Both the position numbers and the translations under genes were made by a program. The notes under the pieces were generated by a model. The model saw only the letters and a program-made list of their open reading frames with translations. It had not been told where the DNA came from and ran no database searches. DNA of 62,953 nucleotides, filler included, from a bacterium (GTDB lineage: Bacteria > JAMORN01): NCBI GenBank assembly GCA_027063545.1. It is 20 parts of 20 records of this genome, joined end to end, with 100 filler letters (N's around TTAATTAATTAA, not from the genome) between each part and the next. Parts side by side here need not be neighbours in the genome. Positions count along the whole stretch, not along the records: positions 1 to 12,825 come from JAMORN010000017.1; 19 more parts are not named here. One strand, 5' to 3'. Shown one piece after another: positions 1-62,953 of this stretch (position 1 is its first letter; each line of letters starts with the position of its first letter).

Positions 1-729
1 ATTTTAGCAATAGCAACTTACCAGATGTATAGAAATGATATAGAAAAGGTTCTTCCAGCAGCATGTTCAATAGAGCTTTTACATACATTTTCTTTAATAC
101 ATGATGATCTTCCAGCAATGGATAATGATGATTTTAGAAGAGGTAAACCTACAAATCATAAGGTTTTTGGAGAGGCAATAGCAATTTTAGCAGGTGATGC
201 GTTGTGTGTAGAGGCTTTTAGAATTTTAGGAAAAACAGGAAATGCTAGGGCTGTAGAATTACTTGGTGAAGCAATAGGTGTTGGAGGTGTAATTAGTGGA
301 CAGGTTGTAGATATTGAAAGTGAGAATAAAGAGGCACCGAAAGAAGAGTTAGAAAAGACATTGGAATTTATTCATTTATATAAAACAGCAGCTTTAATTA
401 GAGCAAGTATTTTAATAGGCGCATTATATGCGGAAGCTCCAGAGGAAGATTTTAAGGTTTTATCAGAATTTGGTAATAAAATAGGCTTAATTTTTCAAAT
501 AGTGGATGATATTTTAGATATTACTTCAACTCCAGAGGTATTAGGAAAAGATGTGGGAAGTGATATAGAAAAAGGAAAACTTACATATCCAAGAGTTTAT
601 GGAATAGAGGCTTCTTATAAAAAAGCGTATCAACTTCTTGATGAAGCTTTAGAACTTTTATTAAAAATAGAAAGAGACACTATAGTTTTAGAAGAGATAG
701 CTAAATTTTTTATTAAAAGAATTAATTAA
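1..729 (+). CDS. ispA: Polyprenyl (geranyl/farnesyl) diphosphate synthase, 5'-truncated
   Basis: FARM and SARM motifs (SLIHDDLPAMDNDDFRRGKPT; FQIVDDILD); directly upstream of dxs; frame open to the window start. Confidence 0.95.
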   Translation: MLAIATYQMYRNDIEKVLPAACSIELLHTFSLIHDDLPAMDNDDFRRGKPTNHKVFGEAIAILAGDALCVEAFRILGKTGNARAVELLGEAIGVGGVISGQVVDIESENKEAPKEELEKTLEFIHLYKTAALIRASILIGALYAEAPEEDFKVLSEFGNKIGLIFQIVDDILDITSTPEVLGKDVGSDIEKGKLTYPRVYGIEASYKKAYQLLDEALELLLKIERDTIVLEEIAKFFIKRIN

Positions 730-792
730 TTTTTTTCTATTTAAGATTTTTTTCTATTTAAGTTAGTTAGATAAAAAAGGAGTATAGTAATA

Positions 793-2652
793 ATGCTATT
801 AGATAAAGTAAAATATCCTGAAGATTTGAAAAAAATAGAAAGAAAAAAGCTTGTAGAATTAGCACAGGAAATAAGAGAAAGAATAATAGAGGTTGTCTCA
901 AAAAATGGAGGCCATCTTGCTCCTTCTTTGGGGGCTGTTGAGCTTTCTATATCACTTTTGTATGTATTTAATCCTCCTAAAGATAAAATTGTTTGGGATG
1001 TGGGACATCAGTCTTATGCATATAAGATTCTAACAGGAAGAAATGATAAATTTGATACAATAAGGCAATATGGAGGGCTTTCAGGGTTTAATAGTATATT
1101 TGAGAGTGAGTATGATTTTTTTACAGTAGGGCATGCTTCTACATCTATTTCTGCAGCTTTAGGAATGGCAAAAGCAAGGGATTTAAAAGGAGAGGATTTT
1201 AAGGTAGTTGCAATAATTGGTGATGGGGCTTTAACAGGAGGGCTTGCTTTAGAAGGATTAAATAATGCAGGAACTTCAAAAACTGATATCATTGTTATTT
1301 TAAACGATAATGGAATGAGTATTTCTCCAAATGTAGGAGCATTATCTCATTATTTAACAAAGGTTATTTCAAATCCCTTATATAATACAGTTAGGATTGA
1401 AATTGATAATTTATTGAACAAAAGTAAAATAGGTGGAAATATTGTAAAAACATTAGATAGATTAGATGGACTTTTAAAAGGGCTTGTTACACCGGGGAGG
1501 TTTTTTGAGGATTTTGGATTTAGGTATTTTGGCCCTATTGATGGACATAATATTGATGAACTTATTGATACATTAGATAATATTAAAAACCTTCCAGGAC
1601 CTAAGATTTTACATATAAAAACAATAAAAGGTAAAGGATATAAACACGCAGAAAAAGATGCAACCAAATTCCATGGTATTTCCTCTTTTGAAAAAGAAAC
1701 AGGAGAGGTAAAGAAAAAGGATAATAAGCTCTCTTATTCTAAGGTAGCAGGAACTATTATCACCAAATTGGGGGAAGAGCATAAGAATATTTCAGTAATT
1801 GTTGCTGCAATGCCTTCTGGTACGGGGACTGATATATTTCAAAAAAGATTTCCAGAAAGATATTTTGATGTTGGTATAGCAGAAGGCCATGCTGTTACAT
1901 TTGCAGGTGGGCTTGCAACCCAAGGTATTCTTCCTTATGTATTCATTTATTCTACTTTTTTACAACGGGCTTATGATGAGATTATTCATGATATTGCTCT
2001 TCAGAATTTAGGGGTTGTTTTTTGTGTAGATAGGGCAGGGCTTGTTGGGGAGGATGGTCCAACCCATCATGGAGTTTTTGATTTAGGTTATTTTGGTATA
2101 GTTCCAAATATAGAGGTATGGGCTCCTACCTCTTTAGAAGAGTTAAGGGATATGTTATATTATAGCTATGAATATATAAAGAAAAATCCACATCCTCTTG
2201 TTATAAGATATCCTAGAGCAAGTGATGATGTTATTGATTTAAATAAAATAGAAAATGTAAGGGATTATAAGCAAGAGGATGTAGTTAAAGAGAATATTAT
2301 CTTAGCAGTAGGTTCTCAATATAAGAATGTATTAGAGGCTGTTTATGATATAGGGGATAAACTAGATGTTATAAGAGTAAATAAGGTATATCCTTTGAAT
2401 GAAGAGTTTTTTGAGAGGGTATTTAGTGTTGGTAAAAGGATAATGGTTGTAGAAGAGGTTGTTCCAAGAGGTAGTTTTGGAGCAAATTTAATTAAGTGGG
2501 CAAAAGAGAAGGGTTTTGATGTAGAAAAATTTAAAGATTTAACTTTGCCTGATGAATTTATTACTCATGGTCCTAGAGATTTACTATTGGAGATTTATGG
2601 ATTAAAGGGTAATAAGTTGAGAGAGAATATAATTCAATTTTTTAGTTTATAA
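793..2652 (+). CDS. dxs: 1-deoxy-D-xylulose-5-phosphate synthase
   Basis: GGHLAPSLG, WDVGHQ, GHASTSIS, TPP motif GDGALTGG...NDN, DRAGLVGEDGPTHHG; AGGAG RBS. Confidence 0.98.
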   Translation: MLLDKVKYPEDLKKIERKKLVELAQEIRERIIEVVSKNGGHLAPSLGAVELSISLLYVFNPPKDKIVWDVGHQSYAYKILTGRNDKFDTIRQYGGLSGFNSIFESEYDFFTVGHASTSISAALGMAKARDLKGEDFKVVAIIGDGALTGGLALEGLNNAGTSKTDIIVILNDNGMSISPNVGALSHYLTKVISNPLYNTVRIEIDNLLNKSKIGGNIVKTLDRLDGLLKGLVTPGRFFEDFGFRYFGPIDGHNIDELIDTLDNIKNLPGPKILHIKTIKGKGYKHAEKDATKFHGISSFEKETGEVKKKDNKLSYSKVAGTIITKLGEEHKNISVIVAAMPSGTGTDIFQKRFPERYFDVGIAEGHAVTFAGGLATQGILPYVFIYSTFLQRAYDEIIHDIALQNLGVVFCVDRAGLVGEDGPTHHGVFDLGYFGIVPNIEVWAPTSLEELRDMLYYSYEYIKKNPHPLVIRYPRASDDVIDLNKIENVRDYKQEDVVKENIILAVGSQYKNVLEAVYDIGDKLDVIRVNKVYPLNEEFFERVFSVGKRIMVVEEVVPRGSFGANLIKWAKEKGFDVEKFKDLTLPDEFITHGPRDLLLEIYGLKGNKLRENIIQFFSL

Positions 2653-2710
2653 GCTCTTTATTTATTCTATTTTTATCCTATATTTAAATAATAAGAAAAA
2701 GGAGTAGAGA

Positions 2711-3715
2711 ATGAGATTTTTACAATTTTTTATTTTATTCTATCTTATTAATATTATAAATATTAAAGCCCAGGATTATTTAGCAAATCAATTACCCCAA
2801 AAAATGACAAATGATAAGTATACATTTAAACTTCAATGGGTGGATGATTTTCCAGATGCTTTTACAAATGGAAGATGGGCTTATGCCACATGGACTTTTG
2901 ACAATAATTTATGTGAATTTAGATATGATAATATTTTAATGACAGATAATGCTTTAAATTTACAAATAACAAAAAAAGTTGATCCTTCTACAACAAGTTA
3001 TCCAGATAAACCATACTGGAGTGGCGATGTATATTCAAAAGAAGAGTATAAGTATGGAAGATTTATTTGTAGAATGAAACCAAATTCTCCTTCAGGTGTT
3101 ATTACATCATTCTTTTTAATTCATATAGATTTTGATGCTAATTGGAATCCAACAGAATGGAGAGAGATAGATATAGAGTTTGTAGGAACAACTGAAAAGG
3201 TTCAATTTACACTTCATTGGATAGATAATGGAGTTCATAATCAGAATCCTAACACTATTAATTTATCTATAGATGTAGAAAATGATTATCATACTTGGAT
3301 AATAGAATGGACACCGGAATATATTAAGTATTATTTAGATGGAGAACTTCTCTTTACTTTTGATGATCCTTATTTAATCTCTCAAGTATCAGAAGGCCCT
3401 CAGAGAATAGAGTTTAATTATTGGGTAAGTAGTGCCACAAGTTGGGCAGGAGAGTTTGATGAGAGTGTTTTACCAATAGAGGCAAGTTATGATTATATTG
3501 CGTATTATAGTTTAGATACAACAACAACATCTATAATAGAAACAAATAATTTAGAATCAAATAAAAATATTCTTCTAAAAAAGGCTAATATTGAGTATTA
3601 TGATATTTTGGGGCGTAGATTATCAACACCACCAAAATCAAATGGGGTTTATTTTAGGGTTTATAAATACCAAAATAAGATTTTAAAAAAAGAGAAATTT
3701 TTAATTATAAACTAA
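2711..3715 (+). CDS. Secreted GH16 beta-glucanase (lichenase-like) with a C-terminal secretion-signal-like tail
   Basis: Signal peptide; WREIDIEF catalytic motif; YHTWIIEWTPEYIKYYLDG; Thr-rich linker then YYDILGRR...GVYF tail resembling T9SS/Fibrobacterota C-terminal domains. Confidence 0.85.
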   Translation: MRFLQFFILFYLINIINIKAQDYLANQLPQKMTNDKYTFKLQWVDDFPDAFTNGRWAYATWTFDNNLCEFRYDNILMTDNALNLQITKKVDPSTTSYPDKPYWSGDVYSKEEYKYGRFICRMKPNSPSGVITSFFLIHIDFDANWNPTEWREIDIEFVGTTEKVQFTLHWIDNGVHNQNPNTINLSIDVENDYHTWIIEWTPEYIKYYLDGELLFTFDDPYLISQVSEGPQRIEFNYWVSSATSWAGEFDESVLPIEASYDYIAYYSLDTTTTSIIETNNLESNKNILLKKANIEYYDILGRRLSTPPKSNGVYFRVYKYQNKILKKEKFLIIN

Positions 3716-3728
3716 GCATTAAATATAT

Positions 3729-4583
3729 ATGAAAATTTTAATAGTTTTCAATAGAAGTAAAATAGAAGAGTTTGTTAAAGAAGGGATTTTTAGTGTTATA
3801 TTAAATGAAGATGAAATTGATTTTTTTCTACTAGAAAAGGATTATGAGATTATATCAAAATTTATAGATAAAGATTTAAAGATTAATATTTTGTCTTCAG
3901 AAGATGGAATTTCTAAAAAAATAGATTTTATTTTTTCAATAGGAGGAGATGGCACAGTTTTAAAAGCTGTAAGAGAAATAAATTATCCTCAAATTCCTAT
4001 AGTTGGTTTAAAAAAAGGAAAACTTGGTTTTTTAACCTTTGATGATATTTATAATATTGATAAGATTATAAAAAAACTTAAAAAAAAGGAGTTTTTTATA
4101 GAAAAACGGAAACTTTTAGAGATAAATTTTAAGGGAAAAAAACAGTTCGCTTTAAATGATGTTGTTATTGAAAGGGAAGATTTGGCACGTATGATTCATA
4201 TAAATGTTTATGTAAATGGGGAGTTTTTTACAACCTATTATTCTAATGGTATAATAATTTCCACACCAACAGGTTCAACAGCTTATAATCTTTCAGCAGG
4301 AGGCCCTATTACATCTCCAGAACTTGATTGTTTTATTTTAACACCTATTTGTCCCCATTCTTTGATTCATAGACCTATAATTTTTGATAAAAAAACAACT
4401 TTATCCTTTAAAACCTTAGATAAAAATATAGATCCTGTATTAACTTTAGATGGACAGGTTGCTAAAAGAATAAAAGAAAATGATAAAATTGAAATTACTC
4501 TTTCTGAAAAATATATTTTATTAGTAAGGGATCTTTCTCAAAAATTTCCTTTTGTATTAAAGGAAAAGTTTGATTGGAGATAG
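3729..4583 (+). CDS. nadK: NAD kinase
   Basis: GGDGT, GKLGFL, ALND, STPTGSTAYNLSAGGP; upstream of recN. Confidence 0.95.
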   Translation: MKILIVFNRSKIEEFVKEGIFSVILNEDEIDFFLLEKDYEIISKFIDKDLKINILSSEDGISKKIDFIFSIGGDGTVLKAVREINYPQIPIVGLKKGKLGFLTFDDIYNIDKIIKKLKKKEFFIEKRKLLEINFKGKKQFALNDVVIEREDLARMIHINVYVNGEFFTTYYSNGIIISTPTGSTAYNLSAGGPITSPELDCFILTPICPHSLIHRPIIFDKKTTLSFKTLDKNIDPVLTLDGQVAKRIKENDKIEITLSEKYILLVRDLSQKFPFVLKEKFDWR

Positions 4584-4588
4584 TTTTT

Positions 4589-6259
4589 ATGCTTGAAAGG
4601 GTTAGAATTAAAAATTTTACTATAATAGATGATTTGGAGGTTGAGTTTTCAAAAGGCTTAAATATTTTAACAGGGGAAACTGGAGCAGGTAAATCTATAA
4701 TTATAGATGCTATAGAGATTGCTTTAGGTGCTAAATTTGATAGTTCTTTAATCAGAAAAGGAGAAGACCAGGGCTTTATAGAACTTGAATTTATTGATTA
4801 TCCGAAAGAGGTTTCTTTGATTCTTAAAGATTTAATGATAGAAGAAGATGACTCTTTGATAATAAGAAGGGTATTTGAAAGAGAAGGTAGGACAAAGTTT
4901 TTTATTAATTCTCAGAAAGTGTCTTCAACTATTATTAAATCATTAAAGGATTATTTAATAGATATAGTTAGCCAGCACTATACAATTAAACTTTTTAACA
5001 AAGATTTTCAACTTATTATTTTTGATTTAATAGCAGGTTTGGAGGATTTAAAGAAAGAGGTTTCAGAGATTTACTTAAAATTAGAGAAAAAAAAGCGGGA
5101 ATATCAAAAATTATTAGAGAATATAAAAGATATAGAAGCAAAAAAAGAATTTTATGAGTTTCAATTAAAGGAGTTTGAAGAAATTTCTATTGATGATATA
5201 AATGAAGAGGAGTTTTATAGGGAACTTAATTTTTACAAAAATTATCAGAAAAATATAGATATAATAGTTCAAATTAAGAGTTTAATAGAGAATGAGGAGT
5301 TTTCTTTAAGTTCTCATCTATCTAATTTGAGTAAAAATATTTCTAAATTAAGTATAGAAAAAAAGGATTATTATCTAGAAAAGATTGATGAATTTATTGA
5401 TATAATATCAGAATTAGAAAAGGAACTAGATATAGATTTAGATATTTCGCCAGAAGAGGTTGAGGAAAGATTTAATAATCTTCAGAAGATAGCGATAAAG
5501 TTAGAGGATTTAAAAGTAAAGTATGAAAAAGATAATGTTGAAGAGCTAAAAGAGTTAAAAAAAGATATAGAGGAAAAACTAAATTCTATTGGTTCTTTTG
5601 AGATTGATAAAAAGAGAATAGAAGAGGAGTTAGAAAAAATAGAAAAAGAGTATATAGAAAAAGCAACTCTTTTATCTAAAAAAAGAAAAGAAAAATCTAA
5701 AGAGATAGAAAAAACTATAACAAAATCTTTAAGAGAGTTATCAATGCCTTATGCGGAGATTGTTTTTAAGATAGAGGAGAGGGGAAGTTTTTCAAAAGAT
5801 GGTATTGATGAACTGGAGATTTTAATAAAAACAAATAAAGGAGAGGATTTTAAGCCTTTATCAAAGATTGCTTCAGGTGGAGAATTGTCAAGGGTTATGC
5901 TTGTTTTGAAGGAGTTTTATATAAAGAAATTAAACATACCAACAGTTGTTTTTGATGAGATTGATACAGGAATAGGAGGAGAGACAGCCTCTAAGGTTGG
6001 AGAGCATTTAAGAAATTTAGGAAATTTTTCACAGGTTTTTGTTATAACTCATTTCTCACAGATTGCAGTAAAGGGGGATATCCATTTTAAAGTGGAAAAA
6101 GTGGAAGATAAAGAAAAAGTAGCAACATTTATTAAACAGCTAGATAAAAAAGATAGAATTGTAGAACTAGCTAGGATGATGGGTGATTCTAAAAACAAAG
6201 ATTTTATAGAAACAGCAAAGTCATTACTTGAAAAGGAGAAAAGTTATGAAAAAATTTAG
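4589..6259 (+). CDS. recN: DNA repair protein RecN
   Basis: LTGETGAGKS, coiled coil, ASGGELSR, FDEIDTGIGG, ITH; ATG at 4589 preferred. Confidence 0.96.
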   Translation: MLERVRIKNFTIIDDLEVEFSKGLNILTGETGAGKSIIIDAIEIALGAKFDSSLIRKGEDQGFIELEFIDYPKEVSLILKDLMIEEDDSLIIRRVFEREGRTKFFINSQKVSSTIIKSLKDYLIDIVSQHYTIKLFNKDFQLIIFDLIAGLEDLKKEVSEIYLKLEKKKREYQKLLENIKDIEAKKEFYEFQLKEFEEISIDDINEEEFYRELNFYKNYQKNIDIIVQIKSLIENEEFSLSSHLSNLSKNISKLSIEKKDYYLEKIDEFIDIISELEKELDIDLDISPEEVEERFNNLQKIAIKLEDLKVKYEKDNVEELKELKKDIEEKLNSIGSFEIDKKRIEEELEKIEKEYIEKATLLSKKRKEKSKEIEKTITKSLRELSMPYAEIVFKIEERGSFSKDGIDELEILIKTNKGEDFKPLSKIASGGELSRVMLVLKEFYIKKLNIPTVVFDEIDTGIGGETASKVGEHLRNLGNFSQVFVITHFSQIAVKGDIHFKVEKVEDKEKVATFIKQLDKKDRIVELARMMGDSKNKDFIETAKSLLEKEKSYEKI

Positions 6260-7727
6260 TTATTTTATTTCATTTCTATTTATAATAGTATTTTTATCCT
6301 CTTGTGTTTCTGTAAATGTGGAGGAGCAATTTATAACAGTTGTTGATTCTTCTATTTATTATAATGATACAATAAGAAGTATAATAGGTCCTGATACTGT
6401 ATATATTTCTCCTTATTATATAGCAAAACAGGAAGAGATGCCATGGGCTTATTTACTTTTAAAGATATACTCTGTTTATCAAGATAAAGTTCCAGAGGAT
6501 TATGTATATTATATAGATGCTAGGAAGATGTATGAAACAATTGGAGATCCTTTTACATTTTATGTTCCTTACTATATGTTAGAAGATTATTTATCATGGT
6601 TTGAAGTAGAACAGAGTAAGTTATTTGGTATTCAGGTAGGTGTATATAATGATACTGTATTTGTGGTAAAAGTCCTTCCAAATTCTCCAGCAGATTTAAG
6701 TGGATTAAAATCAGGAGATAAAATATTAGAGGTAAATGGTTATCCAGTAAAAGGTGATTTATCTTTATTTCAGTTTTTAACACAAGATGATGATATTGAT
6801 TATAGTTTTGTTATAAAAAGGGATAATATTATAGATACAATAGACATATACAAAGATTTATATTCTATTCCAGTGTGTTATAGTGATTCAATAACACCTG
6901 ATATTGGCTATATTTATTTATCTACATTTATAGCAGATTCTCAAACAGATGGTGGTTCAACTTCTGAACAATTAAAAAAGGCATTAGAAGAAACAGAAAA
7001 ATTTAAAGTTGTTATTCTTGATTTAAGAGGAAATCCAGGAGGATATATAACAGAAGCTCAGAATAGTGCTTCTTTATTTTTAGATCCAGGCGATACTATT
7101 ATAAAAGAGGTATATAGGGATTATGATACAACCTCATATACAGAAATAAAAGGTGTTTGGGGGGAGAGTTATTTAACAGCACCTGATTCTCCGGAAACAG
7201 GTCTTTTTAAGGATAGAAAAATAGTTTTATTAGCAGATGGAGGTACTGCTTCTGCTAGTGAAATTTTAATAACAGCACTTAGGTATAATAAAGGTTATCC
7301 TTTAGTAGGTCAAACTACTTATGGGAAAGGCATAGGCCAAGGTTCTTTTATAAATGATTTACTTCACTCAGCAGCACATATAACTATGATAAAGTTATAT
7401 ACTCCAGCAGGAGATTCTTATCATCAAGTAGGTATAGAACCAGATTACCCTGTTGATAGTTTATACGATAATTTTCAGGATTTAGAACTGTTAACTGCTA
7501 TAAAGGTGGCTGATTCTATAGTAAAGGCAGAAAGTGGGGTTTTGGCAAAACTATCTTCTACATCCATAACAGAGGATCCTTGGATAAATTTAAAGGTTGA
7601 AGGAATAAATTATTTTAATAGTTTATATAAAAGGTTAAGCCCTAAGAAAATTGCAGAATTAGGATTTTTAAAGGTACCAGATATTCTTGATCCTATTAAT
7701 CTAAGTAAAATAGAGAGCCTAAAATAA
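6246..7727 (+). CDS. S41 (CtpA-like) peptidase lipoprotein with PDZ domain
   Basis: Lipobox LSSC; PDZ (PNSPA..GLKSGDKIL.VNG); LDLRGNPGG, TASASE, TTYGKG, GIEPD. Confidence 0.9.
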   Translation: MKKFSYFISFLFIIVFLSSCVSVNVEEQFITVVDSSIYYNDTIRSIIGPDTVYISPYYIAKQEEMPWAYLLLKIYSVYQDKVPEDYVYYIDARKMYETIGDPFTFYVPYYMLEDYLSWFEVEQSKLFGIQVGVYNDTVFVVKVLPNSPADLSGLKSGDKILEVNGYPVKGDLSLFQFLTQDDDIDYSFVIKRDNIIDTIDIYKDLYSIPVCYSDSITPDIGYIYLSTFIADSQTDGGSTSEQLKKALEETEKFKVVILDLRGNPGGYITEAQNSASLFLDPGDTIIKEVYRDYDTTSYTEIKGVWGESYLTAPDSPETGLFKDRKIVLLADGGTASASEILITALRYNKGYPLVGQTTYGKGIGQGSFINDLLHSAAHITMIKLYTPAGDSYHQVGIEPDYPVDSLYDNFQDLELLTAIKVADSIVKAESGVLAKLSSTSITEDPWINLKVEGINYFNSLYKRLSPKKIAELGFLKVPDILDPINLSKIESLK

Positions 7728-8466
7728 AAGATGAGAAAACAATAGGTGCTATTTTACTTCTTATGATTGTTTTAGAGAAGGTTAGATAAAATAGTTTATC
7801 TTTTGGGATAATATTTGAAAAGATTTCTATATCTTTTTGGGAAAAGCCGCTTTCAGGCCCTATAATAAGAAGAATGTTTTTGAATTTTTTTTTAGGTTTA
7901 AATAATTTTTCTTCTGGAGGGTTTGGATCTGCTATAATTATAGTATCAAAAGATGAAAAGAATTCAGGAGATAGTTTTTTTATTTCTTTTGGGTTATTTA
8001 GGTGAGGAAAGTAAAGCCTTTTGTTTTGACGAATAGATTCTTTTATAATAGTTTTGCCTTTTTTTTGAAGGAATTTCAAAGAGTATTCTTTTGAAAATTC
8101 TGTTAGTATTGGAAAAAATTCTATAATATCTGTTTGAGTTGAGTAATCAAGAATATCTCTAATAGTTTCTTTCTCACCAATAGAGAACATAAGGGATATT
8201 TTAATATTGTTTTTTGGTATAAATTTTTCGGTTATATCATCAATTATTTTAACTTCAATAGAGGATTTTTTTATAAATACTATCTGAGTTAGAAAGATTT
8301 GGTTTTTAGTAATAAGATGAAGTTCTATTAAATCATCGGGTTTTGCTCTAATAACCTTTAAAAATTGAAGTTCTACCTCATCAAGTTTGATAGAGGTTAT
8401 TTGATTTTTACTAAAACAAAAATCACCTTCAATAAAAATTCTTGGAGTAAATTTTTCCCTTGGCAT
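7696..8466 (-). CDS. rsmE: 16S rRNA m3U1498 methyltransferase, divergent
   Basis: KVIR...D.I.L N-terminus, ESIRQNKR, LIIGPESGFS..D, IIRSKIA; motifs degenerate but in the RsmE order. Confidence 0.75.
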   Translation of the reverse strand: MPREKFTPRIFIEGDFCFSKNQITSIKLDEVELQFLKVIRAKPDDLIELHLITKNQIFLTQIVFIKKSSIEVKIIDDITEKFIPKNNIKISLMFSIGEKETIRDILDYSTQTDIIEFFPILTEFSKEYSLKFLQKKGKTIIKESIRQNKRLYFPHLNNPKEIKKLSPEFFSSFDTIIIADPNPPEEKLFKPKKKFKNILLIIGPESGFSQKDIEIFSNIIPKDKLFYLTFSKTIIRSKIAPIVFSSFILGSLFYLD

Positions 8467-8494
8467 TTATAAAAAAATAAGTTTTTAAAAAGAT

Positions 8495-9482
8495 TTAAAA
8501 AAAAGTATTTTCCTCTTTATACTTTTCCCAAAAATTTTTTACTTTATACTCTTCAAATGAGCAATAGTATGTTTTTCTTAACTTAGCTATTGTTAAGTTA
8601 ATATCTATATTTTCTTTATCAGAAAGTCCTTTCTCTTCGATAAAATTTTTAAAAAGCTTATATTTTTTTCATATTAAGATATAGATTAGAGTTTGTAGGA
8701 ATTCTTTAAGGATATGCAAAAACTTTATTGTTAGAAAATGTTTTTAAAAATTTTATAGTGTTTTTAAGGGAATTGAGTGTTTGGTTTGGTATTCCAAAGA
8801 TTATATTTGAAAAATAATTTATATTATTTTCATTCAAAAATTCTAAAACCTTTTTATTATTTCTTATTTCTATATTATTCACTCTATTTAAAATAACCAT
8901 TTCTTTTTTATTTATAGATTGAATGCCTATTTTTAAGTTTATTTTATTTTTTATATGTAGTTAGAAGATCTTTTAAAATAGGATACTTAAATAGTTCAGT
9001 CTTTACTTGTAATGTTAGATTTCCTTAACAGAGGAATTATTTAATTTTTTTTATCTCATTTTTTATTAAATCCACAACAGATTTTTCAGCATAACCTAAT
9101 ATGAAGTAATCAACATTTTTATATTCTTTTATTAAAGTATTTAAAGGAGAAGAGAAACTTCATAGCCTCCTAACACAATTTTATCTTTATAACTATAATT
9201 TTTAATTTCTTTTACTATTCTACGTGTTGAATTTTAGTCCAAGCATAAAGAGAGATTAATATATAATCATTTATGTTATGAAGAAAAGAATTGTTAAATT
9301 TATTTGCAATATCTTCTTCTATAATTTTTTGTTCTACTCCTATATATTTATTAAATTAAATGAATAAAATAGTCGTAAAATATATTGTTTCGTTTTATAT
9401 TTGCCATTATAGAGGCAAGCCCTAGTGAGATTTTTGGATATTCGTTTTTTAAAAAATCGAAATTTATTATTAATATTTTCAT
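8495..9482 (-). pseudogene. Cobalamin-binding radical SAM protein, multiply disrupted
   Basis: Manual translation from AGGAG-ATG at 9482 across frameshifts: MKILIINFDF..YPKISLGLASIMAN / ISLYAW / KIVLGGYEVS / VDYFILGYAEKS (B12-binding pattern), then LKIGIQS..LNR / IIFGIPNQT..S..NT..F / AYP*RIP (radical SAM barrel C-half). No CxxxCxxC segment found. ORF 8706-8900 is one fragment. Confidence 0.8.
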
Positions 9483-9509
9483 TTTTTACTTCTCCTAGAG
9501 AGTTTTATT

Positions 9510-9811
9510 TTATTTGTTTTTAGTATGGTATCTATTGGGTTTTTTATTAATTCTATCATTTGCCCAAAATACTGTTATTAACCTATTATCTCCTAGTACA
9601 ATAACAATGGAGTTATAATTCTTTTTTAATAGACTATCTTTTAACTTTTTGTCTTTTATATTCTTTTTTATTTGTTTTTTCCCAAATATTATTCTATTTG
9701 GGTTATTAGGTAACTTCTCACCTAATATAAAGCTAATTCTATAAGTTTATTAGGAATTCTTCTATGAAGTTTTCTGTAGATAAAGTGATTAGTTTCTTTT
9801 AGATTTTCCAT
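9510..9811 (-). pseudogene. Small DUF4258-like (BECR/RelE-fold-like) protein, one frameshift
   Basis: GGAGG RBS then MENLKETNHFIYRKLHRRIPNKLIELAL, frameshift near 9725-9730, then LGEKLPNNPNRIIFG...SIVIVLGDNRLITVFWAN...TAA; 302 nt fits a 1-nt deletion; TxHxxxR...R.I and ITV(F/Y) pattern. Confidence 0.6.
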
Positions 9812-9832
9812 TTTTCCCCTCCATTTCTTTAT

Positions 9833-10681
9833 TTATTTTACTATTTGGTAGATACCTCCTCTTTGTTTAAACTTTTCAAAGTCAAATTTTAATTCATCTA
9901 ATTGGGATAGTAATTCATACTCTAATAGATTTAAGCCACGTTTAATTTTATAATTTATATTAGTAAAGGGATAACCTTCAGAGTCAACCATTATATATGA
10001 ACCTATCATAGTATGGTTATCTTCATATATTACAGGACATACCTTGTTAGCATCTTTATTTATATTTTTGAATAACCCAAATTTTTCTTTATTTATAGAG
10101 AGCATAGGTGTATATAGATCATTTTCACCTTTAATAGGTAAAAATTGGAATACTTTCCATCTTATAGGTTTTATTTTGGTTATAAATTCTGTAAAGTTTT
10201 CTTTATAGTTATAATTAGAAACCATGGTATTTATCTTAAGAGAAATATTTTGTTCTTTTATATCAAAACATATTTTATAATAATCAAGAATTTTATAATT
10301 TACGTGTCTTCCAAGAAATAGAAGGGTCTCTTTTTTAAGAGAATCAACACTTAGGCCAATTAAATCTAAAGAGTTATCAAATTTTTTTAAATAATCTTTA
10401 GTTATTAAATAACCATTTGTTACAATAGATGTTGTAAAACCTAAATCTTTGGCTTTTTTTACTAAATTAGGAAGGTATGGTACAAGAGTAGGTTCACCTC
10501 CAACAAAATTTATTTTTTTTATTTCTATTTCTTTTAATTCTTTTGCTAATTTTTCTATTATTTTTATCCAATCTTTTTCCTTTAAATTTTTATTTTTATA
10601 CATATGTGAATAACAACCTTTACACCTCATATTGCAATAATTTGTTATATGAAGATTTATAGTCATACCATAACTATTCAT
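9833..10681 (-). CDS. pVip: Prokaryotic viperin (pVip), antiviral radical SAM ddhNTP synthase
   Basis: NLHITNYCNMRCKGC, KINFVGGEPTL, TSIVTNG, GLSVDS, LKINT, RWKVFQ.LPIKGEND, EDNHTMIGSYIMVDSEG, FDFEKFKQRGGIY; AAGGAGG RBS. Confidence 0.92.
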   Translation of the reverse strand: MNSYGMTINLHITNYCNMRCKGCYSHMYKNKNLKEKDWIKIIEKLAKELKEIEIKKINFVGGEPTLVPYLPNLVKKAKDLGFTTSIVTNGYLITKDYLKKFDNSLDLIGLSVDSLKKETLLFLGRHVNYKILDYYKICFDIKEQNISLKINTMVSNYNYKENFTEFITKIKPIRWKVFQFLPIKGENDLYTPMLSINKEKFGLFKNINKDANKVCPVIYEDNHTMIGSYIMVDSEGYPFTNINYKIKRGLNLLEYELLSQLDELKFDFEKFKQRGGIYQIVK

Positions 10682-10746
10682 TATTAAACCTCCTTTTTTT
10701 GATTTTCCAATATTTTAATAATAAAGCAAAAAATCATTATATTATT

Positions 10747-10773
10747 GTAACTTATTTTGTTTTAATATGTTAC
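10747..10773. promoter_or_regulatory. Inverted repeat, putative operator/UAS in the divergent viperin-HEPN intergenic region
   Basis: GTAACTTATT-N7-AATATGTTAC (9/10 arms); a second imperfect dyad at about 10784-10822. Confidence 0.35.
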
Positions 10774-10947
10774 TCTAATTGGTTATTAGATAATCTTTAA
10801 TTTTTAAGATTGTTATCTTAATAAAATTGGATATTTATCTTTTTAAAAAAGTATTAAAACATTAAATTTTTTATATTTTTTTAATTTTTTAAATTTTTTA
10901 TTTTACTTAAAAATATAAATAAAAGACATTTTTTTAAGGAGATGTAT

Positions 10948-11493
10948 ATGTCTAAGAAAAGCTTTTGAGGAGGATTATTAGGAGGTTTAATTTTAGGGGC
11001 AGGCATGACTTTTTTACATAAGACGAATGAAAAAGAAAGATTAAAGAATGACTTAAATAATGCAAAGAAACTATTAACAGAGTTAGAAGTAAAAATGAAA
11101 TTTTTGAAATCAAAATATAGGGAGTTAGAAGATACTTTAAAAGAGCGTAATAGAAGACTATCTTATCTAGAAAAACAAGACAAATTAATGAAGGAATATG
11201 AGCGTTTTAAAGAAAATTTTATAAATGTTTTTTATAATGATATGGTTAATGCTTTAATTAATAAAAAAATAGAATTTAATTTTGGGAATATTTTAGAGTT
11301 TATTAAAACTAATTCTAGTGTTGCAGAAATATTTAAATATTCAGATATTGATAAAGCAAGAAAGATAAGAAATAGAATCGCCCATCCATATAGTAATGAA
11401 AGAATCCCGGAAGAAGAATTACTTTTTGCTTTAGAAGTTTTTGAGAAATATAATAATATTTTAGATGAATATAATAAAGATAGATCAGTATAA
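10948..11493 (+). pseudogene. Membrane-anchored coiled-coil HEPN-like protein with an in-frame TGA at codon 7 (or translated from ATG 11005)
   Basis: AGGAG RBS + ATG 10948 in frame with ORF 11005: MSKKSF*GGLLGGLILGAGMTFL; coiled coil; C-terminal RNRIAH (RX4H). Confidence 0.65.
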
Positions 11494-11773
11494 ATAAATT
11501 AAAAAAGAGAAGAGTTATGATAAGTAGAAATTCCATAAAAATTTTATTTATGATGGTTATTTTAGGGATATTTTATGTAGAATTAAACGCAATGATGGTA
11601 CTAGATGAAGAAAAACTTCTTGCTGATAAATATATATACTATTCAAATAGAGATTTTTCATATGAAGCAGATATTAACTGTGAAATAGCAAGATTGTTAG
11701 ATAAACATGGATATGAAAAAGAAGCTGTAGCATTAGATTCAGCAAGAAAGATAAGAAATAGAATTGCCAATCC
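11355..11773 (+). repeat. 33-bp direct repeat (31/33 identical) at 11355-11387 and 11741-11773
   Basis: AGCAAGAAAGATAAGAAATAGAAT exact for 24 bp, then cGCCcATCC versus tGCCaATCC. Confidence 0.9.
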
Positions 11774-11919
11774 TAAAAAAGGATTATATAAATGTATCTA
11801 AAGAAGAAGCAAAATATGCTATAGAGGTATTTGAAGAATATAAAGATAAAGAATTTGTTATTGGCTTTTTGGAAAGTATAGAAAAGGTATTAGAAGAATT
11901 GTATAACTTTTTTTGTTAA
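11517..11919 (+). pseudogene. HEPN-like paralogue with a signal-peptide/TM N-terminus, His-to-Asn motif change and a frameshift in an A6 run
   Basis: ARKIRNRIANP; removing one A at 11775-11780 gives KDYINVSKEEAKYAIEVFEEY...LYNFFC* (stop 11917-11919), matching PEEELLFALEVFEKY of the upstream paralogue. Confidence 0.65.
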
Positions 11920-11957
11920 AAGAAAAATATATTGAATAAAATAAGGGTAAAAATAGT

Positions 11958-12825
11958 ATGTCAGTATTAATTTCTTATTTAGCAACAAATAATGATGATC
12001 CTGAAAAGAAAGGTAAAAAGTTAGGGCCAACTTTATATGTGCTTACATCTAATTTTGCTAAAAAAAGAAAGATAAATAAGGCTGTAATATTTTTCCGTGA
12101 AAGTAATAAAAAAGAGAGAAAAATTTACAATTATATAAAGAGAGAGTTAGAAACAACATTTCGAGATTTAAAAATAAAACTTTATTATAAATTATGGAGA
12201 GGTGATGATCCAACAGATCATAAAACAATTTTTCAAGAAACTAGAAGGTTAGTAAAGGAAATATATGAGGAAATTATTGTTAAAGATAAAGATGAAGAGT
12301 ACTATATTCATATATCTCCAGGTACTCCTACAATGCATGCGATTTGGCTTCTTCTTAGTGAATTAAGATATTTACCAGGAAAGTATACTATAATAAAATC
12401 TTATGAAGGTGATGAAAACAAAGAAGATTATATAAAAGAAGTTGATATAAAAAAAGAGATTTATGATGTTATTTTTAATAATCAAAGTATTGATAGAATC
12501 TTTTGGGATCCTCATAAATTTAAAACTGAAATATTAAAAGAGTTATTTAAAAAAGCAGAGATGTTTGCAAAAATAAAGGCACCTATTTTGATTTTGGGAG
12601 AAAGGGGTACAGGAAAAACTACTTTAGCCAAATGGATAAGAGAAAATAGTCCTTTTAGAAATCCAGAATTAAAGATTTGGCCTACGATTGTTACGAGTCA
12701 GTATGACGATAAGTTAATGAGATCTGAACTTTTTGGATATAAAAAAGGCGCTTTTACAGGAGCAGATAGCGATAAAGATGGATTATTAAAAATATTAGAT
12801 GGAGATACTTTATTTTTAGATGAAG
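11958..12825 (+). CDS. RtcR/CARF-like sigma54-interacting AAA+ transcriptional regulator, 3'-truncated
   Basis: N-terminal DPTDH..IF and IHISPGTPTMHAIWLLL; Walker A LILGERGTGKT; SELFGYKKGAFTGA; Walker B TLFLDE at the contig end. Confidence 0.85.
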
Positions 12826-12925
12826 NNNNNNNNNNNNNNNNNNNNNNNNNNNNNNNNNNNNNNNNNNNNTTAATTAATTAANNNNNNNNNNNNNNNNNNN
12901 NNNNNNNNNNNNNNNNNNNNNNNNN
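12826..12925. other. Artificial contig spacer; 18 more start at 15036, 17224, 19409, 21592, 23771, 25938, 28078, 30200, 32313, 34420, 46317, 48417, 50513, 52596, 54679, 56756, 58824 and 60892
   Basis: 44 N + TTAATTAATTAA (stops in six frames) + 44 N; genes are cut at every spacer. Confidence 0.99.
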
Positions 12926-13355
12926 GGAATTGGGTAAAGTAGATAAACCAATTTTATTAAAAAGAGGCTTATCTGCTACAATAAAGGAATTTTTAATGTC
13001 TGCAGAGTATATTTTATCCCATGGAAATCCAAATGTAATTTTATGTGAAAGAGGTATAAGAACTTTTGAAACAGCAACAAGAAATACATTTGATATAAAC
13101 GCTATTCCTGTGTTAAAAGAAAAATCTCATTTACCTGTTTGTGCTGATCCTAGTCATGGTACAGGTGTAAGAAGCTATGTAAAACCTATAGCTAGAGCTG
13201 CTGTTGCCGCAGGCGCTGATAGTGTAATGGTAGAGGTACATTATAACCCAGAAATAGCAAAGAGTGATGCTGCTCAAACATTGTATTTAGATCAATTTAA
13301 AGAATTATTAGATGAGGTAAGAATTATTGCTTCAGCAGTTGGAAGAACATTATAA
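12926..13355 (+). CDS. aroF: DAHP synthase (type I-beta), C-terminal part
   Basis: [36 protein letters not shown]; upstream of tyrA-aroA. Confidence 0.92.
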
Positions 13356-14454
13356 TATTGCAGTAGCTGGGTTAGGGCTTTTAGGTGGGTCTTTAGCAAA
13401 GATATTAAGAAAAAAGTATGGAAATAATATAAATTTATGGGCCTTCTCAAGAGAGGAGACTCTTGAGAAGGCTAAAAGATTTTCTTTATTTGATCATTAT
13501 TATCTATATGATAATATTCCTAAATATTTAGAAAAAATAGATATTCTTTTTTTATGTACACCTATTTCTGTTATTATAGATTTAATAGAAAAAATAAAAA
13601 GCTCATTAAATTATCCTTTAAAGAAAAAGCTTATAATTAGTGATATAGGAAGTACAAAAAAGACTATTATGGAAAGTGCTATAGGACTTTCAAATTACAA
13701 TATTACCTTTATTGGTGGTCATCCTATGACTGGAAGTGAATTTTCAGGCTTTGATTATAGTGATCCATATATTTTTGAAAACTCTATTTATGTTTTAACA
13801 CCTTATAAAGATGATTTAGAAAGTAAAGAACTAAAATTATTATCATCGATTATTGAAAATATAGGTGCAAAGGTATTAGTTTTAGATTATGAGCTTCATG
13901 ATAGACTGGCTGCTATGATATCCCATTTACCGCAAATAATAGCTGTTGAACTAGTAAATTTGTTAGATGGAGAGGATGATTCAGAAATAGGAAGAACTTT
14001 GGCAGCTGGAGGTTTTAGAGATTTAACTAGAATAGCATCATCTGATTTTAGAATATGGAAAGATATAATAGATACAAATAAAGATAATATTTTTAATTAT
14101 ATTGATAAATTTATACAGAAGTTAGAAGAAGCAAAAAATAAAATAAACAGTAATTTGATAGAAGAGGATTTTAAAAGAGCAAAAAGTGTAAGAGATTTAA
14201 TTCCAAAGGATACAAGGGGATTTATTTCTCCGATTTGGGAATTAATTGTAAGGGTTCCTGATAAACCGGGAGTTTTATATAAGATATCAAAAATTCTTAG
14301 TGATGAAAATATTAATATAAAAGATATTTCAGTAGTAAAGATAAGAGAGCATGAGAGTGGTAGTATAAAATTAGGTTTTGAGACAAAATACGATAGAGAA
14401 AAGGCTTATAATCTTTTAACAAAGAATGGAATAGAAACAATTATAAGGGAGTAG
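13327..14454 (+). CDS. tyrA: Prephenate dehydrogenase with C-terminal ACT domain
   Basis: [26 protein letters not shown]...[19 protein letters not shown] (PDKPGVL). Confidence 0.93.
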
Positions 14455-14462
14455 ATAAGAGT

Positions 14463-15035
14463 ATGGAAAAGTTTATAGAAAGGGTTAATAGTTTAAGGGG
14501 AGAATTAAGATTTGCTGGGGATAAAAGTATTTCTCATAGAGCAGTAATTTTTTCTTCTATAGCTGAAGGGGAAACAATTATAGAGAATTTTTCTGTTGCT
14601 AAAGATTGTTATAGGACTGTTGATATATTTAAAGATTTAGGTGTAAGTATAGAGGTTATAGGAGAAAATAAACTAAAGGTAAATGGAAAAGGATATTTTT
14701 CTTTAGAAAAGCCTGATAAAGTTTTATATGCAGGAAATTCTGGAACAACAATAAGGCTTGTTAGTGGTATACTTTCCGCTATGGAGTTTGAGAGTGAAAT
14801 AACAGGGGATGAGTATTTGATAAAACGTCCTATGGATAGAATAATAATACCATTATCTCAGATGGGGGCACAAATAGAAGCAAGAGAGGGGAGATTTCCT
14901 CCTTTAAGAATAAGGGGGAACAAATTAAAAGGTATTGAGTATAAGCTTCCTATACCAAGTGCTCAGGTAAAGAGTTCAATACTATTGGCGGGATTAGGTG
15001 CTGAAGGTAAAACAACAGTTATAGAGCCTATAATA
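14463..15035 (+). CDS. aroA: EPSP synthase, 3'-truncated
   Basis: GDKSISHRA, GNSGTTIRL, KRPM, SAQVKS. Confidence 0.96.
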
Positions 15036-15135
15036 NNNNNNNNNNNNNNNNNNNNNNNNNNNNNNNNNNNNNNNNNNNNTTAATTAATTAANNNNNNNNN
15101 NNNNNNNNNNNNNNNNNNNNNNNNNNNNNNNNNNN

Positions 15136-15745
15136 TAAAAATTTAGGAAAGGTTCAATTATCAATTCCTGGCATTCATAATATAAGAAATTCTTTAGGAG
15201 CTATTGCTATATCCTTAGAATTAGATGTTAATTTTGAAATAATTAAAAAATCTTTATCAGAATTTTCTAATGTAAAAAGACGATTTGAAATAATATATGA
15301 AGATGAAAATGTGATTCTAATAGATGACTATGCTCATCATCCTACAGAAATAAAAGCAACTCTTAATGCAGCTAAAGAGTTAAAAAAAGATTATAAAATT
15401 GTTGCTATATTTCAGCCCCATTTATATAGTAGAACTTTAAATTTTTCTACTCAATTTGCAGAAAGCTTAAAAGATGCGGATATAATAGTAATTACTGAAA
15501 TATATGCAGCTAGAGAGACTCCTATTGAAGGAGTTTCTGCAGAAATAATTGTTGCTAAATTAAAAGAAATGGGGCTTGGTGATAAGGTTTTCTATATTCA
15601 AGATAAAGAAGATATACCTGAATTTATTTTTGACAAAATTAATATAGATGAAAAATATTTAATAATTTCTTTAGGTGCTGGTGATATTAATAAATATTTA
15701 TACGAGATTAAAGAGGGGTTAGGAGATGCCCAGAAAAGGGTATAA
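15136..15745 (+). CDS. murC: UDP-N-acetylmuramate--L-alanine ligase, C-terminal part
   Basis: PGIHNIRN, VKRRFE, DDYAHHPTEI, FQPHLYSRT, GAGDI. Confidence 0.93.
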
Positions 15746-16538
15746 CTATTATAAAAAAATAGAAGAAAAACAAAATTTTAAAAGAAAACTTATTGTCAAC
15801 ACTTTTAAATTTAGTATTATAACTTTTATTGTTTTATTTTCAATATATATTATATATTTAGGTACTAATTATTCTTATAAAAAAATAGTAGAAATACTTA
15901 AAAACTCTTCTTCATTCAAAATAGAAGAAATTATTGTTAAAGGGAATGAAATTATTCCTTCTGAAGAAATAATATATAAGGCTAATTTGGATTTGGGAAT
16001 ATCAATCTTTGATATTAATATAAAGGCTTTAGAAAAGAATATTTTAACAATAGATAGAATAAAAAAAGTTTTTATTACTAAAAAATATCCTAATAAAATA
16101 GAGATTTATGTTGTAGAGAAAATCCCTATAGCATATGTATATTTTAATAATAAAATAATGTTTTTATCAGATGATGGTAGTCTAATAGAAATAAGAGAAA
16201 ATGAAAGTCCTGATTTACCTATTGTTAGATTTGATAATATAGACAATAATACTCCTATCAAATTAAAACAGATTATATTAAATAAGGTGGTAGAATTTAT
16301 TGATACTACAAAAATTGTTAACTATGATTTATTAAATAAAATATCTGAAATAAAAATTGATAAAAATGGAAATTTTACTATTTATATAAATAAAGGAATG
16401 ACAAAAGTTATTATTGGAAATGAGAAATTATATGAAAAGCTACTATCTTTAAATGGATTAATTAATCAGTACGACTTTGAAGTTGTAAATTATAAATATA
16501 TTGATTTAAGATTTGATAATTTAGCATTTGCTAAATAA
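15726..16538 (+). CDS. ftsQ: Cell division protein FtsQ/DivIB
   Basis: Single TM, POTRA (F.I..I.V.GN; KKYPN.I.I.V.E..P), C-terminal YIDLRF; between murC and ftsA. Confidence 0.85.
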   Translation: MPRKGYNYYKKIEEKQNFKRKLIVNTFKFSIITFIVLFSIYIIYLGTNYSYKKIVEILKNSSSFKIEEIIVKGNEIIPSEEIIYKANLDLGISIFDINIKALEKNILTIDRIKKVFITKKYPNKIEIYVVEKIPIAYVYFNNKIMFLSDDGSLIEIRENESPDLPIVRFDNIDNNTPIKLKQIILNKVVEFIDTTKIVNYDLLNKISEIKIDKNGNFTIYINKGMTKVIIGNEKLYEKLLSLNGLINQYDFEVVNYKYIDLRFDNLAFAK

Positions 16539-16554
16539 AAGGAGAAAATAAAAT

Positions 16555-17223
16555 ATGGGAAAAGTAATAACTGCTATAGATCTCGGCGAAAAATATATAA
16601 AGATAGCTCAAGGAGAAAAAATTGATAGAAATAAAATAAATATACTAGGTGTATCTCTTGTTGAGACATCAAATATAAAAAAACATGTAGTTATAGACTT
16701 AGAAGGTCTTACTTATGAATTAGAAGAAGGTATTAGAAATCTTGAACAACTTTCCGGATTTGATGTAGAATCTGTATATATTTCTATCTCTGGAGAAGGT
16801 ACTGAAATAGTAAATGCTGAAGGTTATACTGTTATAAAAGATCCAGAAAATGGTATCTCACAAATTGATATAGACAGTATAGAAAGTCAACTGGAAAATA
16901 TTAATACAAACTCTATAAATAAAGAGAAATTAGATACTATAATTGTTGAATATATTATAGATGATACTAAAAAAAATATTAAAAATCCTATAAATATGCC
17001 TGGAATGAAACTTGAGGCTAAAGCAATAATCATGAGAAGTGATAAAAATCTTATAAAAAACTATAGAAAAATATTTGAAGATATTTTAGGAATTAAAATT
17101 AACAAATTTATACTAGCTTCTAGAGCTGCAGAAGAAGCCGTATTAACCCCTGAAGATAGAGAACTAGGGGTAATGCTTCTTGATATAGGATATGCCTATT
17201 CTAATATATATATAATAAAGGAG
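16555..17223 (+). CDS. ftsA: Cell division protein FtsA, 3'-truncated
   Basis: AIDLG, IKNPINMPGMKLEA, AVLTPEDRELGVMLLDIG. Confidence 0.88.
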
Positions 17224-17323
17224 NNNNNNNNNNNNNNNNNNNNNNNNNNNNNNNNNNNNNNNNNNNNTTAATTAATTAANNNNNNNNNNNNNNNNNNNNN
17301 NNNNNNNNNNNNNNNNNNNNNNN

Positions 17324-17764
17324 TAAATCAATATCATTTAAGTATTTATAAGAGAATTCTATTCTATAATCTGGATTTGAAACCAAACCTACATATTTGC
17401 CATATTCTCTAATCTTTTTAATATAATCCTCTACTTTATACCTATTACTTTCTATATGAAATGATATTAAATCGCAATCTGTTTTTCCAAAATAATCTAT
17501 ATATACAAAAGGATCTTTTACCATTAAATGAACATCTATAAATATATCCTTTGAAATACTTCTTATTACATTTACTATCCATGGCCCAAATGTAACATTA
17601 GGGACAAAATACCCGTCCATTATGTCAATATGTACCCAATCTGCACCAGATTCTATTACCTTCTTTATATCATCATAAAATCTTCCCTTATTTGCTGAAA
17701 GAATTGAAGGATTTGCTATTGTTCGTTTTTTTACCAAATCTTTATAAAAATTTAACTCTCTCAT
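17324..17764 (-). CDS. rpe: Ribulose-phosphate 3-epimerase, 3'-truncated
   Basis: PSILSA, HIDIMDGYFVPNVTFG, DVHLMV, SFHIE. Confidence 0.93.
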
Positions 17765-18435
17765 CTCTCTTTTTTATACTCCTTTATTAGTTTTTTTAAC
17801 TCTTTAACATTCTCACAAATATCTCCTTTATTTAAAATTGCAGTAACAACAGCCACTCTATCTGCTCCACTTAATATTACATCTTTTAAATTATTTTTAT
17901 TTATACCTCCCATAACTGTAAATATACTATCTTTATAGAGATTTTTAACCTCCTTTATAATATCAACACCAAGAAACCTTTCAAGATGCTCCTTTGTCTT
18001 TGTTGGAAAAATTGGACCTATATTAAAATAGGTAACCTTCTCATCTATTGCTTCTTTAATCTCTTCTAAATTATGAGTACTTTTACCTATAATAAAATCT
18101 TTTATTTTAAATTTCTCTAACATATTTTTTAAATATTTAACATCAAAATCATCTTGGCCAATATGTACTCCATCAGCCTCTATTGCTAAAGACACATCTA
18201 TATGATCATTTATTAAAAATCCTACATTATATCTTTCTACTATTTCTTTTATCCTCTCTGCATTATATAAAAATTGTTTTTTACTTGATATTTTATCTCT
18301 ATATTGTATTAAATCTACTCCACAATCTAAGGCTTTTTTTATAGTTTCAAATAAATCAACCCCAATAGAACGAGCAATATTCATATCTGCCACAAAATAT
18401 AACTCAACTTCTTTAAAATCAACTTTTTTACTCAT
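17761..18435 (-). CDS. thiE: Thiamine-phosphate synthase
   Basis: QYRDK, INDHID, DGVHIGQDD, GKSTHN, GPIFPTKTK, MGGI. Confidence 0.93.
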   Translation of the reverse strand: MSKKVDFKEVELYFVADMNIARSIGVDLFETIKKALDCGVDLIQYRDKISSKKQFLYNAERIKEIVERYNVGFLINDHIDVSLAIEADGVHIGQDDFDVKYLKNMLEKFKIKDFIIGKSTHNLEEIKEAIDEKVTYFNIGPIFPTKTKEHLERFLGVDIIKEVKNLYKDSIFTVMGGINKNNLKDVILSGADRVAVVTAILNKGDICENVKELKKLIKEYKKER

Positions 18436-18609
18436 AGGTTTAAAATAAATATTAAATGTTTTATTATCAAAAATAAATGTTTTAAATAAAAATATGGCTT
18501 TTTGACCTATGGCTTTTTTATTTAAAAAATGTATTTTATTATATTGCAGATAGTTAAAAACGTGACATTTTGTTTGTTATTTTATTTCTAAAAAAAACAA
18601 GGAGGGACT

Positions 18610-19408
18610 ATGAAAAAAATCTACCTTTTTCATATAATAACTTTTATAAGTTTCTTTTATTTAAATGCATTAGCACTATCAGTAACAATGAAAGATGACA
18701 AAAGTGTTATAAAAATAATCCCTAAAAAAGAGACATATTCTTATTATTTCTATCTATATCAAAAAACAGCAGATCCTGATTCTGCTTTAGAATATTTAAT
18801 TAAAGCAAAAAATCTAGGCGCTCCTAAGGATTCATTAGCATACTTTTTTGCTGATTATTTTTTATATACAGGAGATCTAGAAAATGCATTAATTGCAAAC
18901 CTAACAATAAAACCCCATCTTATAAAGAAAAAATCATTTAAAGTTGCTGTATTAAATCAAAGACTTTATATATATAGACTACTTGATTGGAATACAGAAG
19001 CAGATAAAGTGTATGAAGAATTATATAATATAAAATCAAAGAAAAATAAACTTATTTTAACTACCTATCCATTTTTTAAAAAGATTGTATATTACAATCC
19101 AATAGAAGACCGAACTTTTAATTCAAGTTTTAATGGTGTAGGTGATTATATTGCATTAAAATATTATCATTATTTTAAAAACTTCAAAATATTTGCTGGT
19201 GGGTATAATAACTATTATCTTTCTCCCCAATACTTATCTTATCAACTTTACATGGGGGGTGAATTTTTTATTACACCTAATCAAAGTATAGAGGTTGAAG
19301 CAGGATATTTTAATAACAATTATTCTGAACCTAATGTTAATGCTTTTTTCGGGGAATTTGGGGTTAATTTTTACTATCAAACAACATTTAGTTATATAAA
19401 TCTAAAAT
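18610..19408 (+). CDS. Exported hypothetical protein, possible outer-membrane beta-strand C-terminus, truncated
   Basis: Signal peptide; helical N-region then aromatic-rich alternating segments. Confidence 0.5.
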
Positions 19409-19508
19409 NNNNNNNNNNNNNNNNNNNNNNNNNNNNNNNNNNNNNNNNNNNNTTAATTAATTAANNNNNNNNNNNNNNNNNNNNNNNNNNNNNNNNNNNN
19501 NNNNNNNN

Positions 19509-19682
19509 TAGTATAAAAAGCCCCCCTTTAGTAGCTACATAAAAACTACTATCTATTGTTAAAAAATCGACAACTTTAGAAAAATTTGTTTTAAAAGAAA
19601 AATCTACAATTGTAAATTCTTCAGCGACTAAAGACAAATATAAAAATGTGAAAAAAAATAAGATATATTTAATTTTTTTCAT
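19509..19682 (-). CDS. Exported hypothetical protein N-terminus, possible beta-propeller
   Basis: Signal peptide; FYVATKGGL blade-like motif; truncated. Confidence 0.4.
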
Positions 19683-21186
19683 TATTTAACAATTCTCCTT
19701 TTATTATACTCTTAAATAAAAAGAAAATACTAAAAATTAAACTAATATAAAAGATAAAGTCTCCATATTTCGTATAAATAGAATTATAAGATATTAATTT
19801 TACTTCTCCAATTAAAACATCTCTTACATAAGGTGGAATACTTTTTATAACTTTTCCTTTATAATCTACAATTGCTGATATTCCCACATTTCCGCTTCTT
19901 ATTAAATATCTTCGAGTTTCAATAGCTCTTAATCTTGCCATATCAAAATGCTGATATATTTCATTTTTTCCAAACCAAGCATCATTAGATACAGTTATGA
20001 TAAAATTAGCTCCTTTTTTAACCTTTAACCTATTATAGAATGGGAAGATAGCCTCAAAACAAATTAAAGGTGAAATATTTATATTATTAAATCTTAATAA
20101 TTTTTCTTTATCTCCTGAAGAAAAATTTGATATACCTAAATGGAATTTATTTAAAAAACCTAAAATATGAGAAAAAGGAACATATTCTCCAAAAGGAACT
20201 AAAATAACTTTATCGTAATAATCTATAAGTTTAAAATTTTTATCAAATACAAATAAACTATTATAATATTTATAATCATCTTTTTCGTTTTTTAACCTAA
20301 GTGCTCCTATTATATTATATGTTTGAGATTTTCTTACAATATTTTTTACTTTCAAATAATCATATCTAGTATAAAAAAGATAACTAGGAGAAGCGGTCTC
20401 TGGCCATAAAATAAAATTTATATTCTTTTTTGTTTTTGATTTTGTTTTATCTATAAGACTGTTAAATATTATATAAGTACTATCCTTAAAATTTCTTTTC
20501 CATTTTTTTTCTTGTGGAATATTTGGTTGTAATACAGCCACGTTTAAACTCTTCTCTTCTGAAATAGTCCATATATACTCTCTATAAATTCCATAAATAA
20601 GAAAAAAAGTAAAGATAAATAGTGTTATATATAAATGAGAACGAGAAAATTTAAAAATTGAATAGTATAATCCAGATAAAAATAAAAATAAAAATAAACT
20701 AATACCCCATATACCCCATAAATCCGAGGTTTGTAGAAAAATATTTGAAAAATTAAGCATATATCCTAAAAAAAGCCATGGAAAACTAAGTATAGAAAAT
20801 TGTCTTATATATTCACTTATAATCCACAAAAAAGAAATTTTATATAAATTAAAATTTAATTTATTGCCTATATAAAATGGTAAAAAATTAAAAAATGCAA
20901 GTACAGAAACCATTAAAAAAAAACCTAAAAAAAATAAATCATTAGAAAATCTTCTTACATTTAAGAGCCAACTGATTTGAATAATATATGAAATAAAAAA
21001 AAATAAATATATATGAAAAAGAGATCTTTTTTTGTCATATAAATAAAAAACATATATAAAAGCAATAATCCCCCCTATAAAAAAATTATAGGGGGAAAAA
21101 CTAAAAGCATATAAAAGAGCAAAAAATATTGTTATAAATATATTATTTATTTTGATCTTCCTGAGAAAATTGCTTATTAGTTCCAT
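19669..21186 (-). CDS. lnt: Apolipoprotein N-acyltransferase
   Basis: FPW..LGY, QPNIPQ..KW, WPETA, YDK..LVPFGEY, LICFEAIF, SNDAWF, RAIE. Confidence 0.93.
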   Translation of the reverse strand: MELISNFLRKIKINNIFITIFFALLYAFSFSPYNFFIGGIIAFIYVFYLYDKKRSLFHIYLFFFISYIIQISWLLNVRRFSNDLFFLGFFLMVSVLAFFNFLPFYIGNKLNFNLYKISFLWIISEYIRQFSILSFPWLFLGYMLNFSNIFLQTSDLWGIWGISLFLFLFLSGLYYSIFKFSRSHLYITLFIFTFFLIYGIYREYIWTISEEKSLNVAVLQPNIPQEKKWKRNFKDSTYIIFNSLIDKTKSKTKKNINFILWPETASPSYLFYTRYDYLKVKNIVRKSQTYNIIGALRLKNEKDDYKYYNSLFVFDKNFKLIDYYDKVILVPFGEYVPFSHILGFLNKFHLGISNFSSGDKEKLLRFNNINISPLICFEAIFPFYNRLKVKKGANFIITVSNDAWFGKNEIYQHFDMARLRAIETRRYLIRSGNVGISAIVDYKGKVIKSIPPYVRDVLIGEVKLISYNSIYTKYGDFIFYISLIFSIFFLFKSIIKGELLNNEKN

Positions 21187-21325
21187 ACTTTAAAACCAAT
21201 ATGCTTTCATAAAACTTCATTATATTATAAGTACTTTTTTCTATATTATGGAGTTTAATTAGAAAATAAATATTAAGTACCATAAAAACTACAATCATCA
21301 CTATAAGTATATAAACAAGCATCAT
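21143..21325 (-). CDS. Small single-TM hypothetical protein
   Basis: Fills the asd-lnt gap on the same strand; hydrophobic N-terminus. Confidence 0.45.
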   Translation of the reverse strand: MMLVYILIVMIVVFMVLNIYFLIKLHNIEKSTYNIMKFYESILVLKYGTNKQFSQEDQNK

Positions 21326-21326
21326 A

Positions 21327-21591
21327 TTACAACCATCCGTTTTCTATTAAAAGTTCAGCAATTTGGACAGCATTTAATGCTGCTCCTTTTCTCAATTGGT
21401 CTGCTGAAGTCCAAAATGTTATTCCCTTAGGATTTGTTAAATCTTTTCTTATTCTTCCTACAAAAACTTCATCCTTATCTGCAGCAAAAAGAGGCATAGG
21501 ATACTCTTTTTTCTCTGGATCATCAACTAATTTTACCCCCTTGGCTTTCTTAAAAGCCTCTCTAACCTCTTCCAAAGAAAGTTCTCTTTCT
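21327..21591 (-). CDS. asd: Aspartate-semialdehyde dehydrogenase, C-terminal part
   Basis: [29 protein letters not shown]. Confidence 0.95.
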
Positions 21592-21691
21592 NNNNNNNNN
21601 NNNNNNNNNNNNNNNNNNNNNNNNNNNNNNNNNNNTTAATTAATTAANNNNNNNNNNNNNNNNNNNNNNNNNNNNNNNNNNNNNNNNNNNN

Positions 21692-22769
21692 TTATTTCTC
21701 CTTTACTTTTAAATGCACCAGTTTTAAAAACTAATTCAACAATATTTATCTTATCTTCTTTTAAGCGAATTTCAGGAATATTTTCAGGAATACCCTTTTT
21801 AGAAAATACTTTAATAAATTCTTCCTTTGCCTGTTTAGCCTTTTCTTCATCATGGAATATACTAACAATTGTTTCTGCTAAATATAGTTTTACATCTCTA
21901 GGATTTAATACACCAGATTTTGCCTTATCAATCAATTCTTTAATTTTTTCTTCTTCTACATCAGTAAGAAGAATAAAGTATTTTTCCATTAACTGATCAG
22001 GAATACTCATCACCTTCCCAAACATATTATTTGGATCTTCTTGGATTGAAATATAGTTTCCAAAGGATTTAGACATTTTTCTAACACCATCAAGCCCTTC
22101 CAAAATTGGCATTGTTATTATAACCTGAGGCTCTATCCCAAACTCTTTTTGTAAGTATCTCCCAACAAGCATATTGAATTTTTGATCAGTACCCCCAAGT
22201 TCTATATCATTTTTTAACATAACAGAATCATATCCTTGCATAATTGGGTATAAAAACTCTATTAAAGAAATAGGAAGACCTTTTGCATATCTATTTGCAA
22301 AATCTTCTCTTTCAAGCATCTGAGCAACTGTATATTTAGCAAGTAAATCAAAAACATCTTCAAATTTCATTTTTCCAAACCATTCACTATTGAAAACTAC
22401 TTCTGTTTTATTAGGATCTAATATTTTAAAGGCTTGGTTTTGATATGTTTGAGCATTTTTCAAAACCTCTTCACGAGAAAGTCTTTTTCTTGTTTCGCTT
22501 CTTCCTGTAGGGTCACCAATCATTGCGGTAAAATCACCAATAATTAATTTTACTCTATGTCCTAAATCTTGAAGTTGTCTTAATTTCCTTAATGTTACAG
22601 CATGACCTAAATGAAGATCTGGAGCAGTAGGGTCAAATCCTTGTTTTACTATTAAAGGTTTATTTTCAGATATTGCTTTTTCTAATTTTTTTCTTAGATC
22701 ATTTTCATCTATTAAATCTACAATTCCCCTTTTTATTTTTTGAAGTTGAAATTCTATATTTTTGCTCAT
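21692..22769 (-). CDS. tyrS: Tyrosine--tRNA ligase, 3'-truncated
   Basis: [32 protein letters not shown]. Confidence 0.97.
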
Positions 22770-22935
22770 ATATCCTCCTTTAAGCTTTTAAAAATAATTA
22801 AATATTAAATTTTATTTACTGTTAAACTAAATATTTACAAATTTAAAAATAATAATTTATATTTGATAATACTAAACGTAAATTAGATAATAATTTAGAA
22901 TATTAACATTTAATTAAAAAAATAGGATAAAAAGA

Positions 22936-23770
22936 TTGAAAAATCAGAAAAATATAGAAGAATATCAACTTGATTTTCTTAGTATTTTAAGAGTTGTTAT
23001 AAAAAATTGGAAATTATATATACTTTCCATAATAGTATTAACTTCTATTTTTATCATTATTGCTAAAATAAAAAAGGATTATTATAATACTACTGTGAAG
23101 ATTATTTATCAACAGTCAAATATGAGCTCAGCTGATTTAGGTGTTTTAGGGCAACTTGCAGGTTTTGGTTTAGGGACAAATAAAGGTTATAAGCCTTTTA
23201 TTCCAGATATATTATATTCAAATTTTATTCTTGACTCTATTATAAATAGAAAATGGAAATTATCAAATGGTCAGTATATAACTTTACAAAAGTTATGGAA
23301 TATAGAAATTGATTCAAATGTAAATAATAGAAAAGAAGTTTTAAAACATGTTTTAAGATCCAAATTAAGAGATGACAATTATATAGTATATGGTATGTCA
23401 AGAGCAGGACTTATAACTATTATTACTTCATTTGAAGATCCATTATTAAGTTATGAGGTAAATAAATATATAGTAAAACTTCTTAATGATTTTGTTATAA
23501 ATCAAATACATTATAAAGCAAGAGAAAGTCGTAAATTTATAGAAAAACTGATGAGAAAAGCAAAAGAGGAACTAGAAGAAGCAGAAAATAATCTAACAAC
23601 ATTTGTAGAAAAAAATAGAATAATAAATTCTCCTTATTTAAAATTGAGGTATGAAAGATTACAAAGAAATGTAGAGATAAAAAAACAAATTTATTTACTA
23701 CTATTAAAAGAGTATAATATGGCTTTGATTAAAGAAGAAAAAGCTGTGCCTGTTTTTGATGTTATAGACC
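22936..23770 (+). CDS. Wzz/GumC-type polysaccharide chain-length determinant, truncated
   Basis: N-terminal TM, LGQLAG, F.DP..S...N, coiled coil, C-terminal VID.P. Confidence 0.75.
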
Positions 23771-23870
23771 NNNNNNNNNNNNNNNNNNNNNNNNNNNNNN
23801 NNNNNNNNNNNNNNTTAATTAATTAANNNNNNNNNNNNNNNNNNNNNNNNNNNNNNNNNNNNNNNNNNNN

Positions 23871-24162
23871 CAATATGTCCATCAAGTCTTGAAGTTGCAG
23901 ATAAGGCTCTTTCTAGATTAACAATGCTTGATTTTTTTAAAAACTTAATATTTGAGCGTTTTAGAGTCTCTGGAGTTGCTTCTACTTTGAATGTGTTATC
24001 TTTTATTTCTATTACAGTTAAGCAAACACCATTTATACTTATGCTACTACCTATTTTTATATCATCAAAATTTTTTAAAGGAGTTATACTAAGAATTATA
24101 TTCTCTTTTTTTCTTTTAATTTCATCAATTTTGCCTGTAGTTTCTATTATCCCAGAGAACAT
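23871..24162 (-). CDS. ribE: Riboflavin synthase alpha chain, truncated
   Basis: MFSGIIE, SISINGVCLTV, VNLERAL, RLDGH. Confidence 0.93.
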
Positions 24163-24181
24163 ACTTATTCTTATTCCTTTT

Positions 24182-25300
24182 TTATTTAAGAATATAATCT
24201 TTTACATATATTATTACAAAATTATTTTTTCCTAATTTTTTCTGTTTGAATAAGTTTAAGTTAATTTCAGAGAAATCTAAATATTCATTAAATAATTTTA
24301 TACCATTTTTTAAAATTTTATTAGAATAAAATAAATTTAATTCATCATATATATCTTCTTGGAGAAAGAAATTGAAAATTTTAGCCCCTCCTTCAATAAG
24401 AATAGAATAAATCTCATAATTCTTTTTTAAAATCGCAAATATTTCTAATATTTCTTTAGTATCCTTAGAATTTTTATTGAAAACTTTAATATTCTCTTTT
24501 TTATTAAAAAAACTTTTTTCTTCTTTACTAAAATTATCACCAATTATAAAAATATTTGTATCTTTTTGTTTAAATATATTTAGATTTTCCAGTTGTTCTG
24601 GAGATAGATGTCTACGGGATGACCATAAAATAATTTTATTTATATTACTCTTTTCTCCATAGTTTTTAAATTTGTATCTTATATTTAAAAGAGGATTATC
24701 AACTATTAATGTATCAAAACCAACTAGTATTGCATCGTAAAAATGTCTTAATCTGTGAGAAAATCTTTTACTAGCTTCATTTGTTAGCCATATCTGAGAA
24801 TCTTTTTTTCCTATATATCCATCTAAGGAAGTTGCTATTTTAAGAGTTATATATGGGAGATTAGAATTTAGATGTTTTATAAAAAATCTATGAAGATATT
24901 TAATTTCATCTTTTAAAAAATTGTATTTTACAACTTTTTTATTGGTTTCTAATATTTTTATTCCATTACCATTGACTTTAGGATTTGGATCTGTTATCCC
25001 AATAATAACCTCTTTTATTTTTGTTTTGGAAATTTCTATAGCACAGGCAGGGGTTCTACCATAAAATGAACAGGGTTCTAGGGTAACATACATAGAGGAG
25101 TTTTCGAGGGAATATCCATTTTTAATAGCATCTTCAATTGCCATAATTTCTGCATGTTTACCAGGAGGGGGTTGGGTTGAGCCTTTCCCAATTATTTTGT
25201 TATTTTTTACAATAACTGCTCCAACAGATGGATTATCCTTTGTAATACCTAGATTTCTATAACCTAAAGCTATAGCGTATTTTAAATATTTTAAATTCAT
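24182..25300 (-). CDS. ribD: Riboflavin deaminase/reductase
   Basis: NPSVGAVIV, HAE, TLEPC...TPAC, K.ATSLDG, IEGG. Confidence 0.93.
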   Translation of the reverse strand: MNLKYLKYAIALGYRNLGITKDNPSVGAVIVKNNKIIGKGSTQPPPGKHAEIMAIEDAIKNGYSLENSSMYVTLEPCSFYGRTPACAIEISKTKIKEVIIGITDPNPKVNGNGIKILETNKKVVKYNFLKDEIKYLHRFFIKHLNSNLPYITLKIATSLDGYIGKKDSQIWLTNEASKRFSHRLRHFYDAILVGFDTLIVDNPLLNIRYKFKNYGEKSNINKIILWSSRRHLSPEQLENLNIFKQKDTNIFIIGDNFSKEEKSFFNKKENIKVFNKNSKDTKEILEIFAILKKNYEIYSILIEGGAKIFNFFLQEDIYDELNLFYSNKILKNGIKLFNEYLDFSEINLNLFKQKKLGKNNFVIIYVKDYILK

Positions 25301-25361
25301 TGCTTTTATATTGTTTAGTTTATAATTTTACAAAAAATAAAAAATAACTGGGGAATTTAAA

Positions 25362-25841
25362 ATGAAACTTTCATCTTTAGGTTATTTGATAAAAGATAAT
25401 AAAGTTTTAATGCTGTATAGAAATAAAAAGCTTAATGATGTTCATAAAGGAAAATATAATGGCGTAGGTGGAAAGTTTAAAAAAGGAGAATCTCCAGAAG
25501 ATTGTCTTAGAAGAGAGGTTAAAGAGGAAGTAGGGGTTGATATTGTTGATTATAGATTAAGAGGAATTATAACGTTTCCTTCATTTAAAGATGAGGAAGA
25601 TTGGATTGTTTTTGTATATTTAATAAATAAATGGAAAGGAGAAATAAACTACAATTCTCCTGAAGGAGAATTAAAATGGTTTAATATAGATGATATTTTT
25701 AATCTATCATTATGGGATGGAGATAGATTATTTTTAAAATGGCTTTTTTACGATAAAAAATTTTTTTCAGCAAAAATTATATATGATATAACAAAAGAAA
25801 ATGATTATATTCTTAGAGGTTATGAAGTAGAGTTTTTTTGA
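25362..25841 (+). CDS. Nudix hydrolase (8-oxo-dGTPase-like)
   Basis: GGKFKKGESPEDCLRREVKEEVG Nudix box; EGELKW, LWDGD. Confidence 0.88.
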   Translation: MKLSSLGYLIKDNKVLMLYRNKKLNDVHKGKYNGVGGKFKKGESPEDCLRREVKEEVGVDIVDYRLRGIITFPSFKDEEDWIVFVYLINKWKGEINYNSPEGELKWFNIDDIFNLSLWDGDRLFLKWLFYDKKFFSAKIIYDITKENDYILRGYEVEFF

Positions 25842-26037
25842 AGAAGGCTTTCCACTTCCCTGTGAAATTTTTACCATCTTACTTCCCTGTTTATGGTATT
25901 ATATTATCATCAATTAATTTATCTGCTAGTTTTTCTANNNNNNNNNNNNNNNNNNNNNNNNNNNNNNNNNNNNNNNNNNNNTTAATTAATTAANNNNNNN
26001 NNNNNNNNNNNNNNNNNNNNNNNNNNNNNNNNNNNNN

Positions 26038-26383
26038 TGATGTAATAATACAAAATGTTTCTTTAGAGGGTAAGACTGATATATCTTTTACAGTTAAAAA
26101 AACTGACTTAAACGACGCAAAACAACTTTTGGAGTCTTTAAGAAATGAATTAGAGTTTGGTGATATTATTACAGAGGAAGATATCGCAAAGGTTAGTATT
26201 GTTGGTGTTGGAATGAGAAGTCATTCGGGAGTTGCATATAAAATGTTTAAGGTATTAGCTGATTTAGGAATAAATATTGAAATGATTTCTACTTCAGAAA
26301 TAAAAATAAGTGTTGTGATAAAAGCTAATAAAAGTGATGAAGCAGTAAGGGCTCTTCATAAAGCATTTGAATTAGATAAGTAA
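26038..26383 (+). CDS. lysC: Aspartate kinase, C-terminal ACT domains
   Basis: [43 protein letters not shown]. Confidence 0.93.
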
Positions 26384-26412
26384 GTTGTTCTATTAATATT
26401 CTATAGATATTC

Positions 26413-26479
26413 AAAATTCCCCTCCTTTAGTATATATATTGTTATTTTTCTTTAAAATAAAAGGAGGGGGAGTTTTTTT
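26413..26479 (+). terminator. Long-loop inverted repeat after lysC, possible terminator
   Basis: TTCCCCTCCTTT ... AAAGGAGGGGGAG followed by a T-run; loop about 30 nt. Confidence 0.4.
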
Positions 26480-26488
26480 AAAAAATTA

Positions 26489-26515
26489 TAAAATCTATAT
26501 TTTTTTATCCGATAT
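26489..26515 (+). promoter_or_regulatory. Sigma-28 (FliA/SigD) promoter of fliD
   Basis: TAAA-N15-TCCGATAT versus consensus TAAA-N15-GCCGATA(A/T), 34 nt before the fliD ATG. Confidence 0.75.
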
Positions 26516-26549
26516 ATTATATTGAAAGAGGAAACAAGGAGGTCCTAAA

Positions 26550-28077
26550 ATGGCAACAACAGGATTACCACCAATCCAATTTGGAGGATTAGCTAGTGGA
26601 GTAGATGTTCATGGTATAATAGATCAATTAGTAGCTATAGAATATCAAAGAATAACACCTATAGCGGAAAGAAAAGATGAGGTTCAAGCAGAGATAACCG
26701 CTTTAGGGGGATTAGAAAATCTATTGGAAAAATTATCCTCTAAAGCTGAAGAATTTGAAGATAAAAAAGCTTTTTATTTATTTAATATAACATCTTCAAA
26801 TGAGGATATAGTAACAGCAGAAGCTACAGGTGATTATGATATAGGTCAAGGAACAATTAATGTAGAAGTAATTCAACTGGCAGTTAATGAAAAAGTTCAA
26901 TCAAATAGCCATACTGATCCAACAACAGCTTTAGGACTTTCAGGAACATTTTCTATTAATGGACAGAGTGTGAGTGTTACAGCAGGTGATACTTTATATG
27001 ATATAAGAGATAAGATTAATAATACTGATAATATAGGAGTAACAGCTACTGTTGTTAAGATATCAGATAATGATTATAGACTTATAATAACTTCAAATGA
27101 AGGAGGAGCAGCTGGTGCTACTTACGATGATCCTGATGGTATTCTTCAAAATCTAGGAATTTTAGATTCATCTTTAAATAAAAATATCTTAGTTTCAGGG
27201 AAGGATGCTCATATTCAGGTAGATGGTATAGATGTTTATAGAACAACAAATGAAATAGATGATGTTATTCCAGGATTAAAGCTAAATTTAAATAAAGCAG
27301 AAGTAGGTACAATTGTAACAATAGATTTTTCTAGAGATCTAGAAGGAATAAAGAATAAAATTCAGGAATTTATAGATGCATATAATTCTGTTATTGACTA
27401 TATAAATACATATACTAAATATGATGCAGATAATAATAAAGCTAGAGAATTAACTAATTCTCAAGTAGTTAGAAGAGTAATTTCTGATTTAAGAGAAATA
27501 GTTAATAAAGATTATAGTGGTTATTTACCTGATGGATTTACTTCATTGGCAAGTATAGGTATAACAACTGATAAGTCAACAGGAAAGTTACAAATAGACT
27601 CAGAAAAGCTAGAGGAAAAAATAAATGAAAATTTTGATGCTTTTGTAAAATTATTTGGTGTATCAGGAGAGACTGATACAACAGGATTAGAATATGGAAG
27701 GGCATCTTGGGAGACACAAACAGGAACATATTATGTTGATATTAATAGTAGCACTATAGGTGGATATGCTGCTACTATTACAGGAAATATAATTGTAGGA
27801 GATGAAGGGCCCGTAAAAGGTTTAACTTTAAGTTTTAATACAGGTGTTACAGAAGGAAATGTAACATTTATAAAAGGTATAGCAGGAGAGTTTAAAGATT
27901 TAATAGATCATTCAATGTTAGATGTAGAATATGGTTATATAAAGACTGAGCAAGATCATTTGAATAATGTAGTTGATAACTATAATAAACAGATAGAAAA
28001 GATGGAAGATAGAATAGAAACATATAGAGAACAATTAGTGAGACAATTTGCTTCTATTGAGATGATGATAACAAAGA
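26550..28077 (+). CDS. fliD: Flagellar filament cap protein, 3'-truncated
   Basis: FGGLASG.D...II.QL, V.QLA, DA.I.VDG...R.TN...D.IPG, F.DAYN, LASIGIT, L..QF..(I/M)E. Confidence 0.93.
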
Positions 28078-28177
28078 NNNNNNNNNNNNNNNNNNNNNNN
28101 NNNNNNNNNNNNNNNNNNNNNTTAATTAATTAANNNNNNNNNNNNNNNNNNNNNNNNNNNNNNNNNNNNNNNNNNNN

Positions 28178-28715
28178 TTGCATAAAAACTAAAACAAGCA
28201 CCCGAGGTTAAACTTCCCGGTGAAATCCCTTCATATCTTGATTCTATTGCATGGGCTGCATCCTCTATAACAGGTATGTTATATTTTTCTGAAATCTCAT
28301 TTACTCTCTTTACATTAACCATATTACCATATAAATGAACAATAACAATAGCCTTTGTTTTGGGAGAAATCGCTTCCTCAACCCTATCTAGATCAATAAG
28401 TCCAGATTCCTCTTCCACATCAACAAAAACAGGTTTTGCTCCTAAAAATTCTATAGCATTGGCTGTTGCAACAAATGTTAAAGGTGTTGTTATAACTTCA
28501 TCTCCTGCTTTTATCCCAACTGACTTTAAAAGAAGATGAAGCGCACTTGTAGCAGAATTTGTTCCCACTGCATACTTAACACCTAAATACTTGGAAAACT
28601 TGTCCTCAAATTCCTTTGTTTTTGATGAGGTAGTTAAAAATATTGATCTTAATACCTCATTAACCCTTTTTATATCCTCTTCATCTATTGTGTGCTTATA
28701 AAACTCTACCTTCAT
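28178..28715 (-). CDS. DegT/DnrJ/EryC1/StrS sugar aminotransferase, truncated
   Basis: NSATSALHL, GDEVITTPLTFVATAN, VHLYG, IEDAAHA, FSFYA. Confidence 0.92.
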
Positions 28716-28721
28716 ATCACT

Positions 28722-30191
28722 CTATCCCTTATAATACCCTTCCAGTTGTGTTATAAAATCCTCTTTTATAATAGAAGAATAGGCTTTTTCTGCAAACTCT
28801 AAAGATAATTCCCTATACTCATCTATTTTATTCTGATTTTCTATTAAAAACTTTATTTTTTCTAAATATTGTGTGAAATTTCCTGGACTTACAAGAAACA
28901 TTTCAAAATAGTCTTTAATTATAGGCTTTTTATCCATTCCATCTTCAAATAAACCTCTCATCTCTTCATATAAAACCTTTGAGAAATTAAATTCTTCTAC
29001 TTCATACTCTTTTTTATAACTTTCTAAAAAGTAATTATAATCTTTTCCTTTTAATATAGATTCTATAATCTTATATTGATAACCTGTTCTTGACATTATA
29101 GCAATAACACCTCGGGATAAAAGTTCTGTCATTGTTGAACCAACCATATATAAATTGGTATTTATATTCACAACCACATCAATCTCTGAGGCAATATAAT
29201 CTAAATCACTAGATGAATACCCTTCAGGGGTGATAAGTTTAATATGAGATGATAAAAACTCATCTGAGTTTATCCTATCCATAATCTCATTATAAAATTC
29301 ATTATCTACATCAACCTTACCAAAAAACCTAAATTCAAATTTTCCTTCATACTCTCTTAAGTTATCTATAATATTAATTAAAAAACTAATTCCCTTATGA
29401 ATAGCCCAATAATCAGTATTACCAAATATTATTTTTTCCCTATTTTTCCTTTTTAATTTAATAGGTTTCCCATGAGAATAGTAGATTGAAATAGGTAAAA
29501 ATCTATCCTTCTCAACGCCAAAAAGGAAATTATACACCTCTCTAAATGAATTTATTCCTATAATACCATCAACAACACTCCCCAAAAGATACTTACCATA
29601 ATTTAATCTTGAATTATAGGCTTTTATTAAATTAGAAGAATTCTTTTTCTCCATAAGTTGATAATTATCATATAAAATTGCAAGTTCCTCAATTAAAGAT
29701 TCAGGAGAAAAATCAGTAATACTCCAATGAGAATTATGGGAATATAAATATCTCTTTTTAGAAAATAAAAATATTGAACCTCCAAACATATATTGAAAAT
29801 CATTTAATGTAATAAAAACCCTATAACCTTTATCCTTAACTTTTTCTATTATAGAAAGAGGCATCATATGAAAGAAATGGATAACATCCCAGTTGGGATT
29901 TTTATCTAAAAATTCAAAAAATATTTTCTCGGTTTTCTCTTCATAAACCTCATTCATTGGATTAAATAAATCATAATAATATATTCCTTTATCCCTTAAA
30001 AGAAATCTATGAACAACCCCTTTATAAAAAGTATCCTTTATAATAAACTTATCCTCATTATGTTTAAAAGCACTAAAAACCTCAACATAATGTCCTCTTC
30101 TTCTTAATCCATCAACTATTAGATCAATAACTTTTGTTCCACCTGTAATATTTCTTGGTATTGGCAAATACCCTACTATTAATATTCTCAT
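28722..30191 (-). CDS. GT-B (family 4-like) glycosyltransferase
   Basis: MRILIV...P..TGG, L..RGH.V.V, DVIHFH-like, TLND, HKG; upstream of the aminotransferase. Confidence 0.7.
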   Translation of the reverse strand: MRILIVGYLPIPRNITGGTKVIDLIVDGLRRRGHYVEVFSAFKHNEDKFIIKDTFYKGVVHRFLLRDKGIYYYDLFNPMNEVYEEKTEKIFFEFLDKNPNWDVIHFFHMMPLSIIEKVKDKGYRVFITLNDFQYMFGGSIFLFSKKRYLYSHNSHWSITDFSPESLIEELAILYDNYQLMEKKNSSNLIKAYNSRLNYGKYLLGSVVDGIIGINSFREVYNFLFGVEKDRFLPISIYYSHGKPIKLKRKNREKIIFGNTDYWAIHKGISFLINIIDNLREYEGKFEFRFFGKVDVDNEFYNEIMDRINSDEFLSSHIKLITPEGYSSSDLDYIASEIDVVVNINTNLYMVGSTMTELLSRGVIAIMSRTGYQYKIIESILKGKDYNYFLESYKKEYEVEEFNFSKVLYEEMRGLFEDGMDKKPIIKDYFEMFLVSPGNFTQYLEKIKFLIENQNKIDEYRELSLEFAEKAYSSIIKEDFITQLEGYYKG

Positions 30192-30299
30192 ATATCAATN
30201 NNNNNNNNNNNNNNNNNNNNNNNNNNNNNNNNNNNNNNNNNNNTTAATTAATTAANNNNNNNNNNNNNNNNNNNNNNNNNNNNNNNNNNNNNNNNNNNN

Positions 30300-30581
30300 T
30301 AATATACTTATAATTATATCTTTTTGCTCCTTTAGACGTTTCTCTAAAAATACCAAAGTTACTCCTGAAATTACAGAGGCTATTGAACCACCAATAAATG
30401 GCGAAAATCCCAGATAATAGGCTATTCCAACCCCAGAAAAAGAAGCATGCGCTACAGCACCAGTTAAATATGTTAATCTATTAATTGTTATATAAGTACC
30501 AATTATTCCACCAATTATACTCAAAAAAATAGTAGCATATAAGGAATTTCTTAAAAATTCATAATTTAATAAATCTATCAT
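30300..30581 (-). CDS. znuB: Zn/Mn ABC transporter permease, truncated
   Basis: G.Y...R......AVAHASFSG; downstream of the ATPase. Confidence 0.85.
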
Positions 30582-31351
30582 TTTTTATTCTCCTCCTCAT
30601 ACATTTTAAATACTCTATGAGGAAAACCATGAGCAATTAATTCTACAGGGCACTCATAGGCTTCCCGTATCATCTCTTCAGTTAATTTATTCGAATCGGA
30701 TAAATATAATTTTCTATTTAAACATCCTACCCTTTCAACATAGGTAGAAACAACTGTCAAATCATGAGTTATCATTATAATAGTTTTATTAAGAGATTTT
30801 ATTAAATGGAAAATAGAAGAAGTACTCCTTGGATCAACACTTGCGGTTGGTTCATCCAATATTAAAATATCACTTTCAGTAGCTAAAGCTCTTGCTAAAA
30901 GGACTCTTTGAAGTTGTCCTCCCGATAGTTGAGATAACTGTTTATCTTTATAATTATATAAATCAACCTTTTTTAAACTTTCATAAGCTATTTCATAATC
31001 TTCATCTGTATAAAAAAATCTACCTCTTGTTTTCCCTAATCTACCCATTAAAACAACATCTATTACTTTTATAGGAAACTGTTTATCAAAATCTAAAAAC
31101 TGTGGGACATATCCTATTGTATATTTACTTTTTTCTCTTCTCTCTCCATAAATAAATATCTCTCCTGAATTTGGTTTTAACAGTCCAAGAATGAGTTTTA
31201 TTAAAGTTGTTTTTCCTCCACCGTTTGGACCTATTATAGCAAAAAATTCTTTATCATAAACTTGGAAAGAAATATTATTAATAATAAGTTCTGTATCATC
31301 ATAAGAAAAAGTAAGGTTTTTTACTTCAACAGCTATTTTTTTATCTTTCAT
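30578..31351 (-). CDS. znuC: Zn/Mn ABC transporter ATPase
   Basis: GPNGGGKT, GYVPQ, LSGGQ, ILDEPT, ELIAHGFPHRV. Confidence 0.88.
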   Translation of the reverse strand: MKDKKIAVEVKNLTFSYDDTELIINNISFQVYDKEFFAIIGPNGGGKTTLIKLILGLLKPNSGEIFIYGERREKSKYTIGYVPQFLDFDKQFPIKVIDVVLMGRLGKTRGRFFYTDEDYEIAYESLKKVDLYNYKDKQLSQLSGGQLQRVLLARALATESDILILDEPTASVDPRSTSSIFHLIKSLNKTIIMITHDLTVVSTYVERVGCLNRKLYLSDSNKLTEEMIREAYECPVELIAHGFPHRVFKMYEEENKK

Positions 31352-32223
31352 TATTTAATATCCTCATTTTTGAAAATTTTTACTAAAATATTAGTTATAT
31401 ATAACATATTATTCTTCCAATCAGGATTCATAGGTCTTATTACAACTTCTTTCCCATTTATGTCTTTTAAAATACCTTCTACTACTTTATAATCAAATTC
31501 CTTTTGTATTATAATATAATGGATAGAATCTTGTTTTGCTATATTTATTATTTCCTTTAATCTATTTGGAGTTACAGATTTTCCCATTACTTCAATAGAT
31601 ACTTGGGTTATATTATAATCTTTAGCATAGTATGTTAAGTTAGGATGAAATATAATAAATCTATGTTTAGAATAAGGCTTTAATTTATTGGTAATAATAG
31701 AATCCAATGAAGTTAAAGAATCTAAAAAAGACTTATACCTATTATTTATTAAAATACTATCCTCTGGATAAAACTTTACTAAACTATCTCTTATAATACC
31801 TACCATCTCTATTACGCGCTTAGGAGAAAGCCATACATGAGGATCATTGCCTATTTTTTTCTCAGGCGGATAAGAAATAATCTCTTTTATTTTAGGATTT
31901 ATTGATTTTATATTATTCCAATAAGCATTTTCAAAGGGAACAAAAATCTTCACATAAACCTCGCTTTGAGCTATTTGTTTGATTCTTTTAGGAGAAGGTG
32001 AAAATGTTGCGGGAGATTCACCTTCTTTAAGAAATGAAACAATTTTGTATTTAGTAGTATCCAATAATTGTTCTAAAAAATACTTTTGAGGGGGAATACT
32101 AACAGCTATATAATGAATTTTTTTGCTTTCTTTTGTTTGGTTCTCTGACGTAGATCTACTTTTAGAGCAAGATATCATTTGAAGTGTAAAAATAAACAAC
32201 ATTAAAAATACAGCTCTTTTCAT
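31351..32223 (-). CDS. znuA: Zn/Mn ABC transporter substrate-binding lipoprotein
   Basis: ATG 32223 with RBS, lipobox ISC, VSIPPQ, DPHVWLSP, FHP. Confidence 0.85.
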   Translation of the reverse strand: MKRAVFLMLFIFTLQMISCSKSRSTSENQTKESKKIHYIAVSIPPQKYFLEQLLDTTKYKIVSFLKEGESPATFSPSPKRIKQIAQSEVYVKIFVPFENAYWNNIKSINPKIKEIISYPPEKKIGNDPHVWLSPKRVIEMVGIIRDSLVKFYPEDSILINNRYKSFLDSLTSLDSIITNKLKPYSKHRFIIFHPNLTYYAKDYNITQVSIEVMGKSVTPNRLKEIINIAKQDSIHYIIIQKEFDYKVVEGILKDINGKEVVIRPMNPDWKNNMLYITNILVKIFKNEDIK

Positions 32224-32412
32224 ATATTCCCCCTTTCTTTTTAAATTTAATATTATTAATTTAAAAATATAGATAAAAACAAGCAAAAATACAACAGATT
32301 ATAGTCTCTCTTNNNNNNNNNNNNNNNNNNNNNNNNNNNNNNNNNNNNNNNNNNNNTTAATTAATTAANNNNNNNNNNNNNNNNNNNNNNNNNNNNNNNN
32401 NNNNNNNNNNNN

Positions 32413-33346
32413 CACCCTTTTTATATCTTTGAGGATCCCTTAGTTTTCTCTTTTTTATAAACATAGAGATAAAATCCTTATCATTAATTTTATTTGTATC
32501 AACCTGAAATCTATATAAGTCTGCTTTTATCTTTTCTCTTTCAGAAGAAGAATTCTTAAAAATAGGATCTGCAATTACGTTATCCTCTCTATCAAAATAA
32601 ATAGAATCATTGGTTATTGAGTCAAATACACTCCTATAAGGTATTCCTAAAAATTTATCTTTACAGTTCCATACATTTTTATTAACATTTCCCCAAAAAT
32701 TATTATAAACAACTGTTGGATCAAGTTTCTTAGATGAGCAATAAATTCCATAATTTAGGTTATTATAAAAAATTGTTGAAGCAACCATTAAATCACCTGA
32801 ATTTACAAAAATACCTGCTACATCATTATGATCAAATATTGAGTTTATAACAACCATATCACTTAAACTATCTATATACATCCCAATTTTACAGTTTTTA
32901 ACAACTGTATTTTTTATTGTAAAGGAGGCATTTTTTACATATATACCATAGTAGGCATCTTCTATATCTGCATTTAAAATAAAGGTATTTGCGTCATTGG
33001 GATTATCAAAAATAATTCCATACCAAGATGGCCCTGGAATATTATTTGTTCTTGGCTTAAACACTACCCTTTTATTTTTAAAACCATCAATTCTCAAACC
33101 TCCTTTAACAATAATCTTTATAGGCCTATCTTTTCTTTCATCTATATAAACAGTAACCCCTCTTTTTATTACAAGAACCACATCCTCAGGTATTATTAAA
33201 TTATCTTTAATAAAAACAGGTTGATCTAAAATACTCCAAACCTCATCTTCAAGAAGAGGCCCATATTTGTACATCTGGGAAAAAATTTCCTCAATAAAAA
33301 GATATAAGATAAAAATTAAAAGAAAATATATAATTTTTTTTCTCAT
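32413..33346 (-). CDS. Exported right-handed parallel beta-helix protein, truncated
   Basis: Signal peptide; WYGIIF and repeated N..(Y/I)GIY turns; YNNFWGN, N...DP.F. Confidence 0.7.
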
Positions 33347-33393
33347 AACTATTTCCTTTTTTATAGTTTTTATTTATTTTTTTTCAAAGATTT

Positions 33394-34158
33394 ATGATAA
33401 AAGTAAAAAATTTATTTACAAATATTGTTTTAAGTTTTTCTATTTTTCTATTAGTTAATTGTAGCAATAATAGTGCCACTTATGATCTTGGTATAAAATT
33501 TAAAAACTATAAAGATCCTACTATATATTATGTCGACATCTATTCAGATAAAATAATAAAAAATAAAAGAAAAACTGAAAAAATAAGCTATAAACTTTCT
33601 CAGAAGATTAAATCTATATATACTGACAATTCTGCAAAACTTCTATTTACTATAGATTCAATAGTAAAAAATGATTCTATTTTCAAACAGCAATACCATA
33701 AATATATTATTAAAATAACTCCTTTTGGAGAAATTACTTATATGAATTTTGAAAATCTTCCGGAAAATACGTTAGATCTAGATATAAAACTCAATAAATT
33801 ATTAATAAAATTATATCCTATGCTTCCTTATAAAAAAGTAAAAATCGGGGAAAGTTGGGAGAGAAAACAAAGTTTCTATTATGAAGATGAAACTTCTTTT
33901 GGGAATATAGACTTATATAAAAAATTTAAATTAAAGAAAGTTAAAGATACTATTGCTGTTATATCTTTTAAAATAAAAGGTAATTCTATTATAAACATTA
34001 AAAACCATCCTAAAAAAGCAAAACTTAAAATTTCTTCTAAAGGAGAAATAAGATTTAATATTAAACAAAAAATAATTCTATCTATACATGGAACTTTAAA
34101 AACAATAAAGAATAATCAAATTACAACAGAAGAAGTTAATATTATTTTGAAAAATTGA
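33394..34158 (+). CDS. Hypothetical lipoprotein
   Basis: Lipobox-like LVNC; LP.K.VKIGESW motif. Confidence 0.6.
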   Translation: MIKVKNLFTNIVLSFSIFLLVNCSNNSATYDLGIKFKNYKDPTIYYVDIYSDKIIKNKRKTEKISYKLSQKIKSIYTDNSAKLLFTIDSIVKNDSIFKQQYHKYIIKITPFGEITYMNFENLPENTLDLDIKLNKLLIKLYPMLPYKKVKIGESWERKQSFYYEDETSFGNIDLYKKFKLKKVKDTIAVISFKIKGNSIINIKNHPKKAKLKISSKGEIRFNIKQKIILSIHGTLKTIKNNQITTEEVNIILKN

Positions 34159-34190
34159 GCTTAATTTTTTATATTTAAATGAAATTGGAA

Positions 34191-34274
34191 GCCGGGATGG
34201 TGGAACTGGTAGACACGGTGGACTCAAAATCCACTGGGGATAGCCCCATGCGGGTTCGAGTCCCGCTCCCGGCA
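34191..34274 (+). tRNA. tRNA-Leu(CAA)
   Basis: Acceptor GCCGGGA/TCCCGGC+A, D-loop GGTAGAC, anticodon arm GTGGA-CTCAAAA-TCCAC, long variable arm, GGTTCGAGTCC; CCA not encoded. Confidence 0.97.
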
Positions 34275-34359
34275 TTTTTATTATTCAAAAAAATTAATAT
34301 ACTTTTCATATCTGTTCTAAAATGATCGTACTTTCCCAAAACTAAAAAAGGAGGGGAAA

Positions 34360-34419
34360 ATGGAGAGAAAAGATACCAAAAATATCTCATTTAAAACAGA
34401 AATAAAAGAACTTCTTAAT
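34360..34419 (+). CDS. htpG: Probable HtpG N-terminal fragment
   Basis: GGAGG RBS; MERKDTKNISFKTEIKELLN fits the Hsp90 F.(A/T)E..QLL start; only 20 codons visible. Confidence 0.55.
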
Positions 34420-34519
34420 NNNNNNNNNNNNNNNNNNNNNNNNNNNNNNNNNNNNNNNNNNNNTTAATTAATTAANNNNNNNNNNNNNNNNNNNNNNNNN
34501 NNNNNNNNNNNNNNNNNNN

Positions 34520-34934
34520 GCCCTTCATTTTTTTCAAGTTTATTTTTCTCTTTTGATAGTGTATTTAAGGAAAAATCAATAAATTTACATAATGAATCTA
34601 AATCTTCTTCTTTTACTTTTTTATAAGAAAAAGGAATCTCACCATTGAGTCTTTTAATTTCTTTCTTTATAGATGTTAAAACTATATCATAAACTTTATC
34701 ATAGTCTATATCTTCCATTTTAGTAGGATTAAGACCTTTAGTTTCAATGGTTATTTTATAGTTTGGCAGAATAAAAAATTTTTGAGATTCTACATTTTTA
34801 TAAGAGAAATAGTTGTATATTAAATAATTATTAATGTTATTTTCTTTATTTAAGAGAGAAGAAGAACATCCCAATATTAAAACAATAGAAATAAATCCTA
34901 GAAGAAGTATATAAATCTTTATTTTTCTACTCAT
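34520..34934 (-). CDS. Hypothetical lipoprotein, truncated
   Basis: Lipobox LGC; shares I(E/Q)TKGL with the upstream gene. Confidence 0.6.
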
Positions 34935-35647
34935 TTTATATTTATACTAGAAAAAATGTTTTTTACAAGTGTTGGAAATACCTTTTTTGTAATATCGTAA
35001 AATTCTGATTTTTTATCTGTATATGTATTTTTAAATCTAATATTACTTATATTTTCAAATACTAAATCACCTTTTTTCATATCCCATATTTGAATATATA
35101 AACTTTCTTCAATAACAAAAATTTTTTTATCACCTATTTGGTCTATTTGATTTCTTTTGATGGTTATCTCTATAGGAAGTATTATATATCTTACCTTATA
35201 TTTTTTATAAAACTCTTTTAATATTTCCTTATCCTTATCTGAAAGAGAGAAATTGTCTTCTAATTTTGATCTTCTAGTGATTATGATATTGTAGAAATTT
35301 TTATAATTCTCTCCTAATATTATCTCCCTTTGATTAGATTTAATACATTTAAAATTATTTTTTAAAAATTTCTGAAATTCTTTAGATATACTATCCTGGA
35401 CAGATTTTTCCTCTTCAATTGTAAGTTTTTTCGTTAACCCTTTTGTTTGAATATAGAAGTTTAATATGTCAAGACTTAATACACTCTGAGATTTTAGATT
35501 TAAAGTAGAATCTTCAATAAATATTTTTTGTAATTTAAAAATGCCATAATCTGTTTTTATTGTTTTGCTATTAAAACAACCAGTTAAGGCTCCTCCTATA
35601 AAAAAGAGAAGCCCTAAAAGAAGAATATAATAAGCTTTTTTCCCCAT
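34931..35647 (-). CDS. Hypothetical lipoprotein
   Basis: Lipobox LTGC; QIWDMKKGDLVF (CsgG/LpoB-like C-terminal pattern). Confidence 0.6.
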   Translation of the reverse strand: MGKKAYYILLLGLLFFIGGALTGCFNSKTIKTDYGIFKLQKIFIEDSTLNLKSQSVLSLDILNFYIQTKGLTKKLTIEEEKSVQDSISKEFQKFLKNNFKCIKSNQREIILGENYKNFYNIIITRRSKLEDNFSLSDKDKEILKEFYKKYKVRYIILPIEITIKRNQIDQIGDKKIFVIEESLYIQIWDMKKGDLVFENISNIRFKNTYTDKKSEFYDITKKVFPTLVKNIFSSINIK

Positions 35648-35717
35648 AATACTACCCTTCTACTAAAGGGATGTGATTTCTAATAATTAAAATATAAAAT
35701 AAACTAAATCAAAAAAA

Positions 35718-36683
35718 CTAGTTTATTTTTATTTTTATATCTATTTTATGTCTTTTTTTAATTTTATCATATATTGCATTAATATTTTGATCCTTTAATC
35801 TCTTTGATATCAAAGCATAGGTTTTATTATCTAAAGAATCTTTTATATCATGTAAAAATATAATATGATATCCGTATATAGTTTTTACAATATCACTAAT
35901 TTCGCCAACCTTCATAGTGTCTAAAGCTTTAGCAAAGTTTCTATCAAGATCTTTTAACTTAACATATCCAATATCTCCACCTTTAACTTTTGAAGGACCT
36001 TCAGAATATTTTTGGGCAATTTCAGAAAAATTAGAACCATCTTTTTTCAACATTTTTTGTATATTTTTTATTTTTATTAAAGCACTGTCAATGTTAGTGC
36101 TATCAGGTTTTTTCTTTAATACTAAAATATGAGAAACATGATACATTTTATATTCGTTTTTATGTTTATTATAGTAGTTCTTTACCACATTAGAATCAAT
36201 TTTCACTTCATTTTTTAATTTTTCTACATATTTATTAACTAATAAATTTGTTTTTATAGAACTTCTAAACTCCTCAAAAGTTGTTTTTGTTTTTGTTAAA
36301 TAATTCTTAAAAGCCGTAGTATCCCCCTTAAAGTGTTGAAGTATAAATTTATTAACCTCTGCATTTACCATACTATCTGTTATATGTAAAGATGTATCTT
36401 TTTCAGCCTCAACCCTTAAAATATTAAATAAAATATCTGCGTCTATTACATTTTTTAAAAGAGCGATAGAATCTTTAGGAGTCATTTTTTTTCTTGTAAT
36501 TAATGCATAAAATGCTTTTATATTTTTAAATTTATTCATGATATCTTCTTTATAGATAGTGATAGAATCGTCAATTACAACCATAGGTGTCTTACCTGAA
36601 GATTGAACTTTACTTTTAGAACAATTTGTCCATAAGATAGAGAAAAGACTTAAAATTAAAATTAAAGTTAATGCTTTTTTCAT
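35718..36683 (-). CDS. Parvulin-type peptidyl-prolyl isomerase (PrsA/SurA-like) lipoprotein
   Basis: SHILV, FSEIAQKYSEGPS...GGDIG, VGEISDIVKT.YGYHII. Confidence 0.88.
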   Translation of the reverse strand: MKKALTLILILSLFSILWTNCSKSKVQSSGKTPMVVIDDSITIYKEDIMNKFKNIKAFYALITRKKMTPKDSIALLKNVIDADILFNILRVEAEKDTSLHITDSMVNAEVNKFILQHFKGDTTAFKNYLTKTKTTFEEFRSSIKTNLLVNKYVEKLKNEVKIDSNVVKNYYNKHKNEYKMYHVSHILVLKKKPDSTNIDSALIKIKNIQKMLKKDGSNFSEIAQKYSEGPSKVKGGDIGYVKLKDLDRNFAKALDTMKVGEISDIVKTIYGYHIIFLHDIKDSLDNKTYALISKRLKDQNINAIYDKIKKRHKIDIKIKIN

Positions 36684-36712
36684 GACATACTCCTTATTAA
36701 AGTTTTGATTTA

Positions 36713-38473
36713 TTAATAGTTAAGTTTTATGAATTTTTTATTTTCAATTTTTATAATCTCAGCATTATTATTTGATCCTTCTGTATTATAAAATGTAATT
36801 CTACCACTTACTCCATTATAATTTTTAATATTATTTATATATTCAGTAATAGCCTCAGGAGTGGTATATCCATTCTCTATAGCTGAGAATATAATGTCAA
36901 TAGCATCATAACCTAAGTAGCTAACCTTTCCAGGACTTTTTTTAAACATATTTTTATATTCATTTTCAAACTTTATCCTTTTATCATATCTATCTATTTT
37001 ATAAAAATAAAGACTGAAATATGAGTTGTTTAAATATTGAGCAGTATGTTTAATTAATTTGTTTGAATACCAACCAGATGATCCTAATAGAGTGCCATTA
37101 ATTCTATAATAAAATATTTGAGGAATAAGCATAATAAGCTCATCAGCAGATGCAGAAGGAATAAATATTCCATCAACCTGCAAATTTTCTTCTTTAAGTC
37201 TTTTTTTGGGAATGTTTTCAAGTTTTACTTCTCTATATTTCCCTTCTTTTTTAAATATCTCCTCTTCTATCTTGTCAATAAGTATTGCTCTTCTAATAGA
37301 AATCATATACTCTTTATAATCCTTTGTGCCTGGAGGATAAATTATTAATTTTATAATTCTACCACCTTTTGCTTCTACATATCTTTGAAAACTTAATGCT
37401 TGAGTTCTACCATAAGCATTATCAGGAGCTATAATAACAAATTTTCTTAATTTAAGGCTATCAACAGCAAATTTTGCAATTTTTTCTGCTAATTTTGTTA
37501 TTGTTACATTAAGTTGAAAAATATTATTACCTATTTTAGCAATACCTTCTTCAGTCGCTGTGGGAGTAATAAGAGGTAAAGAGTATTCACTCACTAAAGC
37601 ACTTGCCACTATTGTATTTAAACTTGTAATAGGTCCAACAATTGCTGTGTAATCACCATATTTTAGTATTTCTTTAACTTTAAATATTGTTTCTATTGGA
37701 CTGCTTTTAGTATCAAAAACAGAATATTTTATATTATCATTTTCTATTTCAGAAAATTTCAACTTTATAGAGTTTAATACCTGCTCTCCATATACTTTAT
37801 ATTCCCCAGATAAAGGTAAAAGAACAGCAATTTTTATATATCTTCCCTTTAATTCTTTACTTTTCTCTAAATATTTTTTTACAATTTCTGAGAGAGGGTC
37901 TGAAGAAAATAAGGATAAGAATATGGTAGAGAGTTTTTCAACACTACTGAAATTACCTTTCTCATAAGAGTTTTTTATTAAGTAGAATAGGATATTTTTA
38001 TATAACACATCATAATCTTTATATTTATCTTTTAATTGTTCTAGTTGATTAAGATCTAATTTTTTTAAACTTTCTTTAAAAATATTTAAACCATAAATTT
38101 TTAGATTTTGGGGAGCTTTTATTATAAAAATGGCAGCATGATCAGCACTTTCATAGAAATTTTGAGTTTTAAATAAATACACGCTATAAAGATAATTATA
38201 ATAAAAAGATAAAGAAGAATCACCTTTTTCTTTTAAAATCTTTAATATAAATTTAGCATTTTTTAGGTCATTGTTATTTAAATATATCTTTGTTAAAGCA
38301 ATTAACGCCTTTGTTTTTATAATGTTATTTTTGCTTGAAAGATACAACTTTTGAAGTTTTATTATAGATTCTTTTATAGAATTAGAATTTAATATATCTT
38401 CTATTTTATCATTTGTGTATATTGGGGTAGTAGTTAATAGTAGTAATGCTAATAAGAAATATAATCTTTTCAT
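36713..38473 (-). CDS. TPR + LppC/LpoA-like periplasmic binding protein (penicillin-binding protein activator family)
   Basis: Signal peptide, helical repeats, IAVLLPLSG..G, IVGP, YLGYDA, GVSG.I.F. Confidence 0.75.
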   Translation of the reverse strand: MKRLYFLLALLLLTTTPIYTNDKIEDILNSNSIKESIIKLQKLYLSSKNNIIKTKALIALTKIYLNNNDLKNAKFILKILKEKGDSSLSFYYNYLYSVYLFKTQNFYESADHAAIFIIKAPQNLKIYGLNIFKESLKKLDLNQLEQLKDKYKDYDVLYKNILFYLIKNSYEKGNFSSVEKLSTIFLSLFSSDPLSEIVKKYLEKSKELKGRYIKIAVLLPLSGEYKVYGEQVLNSIKLKFSEIENDNIKYSVFDTKSSPIETIFKVKEILKYGDYTAIVGPITSLNTIVASALVSEYSLPLITPTATEEGIAKIGNNIFQLNVTITKLAEKIAKFAVDSLKLRKFVIIAPDNAYGRTQALSFQRYVEAKGGRIIKLIIYPPGTKDYKEYMISIRRAILIDKIEEEIFKKEGKYREVKLENIPKKRLKEENLQVDGIFIPSASADELIMLIPQIFYYRINGTLLGSSGWYSNKLIKHTAQYLNNSYFSLYFYKIDRYDKRIKFENEYKNMFKKSPGKVSYLGYDAIDIIFSAIENGYTTPEAITEYINNIKNYNGVSGRITFYNTEGSNNNAEIIKIENKKFIKLNY

Positions 38474-38501
38474 AAAAACAATTCTCTTCAAATTGTTTAA
38501 A

Positions 38502-40130
38502 TTAATCATTAATTAATGGTAAATCTTCAAATTCTAAATTATAAAAGATATCTGTTAAAAATTCAATTTCCTTTAAAATATCTTTTTTTTCTTCTTTATT
38601 CAATAATAAAGATAATAAAGTTTCAACTCTATTAAAAAGTTCGTTAAACCTATTATAAGCATAATGGGAGGTATTATTATAAGCCATAAAAGGCCAATCA
38701 GAGGATGTAAGAAGAAGAATATTTTTTACAAGAAGAACAAAGAGTCTTTTTCTATAAGCGTTTATTTGAATTACATTATTTTTATACATATCAACTAAAT
38801 ATTTATAATCCTCTAATACTCTATAGGTAGTTGTTAACATAGAAGATACTTTATTACTAGACCATACCTCAGCAAATCCTTTTTCTCCCCAAGAAGAAAA
38901 GATAGGATTTACAATCTGATGTTTTGAATAAATTTTTTGATATTCTTCTAATGTAGTTAATTGTATCTCATTTTGATTTGAGAATATTAAGATTAAATTT
39001 TTTAGAAAATCTATACCTTCAAACCACCAATGGCCAAATAGTTCCATATCAAATGGCATTGTAAGTATAGGCTTAGCAAATTTTATTTTGTCTTTTATTT
39101 TTATAAGTCTATGTTTTATATTAGAAAAAAGATCTAAAGCATCTAAATAAGTTTGCTGTTTTGCTTCTTCAATATTATAAAAATCTTTTTTGATATTCCA
39201 TAATTTTATACCAGTAAAAGATCTATCAAAACCACCATCGTAGTTTTTATGAAGAAGATCTTTTATATCTTCTATATCAAATTCAAATCCTATATCTTTA
39301 TAAAAATCTCTATAAACTAAGTTAGCAGGATAACCTATTTCTCTGGACCATACCTTTTTGGCTGATTCAAAGTCTCTAGGATAATACAGAATTTTATTAG
39401 AAGAATACACAGGGGTGTATATTACATTAATAGGTTTAGGTTGTCCGAATATTATACCATGTGCCTCTAAGATTGTTCGTTTTATATTACTTTTTTTTAA
39501 TGCTTCTTCTATTTGTGGATGATATCCTGCTTCTGGCAGCCAAAAACTTTCTAAATTTTTGTTAAAAAAGTATAAAAACTCTTTTTTTGAATTTTTGACT
39601 AACAGATTCAAATACCATGGATATGATATATAATTTGGCATAAAAGTATGGGTTAAGTTAGTGGAAAATAGATGAATAATACCTAAATCGTTTAATTTTT
39701 TAAACTGACCAAGAAGATCTCTTTTGTACTTTTTATTAAGAGAAAAATCTATTTTTTTATAAAAATCTAAATAAAATAAGAATAATTTTATTAAATATTG
39801 GTTTTTTACTATAGGATCTCTTTTAATAGAAGTTTGTAGAAAATTTATTCTTTTATTTATATAATTCTGCAATTTTTCAAGGATTTTTTTATTAGATAGA
39901 AGATAAATTAAGGTAGGACTTAAAGAGATATTCAATTTGCTTTTGATATTATAAAGTTCATATAACTCCCATAACATATCAATAAGAGGTATATATACCT
40001 CAACAATAGCCTCAAAAACCCAATCTTCTTCCAAAAAATCTTGATGCTCAGGGTGATAAACAAAAGGCAGATGCCCATGAAGAACAAAATTTATATATCC
40101 AACAATATTATTGGTGTCTTTATCTATCAT
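38502..40130 (-). CDS. GH57 1,4-alpha-glucan branching enzyme (DUF1957)
   Basis: VLHGHLPFV, EEDWVFEAI.E.YIPL, FWLPEAGY (nucleophile), PFDMELFGHWWFEG (acid/base), SSDWPF. Confidence 0.9.
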   Translation of the reverse strand: MIDKDTNNIVGYINFVLHGHLPFVYHPEHQDFLEEDWVFEAIVEVYIPLIDMLWELYELYNIKSKLNISLSPTLIYLLSNKKILEKLQNYINKRINFLQTSIKRDPIVKNQYLIKLFLFYLDFYKKIDFSLNKKYKRDLLGQFKKLNDLGIIHLFSTNLTHTFMPNYISYPWYLNLLVKNSKKEFLYFFNKNLESFWLPEAGYHPQIEEALKKSNIKRTILEAHGIIFGQPKPINVIYTPVYSSNKILYYPRDFESAKKVWSREIGYPANLVYRDFYKDIGFEFDIEDIKDLLHKNYDGGFDRSFTGIKLWNIKKDFYNIEEAKQQTYLDALDLFSNIKHRLIKIKDKIKFAKPILTMPFDMELFGHWWFEGIDFLKNLILIFSNQNEIQLTTLEEYQKIYSKHQIVNPIFSSWGEKGFAEVWSSNKVSSMLTTTYRVLEDYKYLVDMYKNNVIQINAYRKRLFVLLVKNILLLTSSDWPFMAYNNTSHYAYNRFNELFNRVETLLSLLLNKEEKKDILKEIEFLTDIFYNLEFEDLPLIND

Positions 40131-41159
40131 TTACTCTTCTTTTTTTGTTATATAAGGCGTAATAGTAATTATATGTTTTTTATTACTACTAATAGCTTTA
40201 ATTGGAAATTTATGTTCACCATTGGGTAAAGCAAAATGAAGAGAAAAACTCCCATCTTCTTTTAAAGGTATAGTAAATTCTCCTAGTTTTACTGTTGCAT
40301 TAGGTTTTGTATATCCTTTTATAATAACTTCTGTTTCTACTATTAAAAAGAAATCATCTTTTTCTATTTTATATTTTAATTGTTCTACTTTATCAATAAT
40401 AGCAGTAGAAGAAACACCTCCAATACTAGAGATTAAATTAGATGAAATAAAGCTTTCAGAACTTAATATATCTTTAAAAATTTTTACAAAGCTTTCAGAG
40501 CTTATTATATATTTTAATATTTTTTCATCCCCAAATGTTTCTTCATATATTTCAATTATTTCTTCTTCAGGGATATTTAAGAGTTCTGTTTCATCTAATT
40601 CACTATCGTATAATTCTACTCCATTTATATTTTGTGAAATATTAATTTGGTAAGTAATACTATTTGAGTTTACAATAGGTATGTATTTGTTATTATTATC
40701 TAGTATACCTAATTCAATATATATTTCACCTGCAGTACCTTTAGGCTGAAAGTACCAACTTGAAATGTTTTTATCTAATATAATATCATATATATCAGAA
40801 CCTTCATGTACTTTAAGAACAATATTTTCTATTATATTAACATCTATGTTTCCTATTTCCCAATATGCAAATAACCATTCTGGATCTTTTTGTGTTAAAA
40901 CAATGTATGTTCTTTTAAATTTAGGTTTTTTTATTAAATCTACAGGAGAAAATACTTTATCTCTGTTAGCAAAAGTTTTATCTTCTTTCTTATCATTCAA
41001 TTTTGGAGGGACACTTTGCTTCAGAGCTTTATATTGTTTATATTCTAAGCTTCTTATGTTAGTATTAATAGAAAATTTTTTCAAAAATCCAAGTTTTTTT
41101 AAAATAGTAGGAGAAACTTTTTTGTATATAGATTTTTTCTTTATTATTTTATTTCTCAT
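40131..41159 (-). CDS. DUF4912 domain protein
   Basis: KDPEWLFAYWEI, SWY, ELG, Ser-rich SS region, DFFL.VETE..I.G.T.P.A.V...DGSF; usual partner of the GH57 branching enzyme. Confidence 0.8.
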   Translation of the reverse strand: MRNKIIKKKSIYKKVSPTILKKLGFLKKFSINTNIRSLEYKQYKALKQSVPPKLNDKKEDKTFANRDKVFSPVDLIKKPKFKRTYIVLTQKDPEWLFAYWEIGNIDVNIIENIVLKVHEGSDIYDIILDKNISSWYFQPKGTAGEIYIELGILDNNNKYIPIVNSNSITYQINISQNINGVELYDSELDETELLNIPEEEIIEIYEETFGDEKILKYIISSESFVKIFKDILSSESFISSNLISSIGGVSSTAIIDKVEQLKYKIEKDDFFLIVETEVIIKGYTKPNATVKLGEFTIPLKEDGSFSLHFALPNGEHKFPIKAISSNKKHIITITPYITKKEE

Positions 41160-41336
41160 AATCTTATTCCCTCCTTAAGAGTGATTTTATTTAAAATTAT
41201 CTTTTTGAAATTATCCTTGTAATTTAATTATATCTAAAAATATATAATTAATATATAAAAATTGTATATAAAAAAATATTTTTTTATTTTATCGTTTAAA
41301 TAGATGAGAAAAAATAAAAATGGAGGGTTTGTTCAG

Positions 41337-42620
41337 ATGAAAAAAGTTTATTTACTTATTCTTTCTATAATATTAATATATATAATAAATATCTTTGCAA
41401 TTCCACAAAAAAAGTATGCAGTGGTTGACTTAAAAGGTATAGATATAGAAATTCAGAAAGCAAAGATTGTAACAAATTCTCTAAGAAGTAGATTACTTAG
41501 GGATTCTAAGGGACAAGTAGTTCCTCCAGCGATGATGAAGCAGATTTTATCCTCTAAATCAATAATATTAGAGCCAAGTGACGATATTACATATTTATCT
41601 CAAGTAGGTGAAGCTTTAAATGTAGAGAAAGTTATAGGTGGTACACTTGTAAAATCTGGAAGTAGTATTATTTTAAATATAATAGTAGTAGATCCTAAAA
41701 AAAAGGTAAAAATAGGAGAGATAACAAAAGAAACAAATGAGTTTTCTCAAATTATGGGTAGTGTAATACCAGAAGTAGTGAATAATATTTTAAATGAAAG
41801 TTATAATAAAATTGAAGATCCTAAACAACCTAAATTAGAAAAGATTACAATAAATATAAATACAAATCCAGAGGGGGCTTTAGTTTATATAAATGGGAAT
41901 AAAGTAGGAACTACACCTTTAAAATATACAGGAAAAGAGAATGATATGTTAGATATAAAGATAGAGAAAGAAGGATATAATACATTGACTACAAGTATTA
42001 TGATTACAAAACACCAAAAAGAGTTTAGTTTTGATTTAACTCCAAAAGTTGTAGAAAAAGAGAAAACTTTAAATTCTCCAACCTCTACAACAAGTAATAC
42101 AATTTTAAATGATACCACAAATTTTGAAGGTACAGGAAATTTAATTTTATCTTCAGATCCAGAAGGAGCAGCAGCTTATTTAGATGGAAATTATATAGGT
42201 GTAACAAATCTACTATATGAAGCTCCAGCAGGGAAACATACCTTAGAATTGAAATTAGAAGGATATAGGGATACAACATTACAGATAATAATATATCCAA
42301 ATCAAAATAATATAATAGAAGTACCATTGTATGCAGCTCAAGTAGCAGAAGAGTTTAAGGAGGAAGTAGAAGGAAATAAAAATGTAAAACTAATTACCCA
42401 AATATCTTTAGGACTTATCACTTTAGGAACTATAGGATATGGTATAAAGGTAAATAAAGATATTGAAGATACTTATAATGAATATAAAATAGAAAAAGAC
42501 AAAGAAAAGGTATCACAACTGCATGATACTATAGAAAATTACATTCTTTTGAGAAATACCTTATATTTAATAGGTGGTTTATCAGGGGTGGGAGTTGTCC
42601 TTACATTTACAATATGGTAA
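41337..42620 (+). CDS. Exported PEGA-domain protein with C-terminal TM segments
   Basis: Signal peptide; CsgG-like N-domain; two PEGA repeats (TNPEGALVYING..VGTTP; SDPEGAAAYLDG..IG). Confidence 0.8.
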   Translation: MKKVYLLILSIILIYIINIFAIPQKKYAVVDLKGIDIEIQKAKIVTNSLRSRLLRDSKGQVVPPAMMKQILSSKSIILEPSDDITYLSQVGEALNVEKVIGGTLVKSGSSIILNIIVVDPKKKVKIGEITKETNEFSQIMGSVIPEVVNNILNESYNKIEDPKQPKLEKITININTNPEGALVYINGNKVGTTPLKYTGKENDMLDIKIEKEGYNTLTTSIMITKHQKEFSFDLTPKVVEKEKTLNSPTSTTSNTILNDTTNFEGTGNLILSSDPEGAAAYLDGNYIGVTNLLYEAPAGKHTLELKLEGYRDTTLQIIIYPNQNNIIEVPLYAAQVAEEFKEEVEGNKNVKLITQISLGLITLGTIGYGIKVNKDIEDTYNEYKIEKDKEKVSQLHDTIENYILLRNTLYLIGGLSGVGVVLTFTIW

Positions 42621-42641
42621 AATATATAAAAGGAGGTTAGT

Positions 42642-44258
42642 ATGAAAAGAAAAGATAGTTTTTTACTTTTATTGATTTTAGCTTTAATATATAGTGGTTG
42701 TACTAGTGTGGAATTTGACAATCCTATTGATCCTAAAGGATCAAATTACGTTGGAGATACATTAGCTGCAGATGATGATGGAGATGGAATTGCAAATTAC
42801 TTTGATGATGATGATGGAGATGGAATTCCAAATTACAAAGATCCAGACTCTAAATATTATATAGGTGAAGTAGAACAGGGAGATAATGAACTTGTTTTAT
42901 CTGTGAATATAGGCTTTAATGATACAATAATTGAACCAGGAAATAAAATAGTTTTTGCTCCAAAAATAGAATCATCCTTGGGACTTCAATTGACAAAATT
43001 TGATTATGATGGGGATGGAATTTTTGATGATTCTTCTGCATTAGCAAATCCACAAAAAGAATATATTTATGCAAAGACAGGTGTATATAAAGCAGTAGTA
43101 TTAATAAAAGATAAAGCTGGTAATATTGCTACAGATACAGCAACTATTCAGGTTGTTATATATGATGAAAATGATAATACTCCACCTGTAATAGTATTAA
43201 TAGGGGGAGATACTGTTAAGATAAAAGAAGGGGATAGTTATACAGCTTATGTTTCTCCTAATTCTGGATATATAGCTTATGACATAACTTCAACAGGTGA
43301 TACTGTTGATCTAACAAGTTTAGTTGATGTAGAAGATAATGTTAATAATAATGTAGCAGGGGAATATATAATAGTTTATACAGTTAGCGATTTAGCCGGG
43401 AATAAAGCGACAGCAACTAGAGTAGTTATTGTTGAGCAAAATAATATTGTTGTAGGAGGAGGTTCTGCCCCTATAATCTCTTTTGAACCAGATACTTTAG
43501 TTATTCCATTAGGAGCAAGATTGACAGATGACATTTTATTACAGGGTGTATCTGCTTTTGATAAGGAAGATGGCGATTTAACAAAAGAGATTCAAATAGT
43601 AGATAATAATATTGATGTATCAACACCTGGTATTTATGAAATTACATATCAGGTTGAAGATAATTCTGGAAATATAACTCAAGCAACAAGAGTAGCTGTG
43701 GTTAAATCAAATGATGTTACACCTCCGGTGATAACACTTGAAGGACAGAGTACTATTTATGTGCAAACAGGAGATCCTTATAAAGAACCAGGATATACAG
43801 CAGAAGATGATACAGATGGGGATATAACAGATAAGGTGGTAGTAACAGTTACAGATGAAAATGGGAATGAAGTTGATATTAATACATTTACCAATACAGA
43901 AGGAACTTATACTATAACTTATAAAGTTACTGATTTGGCTGGAAATGTAGGTACAGCAGAAAGAACTGTTATTGTTTCAGATACACCAGCAAATACTCTT
44001 ACTATAGCAAATAAAGGAGATGAAATTACAGGTCTATCAGAAGGACATTATATAGTAGAAATTCAGTTTAGTGGCTCTTTTACCATAGCTTTTGAAAGGG
44101 AAACAGGTAGTCAACAGATTTCTGTAACAGTAAGTGATGGTAATACAACTGTTTCAGCGACAGATTGGTTTGTACAATTTGATGATTTTACAGGACCTGT
44201 TACATTAACAATAGATGTTCAGTATTCTGCAGGAACTTTTAAAATAAAAACTTGGTAG
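42642..44258 (+). CDS. Surface lipoprotein with DxDGDG Ca-binding repeats, a PKD-like domain and three DUF5011/Ig-like repeats
   Basis: Lipobox SGC; FDNPIDP; DDDGDGI x2; DYDGDG; TPPVI.L.G...Y.V.D.AGN....R.V.V x3. Confidence 0.8.
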   Translation: MKRKDSFLLLLILALIYSGCTSVEFDNPIDPKGSNYVGDTLAADDDGDGIANYFDDDDGDGIPNYKDPDSKYYIGEVEQGDNELVLSVNIGFNDTIIEPGNKIVFAPKIESSLGLQLTKFDYDGDGIFDDSSALANPQKEYIYAKTGVYKAVVLIKDKAGNIATDTATIQVVIYDENDNTPPVIVLIGGDTVKIKEGDSYTAYVSPNSGYIAYDITSTGDTVDLTSLVDVEDNVNNNVAGEYIIVYTVSDLAGNKATATRVVIVEQNNIVVGGGSAPIISFEPDTLVIPLGARLTDDILLQGVSAFDKEDGDLTKEIQIVDNNIDVSTPGIYEITYQVEDNSGNITQATRVAVVKSNDVTPPVITLEGQSTIYVQTGDPYKEPGYTAEDDTDGDITDKVVVTVTDENGNEVDINTFTNTEGTYTITYKVTDLAGNVGTAERTVIVSDTPANTLTIANKGDEITGLSEGHYIVEIQFSGSFTIAFERETGSQQISVTVSDGNTTVSATDWFVQFDDFTGPVTLTIDVQYSAGTFKIKTW

Positions 44259-44275
44259 AGGAATTAAAAGTATAT

Positions 44276-44302
44276 GGCTACCCTGTTGGGTAGCCTTTCT
44301 TT
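44276..44302 (+). terminator. Rho-independent terminator
   Basis: GGCTACCC-TGTT-GGGTAGCC then TTTCTTT, between convergent genes. Confidence 0.8.
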
Positions 44303-44325
44303 GGATTAAGAGAATAAAAAATTTT

Positions 44326-45099
44326 TTAATAATTTAGTAATCTATAATATTTTACCCATTTATATTCAGCTATACTAGGTAGCTTATATTCTTCATCAAA
44401 GCCACCAGCCCATTCAATAGACTCAGATATCCATAGATTAGCTCTTATTGATAAAGTATGATGAATTCCTATATTTTTATATGCATAATATAGACTATCA
44501 TCAATGTAGAATTTTATAGAATCAGGTAAATAGTCTATTGTATATATATGAAAAGCGTTTTTAGCATCGAATGGTAGTTCTACAATAACAGGATGTTGGG
44601 ATTTAGGCTTATTCCATATATTAAATTGAACTTTTTTTGTTGCACCAACAAACTCTATATCTATCTCATTCCAAAATGTAGGAGTCCAATTTTTGTCAAA
44701 ATCAATATGTATTAAGAAGAAGGAAGATATAACTCCTTTTATAGAGACAGGTTTAAATTTTACAATATATCTTCCATAACTAAATTCTTTAGTGGTGTAG
44801 TATTCTGCCCCCCAATATGGTTTGTTTGGATATTTACCTTTAAAGGTTTTCTTTTTAGATAGAATAAGTTGAAGTTTACTGTTCCAAAAATTGACATTTT
44901 CAGGGTTGAATTCACAAAGATTTGTTTCGAAAGTCCAATCACCCATAGACCAATTATCATTATATTTATCAAAGTCCTCAAAAAATTCTAAGACAAAAAT
45001 CTTATTGTTTATTTTTAGTGTATCTTGTAGATTTTGGGATAATATTTCAGAACAAAAATATACCCAAATATATATAATAACTAATAATAGTTTTCTCAT
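44326..45099 (-). CDS. Secreted GH16 beta-glucanase, paralogue of 2711-3715
   Basis: Signal peptide; WNEIDIEF; shares WTF..NLCEF, YP.KPYW and SFFLIHIDFD.NW.PT.W.EIDIEFVG.T.KVQF with 2711-3715. Confidence 0.85.
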   Translation of the reverse strand: MRKLLLVIIYIWVYFCSEILSQNLQDTLKINNKIFVLEFFEDFDKYNDNWSMGDWTFETNLCEFNPENVNFWNSKLQLILSKKKTFKGKYPNKPYWGAEYYTTKEFSYGRYIVKFKPVSIKGVISSFFLIHIDFDKNWTPTFWNEIDIEFVGATKKVQFNIWNKPKSQHPVIVELPFDAKNAFHIYTIDYLPDSIKFYIDDSLYYAYKNIGIHHTLSIRANLWISESIEWAGGFDEEYKLPSIAEYKWVKYYRLLNY

Positions 45100-45196
45100 T
45101 TTTTCCTCTCTTTTTATTTTAATTTATATTGATTATTTTTTATATTTTTTCAATAAAACTTAAAAAAGTAAACAGAAAAAAACAAGGAGAATAAAT

Positions 45197-45661
45197 ATGC
45201 AATTAATTAAAAGATTTACATTATTTTCTTTACTTTTTTTAGTAGTATTATCTACAGTAGGGTGTAAAGAAGATGACCCAAATACTTTTATGAAATATTT
45301 GGATAAGGCTTATAAAAATTATAATGCTAAAAAATTTGAAAAGTTTATAAAGCACTTTGATCCTTCAGTAAAGGGTGAAGGACAAGATTTTACTAATTAT
45401 AATCAAATCATAAATTTTTATAGAAAGTTTATTTTAGATGGATCTTTAGGAGGTGTTGATTTAGAGTTCTATCAAGCAGAAAAGCAGGGAGAGTTTATTG
45501 TTGCTGATTATAAAGAGGTTATTACTTACTATAAAGATGGGAAAAGACATCAAGTAGAAAGAGTATTAAGAGTTTGGGTTAAACCTTTAGGTAAGAATTT
45601 TAAGGTATATAAAGTTAAGGTATTAAAAATACCAGAAGGAGCAGGGACTCCATTATTTTAA
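45197..45661 (+). CDS. Hypothetical lipoprotein, NTF2-like pattern
   Basis: Lipobox VGC; helix then beta-strand pattern. Confidence 0.55.
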   Translation: MQLIKRFTLFSLLFLVVLSTVGCKEDDPNTFMKYLDKAYKNYNAKKFEKFIKHFDPSVKGEGQDFTNYNQIINFYRKFILDGSLGGVDLEFYQAEKQGEFIVADYKEVITYYKDGKRHQVERVLRVWVKPLGKNFKVYKVKVLKIPEGAGTPLF

Positions 45662-45727
45662 TTTAATCTTAATACGTATAGCGAATTCCTATATGTTAAA
45701 TTAAAAACTAAAAAGGAGAAAAAATAT

Positions 45728-46316
45728 ATGTCTAAAAAAGTTATAGGGATAGATTTAGGAGGGACAAATCTTGTTGGTGCTTTAATGATTGATGGCAAAA
45801 TTGTAAAAAAAGAAAAAATACCAACAGAAGCAGATAAAGGGAAAGATAGGGTTCTTGATAATATTGCTATTTTAATAGAAAAGCTAAAAAAAGATGATCC
45901 TGAGGTTAAATTTATTGGAATTGGAACCCCAGGAAATGTTATGGAGGATGGAGAGATTTATGGTTCTCCTAATATAAAGGGATGGCATGGAACAAAACTG
46001 TATGATGAATTAAAATCTAGGGTTTCTGGGATTGAAGTAGTTGCAGGGAATGATGTAGATGTAGCAGCATTGGGAGAGGTTGTTTTTGGAACAAATGAGG
46101 AGTTAAAGAAATCTAAGGTTGCAATTTTTGTTGCTCTAGGAACAGGAATAGGTGGTGGAATAATAATAGATGGGAAGGTTTTTACTGGTGCATATAATAT
46201 GGCAGGGGAAATAGGGCATATGACAATAGAAGTTGATGGAAGAGAATGTAGTTGTGGCAAAAAAGGATGTTGGGAAACTTATGGCTCAGCAACAGGAATA
46301 AAGAGAACATTTGTGG
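45728..46316 (+). CDS. ROK family sugar kinase (glucokinase-like), truncated
   Basis: GIDLGGT, ND, LGTGIGGG, GEIGH, CSCG..GC.E. Confidence 0.92.
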
Positions 46317-46416
46317 NNNNNNNNNNNNNNNNNNNNNNNNNNNNNNNNNNNNNNNNNNNNTTAATTAATTAANNNNNNNNNNNNNNNNNNNNNNNNNNNN
46401 NNNNNNNNNNNNNNNN

Positions 46417-46510
46417 TGGAATGGGTGGATGTGGGAAAGAAGGACAATCACCCCTTCCTGTATCAGATGGAGGTCCTCATATAAGGATAAAAGATGTACT
46501 TATTGGATAG
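46417..46510 (+). CDS. tldD: TldD/PmbA family protein, C-terminal fragment
   Basis: Manual translation GMGGCGKEGQSPLPVSDGGPHIRIKDVLIG*. Confidence 0.8.
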
Positions 46511-47294
46511 AATAAAGCTAAATCTTTATCTTTTGTTATATTTATTAGTTTTGGTTGGAGAGATATATAGTTTTAATTTAGATACAAATAGAGTTGAGAT
46601 ATATTCTTCTATTAGTTTTTCCAATCTTTATATGGAAGAATTTAAGGAGAAACAGAAGTTTTTTAATAGTTTTTACACAACATCAAATTTTTATATAGAT
46701 TCTATAAAATTATTTGAACCATATAGCAATTTAGTATCAGCTTTATCAACTTCTTTAAGTATATATTCTCCTTTTTTTTCTTTTAGATATAGAGGGGGTA
46801 TATCCATAGATTATGTATATATAGAGAATAGTTTAAGAAGTTTTTTAAAATATGCTGGTTTTAGTTATTATTTATTAGAAAAGCAAAAATATAAAATAGA
46901 TGCCACAGTATTATATTTGAATTTTCTTTATTCTCCACCGCAGGAAATAGTTTATTTCGATAGGTATAATATTTTTTATATTAATATAAGCTTAGGTTAT
47001 CTAATACCTCAATATTCCCATTTTATTTATTATTTAAAAAGAGATGATGCTTATATTAGTAAAGTTTATGGATTATTATCCCAAACTTTAGGATGGAAAC
47101 TAAGCTTTATTTTTTTAAAAAGTAATAAACAGATTAAATATGGGTTTAATATAGGTTTAAAGTCTATGATAACAACCTTAAATAGTATTGATGGGAAAAA
47201 AATTTCTTGGAAAGATTTTAATTATAGTTTAGAAGATGATTATGTTATAGTTGATTTAGGGGGGGTATTTATATCTTTTATTGTAGGATTTTAG
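46494..47294 (+). CDS. Hypothetical exported protein, probable outer-membrane beta-barrel
   Basis: Hydrophobic N-terminus, aromatic-rich strands, terminal Phe. Confidence 0.45.
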   Translation: MYLLDRIKLNLYLLLYLLVLVGEIYSFNLDTNRVEIYSSISFSNLYMEEFKEKQKFFNSFYTTSNFYIDSIKLFEPYSNLVSALSTSLSIYSPFFSFRYRGGISIDYVYIENSLRSFLKYAGFSYYLLEKQKYKIDATVLYLNFLYSPPQEIVYFDRYNIFYINISLGYLIPQYSHFIYYLKRDDAYISKVYGLLSQTLGWKLSFIFLKSNKQIKYGFNIGLKSMITTLNSIDGKKISWKDFNYSLEDDYVIVDLGGVFISFIVGF

Positions 47295-47297
47295 TAT

Positions 47298-48209
47298 ATG
47301 AATTGGAAAGAAATTTTTAAGATAAGAGAAGAATTAGAAAATTTAGTTATAAAATTTTTGGAAAGTAATGATATAAAAAGAGCATATGTGGGTATAATTA
47401 GTAAAAATATCCTTCCTGAGTATTATACTCCTTATTATAAATTGGATAAATATTACCTTTTGACATCTCCAGAATTATATTTAAAAAAACTTATTGGTAT
47501 AGAAAAAGAGTCTTTTTTTTCTATAGGAAAGGTATTCAGAAGAGAGAATGATTTAAATACTGGTATTCACTTACCTGAATTTGAAATGGTAGAATATTAT
47601 AAAATAGGATATAATCTAGACCAATTTATTCATCTAACATATGAATTATTAAAAAATGTTTTAGAACATTTTTATATTAAAAAGGGGATTTTATTTTATA
47701 CATGGCGGGAATTATTTAATCAAATAGGAATAGATTTAGATTTATTTGCAGAAAAAAATAGGATTGATTTAGTAAAAAAACGGGATTATTTGGAAGAAAA
47801 TGATAATTTATCAGAGATTTTTTATAAAATATTTTATAATGAAATATATCCTACTTTTAAAAATAAAATTGTTTTTGTTAAAAATTATCCATATTTTGAA
47901 AGGGCATTATCCAAATTAAATAAGAACACTAATGAAGCTTTAAGATTTGAAGTTTTTTGGAATCAAATAGAAATTATTAATGGTTATGAAGAAATTGATG
48001 ATTGTAATGAGTTAAAAACACTTTTATTAGAGTATAATTTAAAAGTTTCCGAACCAATAGAAATAGATGACGAATTTATTAAATTATCCACTTCTGTAGG
48101 ATTATATTCTGGAGCTAGTTTAGGTATGGATAGATTATTAAAATTAATCCTAAAAGAAACAAAAGATATAGATTTAGATATAAAAAAATTGACTTTTATT
48201 GATATTTAA
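47298..48209 (+). CDS. epmA: EF-P lysyl ligase-like class II aaRS paralogue (EpmA/GenX), divergent
   Basis: YLLTSPE..LKKL, GKVFR.E....HLPEFEMVEYY, A.RFE....IEIINGYEE, SGASLGMDRL; no anticodon-binding domain. Confidence 0.75.
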   Translation: MNWKEIFKIREELENLVIKFLESNDIKRAYVGIISKNILPEYYTPYYKLDKYYLLTSPELYLKKLIGIEKESFFSIGKVFRRENDLNTGIHLPEFEMVEYYKIGYNLDQFIHLTYELLKNVLEHFYIKKGILFYTWRELFNQIGIDLDLFAEKNRIDLVKKRDYLEENDNLSEIFYKIFYNEIYPTFKNKIVFVKNYPYFERALSKLNKNTNEALRFEVFWNQIEIINGYEEIDDCNELKTLLLEYNLKVSEPIEIDDEFIKLSTSVGLYSGASLGMDRLLKLILKETKDIDLDIKKLTFIDI

Positions 48210-48284
48210 GTATTGAAATATTTTTATAAAAAAATTTAATTTAATATATAATTATGTTAGTAATTTCAAAAAAGGAGATTATAT

Positions 48285-48416
48285 ATGTTAGAAAATAAAT
48301 CCGTGGCAGTTGTAATACCAACTTATTGGACAAGAGAAAATGGTGAAACAAGAGAAGGGGATTTAGTATTTGATCATCCAACCCCTTTAAATGAACAAGG
48401 TACATTTATAAGGACT
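48285..48416 (+). CDS. GT-A-like protein N-terminal fragment
   Basis: AGGAG RBS; MLENKSVAVVIPTYW...FDHPTPL..GT. Confidence 0.45.
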
Positions 48417-48516
48417 NNNNNNNNNNNNNNNNNNNNNNNNNNNNNNNNNNNNNNNNNNNNTTAATTAATTAANNNNNNNNNNNNNNNNNNNNNNNNNNNN
48501 NNNNNNNNNNNNNNNN

Positions 48517-49468
48517 TCTTGAACAAGAGATAACTCAATATGATAATGAAATTTCATTAAAAGAAAAGGAACTTTTTGATTTAATTTCTAAAATATCAAA
48601 TATTGAAAAAGAATTAAATAATAAAAAATCAGAAAAAGAAAAAATATCTGAAGAGTTATTAAAAAAAGAAACACTTATTAGATCCTTAGATGAAAAACTA
48701 AAATATATCTCAGATAGGCTTATCTCAGAATACGGAGAAACCTTAAACTCTATTATATCAAACATTGATACATTTGATAAAATAGATATAACCACTTATG
48801 AAAAAATTCAAGAAAGAATAAATATCCAAAAATCTAAGTTGTCAAAAATGAGAGAATCGTTAAATATGTTAGCAAAAAAAGAATTTGATGAATTGAGAAA
48901 AGAATATGATATTCTTCTCAAAAATAAATCTGACATTGAAAAGGCTAAAAGAGATTTAGAAGAAACAATAAAAAAACTAGATAAACAAGCAACAGAAAAG
49001 TTTTTAAAGATATTTCAACAAGCTAGGGAAAACTTCCAATATCTATTTAGTTTAATATTCCCTTATGGTAAAGGAGATCTTATCCTTATAAATGAACAAG
49101 ATCCATTAAACTCTCCTATTGAAATAATCGCAAAACCAAAAGGGATAAGGTCAAAAAGACTTTCAATGCTCTCAATGGGTGAAAAAACTTTAACTGCTAT
49201 ATCTTTAATTTTTGCTCTGCATAAAATTAAACCATCTCCATTTGTAATATTAGATGAAGTTGATGCTCCTCTTGACGAATCAAATGTTGTAAAATTTATA
49301 AAATTAATAAAAGAATTCTCTAAAAATACCCAATATATAATTATTACACATAATAAAAGAACTGTAGAGTTTGCAGATGCAATATATGGAGTTACAATGC
49401 AAGAGATTGGAGTCTCAACAATAGTTAGTAAAAAACTTTCAGAGGTATCTCAACTTCTTGAAAAGTAG
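48517..49468 (+). CDS. smc: Chromosome segregation protein SMC, C-terminal part
   Basis: Coiled coil; LSMGEK.LTA, PSPFVILDEVDAPLD..N, ITHNK, YGVTM.E.GVS. Confidence 0.93.
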
Positions 49469-49471
49469 TTA

Positions 49472-50173
49472 TCACAATTTCCAATTGAATGGATAAAAGA
49501 CTAATTTAATTATACCTGTTGAAAGCAGTCCTTTTTGGTCATATTCTATTTTATTATATATCTCATAGAACTTATTTTCTTTTTCAGATGATTTTAATGT
49601 ATAATTATCAAAAGATGTTAAGTATCCTAAAGCTAGTGCTACATTAGGATTTAAAAATATGTAAATACTACCTCCAAATCCTATAGTATAACCTAGCCAT
49701 AAATTACTATAATCCTGAAGATCATCTAATATTGATACAAGCCCTATAAGAGTGTTAAATTGGGCTTTTACATACGAGTTTGTCATCAAGAAAAATGATA
49801 TTTCAATATTAATTGATTGATATTTATTATTTGTGGCAATTATTGTTTCATAGTTAGTAGAATTTATAATCTCTCTAATCTCCCTTTTTATATAAAAATT
49901 TGGAATATAAGTATAAAATATTCCTGTATGAACTATATTAAAAAAGAGTCTACCTATTGAAATATTATATCCTAAACTTGCTTTTGTTGTTGTATTTATA
50001 ATATAGGAAGTTGTGGAATCATAAGATGAAAATCCTAGTTTTGAGTTATAAAATCTTCCTGTTGGATTATTTATTGATATACCTGCTGATAAAAAAACAG
50101 AATTCTGGCTATAAAGATTTATATTTAATATAATCAATAATAATATAAAAATATTAATCAATCTTTTCTTCAT
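49472..50173 (-). CDS. Hypothetical exported protein, probable beta-barrel
   Basis: Signal peptide; alternating aromatic/Gly strands. Confidence 0.5.
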   Translation of the reverse strand: MKKRLINIFILLLIILNINLYSQNSVFLSAGISINNPTGRFYNSKLGFSSYDSTTSYIINTTTKASLGYNISIGRLFFNIVHTGIFYTYIPNFYIKREIREIINSTNYETIIATNNKYQSINIEISFFLMTNSYVKAQFNTLIGLVSILDDLQDYSNLWLGYTIGFGGSIYIFLNPNVALALGYLTSFDNYTLKSSEKENKFYEIYNKIEYDQKGLLSTGIIKLVFYPFNWKL

Positions 50174-50177
50174 GTTC

Positions 50178-50512
50178 TTACAATACTCCTTTTAAACCTA
50201 CCTGAATTTGAGAATCTCTTATTTCTATATCATAATTATAATTTAAATAAAAATTAGCAAGTATCCAATTTGATCTATATATATTATAGGATATAAAAGT
50301 CCCAAAAATCTTTCTTTTATATATAATATATTCTAAAAATGTTTTTGTTGAAGGATAGATCTCTGGATCCCACATTTCATATATAGTCCTTGGACCTTTT
50401 CTAACATATTCTCCTGTAAAATTTATATACCCCCTTTTTAATATTCCAAACTCCAAAGAACCTTTTAATCTATCTACATCACAGCCATATGAAAAAGAAA
50501 TAGGATGAGTAT
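50178..50512 (-). CDS. Hypothetical protein C-terminal fragment, possible Wzi-like outer-membrane protein
   Basis: Open frame to the contig edge with HPISFSYGCD.D, loosely resembling G...GPD motifs of Wzi-like barrels. Confidence 0.3.
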
Positions 50513-50612
50513 NNNNNNNNNNNNNNNNNNNNNNNNNNNNNNNNNNNNNNNNNNNNTTAATTAATTAANNNNNNNNNNNNNNNNNNNNNNNNNNNNNNNN
50601 NNNNNNNNNNNN

Positions 50613-51663
50613 TTTATCAACTCTTTCAGAGAATAAAGTAATAAAAGAGTTATTTGAGGATAAAGAAAGGGATTTTACAAGGCATATTTCTTTAAGTAAA
50701 TGGGCTGATCTTTTAATAGTTGCTCCTGCTAGTGCTAATTATATTGCAAAGTCGGCAAATGCAATATCTGATGATTTTTTGACAACATTTACTCTATCAT
50801 TTACAGGTCCAAAACTTATTGCGCCTGCAATGAATAAAGATATGTATAGAAATCCAATTGTCCAAGATAATATAGAAAAACTAAAGAAATATGGTTTTAA
50901 AATAATTACTCCAGGTAGTGGTTTTTTAGCATGTGGGGATATTGGCGAGGGGAGATTGGCAGAGATAGAGAAAATTATTTTTTCTATAGAAGAGGAGTTA
51001 TATGAGGAGAAGAATTTAAAAGATAAAACAGTTCTTATAACAACTGGGGCGACAATAACAAAAATAGATCCTATAAGATATATTACCAATCATTCTACAG
51101 GTACAATGGGATATTTTTTAGCCATAGAAGCACTTTTAAGGGGAGCAAAAAGGGTTATTTTAATAAAAGGTAAAAATTCAAAGATTGATAAAATCTATAG
51201 TGATAGAATAGTTATAGAAGAGGTTGAGACAAATAAGGATATGCTTGAAAAGGTAAAATATTATTTAAAAGAGGTTGATATTTTTATCTCTGCTGCAGCA
51301 GTATTGGATTTTAAGATTAAAGATTTTTCTAAGGAAAAGATAAAAAAAAGAAAAAATAAAGAAATTAATATAAATTTAGTAGAAAATATAGACATACTAA
51401 AAGAGATTAGTTCTTTAAAAAAGGATAATCAAATTTTTGTAGGATTTTCTTTAGAAACAGGAGATAATTTAGAGTATGCAAAAGAGAAGTTAAATGAAAA
51501 GAATTTAGATTTTATAGTATATAATACTTTATCTGATGGAGAAGTATTTGGAGACGTAAAAAGAAATTATATTATAATAGGAAAGGATAAAGAGGTTCAT
51601 TTCTCTAATATTTCAAAACAGGAATTGAGTTCAAATATATTCAGATTTATTTTTCAACAATAA
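50613..51663 (+). CDS. coaBC: Bifunctional PPC decarboxylase/PPC ligase, 5'-truncated
   Basis: APASAN.IAK, PAMN..M, LACGD.G.GR, DPIRYITNHSTG.MG, AAAV.DF, VGFSLET. Confidence 0.95.
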
Positions 51664-51680
51664 TTTTTTAATTTTATATT

Positions 51681-52463
51681 ATGAAAAGAGAATTTTTTAA
51701 GTTTTTATATAAGATTCAAGAATTTTATCCAGAAGAGATTTCCCTTTCAAAAGAGGAATATATAATTTTAGAAAATCTTCTTTTTAATAAAACCAATAAT
51801 AAAGTTTCTTTTAAAAATGAAAAAAAGGATTTTAAAAGTTATAATGCAAATACAATTGATAAGTCTAGTTTTATATATAATAATATTGAAGATTTATACA
51901 ATAAATATAAAAATTGTAGTTTATGTTATTTAAAGGATTATAGAAAGAATATTATATTTGGTAAAGGAAAGCTTTCACCTGATATAATGTTAATATATGA
52001 AAAGCCATCAGAAGAGGATTCTAGAAATCCTGATAAGTTATTTATAAACGATAGAGGAAGAATTATTTTAGCTTTTTTAAAATCAGAAGGTATAAATACA
52101 AAAAATATGTTTATTACACCTTTTATAAAATGTTTTGCAGAAAAAGAAATAAAAGAATCAGTTTATTATTCTTGTTTAGAAATTATTAAGGAGGAAATAA
52201 AAATAATAAATCCTAAATTAATATTAACTTTTGGAGCAAATATAGGAACTACTTTATTAAAAGAGGTTGGTATAATAGATAGTATAGATTATCCTATTTC
52301 AGAATTAAGATTAAGAGAATTTTCTTTTTTAAATATTCCTATGCTTATTACATATGATTATAATTTAATATTGACCAATAAAAGAATTTATAATTATTTT
52401 AAATTAAAGGATCTACCGTTCATTGGAGAGGTATATAGAAAAGTATTAGGAAGTTCAATATGA
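51681..52463 (+). CDS. Family-4 uracil-DNA glycosylase-like protein with degenerate catalytic motifs
   Basis: C..C.L...RKN..FG.G, KC, C...EI..I.PK.I.T.G; between coaBC and dnaB; GEAPG is YEKPS and TYHP is TYDY. Confidence 0.7.
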   Translation: MKREFFKFLYKIQEFYPEEISLSKEEYIILENLLFNKTNNKVSFKNEKKDFKSYNANTIDKSSFIYNNIEDLYNKYKNCSLCYLKDYRKNIIFGKGKLSPDIMLIYEKPSEEDSRNPDKLFINDRGRIILAFLKSEGINTKNMFITPFIKCFAEKEIKESVYYSCLEIIKEEIKIINPKLILTFGANIGTTLLKEVGIIDSIDYPISELRLREFSFLNIPMLITYDYNLILTNKRIYNYFKLKDLPFIGEVYRKVLGSSI

Positions 52464-52595
52464 GTGAAGAAGAAAAAGTTATAAGACAATTACCGCATGA
52501 TATTGAGGCAGAGAAAGCTGTTATTACAGCAATGATCTCTTCTCAGGAATATGCCCATAAAATAAGGGGTATATTAGGTAGTGAAAATTTAGAAG
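52460..52595 (+). CDS. dnaB: Replicative helicase N-terminal fragment
   Basis: R.LPHDIEAEKAVI; ATGA overlap with the UDG-like gene. Confidence 0.75.
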
Positions 52596-52695
52596 NNNNN
52601 NNNNNNNNNNNNNNNNNNNNNNNNNNNNNNNNNNNNNNNTTAATTAATTAANNNNNNNNNNNNNNNNNNNNNNNNNNNNNNNNNNNNNNNNNNNN

Positions 52696-53895
52696 ATCAT
52701 GTGCTATCTCTTGAGCTAGTTTCTTCGTATTTTCTCCTAATTTTAAATAGAGATCATTTATATTTTGTATATATAATATACCTAACGAACTAGGGGTACC
52801 TTTATATCTTTTTTTTCTAGCAATTTCTGTTTCAATAAAATATTTGAAAGTATCTAGATCTAATATATTTAATTCTTTTTTTAATAAAGAAGAAAAAGAT
52901 ATATCAAAGGAATAAATCGCTACACTTTCTCCAAGAGAAGTTAATTCATATTCTTTTATATTTTGAAGTATTAAATTATCTGCTTCAGTTTTAAAACCAC
53001 AATTAAAACAAACAGCATCTACATTTGCTTCTTGAAATATTGCCTTACATGAATTACACTCATATATAATAGATGGCTTATCGTAATCCACTCCTAAAGA
53101 ATTTAGAGTTTTTCCACATTTAGGACAAACTAAAGAGATACCCTGCTTAAAATCAGTTTCTTTACCGACATAACCACATCTAAAATGATGTATTATATCT
53201 TCAAAATATATATCAATAGACCCACATTTAGGACATATTTCTCTAAAATTTATTAAGGAAGAATAGCAATTAGGACAAAGATGTATTTTATCAATTAAAG
53301 TTCCAGAGATAAATCCTTCGTTTTCTAGAAAGTTTACAATATTTAAAAGCACTTTATCTTCTTTTGACAAGAAAATAGATACCACAGGATAAGTATAATT
53401 AATTATACCTTTAGGATTAAATACAGGTTTTAAAATTTTATTTCTTGTATATAAATATCTTAATATTTTTAGGTATATATTATTATCAACAATATTTTCA
53501 GTTAATTGATTGGTTTTTAATCGGATTTTATGAAGTATATCAGAAGGATTTTCTATAAAATTTGTAATACTACTCTCATCTAAAAAACCATCCACAACCT
53601 CTTCAAGAAATATTTTATTTTCTATATGTTCTAACTTATTAGATATTATGAATACAGGAAGAAGATATATAAAAATATTATTACTAGACCTTATTTTTTT
53701 TATTATAGTAATTATTTCATCTTCATTAAAATTGTATGAATCTATTATGACAGCTTTATAGTATTGAATAAAATCAATCTTATTTTCGTAAAATAATTCT
53801 AATTTTATATTTTTTACTTTTCCTTCAAAGTTAAAAAAGTCTTCCCTTTGAGTAATTAAGATAAATTGTTCCTTTATTTGGTTATTTTTTCCCAT
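52696..53895 (-). CDS. TackOD1-like multi-Zn-ribbon protein with degenerate receiver-like N-terminus and GGDEF-like C-terminus, truncated
   Basis: CPNC, CPKCGS, IHHFRCGYVG...DF....L.CPKC...L...GVDYDKP, C..C, C..C. Confidence 0.65.
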
Positions 53896-54678
53896 AATGT
53901 AATTGCCCTATTTAATTTAAGTGTTACAGGTAAAGAGTCAATAAAAAGGTTTTCAAAATTTTTAATCTTTTTTCTAGGCGGAAGTATTATCTCTATCCCA
54001 ATAACTTTTTTGGGTTCTTCATACTTCTTTTGAAATTGCTCAGGTTTATTGTATGTTGTGATAAATATATTTTTTATCATGCCATTTAGTTGTTGATGAT
54101 TAGGAAATTCCACAATTAAGAATTTAGATTTTATTATATAGTCTAGATATTTTAAATCAAAAAATCCTTTAATATATGTAGAGTCATTGGATTTAATTGT
54201 AACAATTGGAGATCCTATTTTAACAAATTCTTTGTTGTTTATAAAAATATTGGTTATTTGTCCTTTAATAGGAGAGGTTACTAAGTTAGAAGACAAAATA
54301 TAATTTTTTCTATTTTTAATTTGTTTTTCTTTATTATTATAATATTTTTTATAAGTGTTTAAGTTTCTTTCTTGCTTTTTAATCTCTGTTTTTATTTCTA
54401 TTATATTTTCTTCAATCTGAAATAATTCTTTTCTCAAATCAAGCCCCATATTTATCAGTTTTTTATATTCTTTTTTCTTTTGATTATAAAAATCTAATTT
54501 ATCCTTTAAAGCTTTTATATTATTTTGAATAAGTTTAATTTTTAGCTCTATATCACTTAGTTTATCTTTGTTATTCATTTTACTATAAAATTCAGGAGAT
54601 GGTATTATTTTATATTTAAATAAAGGTGTATTTTTTCTAACATAGTCACCATCTTTGACATAAATAGTATCTATAATA
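53874..54678 (-). CDS. HlyD/membrane fusion family protein, 5'-truncated
   Basis: VKDGDYV lipoyl half at the edge, coiled coil, SPIKG.I..I....EFV..G. Confidence 0.7.
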
Positions 54679-54778
54679 NNNNNNNNNNNNNNNNNNNNNN
54701 NNNNNNNNNNNNNNNNNNNNNNTTAATTAATTAANNNNNNNNNNNNNNNNNNNNNNNNNNNNNNNNNNNNNNNNNNNN

Positions 54779-56529
54779 ATAAAATTTGTAAGTCCCATTT
54801 CACTAGGACTCATAGGACCAGGTGAGAGGAATATTAAATTAGGATTTATATCTTTTATTTTTGAAATATCAAAATTCTCCAATCTATATGTTAGGACTTC
54901 AGCCCCTGTTCTTCTAACATAACCAGCAAGTGTTAATACAAATGAGTCTTTATTATCTATAAATAAAACTTTTTTATTTTTACCAGAGTTTGTTATGTAT
55001 GGAGTATATCTTTGGGGAGGTGTATAATTATCGTTTAAAATTTCAAGGAATGCAGAGGCTTTTAATTTGGTTTCTTTTTCCTCACTATTCGGATCTGAAT
55101 AGTAAAGTAGTGTAGCTCCAGCTCTTACACTTGCAATACCATTTTTTACATAAATAGTTCTTATTGTTATTCCAGTATTAATATATCCTGTAAAACTAAT
55201 AAATCCAATCGCTCCCCCATAATATCCTCTAGGAGAGTTTTCCATCTCTTCAATAGTTTCCATTGCAATAGGCTTTGGAGCACCAGTTAATGTAACTGCC
55301 CACATATGAGATAAAAATGCATCAATAGAATCATATCCTTCTTTTAATTCTCCTACAACATGATCTACTGTATGAAAAAGTTTAGAATAGGTTTCTATTA
55401 TTCTTCGGTGTTTTACTATTATAGTTTCAGGTTTGCATACACGTGATTTATCATTTCTATCAACATCTGTACACATTGTAAGTTCATCTTTATCCTTTTC
55501 ACTATTTAAGAGTTTTAATATTTGTTCAGAATCTTCTATAGGATCATTACCTCTTTTTATAGTTCCAGAAATAGGAGAGGTTTCTACAATATTATTTTCC
55601 ACTCTTATAAACATTTCAGGAGATGCTCCTATTAAAGCTTCATCACCAAAATTTATTAAAAATTCATATGGAGAAGGATTTGATTCTCTTAGTCTTCTAA
55701 AGATTTCAGTATAGTCAAATTTAAACGGACGATAAAATGTTTGGCTTAAAACTACTTCAAAAAAATCACCTTTTTTAGCCCTTTGTCTTATTATTTCAAC
55801 CTTTTTTGCAAATTCTCCATCTTTATGATCACATTCTTCTATATCAATAGTATCTCTCTTTATAATCTCAATAGTTTCAGTTTCTCTTGGAAAATAAAAG
55901 GTTGCATTCCCTTTGTATTGAAATTCTATTTTTAGATTTTTTCCTTCTTGTTTTTGGTGGTCTATTAAATAGATATCATCAGGTAGAAATAATCTTATAT
56001 CATAAGGAGAATTCTCTCTTGAATGTTTAAATTTTATAGGTTCAAACTGAAAAACTAAATCATATCCAAAGGCTCCATATAATCCAAAAAATTTTTCATT
56101 TACTTTCTTAAATATATTTATAAGTTCTTTTACAATACTAAAAAGAGAAGGTTGTTTACTTCTCTCTTCCTCGGAAAAGAATTTAGCCATTGGTTTTACT
56201 TTACCATACACTCTATTATTTTCTAGATATATCTCTTCAATAAACTCTTTGCTATTTAGAAGGTCATAAAAAAATGGGAGTATTATTTTTCCCCTGCCAT
56301 TTAATCCTAAAAATTCAAAATTTTTTGATTTCCCTCTAAATTCTATAGGAGGATTTATAAATCCAATATCGTATCTTGAATATCTGTCTGGATACTCATA
56401 GTCTGAGGCTAAAAGAATTCCCCTCTTTGTATCAATATTTTTAGTTATATAATCGGGTAGTTTAGGGGGTATATCTATTTCTCTTATAAATATCTGAAGA
56501 TCTTTATTTATTTCTATAAACTTTTCCAT
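54779..56529 (-). CDS. trpE: Fused anthranilate synthase TrpE-TrpG, 3'-truncated
   Basis: YEYP.RYSR, EEERSKQPS.FS, YGAFGYDL, NPSPY, ASPEMF, ELTMCTDVDRNDKSRVC, GAPK, then glutaminase start IDNKDSF..TLA.Y...LSPGP in the same frame. Confidence 0.9.
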
Positions 56530-56556
56530 CTTATTTATACCTTTTTAAAATTAGTT

Positions 56557-56755
56557 TTAACTTTCAAGTTTAACCAGTTTTTTTAAATCTTTAATCTCCT
56601 TTTCTGTTAAGAATCTATATCTTCCTTCTTTGAGAGTACCCAATTTTATATTCCCGATTCTTACTCTTATAAGAGAATCTATCCATATATTAAAAGTTTT
56701 AAATATTCTTTTTATTATATGAATTTTTCCCTCTGTTAGTATAAGTTTATATGTT
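56557..56755 (-). CDS. RsuA/RluB-family pseudouridine synthase, C-terminal fragment
   Basis: Manual translation LTEGKIHIIKRIF...LIRVRIGNIKLGTLKEGRYRFLTEKE. Confidence 0.8.
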
Positions 56756-56855
56756 NNNNNNNNNNNNNNNNNNNNNNNNNNNNNNNNNNNNNNNNNNNNT
56801 TAATTAATTAANNNNNNNNNNNNNNNNNNNNNNNNNNNNNNNNNNNNNNNNNNNN

Positions 56856-56937
56856 GTCCTTTTAACACTTCAAATTTTTTTAACCAAAATCCTAATCTAT
56901 AAGATTTATGTAAATCTCTAACTTCTAATACATTCAT
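56856..56937 (-). CDS. ABC transporter ATP-binding protein N-terminal fragment
   Basis: MNVLEVRDLHKSYRLGFWLKKFEVLKG. Confidence 0.6.
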
Positions 56938-56960
56938 AACGCTATTTCTAATTATTAAAT

Positions 56961-58025
56961 TTAAGTGGTGGATCCCTCTTCGTCAAGATAAAAAACACTA
57001 TCCTCTATAGGATCATTTTCTCTTTTAAATCCTGGTAAAAGTTCTATTCTATACCATGAACTTCTATACCAAATATCCTTTGGCTTTGTATCAACAGGTG
57101 CAACATCAGAAGCCTTGGTATCATCATGATAATCCCAATTCATATAATCATTAAAATTTTTAATTATATCAGTAATTACAGCCCCATACTCTATTAAATG
57201 CTTTTGTATTTCATGCCATCTATAAATTGAAGAATCCCTTAAAGTAAATCCAAAATAACCTGCTCCTCCTACATCTTTAATTGTAGCAATACCTCTTCCA
57301 ATAAAAGCCTTAAAAGCTGCCAAAGTTTCTGGAGGATCTGTAACAAAAATATCAAATTTACCTAAAAATTCATCTGTATATGGCTTTCTTAAATCATGAA
57401 CCCTTGCCTCAGCGTTTTTTAAGCCTAATTCTTTTATTATCTTATTATCAAAATCTATTAATCTTTCATCTATATCAATTATTACAACTCTTTTAGCCTT
57501 ACCAGTTAAAGCAATAGCAAGTCCTGTTAAATCATCTTCAGCTCCCATAACCATTATTTCTTTACCTTCTAAATCCCCCCTTGAATCTAAAAATAATACC
57601 CTTGAAATTGTTGTTTCTGGTGTTACAATTCCTTGATCAAAATCTTGAATAGCCGGTGGTCTATCCTTTGCAATTTCAACAAATTTTCTATATAATTCTA
57701 TATCTCTATAAAATTGAATACCTCTTCCTTGACACGCACTACATTTATAATCTTTATGAGGTGGGATATTCAAATCCTTTATTAATCTTTCTCCATCATT
57801 TGTAAGTTCTATATATTTTCTATCTACGACCTTTACATAGCCTTTATTTTCTAGTATATTTATAAGTTTTGACATATAAGGAACCGGAATATCACTATAA
57901 TCAATTAAAGTCCAGAAATCTTTTGTTTTTTGTAAAGCACCAAATACCCTTTCAATATTTCTGTAATTAATTCTTTTTATTCCTTTATTTTCCATTTCAT
58001 TTAAAATTTCTAAAATTCTCTCCAT
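56961..58025 (-). CDS. bpsA: Branched-chain polyamine synthase (N4-bis(aminopropyl)spermidine synthase)
   Basis: Winged-helix N-terminus, CSACQGRG, RP.AIQDFDQG.VTPETT..R, GDL.GK, DDL, DIDERL, TDPPET, terminal DEEG.TT. Confidence 0.88.
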   Translation of the reverse strand: MERILEILNEMENKGIKRINYRNIERVFGALQKTKDFWTLIDYSDIPVPYMSKLINILENKGYVKVVDRKYIELTNDGERLIKDLNIPPHKDYKCSACQGRGIQFYRDIELYRKFVEIAKDRPPAIQDFDQGIVTPETTISRVLFLDSRGDLEGKEIMVMGAEDDLTGLAIALTGKAKRVVIIDIDERLIDFDNKIIKELGLKNAEARVHDLRKPYTDEFLGKFDIFVTDPPETLAAFKAFIGRGIATIKDVGGAGYFGFTLRDSSIYRWHEIQKHLIEYGAVITDIIKNFNDYMNWDYHDDTKASDVAPVDTKPKDIWYRSSWYRIELLPGFKRENDPIEDSVFYLDEEGSTT

Positions 58026-58099
58026 TCAACTATCCTCCTTTATTCTATTTCTATTTTTTAACATTCCACTATTTAATTCTAATATTATATAAAATATAA

Positions 58100-58823
58100 T
58101 TATATATGCCTAATGGAAAAAATATTTTTAAAAATTGGATCTGGGATTGTCTCTTTTGGCCTATAGCTAATATAATAATTTGATAGATCAAAAGGATAAA
58201 CTTTTTCATTTTCATATATTTTTCTGCTATTACTGTTCAGTATAATAAAATGTTGACACATAATTAATAAGTATGTATTATTATAGTTCTCTATAATTTT
58301 AATTGGACAATATTCATCTTGAAAAAAATTTATTTCTCCCCATCCATAATAAAAAGGATTATCCGAAAAATTCCATATTAATTTTTTCTTTTTTATTTCA
58401 TATTTAATTATCCATTCATTGTTAAATATCGTATCTATCACTTTTTCCTTTATCTTTAATAGTATAGCCTGCTATCAAAATACTAGTATCTAAATCTTTA
58501 CCAATGTAGATTCTATAATCATTATTTTTACTTCCTAGTTTTATTATTTTTTTTACTTTTTCATTTATATTAATGTTTATTAAAATTATATTATAGTTTG
58601 AATTCTTATCTTTTTTGTAACTTCCTATTAACCAATAATTATCTTTTATTCCATAAAACCAGATATAATTATCAATGAAAATATAGCTATATTGGTTAAA
58701 AAAATTTTAATAATAATGATTCTCGCTGTTATTATACATTATATTAATCCATATAATTTAAAAATAAAAACAATATACAAAATAATCATAAAAAATCCGT
58801 CCCATATATAAAATTTCTTTTTC
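58100..58823 (-). pseudogene. Fragmented AT-rich coding-like region of unknown function
   Basis: 113-aa open frame 58100-58441 preceded by short interrupted frames; no recognisable motif. Confidence 0.25.
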
Positions 58824-58923
58824 NNNNNNNNNNNNNNNNNNNNNNNNNNNNNNNNNNNNNNNNNNNNTTAATTAATTAANNNNNNNNNNNNNNNNNNNNN
58901 NNNNNNNNNNNNNNNNNNNNNNN

Positions 58924-59490
58924 TAAATGTAATTTACTAAAATGTTTATGATTAAGTAAATCAACACCTATATGAGAAGTTAATAATGTATCTTTTCTTT
59001 CTAATTGATATAAAGTATAATCTTTAACAATAGTATTAATATTTAAAGATTTATATTCATTAGTATTAATAACTGATGAAAGTATATTATAAGCAATAGT
59101 GTATTCTACATATTTTTTAGATAACTTATCATCTATATTAATATTATGATATACTTTATTATAATCAGGTAGAAAGAATATTAGTTCACATTTAGTATTT
59201 TCATAAAGTGATTTTAAAACATAAAGTTCACTTATTAACGTATCTACAAAATTCTTATCCATAATAATATTAGACATATTATACTTATGACCAACAGCAT
59301 TTAAGATATTCCTAGTTATAGTACCTAAATTATAAACATGGTATCTATATTTATCTGGATTTACTTTGTTCGGAATATCGCGTGAATTATCATATCTTAT
59401 ATCTGTAGGATCGAATAATGATTCTAACATAATACCTGTAGGTATGGATATACCAAATGATGAGGTTGTTCTTTCTTCAAATATATTCAT
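58924..59490 (-). CDS. Hypothetical protein resembling a conserved phiKZ-like phage protein, truncated
   Basis: RTTSSFGISI.TG...ES, YN..T..RN.L, F.PDY, LTSH..VDLL....F..L.L pattern recalled from jumbo-phage proteins; unverified. Confidence 0.55.
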
Positions 59491-59519
59491 ATTGAACTCC
59501 TTATATGTAATATCATATG

Positions 59520-59544
59520 AATGATATACTAGTATAAAAAAATA
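59520..59544 (-). promoter_or_regulatory. Repeated promoter-like motif, copy 1
   Basis: Minus strand TATTTTTTTATACTAGTATATCATT; 23/25 identical to 60069-60093. Confidence 0.6.
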
Positions 59545-59571
59545 AAAAAAAAAGAAAGAGAAAAAGATCTC

Positions 59572-60012
59572 TTAGAAATAGACTTTAGCACGTCTATAAT
59601 TTTCTAAACTTTTCTTCTCTCTAAATCTCTTTATTGCGTTTGTCGCTTCAGCATTACATTCACATACATCTACTTCATCAACAGCTAAAGCCATAGCGGT
59701 CAATAGTTTAACTCTATCTAAAAAATCTACAGCTTTATTATATTTAGCTATTGTAACTTTACCAGTAGTTTTAGCTATATATACAACCGAATAGGCTTTA
59801 ACTATTTTTGAAGCTATTTCTTTTACTGTTTCAAAATCATAACCAGCATGTTCCAAATTATATAACAATTTGATAGTGCTATCAATAACTGGTGTTTTTT
59901 CATCACAATTTTTACATTCAAGCACTTTAACTTTTGATGTTTCAAATTTACCACCAAATTTATAACCAATTACCGCACCATTCTCTCTCATTTTAATAAC
60001 ATTTTCACACAT
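59572..60012 (-). CDS. Hypothetical protein (phage-like)
   Basis: AAAGGA RBS, own promoter motif and leader palindrome; CKNC motif. Confidence 0.6.
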   Translation of the reverse strand: MCENVIKMRENGAVIGYKFGGKFETSKVKVLECKNCDEKTPVIDSTIKLLYNLEHAGYDFETVKEIASKIVKAYSVVYIAKTTGKVTIAKYNKAVDFLDRVKLLTAMALAVDEVDVCECNAEATNAIKRFREKKSLENYRRAKVYF

Positions 60013-60035
60013 GTCAATTCCTTTTAAATTAAAGT

Positions 60036-60061
60036 ATATAACTATATTAATATAGTTATAT
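60036..60061. repeat. Perfect 26-bp palindrome in a 5' leader
   Basis: ATATAACTATATTAATATAGTTATAT. Confidence 0.85.
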
Positions 60062-60068
60062 CTATTTT

Positions 60069-60093
60069 AATCATATACTACTATAAAAAAATA
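60069..60093 (-). promoter_or_regulatory. Repeated promoter-like motif, copy 2
   Basis: Minus strand TATTTTTTTATAGTAGTATATGATT. Confidence 0.6.
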
Positions 60094-60101
60094 GAAATAA
60101 A

Positions 60102-60129
60102 TACATATAACCTATATAGGTTATATGTA
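60102..60129 (-). terminator. Perfect 28-bp palindrome followed by a T-rich tract, terminator-like
   Basis: TACATATAACCTATATAGGTTATATGTA, 6 nt after the stop of 60136-60837. Confidence 0.7.
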
Positions 60130-60135
60130 CATTAT

Positions 60136-60837
60136 TTATAAATCTTCACCATCGTGTGGGTCTATAGGTGGCTTTACTTGTTCCTCTTCAAATTTATTTA
60201 TACAATCTTTATATGTCTGTTTATTTTTTATTCTATTAACTGTTGACTTATTTATACCATATTGTGCTGCAATATTAGCAATAGACTTACCTTCCTTAAG
60301 ATATGTTAATATAGCATACACTTGTTTACAAGTTAACACTCTACTACCAGTTAATTTTATTTTATTTTTAAGTTCAATAACTTCTTCTTCTAAATCTTTA
60401 ATCATTTTCTTTAATTTAGAAGTAGATTCATTGTTTTTAGAATTAACTTGTTTTTTAAGTATATCTTCTATCTCTTTAGCATGAGTTCTTTTAAGATTGT
60501 TTATTCTATCATTATTAGTCTTAATGATATTTTCAATCTCTTTACTCTTTTCACTATTCTCTTTTAATAACTCATCAACAGTTTTTTTAAGTTCTTCTGT
60601 TTCTTTTATTTTTTTCTCTAATTTAATATTTTTTACTTCATACTTTCCAATAATGTCTTTTTGTTTTTCAATTACATTATTCAATTTCTCATTATCTCTA
60701 TCACGTTTTTCTTCACAATTTTTATAATTATACCAATAATTTTTACATTCATCCATAACTGCATCTACTTGTTTTTTACTATACACAGGTATGAATAGTT
60801 TCTTAAAAAAACTCAATACTTTTAATTCATTTTTCAT
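60136..60837 (-). CDS. Coiled-coil protein with C-terminal HTH (phage-like)
   Basis: Long K/E coiled coil; LT.KQV..I......G.S...IA..YGI..STV..IK...TY. Confidence 0.65.
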   Translation of the reverse strand: MKNELKVLSFFKKLFIPVYSKKQVDAVMDECKNYWYNYKNCEEKRDRDNEKLNNVIEKQKDIIGKYEVKNIKLEKKIKETEELKKTVDELLKENSEKSKEIENIIKTNNDRINNLKRTHAKEIEDILKKQVNSKNNESTSKLKKMIKDLEEEVIELKNKIKLTGSRVLTCKQVYAILTYLKEGKSIANIAAQYGINKSTVNRIKNKQTYKDCINKFEEEQVKPPIDPHDGEDL

Positions 60838-60991
60838 ATTGTCTCCTAATTTATTTCTTTATGTATCTCTATTGCTTCTAATAATATAATANNNNNNNNN
60901 NNNNNNNNNNNNNNNNNNNNNNNNNNNNNNNNNNNTTAATTAATTAANNNNNNNNNNNNNNNNNNNNNNNNNNNNNNNNNNNNNNNNNNNN

Positions 60992-62953
60992 ATTAAAATA
61001 TAACTCTTTTAGTTTATCTTTATCTTCATCTTCTACCCTTAAAATATAACTAAAACTATTACTATTAAAATAAACTCTTACCAATCCTATTTTTTTCTCA
61101 TATAACTTTTGCCGATCTATAAGCCAACCTAAAACTGGTGTTTGGACTCTTCCTGCTGAAAGATTTCTCTTTTTAAAATCCCTTTGAAGTTTTCCCGATA
61201 TGGTAAAACCTATCCATCTATCAGATATTCTTCTTAATACTTGAGCATTTACTAAATTTTCATTAAAACTTCTAGGATTATATATAGAATTTAATATTGC
61301 CTTAGGAGTAACCTCATGAAATTCCATTCTTGATATTTTCTTATCCTTTATATAAGGTTTTAATAAGGTTGCTACATCCCATGCAATTTTTTCACCTTCA
61401 GCATCAGGATCTGTACCCACCAAAATCAAATCAACTTCTGAAGATATCTTTACAATACTATCAAAAATTAAATCCCTATCTGAAATTGTAGGAACATTAT
61501 CATATGGACATACATCTTCAGGAAGCATTCTTCCACATTTAGGACATCTTTTTATAAAATGATAAATAGGAATAAACTTAATTTTATTTTCCTCTTTATC
61601 TACTTTAACTCCATATATATTATCGTACTTTTTATCATTTAAAACTAAATCAAGAATATGACCTTTTGTTGCTGTAATTATTAAATAATACTTATCTGTT
61701 GTTATCTCATAAAAATCAATTCCATTTATCTTTCTCCTCAAAGGCTTACCGAAAAATGAAGCTATTGTTTTTACTTTATTGGGCGATTCTACTATTATAA
61801 GTACTGTTTTTAACACATCGCCTTCTATATCCTGAGGTGAAATAGTTCCCTTTATGAACTTTTTTATTTTATTTCTATCTTTATCTATTTCAGCTATTAT
61901 TTTCTCAATATCCTTCTCTTCTATTGGCTCAAGTTCTATATCTCTAGAGTAGAATCTTAGCTTTTTAACTAGATTATTATAAGCCTTTTTGTTATCAACT
62001 AGTAAAATAGAAAGTCCTTTACTTATTCCACCTGGATAAAACCTTGATACCCTTCCTGTTCCTTGAAGATAAGCAGTTACATCAGAAACTATTAATCTAT
62101 ACTTATCTTTCTCAGACACCTCCAGAATAATATCATTTGAATTCTTTATTAATTTTAGTACTTCTTTAGATTTTATAAATTTTTTAGCTGCTTCAAAGAT
62201 GTCTTTCATTTTCTCTGGAGTTCTTTGATAATAATTAAAAACCTTTATCCACTTATCTATTGTTGTTGCTCTTTTAGAAAGATTTTTATCCTTAGCAATA
62301 AGGCCCCTTATTGACATCAAAGCCCAAAGTATATGAAGAGGTGTATTTTCTAAGTCTAAATCTATTACGATCTTAGGAACCCCATAAAAAATTGCATATC
62401 TAAGGACTTCAGGAAGGTCTATACCTCTTGTCAATGGATTTTTATAACTTGCAATTGTTACAACTACTTTATATTTCCCTTTTACAAAATCTTCCTTTTT
62501 CTTTTCAAAATCCTCATAAGATAGGGCTTGAATTTTATGTTTTTTTAAAAGATTTATTACATAATTAACACCTTCTTTGCCTTTATCCGAAGATACAAAA
62601 ACAATCCCACCTTTTTTGAGTTTTTTTATATAAGAAATTAAATCTTTGTCTAAATCATTAGATAATTTATAGGTATCTTCCACATTCCTTAAATAAAAAG
62701 ATGGTCTTCCAACCTCAAAATCTAAAATTTCTCTAAAAAGTAGTATTCTTTGGGATCTTGGATTAGATGTTGCAGTAGTTATAATTAAAACACCTTTTTG
62801 TTTTGCTTTTATTTCTTTTTTCCATTCCAAATATTCTTCCTGAAATCTGTACCACTGGTCTATTGAAAGTCCATTTTCATCTTTAAAAAGATTTCTTCTT
62901 TTATTTATAAATTCAAATGCTTTTTTAAAATCTGCTTCTTCATATCCCATTAC
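60992..62953 (-). CDS. rgy: Reverse gyrase, internal fragment
   Basis: Helicase-like part (YLRNVED, L.RGIDLP...RYAIF.GVP, DV..Y.Q..GR.SR...GG.SKGLS) fused to topo IA (IVESPNK, GH..DL, Zn finger RCPKCG..CP, GTDPD.EGEKI, RRI.DRWIGF, LSAGRVQTPVLGW). Confidence 0.96.

Follow-up and report, generated by a model that had tools for sequence, protein, structure and literature searches.

[quoted passage not shown] The main text of that paper makes no mention of viperin or of radical SAM proteins. The canonical regulator belongs to the RtcR-RtcBA RNA repair regulon of E. coli and Salmonella (Hughes et al, 2020, PMC7790460; Kotta-Loizou et al, 2022, PMC9650030).

The window analysed here is a stretch of 62,953 nucleotides in which many contigs of one genome are joined with N spacers between them. 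The host has a low G+C content and belongs to a deep bacterial lineage known through metagenomes from hydrothermal vents. In the original prediction, the six genes between rsmE and the end of the first contig (bases 1-12825) were read as an undescribed defence module, with a CARF activator that senses RNA cleavage products, of the kind that HEPN enzymes leave, and controls a viperin operon. The gene identities and the regulator family held up, whereas the novelty, the co-occurrence of the set and the idea that the circuit runs here did not. We find known parts that are mostly dead and that need not form a single system; the locus is probably the eroded margin of a defence island, with one working-looking prokaryotic viperin (pVip), dead relics and an orphan regulator, and not a new working system.

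Results

As predicted, six genes follow rsmE in two divergent arms, each present at its expected place, and 12825 is the end of the contig (Table 1). pVip is the sole unbroken complete gene among them. The standard genetic code applies in this genome: of 1040 long ORFs, 113 end in TGA, and rpoB is free of internal stops. Under table 11, the stops and frameshifts that had earlier been mended manually are genuine.

Table 1. Features of the locus, in window coordinates
Feature	Coordinates	Strand	Description
rsmE	7696..8466	-	intact housekeeping gene, left edge of island; 256-aa ORF; TIGR00046 74.5 bits vs cut-off 41
Class-B (B12-binding type) radical SAM pseudogene	8498..9485	-	open pieces in all three frames, in-frame stops, CxxxCxxC core gone
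DUF4258/BrnT-like (RelE-fold RNase) pseudogene, probable	9513..9811	-	two frames, split near 9725-9746
pVip	9833..10681	-	intact, 282 aa; NF038283 8.9e-76, 254.7 bits vs cut-off 180
Divergent intergenic region	10682..10947	.	18% G+C; sigma70-like -35/-10 pair for pVip, no sigma54 promoter, no GGAA-N6-TTCC
HEPN-like gene 1	10948..11493	+	membrane-anchor segment, coiled coil, C-terminal helical domain with RNRIAH; stopped at codon 7
HEPN-like gene 2	11517..11919	+	diverged tandem paralogue of HEPN-like gene 1; frameshift in A-run near 11775; RNRIAN
RtcR-family CARF + sigma54 AAA+ activator	11958..12825	+	first 289 codons, open to contig end

The identity of pVip, like that of the regulator, is strongly supported: the PADLOC pVip profile matches at 2.2e-73 and Pfam Radical_SAM at 73.1 bits, and the translation carries CNMRCKGC. 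Like the prokaryotic viperins (NF038283; PADLOC pVip "not associated with kinases"), it carries the radical SAM CxxxCxxC motif and lies among defence genes, and it matches the family over its full length with a score higher than the curated cut-off. It differs from them in sequence, with 52% identity to its closest relative (P0125) and at most 44% to the others among the matches listed, and it has no adjoining nucleotide kinase. Its products are presumably the 3'-deoxy-3',4'-didehydro-NTP chain terminators of its family. To judge from its sequence, pVip looks like a stand-alone gene and the one part that is still functional.

Transcription of pVip probably starts from a sigma70-type promoter of its own, a minus-strand pair at 10765-10736 (TTAAAA-18-TATAAT, 10/12 matches), although sigma70-like sites as a class are not enriched (27 found versus 33 expected). 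The activator had been predicted to control the viperin operon through 10682-10947, but a scan of this region for the sigma54 core (GG/GC) found none, and a search for TGGCAC-N5-TTGCW with at most 3 mismatches gave two plus-strand matches only, both without GG or GC, and nothing on the minus strand. GGAA-N6-TTCC palindromes are likewise absent from the region. Neither this palindrome nor a sigma54 promoter was found anywhere in 8400-12825, or in C136, the contig that very probably continues the regulator gene (see below). The genome does contain rpoN (419 bits), and 16 near-consensus sigma54 sites lie elsewhere in it.

Downstream of pVip, the assignment of 9513-9811 to a DUF4258/BrnT-like gene is moderately supported. 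When aligned by hhalign with a profile of 16 DUF4258 genes located after related regulators, the 9725-9811 piece matches columns 26-49 (E 1.7e-4) and the 9513-9746 piece columns 82-104 (E 0.11), in the order of the profile; with the two frames joined by an X where they break, the gene scores 9.2 bits against an HMM built in this analysis. The pieces have no match in Pfam, NCBIfam or PADLOC, and a word search gave no homologue.

The B12-type radical SAM gene survives as a remnant. Its 84-aa piece at 8709-8960 resembles the PADLOC candidate PDC-M51A, a B12-binding radical SAM protein, at 2.5e-14, by a model that is unspecific and matches ordinary genes of this type in 30 of 401 diverse genomes (E <= 1e-30); our literature search found no paper naming PDC-M51. 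The same piece matches NF006067 (1.6e-7) and, under the cut-off of 29.5 bits, PF04055 (1.1e-4, 22.8 bits), while the B12-binding domain is weakly seen (PF02310, E 0.077). With 20 B12-type radical SAM proteins as tblastn queries, residues ~10-125 fall on 9452-9147 and residues ~290-400 on 8960-8661, with weak matches to 9147-9245 from 7 of the 20. This leaves ~190 bases for ~160 residues; the radical SAM core with its CxxxCxxC motif is missing. By its sequence this gene is dead, in which it differs from PDC-M51A.

The opposite arm begins with two tandem HEPN-like genes. The first has a Shine-Dalgarno sequence (AAGGAG, 10936-10941) before its ATG at 10948 and an in-frame TGA at 10966-10968; from the ATG at 11005 a 162-aa ORF is open, from which the anchor is lost. 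Its sole homologue among 1.84 billion representatives, P0122 (187 aa, 40% identity, E 8.9e-23), keeps the N-terminal hydrophobic segment (anchor), the coiled coil and an RNRVSH motif, and the family has two known members. For the AF2 model of the first gene product (pLDDT 79.7), rank 1 in VIA-align is the HEPN protein 2hsb, with 99 residues aligned at rmsd 2.8 and a Z of 8.8, a value that, by the tool's own warning, helical bundles commonly reach. HEPN appears in the title of 4 of the 50 listed entries, rank 1 among them, and the listing also has AbiA, Csm6, HI0074 and SO_3166, which we take to contain HEPN domains. None of the Pfam HEPN families is matched at threshold (best HEPN_RiboL-PSP, E 0.017), and Foldseek gave no match at E <= 0.001. 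Motif and best fold match lend moderate support to a HEPN-like identity. With HEPN-domain RNases (the toxins of HEPN-MNT pairs, the C-terminal domains of Csm6 and AbiA) this protein has in common the R-N-x-x-x-H motif, an all-helical C-terminal domain and a HEPN protein as best structural match; it differs by the extra N-terminal membrane anchor and the long coiled coil.

The second HEPN-like gene is likewise moderately supported. BLASTP aligns its 11517-11798 piece with residues 115-128 of the first gene product (E 8e-6) and its 11764-11916 piece with residues 134-151 (E 0.003), the order being kept across the frameshift, and the motif histidine is replaced.

Could the breaks have arisen in the sequencing or assembly of a fragmented MAG (82.7% complete, 355 contigs), with the genes themselves whole? 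The frameshift of the second HEPN-like gene, lying within a run of A, could be such an error. However, reading through the radical SAM gene takes no fewer than five changes of frame, meets several stops and still leaves ~160 core residues missing, and the histidine of the second HEPN-like gene was lost by substitution. The neighbouring rsmE, pVip and 289 regulator codons are clean, and ORFs of at least 150 aa make up 70% of the genome. Of the sequence words of the stretch, 47% are present in a second run and 29% in a third. We regard errors as a very unlikely account of the breaks as a whole.

The regulator is a member of the RtcR-like CARF family (Pfam RtcR 31.3 bits versus a cut-off of 23.1; PADLOC RtcR_PspF1 CARF_AAA_HTH 1.7e-70), in line with the predicted CARF-like domain. 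It scores 83.1 bits for Sigma54_activat and contains both Walker A (GERGTGKT) and GAFTGA. The regulator shares with canonical RtcR the succession of CARF, sigma54 AAA+ and HTH parts (PMC7790460, PMC9650030) and a Pfam RtcR score above the gathering cut-off, but it differs in that its 98.5 bits for the NCBIfam RtcR equivalog fall short of the 650-bit cut-off, and rtcB lies elsewhere, on the separate contig C143.

Extension of the contig beyond 12825, proposed in the original prediction, yielded a candidate continuation. By its sequence, contig C136 of the same assembly very probably carries the C-terminal HTH part (L090:1-417): L090:1-414 matches positions 355-466 of the 468 in the RtcR_PspF1 profile (1.1e-10) and the window part covers 5-258. 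The same related regulator, L008, is the nearest relative of both halves (2e-74 for the window part; 3.5e-20 for the C136 part), whereas the five other activators of the genome have E >= 0.013 in this comparison. On C136, the regulator ends with a stop at 417, directly next to the end, at 419, of a gene that runs towards it, and this convergent operon encodes a UPF1/CnuH-like helicase (HMM E 8.6e-30).

We found 410 relatives of the regulator among proteins of 158-506 aa and kept 80 loci. Downstream on the same strand, these have an MkoA/UPF1-like helicase (44/80), a VWA protein (30/80), a PP2C phosphatase (28/80) or a Ser/Thr kinase (23/80), a content that agrees with the CoCoNuT superoperons that have an RtcR at their head and include BrnT-like genes (PMC11090510). 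The neighbours of L008 are PspA, YqiJ, VWA and nitroreductase genes. DUF4258 genes occur in 21 of the 80 loci, and in 19 of these they lie downstream of the regulator on its own strand; the link is real, and since DUF4258 is a true partner of the regulator family, its remnant here may be more than chance. Among 77 related loci, 43 have a sigma54 promoter (GG/GC core, at most 2 mismatches; background 0.042 per 500 bases) 69-189 bases past the regulator stop, and 33 have GGAA-N6-TTCC (background 0.008 per 260 bases) within -60 to +30 of that stop. The regulators of these loci thus appear to drive a downstream gene set on their own strand and not divergent genes.

Discussion

Compared with the CoCoNuT/TerY-P superoperons (PMC11090510), the locus has the same regulator family, a nearby DUF4258/BrnT-like remnant, a related UPF1/CnuH-like helicase, HEPN-type genes and the idea of HEPN-to-CARF feedback. 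It differs in that the assembly yielded no TerY-P triad, the helicase operon runs convergently and not downstream on the regulator's strand, the sigma54 promoter and palindromes are absent, and a pVip is present; moreover, the CnuE-like proteins encoded beside the relatives of the regulator have no relationship to the first HEPN-like gene (hhalign E 0.93).

Are the six genes nonetheless one system, present here as a recently inactivated copy, in which HEPN- and BrnT-like RNases would make the cyclic-phosphate ends that cause the CARF activator to turn on the viperin operon? The sensor-effector loop is in print for this regulator family with BrnT-like RNases (PMC11090510), which takes away its novelty and at the same time lends it some plausibility here, as do the tight, divergent layout and the DUF4258 remnant in the pVip arm. 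The sigma70-like promoter of pVip, the lack of a sigma54 promoter and of the family palindrome, the same-strand targets of the relatives and the unrelated HEPN-like gene speak against it. Co-occurrence, which was to be decisive, fails as well in the loci covered: none of the 80 regulator loci has a homologue of pVip or of either HEPN-like gene, and none of the four other pVip loci, a small sample, has the regulator, DUF4258, the first HEPN-like gene or the radical SAM pieces. We consider a single six-gene system very unlikely, and with four of the six genes broken no such circuit can run here.

A smaller module is conceivable, in which pVip and a membrane-anchored coiled-coil HEPN-like RNase form a conserved divergent defence pair, the regulator, DUF4258 and radical SAM genes being unrelated neighbours. 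P0122 and P0125, both from JGI, are each on 2 contigs, the longest of 105,458 bases for both, and thus probably lie on one metagenome contig, a hint that pVip and the first HEPN-like gene travel together; this would also suit the six-gene reading, and a regulator orthologue on the 105-kb contig would be missed because our search covered 158-506 aa and full-length members have ~530-560 aa. Both genomes with this HEPN-like family also hold mutually closest pVips, P0122 retains anchor, coiled coil and motif, and fold and motif point to HEPN. Related genomes may, however, share both genes by descent alone, the HEPN-like gene is stopped here beside an intact pVip and is absent from the four other pVip loci, and pVips reportedly work alone, as attributed to Bernheim and colleagues in 2021. 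A conserved pair seems unlikely to us, if less so than the full circuit.

An intact pVip amid broken genes, and a regulator without its usual target, instead suggest a defence island in decay. In such an island, pVip would be the remaining functional-looking part, served by its own sigma70-type promoter, and the BrnT/DUF4258-like RNase gene and the B12-type radical SAM gene downstream, both of them dead, would be relics. The tandem HEPN-like genes on the opposite strand would be relics too, one stopped at codon 7, the other frameshifted and without its motif histidine. The regulator family, which elsewhere heads CoCoNuT/TerY-P superoperons, appears to act there through GGAA-N6-TTCC at the 3' end of the regulator gene and a sigma54 promoter ~70-190 bases past the stop. 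Here, the promoter, the palindromes and the same-strand downstream operon are gone, and the regulator would run head-on into the C136 operon; we infer that it is now an orphan, although its target operon could sit in the unassembled part of this incomplete, fragmented genome. The pieces would then have their origin in separate systems or in a single superoperon that was rearranged, but not in one machine of six genes.

Composition and state of the locus

The locus at 8400-12825 on contig 1 of the window (contig C17 of the organism's own assembly) holds all six genes of the original prediction, three on the minus strand after an intact rsmE and three on the plus strand, as summarized in the table below. 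The parts are of known kinds, and breaks affect four of the six genes. The reading that we find probable is that of a decaying, rearranged defence island with one working gene, the prokaryotic viperin (pVip). The locus would illustrate how one defence gene is kept while its neighbours are lost. It extends two known families with members from a deep-branching vent bacterium, a divergent pVip and an eroded regulator of RtcR type.

Features of the locus on contig 1, of contig C136, and of related regulator loci
Feature	Location	Strand	State or evidence
rsmE	left of island	minus	intact
Class B radical SAM remnant	8498-9485	minus	open pieces in three frames, in-frame stops
DUF4258/BrnT-like gene (modest assignment)	9513-9811	minus	two frames; hhalign
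pVip	9833-10681	minus	intact 282-aa ORF; NF038283 and PADLOC pVip
HEPN-1 (probably HEPN-like)	10948-11493	plus	likely start AAGGAG then ATG 10948; TGA at codon 7; ATG 11005 opens 162-aa ORF
HEPN-2	11517-11919	plus	frameshift
RtcR-family activator	11958 to contig end, 12825	plus	first 289 codons; Pfam, PADLOC
Convergent operon	C136, 419-7262	minus	converges on the regulator's 3' end
UPF1/MkoA-like SF1 helicase	C136 operon	minus	cut by contig end
Two proteins, 541 and 641 aa	C136 operon	minus	no family match
DUF2997 protein, 160-aa protein, NrdG-like radical SAM activase	C136 operon	minus	
MkoA/UPF1-like helicase	downstream of related regulators	same as regulator	44/80 loci
VWA protein	downstream of related regulators	same as regulator	30/80 loci
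PP2C phosphatase	downstream of related regulators	same as regulator	28/80 loci
Ser/Thr kinase	downstream of related regulators	same as regulator	23/80 loci
DUF4258	downstream of related regulators	same as regulator	19/80 loci

PADLOC, when run on the locus, returns pVip (2.2e-73), RtcR_PspF1 on the regulator (1.7e-70) and PDC-M51A on the radical SAM remnant (2.5e-14). The viperin scores 254.7 bits against NF038283 (cut-off 180), with residues 7-275 aligned to positions 3-280 of the 281 in the profile, and carries the CxxxCxxC cluster motif near its N-terminus as CNMRCKGC (PF04055, 73.1 bits). Its closest relative, P0125, shares 52% identity. A sigma70-like pair lies 55 bases upstream of the start, a kind of match that is not enriched here. 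Viperins occur in 4 of 400 other genomes, three of them above the cut-off, and a metagenome scan with pVip returned the window's own contig, one unrelated 27% match and nothing else.

The radical SAM gene is heavily damaged. Its piece 8709-8960 matches radical SAM cores over their C-terminal half (PF04055, 1.1e-4; NF006067, 1.6e-7; and the PDC-M51A match, whose model hits 30 of 401 genomes and is too unspecific to denote a specific system; our literature search found no paper naming it). With 20 full-length B12-radical SAM proteins as tblastn queries, residues ~10-125 map to 9452-9147 and residues ~290-400 to 8960-8661. These ends leave a stretch ~300 bases too short, so that ~160 residues, including the cluster motif, have no room; CxxxCxxC is absent from every frame piece and the core is not intact. 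The B12-binding domain gives a weak match only (PF02310, E 0.077 on 9144-9233), and 7 of the 20 queries match 9147-9245 weakly. The two pieces of the neighbouring gene align to DUF4258/BrnT at hhalign E values of 1.7e-4 and 0.11, in the order of the profile, and the gene read through with an X at the break scores 9.2 bits; the pieces have no Pfam, NCBIfam or PADLOC match, and searching by words with the DUF4258 piece yielded no homologue. The alignment suggests, with modest support, a DUF4258/BrnT-like gene.

Are these breaks real? Under table 4, with TGA read as an amino acid, the HEPN-1 start would be continuous with its ORF; we rejected this code because, of 1040 ORFs of 150 aa or more in this genome, 113 end in TGA, and because rpoB has no internal stop. 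Table 11 is valid for the same reasons. Errors of assembly would also yield such breaks, and we give this explanation very little credence; the assembly (1.57 Mb, 355 contigs, 82.7% complete, 26.5% G+C) is fragmented. The window itself joins ~20 contigs of roughly 2 kb and two of ~12 kb through artificial spacers, N44-TTAATTAATTAA-N44, and ORFs that span these are artefacts. The sequencing runs that contain the stretch carry the label hydrothermal vent metagenome, and the organism has no close relative among the 400 diverse genomes sampled: all share its domain only, with a best rpoB identity of 55-56% among the matches listed.

HEPN-like genes and a possible viperin partner

HEPN-2 matches HEPN-1 in the same order across its frameshift. 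The Rx4-6H motif is present in HEPN-1 (RNRIAH) and in its homologue P0122 (RNRVSH), whereas HEPN-2 has RNRIAN, which lacks the histidine. An AF2 model of HEPN-1 (pLDDT 79.7), compared with the full library by VIA-align, places the HEPN protein 2hsb at rank 1 (Z 8.8, rmsd 2.8, 99 residues aligned), a Z score that by the tool's own note falls in a range common for helical bundles. Further HEPN entries follow at Z 6.2-7.5; apart from 2hsb, three of the listed matches have HEPN in their title, and AbiA, Csm6, HI0074 and SO_3166, which carry HEPN domains, are listed as well. Foldseek against the PDB gives nothing at E <= 0.001 (best E 0.44), Pfam HEPN_RiboL-PSP matches weakly (E 0.017), and Atlas matches score 0.82-0.85, all below 0.9. 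Motif and top structural match speak for the HEPN-like identity, whereas the Z range, Foldseek, Pfam and the Atlas scores speak against it; we regard HEPN-1 as a probable HEPN-like protein.

Among 1.84 billion representatives, P0122 is the sole true homologue of HEPN-1 (187 aa, 40% identity), with a hydrophobic N-terminal segment and a coiled coil in addition to its RNRVSH motif. P0123 (677 aa), a TPR-like repeat protein, was judged a spurious match. A viral-contig scan with the HEPN alignment returned nothing, and HEPN-1 shows no clear relation to the HEPN nuclease CnuE (hhalign E 0.93 against an alignment of the post-helicase protein in 11 relatives).

Could the viperin and the HEPN-like gene form a pair in their own right? 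Both members of the HEPN-like family occur with mutually closest pVips: P0122 and P0125 both come from JGI, each is found on 2 contigs, and the longest contig is 105,458 bases for both, so that the two apparently share one 105-kb contig. We nevertheless judge a functional pair unlikely, if worth keeping in view. The four other pVip loci contain, within 8 kb, no regulator, DUF4258, HEPN-1 or radical SAM pieces. Unlikely as well is a fuller version, in which an unrecognized two-gene antiviral pair would consist of the viperin and an HEPN-like RNase with membrane anchor and coiled coil, and the adjacent CARF activator would once have coupled their expression to RNA damage. A full-length regulator on the 105-kb contig would fall outside the length range that our regulator homologue search covered. 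Our literature searches turned up no report that connects pVip to RtcR or to a HEPN operon partner, and we know of no RNase partner described for a viperin before; if the HEPN-like family were a real partner of pVip, it could be the first.

The regulator and its putative continuation

As predicted, the N-terminus of the regulator is CARF-like: it matches PF06956 (RtcR) at 31.3 bits against a cut-off of 23.1, and the part in the window matches RtcR_PspF1 over profile positions 5-258. The sigma54-interaction AAA+ domain follows (PF00158, Sigma54_activat, 83.1 bits), with Walker A GERGTGKT and KGAFTGA in the alignment, where an ISPGTPxM block is invariant. A sequence search of solved structures finds AAA+ cores only and no CARF entry; among these, the cores of NtrC and PspF score 1e-36 to 5e-47 against the profile.

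With an HMM of full-length family members, a fragment that lacks its 5' part is detected right where contig C136 (locus L090) begins. Its bases 1-414 match RtcR_PspF1 positions 355-466 of 468 (1.1e-10), with HTH_8 at 21.8 bits against a cut-off of 22. Because the two profile parts complement each other, because the regulator of L008 is the best match of both the fragment (3.5e-20) and the window part (2e-74), and because the genome's five other sigma54 activators match the fragment only at E values of at least 0.013, we take C136 as the continuation of the regulator across a gap of ~290 bases. We infer that it would supply the C-terminal HTH.

On C136 the regulator stop lies at 417 and a convergent gene ends at 419. 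The helicase of this convergent operon, on the strand opposite to the regulator, is recognized by the HMM of the relatives' CnuH-like helicases (8.6e-30), to which it is related, and by PADLOC MkoA (1.2e-76). For the remaining operon genes, the 80 related regulator loci contain no homologue, and the operon is a candidate for a helicase-based defence set that has not been described. The 541-aa protein shows no clear relation to CnuE (hhalign E 0.47 against the post-helicase protein alignment of 11 relatives); its single-sequence AF2 model (pLDDT 33.7) was left unused.

Comparison with related regulators

For the regulator family we sampled one genome per species, kept the best 80 loci of 410 relatives and clustered neighbours within 5 kb. 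The recurrent set is tabulated above; DUF4258 is usually the first gene past the regulator, 28-202 bases from its stop in 15 loci. This set corresponds to the arrangement that the available part of Bell et al (2024; PMC11090510) describes for Type II/III-A CoCoNuT superoperons, in which RtcR homologues stand at the 5' end, with TerY-P triads, CnuH helicases and BrnT-like RNases. The sensor-effector circuit had been put forward as undescribed; since that part of the paper proposes the loop, the idea is already in print for this regulator family. Viperin and radical SAM find no mention in the main text.

The full circuit, uniting viperin, DUF4258-like RNase, B12 radical SAM, HEPN-like genes and CARF activator, would need these genes to belong together. 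By phmmer, the 80 regulator loci hold no homologue of pVip, HEPN-1, HEPN-2 or the pseudogene pieces, apart from a weak generic radical SAM match of 31 bits in L015, and the neighbours of the nearest regulator, in L008, are PspA, YqiJ, VWA and nitroreductase genes. Although all six genes are present here, their combination recurs neither in these loci nor in the four pVip loci, and with most of the genes broken we hold the full circuit to be improbable. The locus also differs from the superoperons described: CoCoNuT Type II/III-A has a TerY-P triad, whereas in our assembly, 82.7% complete, the VWA and PP2C HMMs of the relatives match nothing. The kinase HMM gives one weak match, on C133 (4.1e-6).

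The regulator differs from canonical RtcR as well (NF038308, 650-bit cut-off), against which it scores 98.5 bits as a partial query. Canonical RtcR adjoins rtcB/rtcA, whereas here RtcB lies on a separate contig, C143 (522-1601, plus, 275 bits), 2.3 kb upstream of another sigma54 activator (3895-5364) with no CARF match; the actual RNA-repair regulon of this genome may lie there. In L018 (6610-9942) and two similar loci, a HEPN_Swt1 and DUF499 protein (PADLOC HmaC, 1073 bits) lies just upstream of the regulator, a further defence gene in the company of this family.

Control sites

What do the relatives retain that this regulator has lost? Using the sigma54 consensus TGGCAC-N5-TTGCW with GG and GC kept and at most two mismatches, we find that 43 of 77 loci have a same-strand promoter 69-189 bases past the regulator stop, against a background of 0.042 per 500 bases elsewhere in the loci. 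Between -60 and +30 relative to that stop, 33 of the 77 have the palindrome GGAA-N6-TTCC (background 0.008 per 260 bases, so that both features far exceed it), often as two copies ~21 bases apart that straddle the stop codon. Most simply, these would be the putative binding sites of the activator and the promoter that it serves, and they likely drive the CoCoNuT/TerY-P superoperons. We derived this stop-codon feature from the relatives, with no published definition to follow; the available part of Bell et al (2024; PMC11090510) proposes such control in general terms only and does not describe these sites. They offer a concrete, testable architecture for RtcR-headed CoCoNuT superoperons, which, together with the possible pVip partner, may outweigh the locus itself.

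At the locus itself, GGAA-N6-TTCC is absent from window positions 8400-12825 and from all of C136, exact or relaxed by one base. A sigma54 core site with at most three mismatches is likewise absent from both, save two weak ones inside C136 genes, and 10682-10947 holds only two three-mismatch matches, each of them a plus-strand site that lacks GG or GC. Judged from these sites and neighbours, the regulator appears to have lost the promoter, binding sites and operon that its relatives keep.

The genome does encode rpoN (419 bits) and has 16 sigma54 sites with at most one mismatch; its 28 GGAA-N6-TTCC sites are about the chance expectation. A target in trans was considered on C134, where a palindrome has a good sigma54 site 190 bases away, and was rejected: the palindrome falls within coding sequence, and what follows the sigma54 site are flagellar genes. 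This promoter, TGGCATTTATATTGCA at C134 4601 (plus), has an ORF resembling FlgK as the third downstream, and its position indicates that flagellar genes are sigma54-dependent in this organism. In the window, a perfect sigma54 promoter, TGGCACTATTATTGCT (33463-33478, minus), lies ~117 bases upstream of an ORF of 329+ aa (32357-33346, minus) with a signal-like N-terminus.
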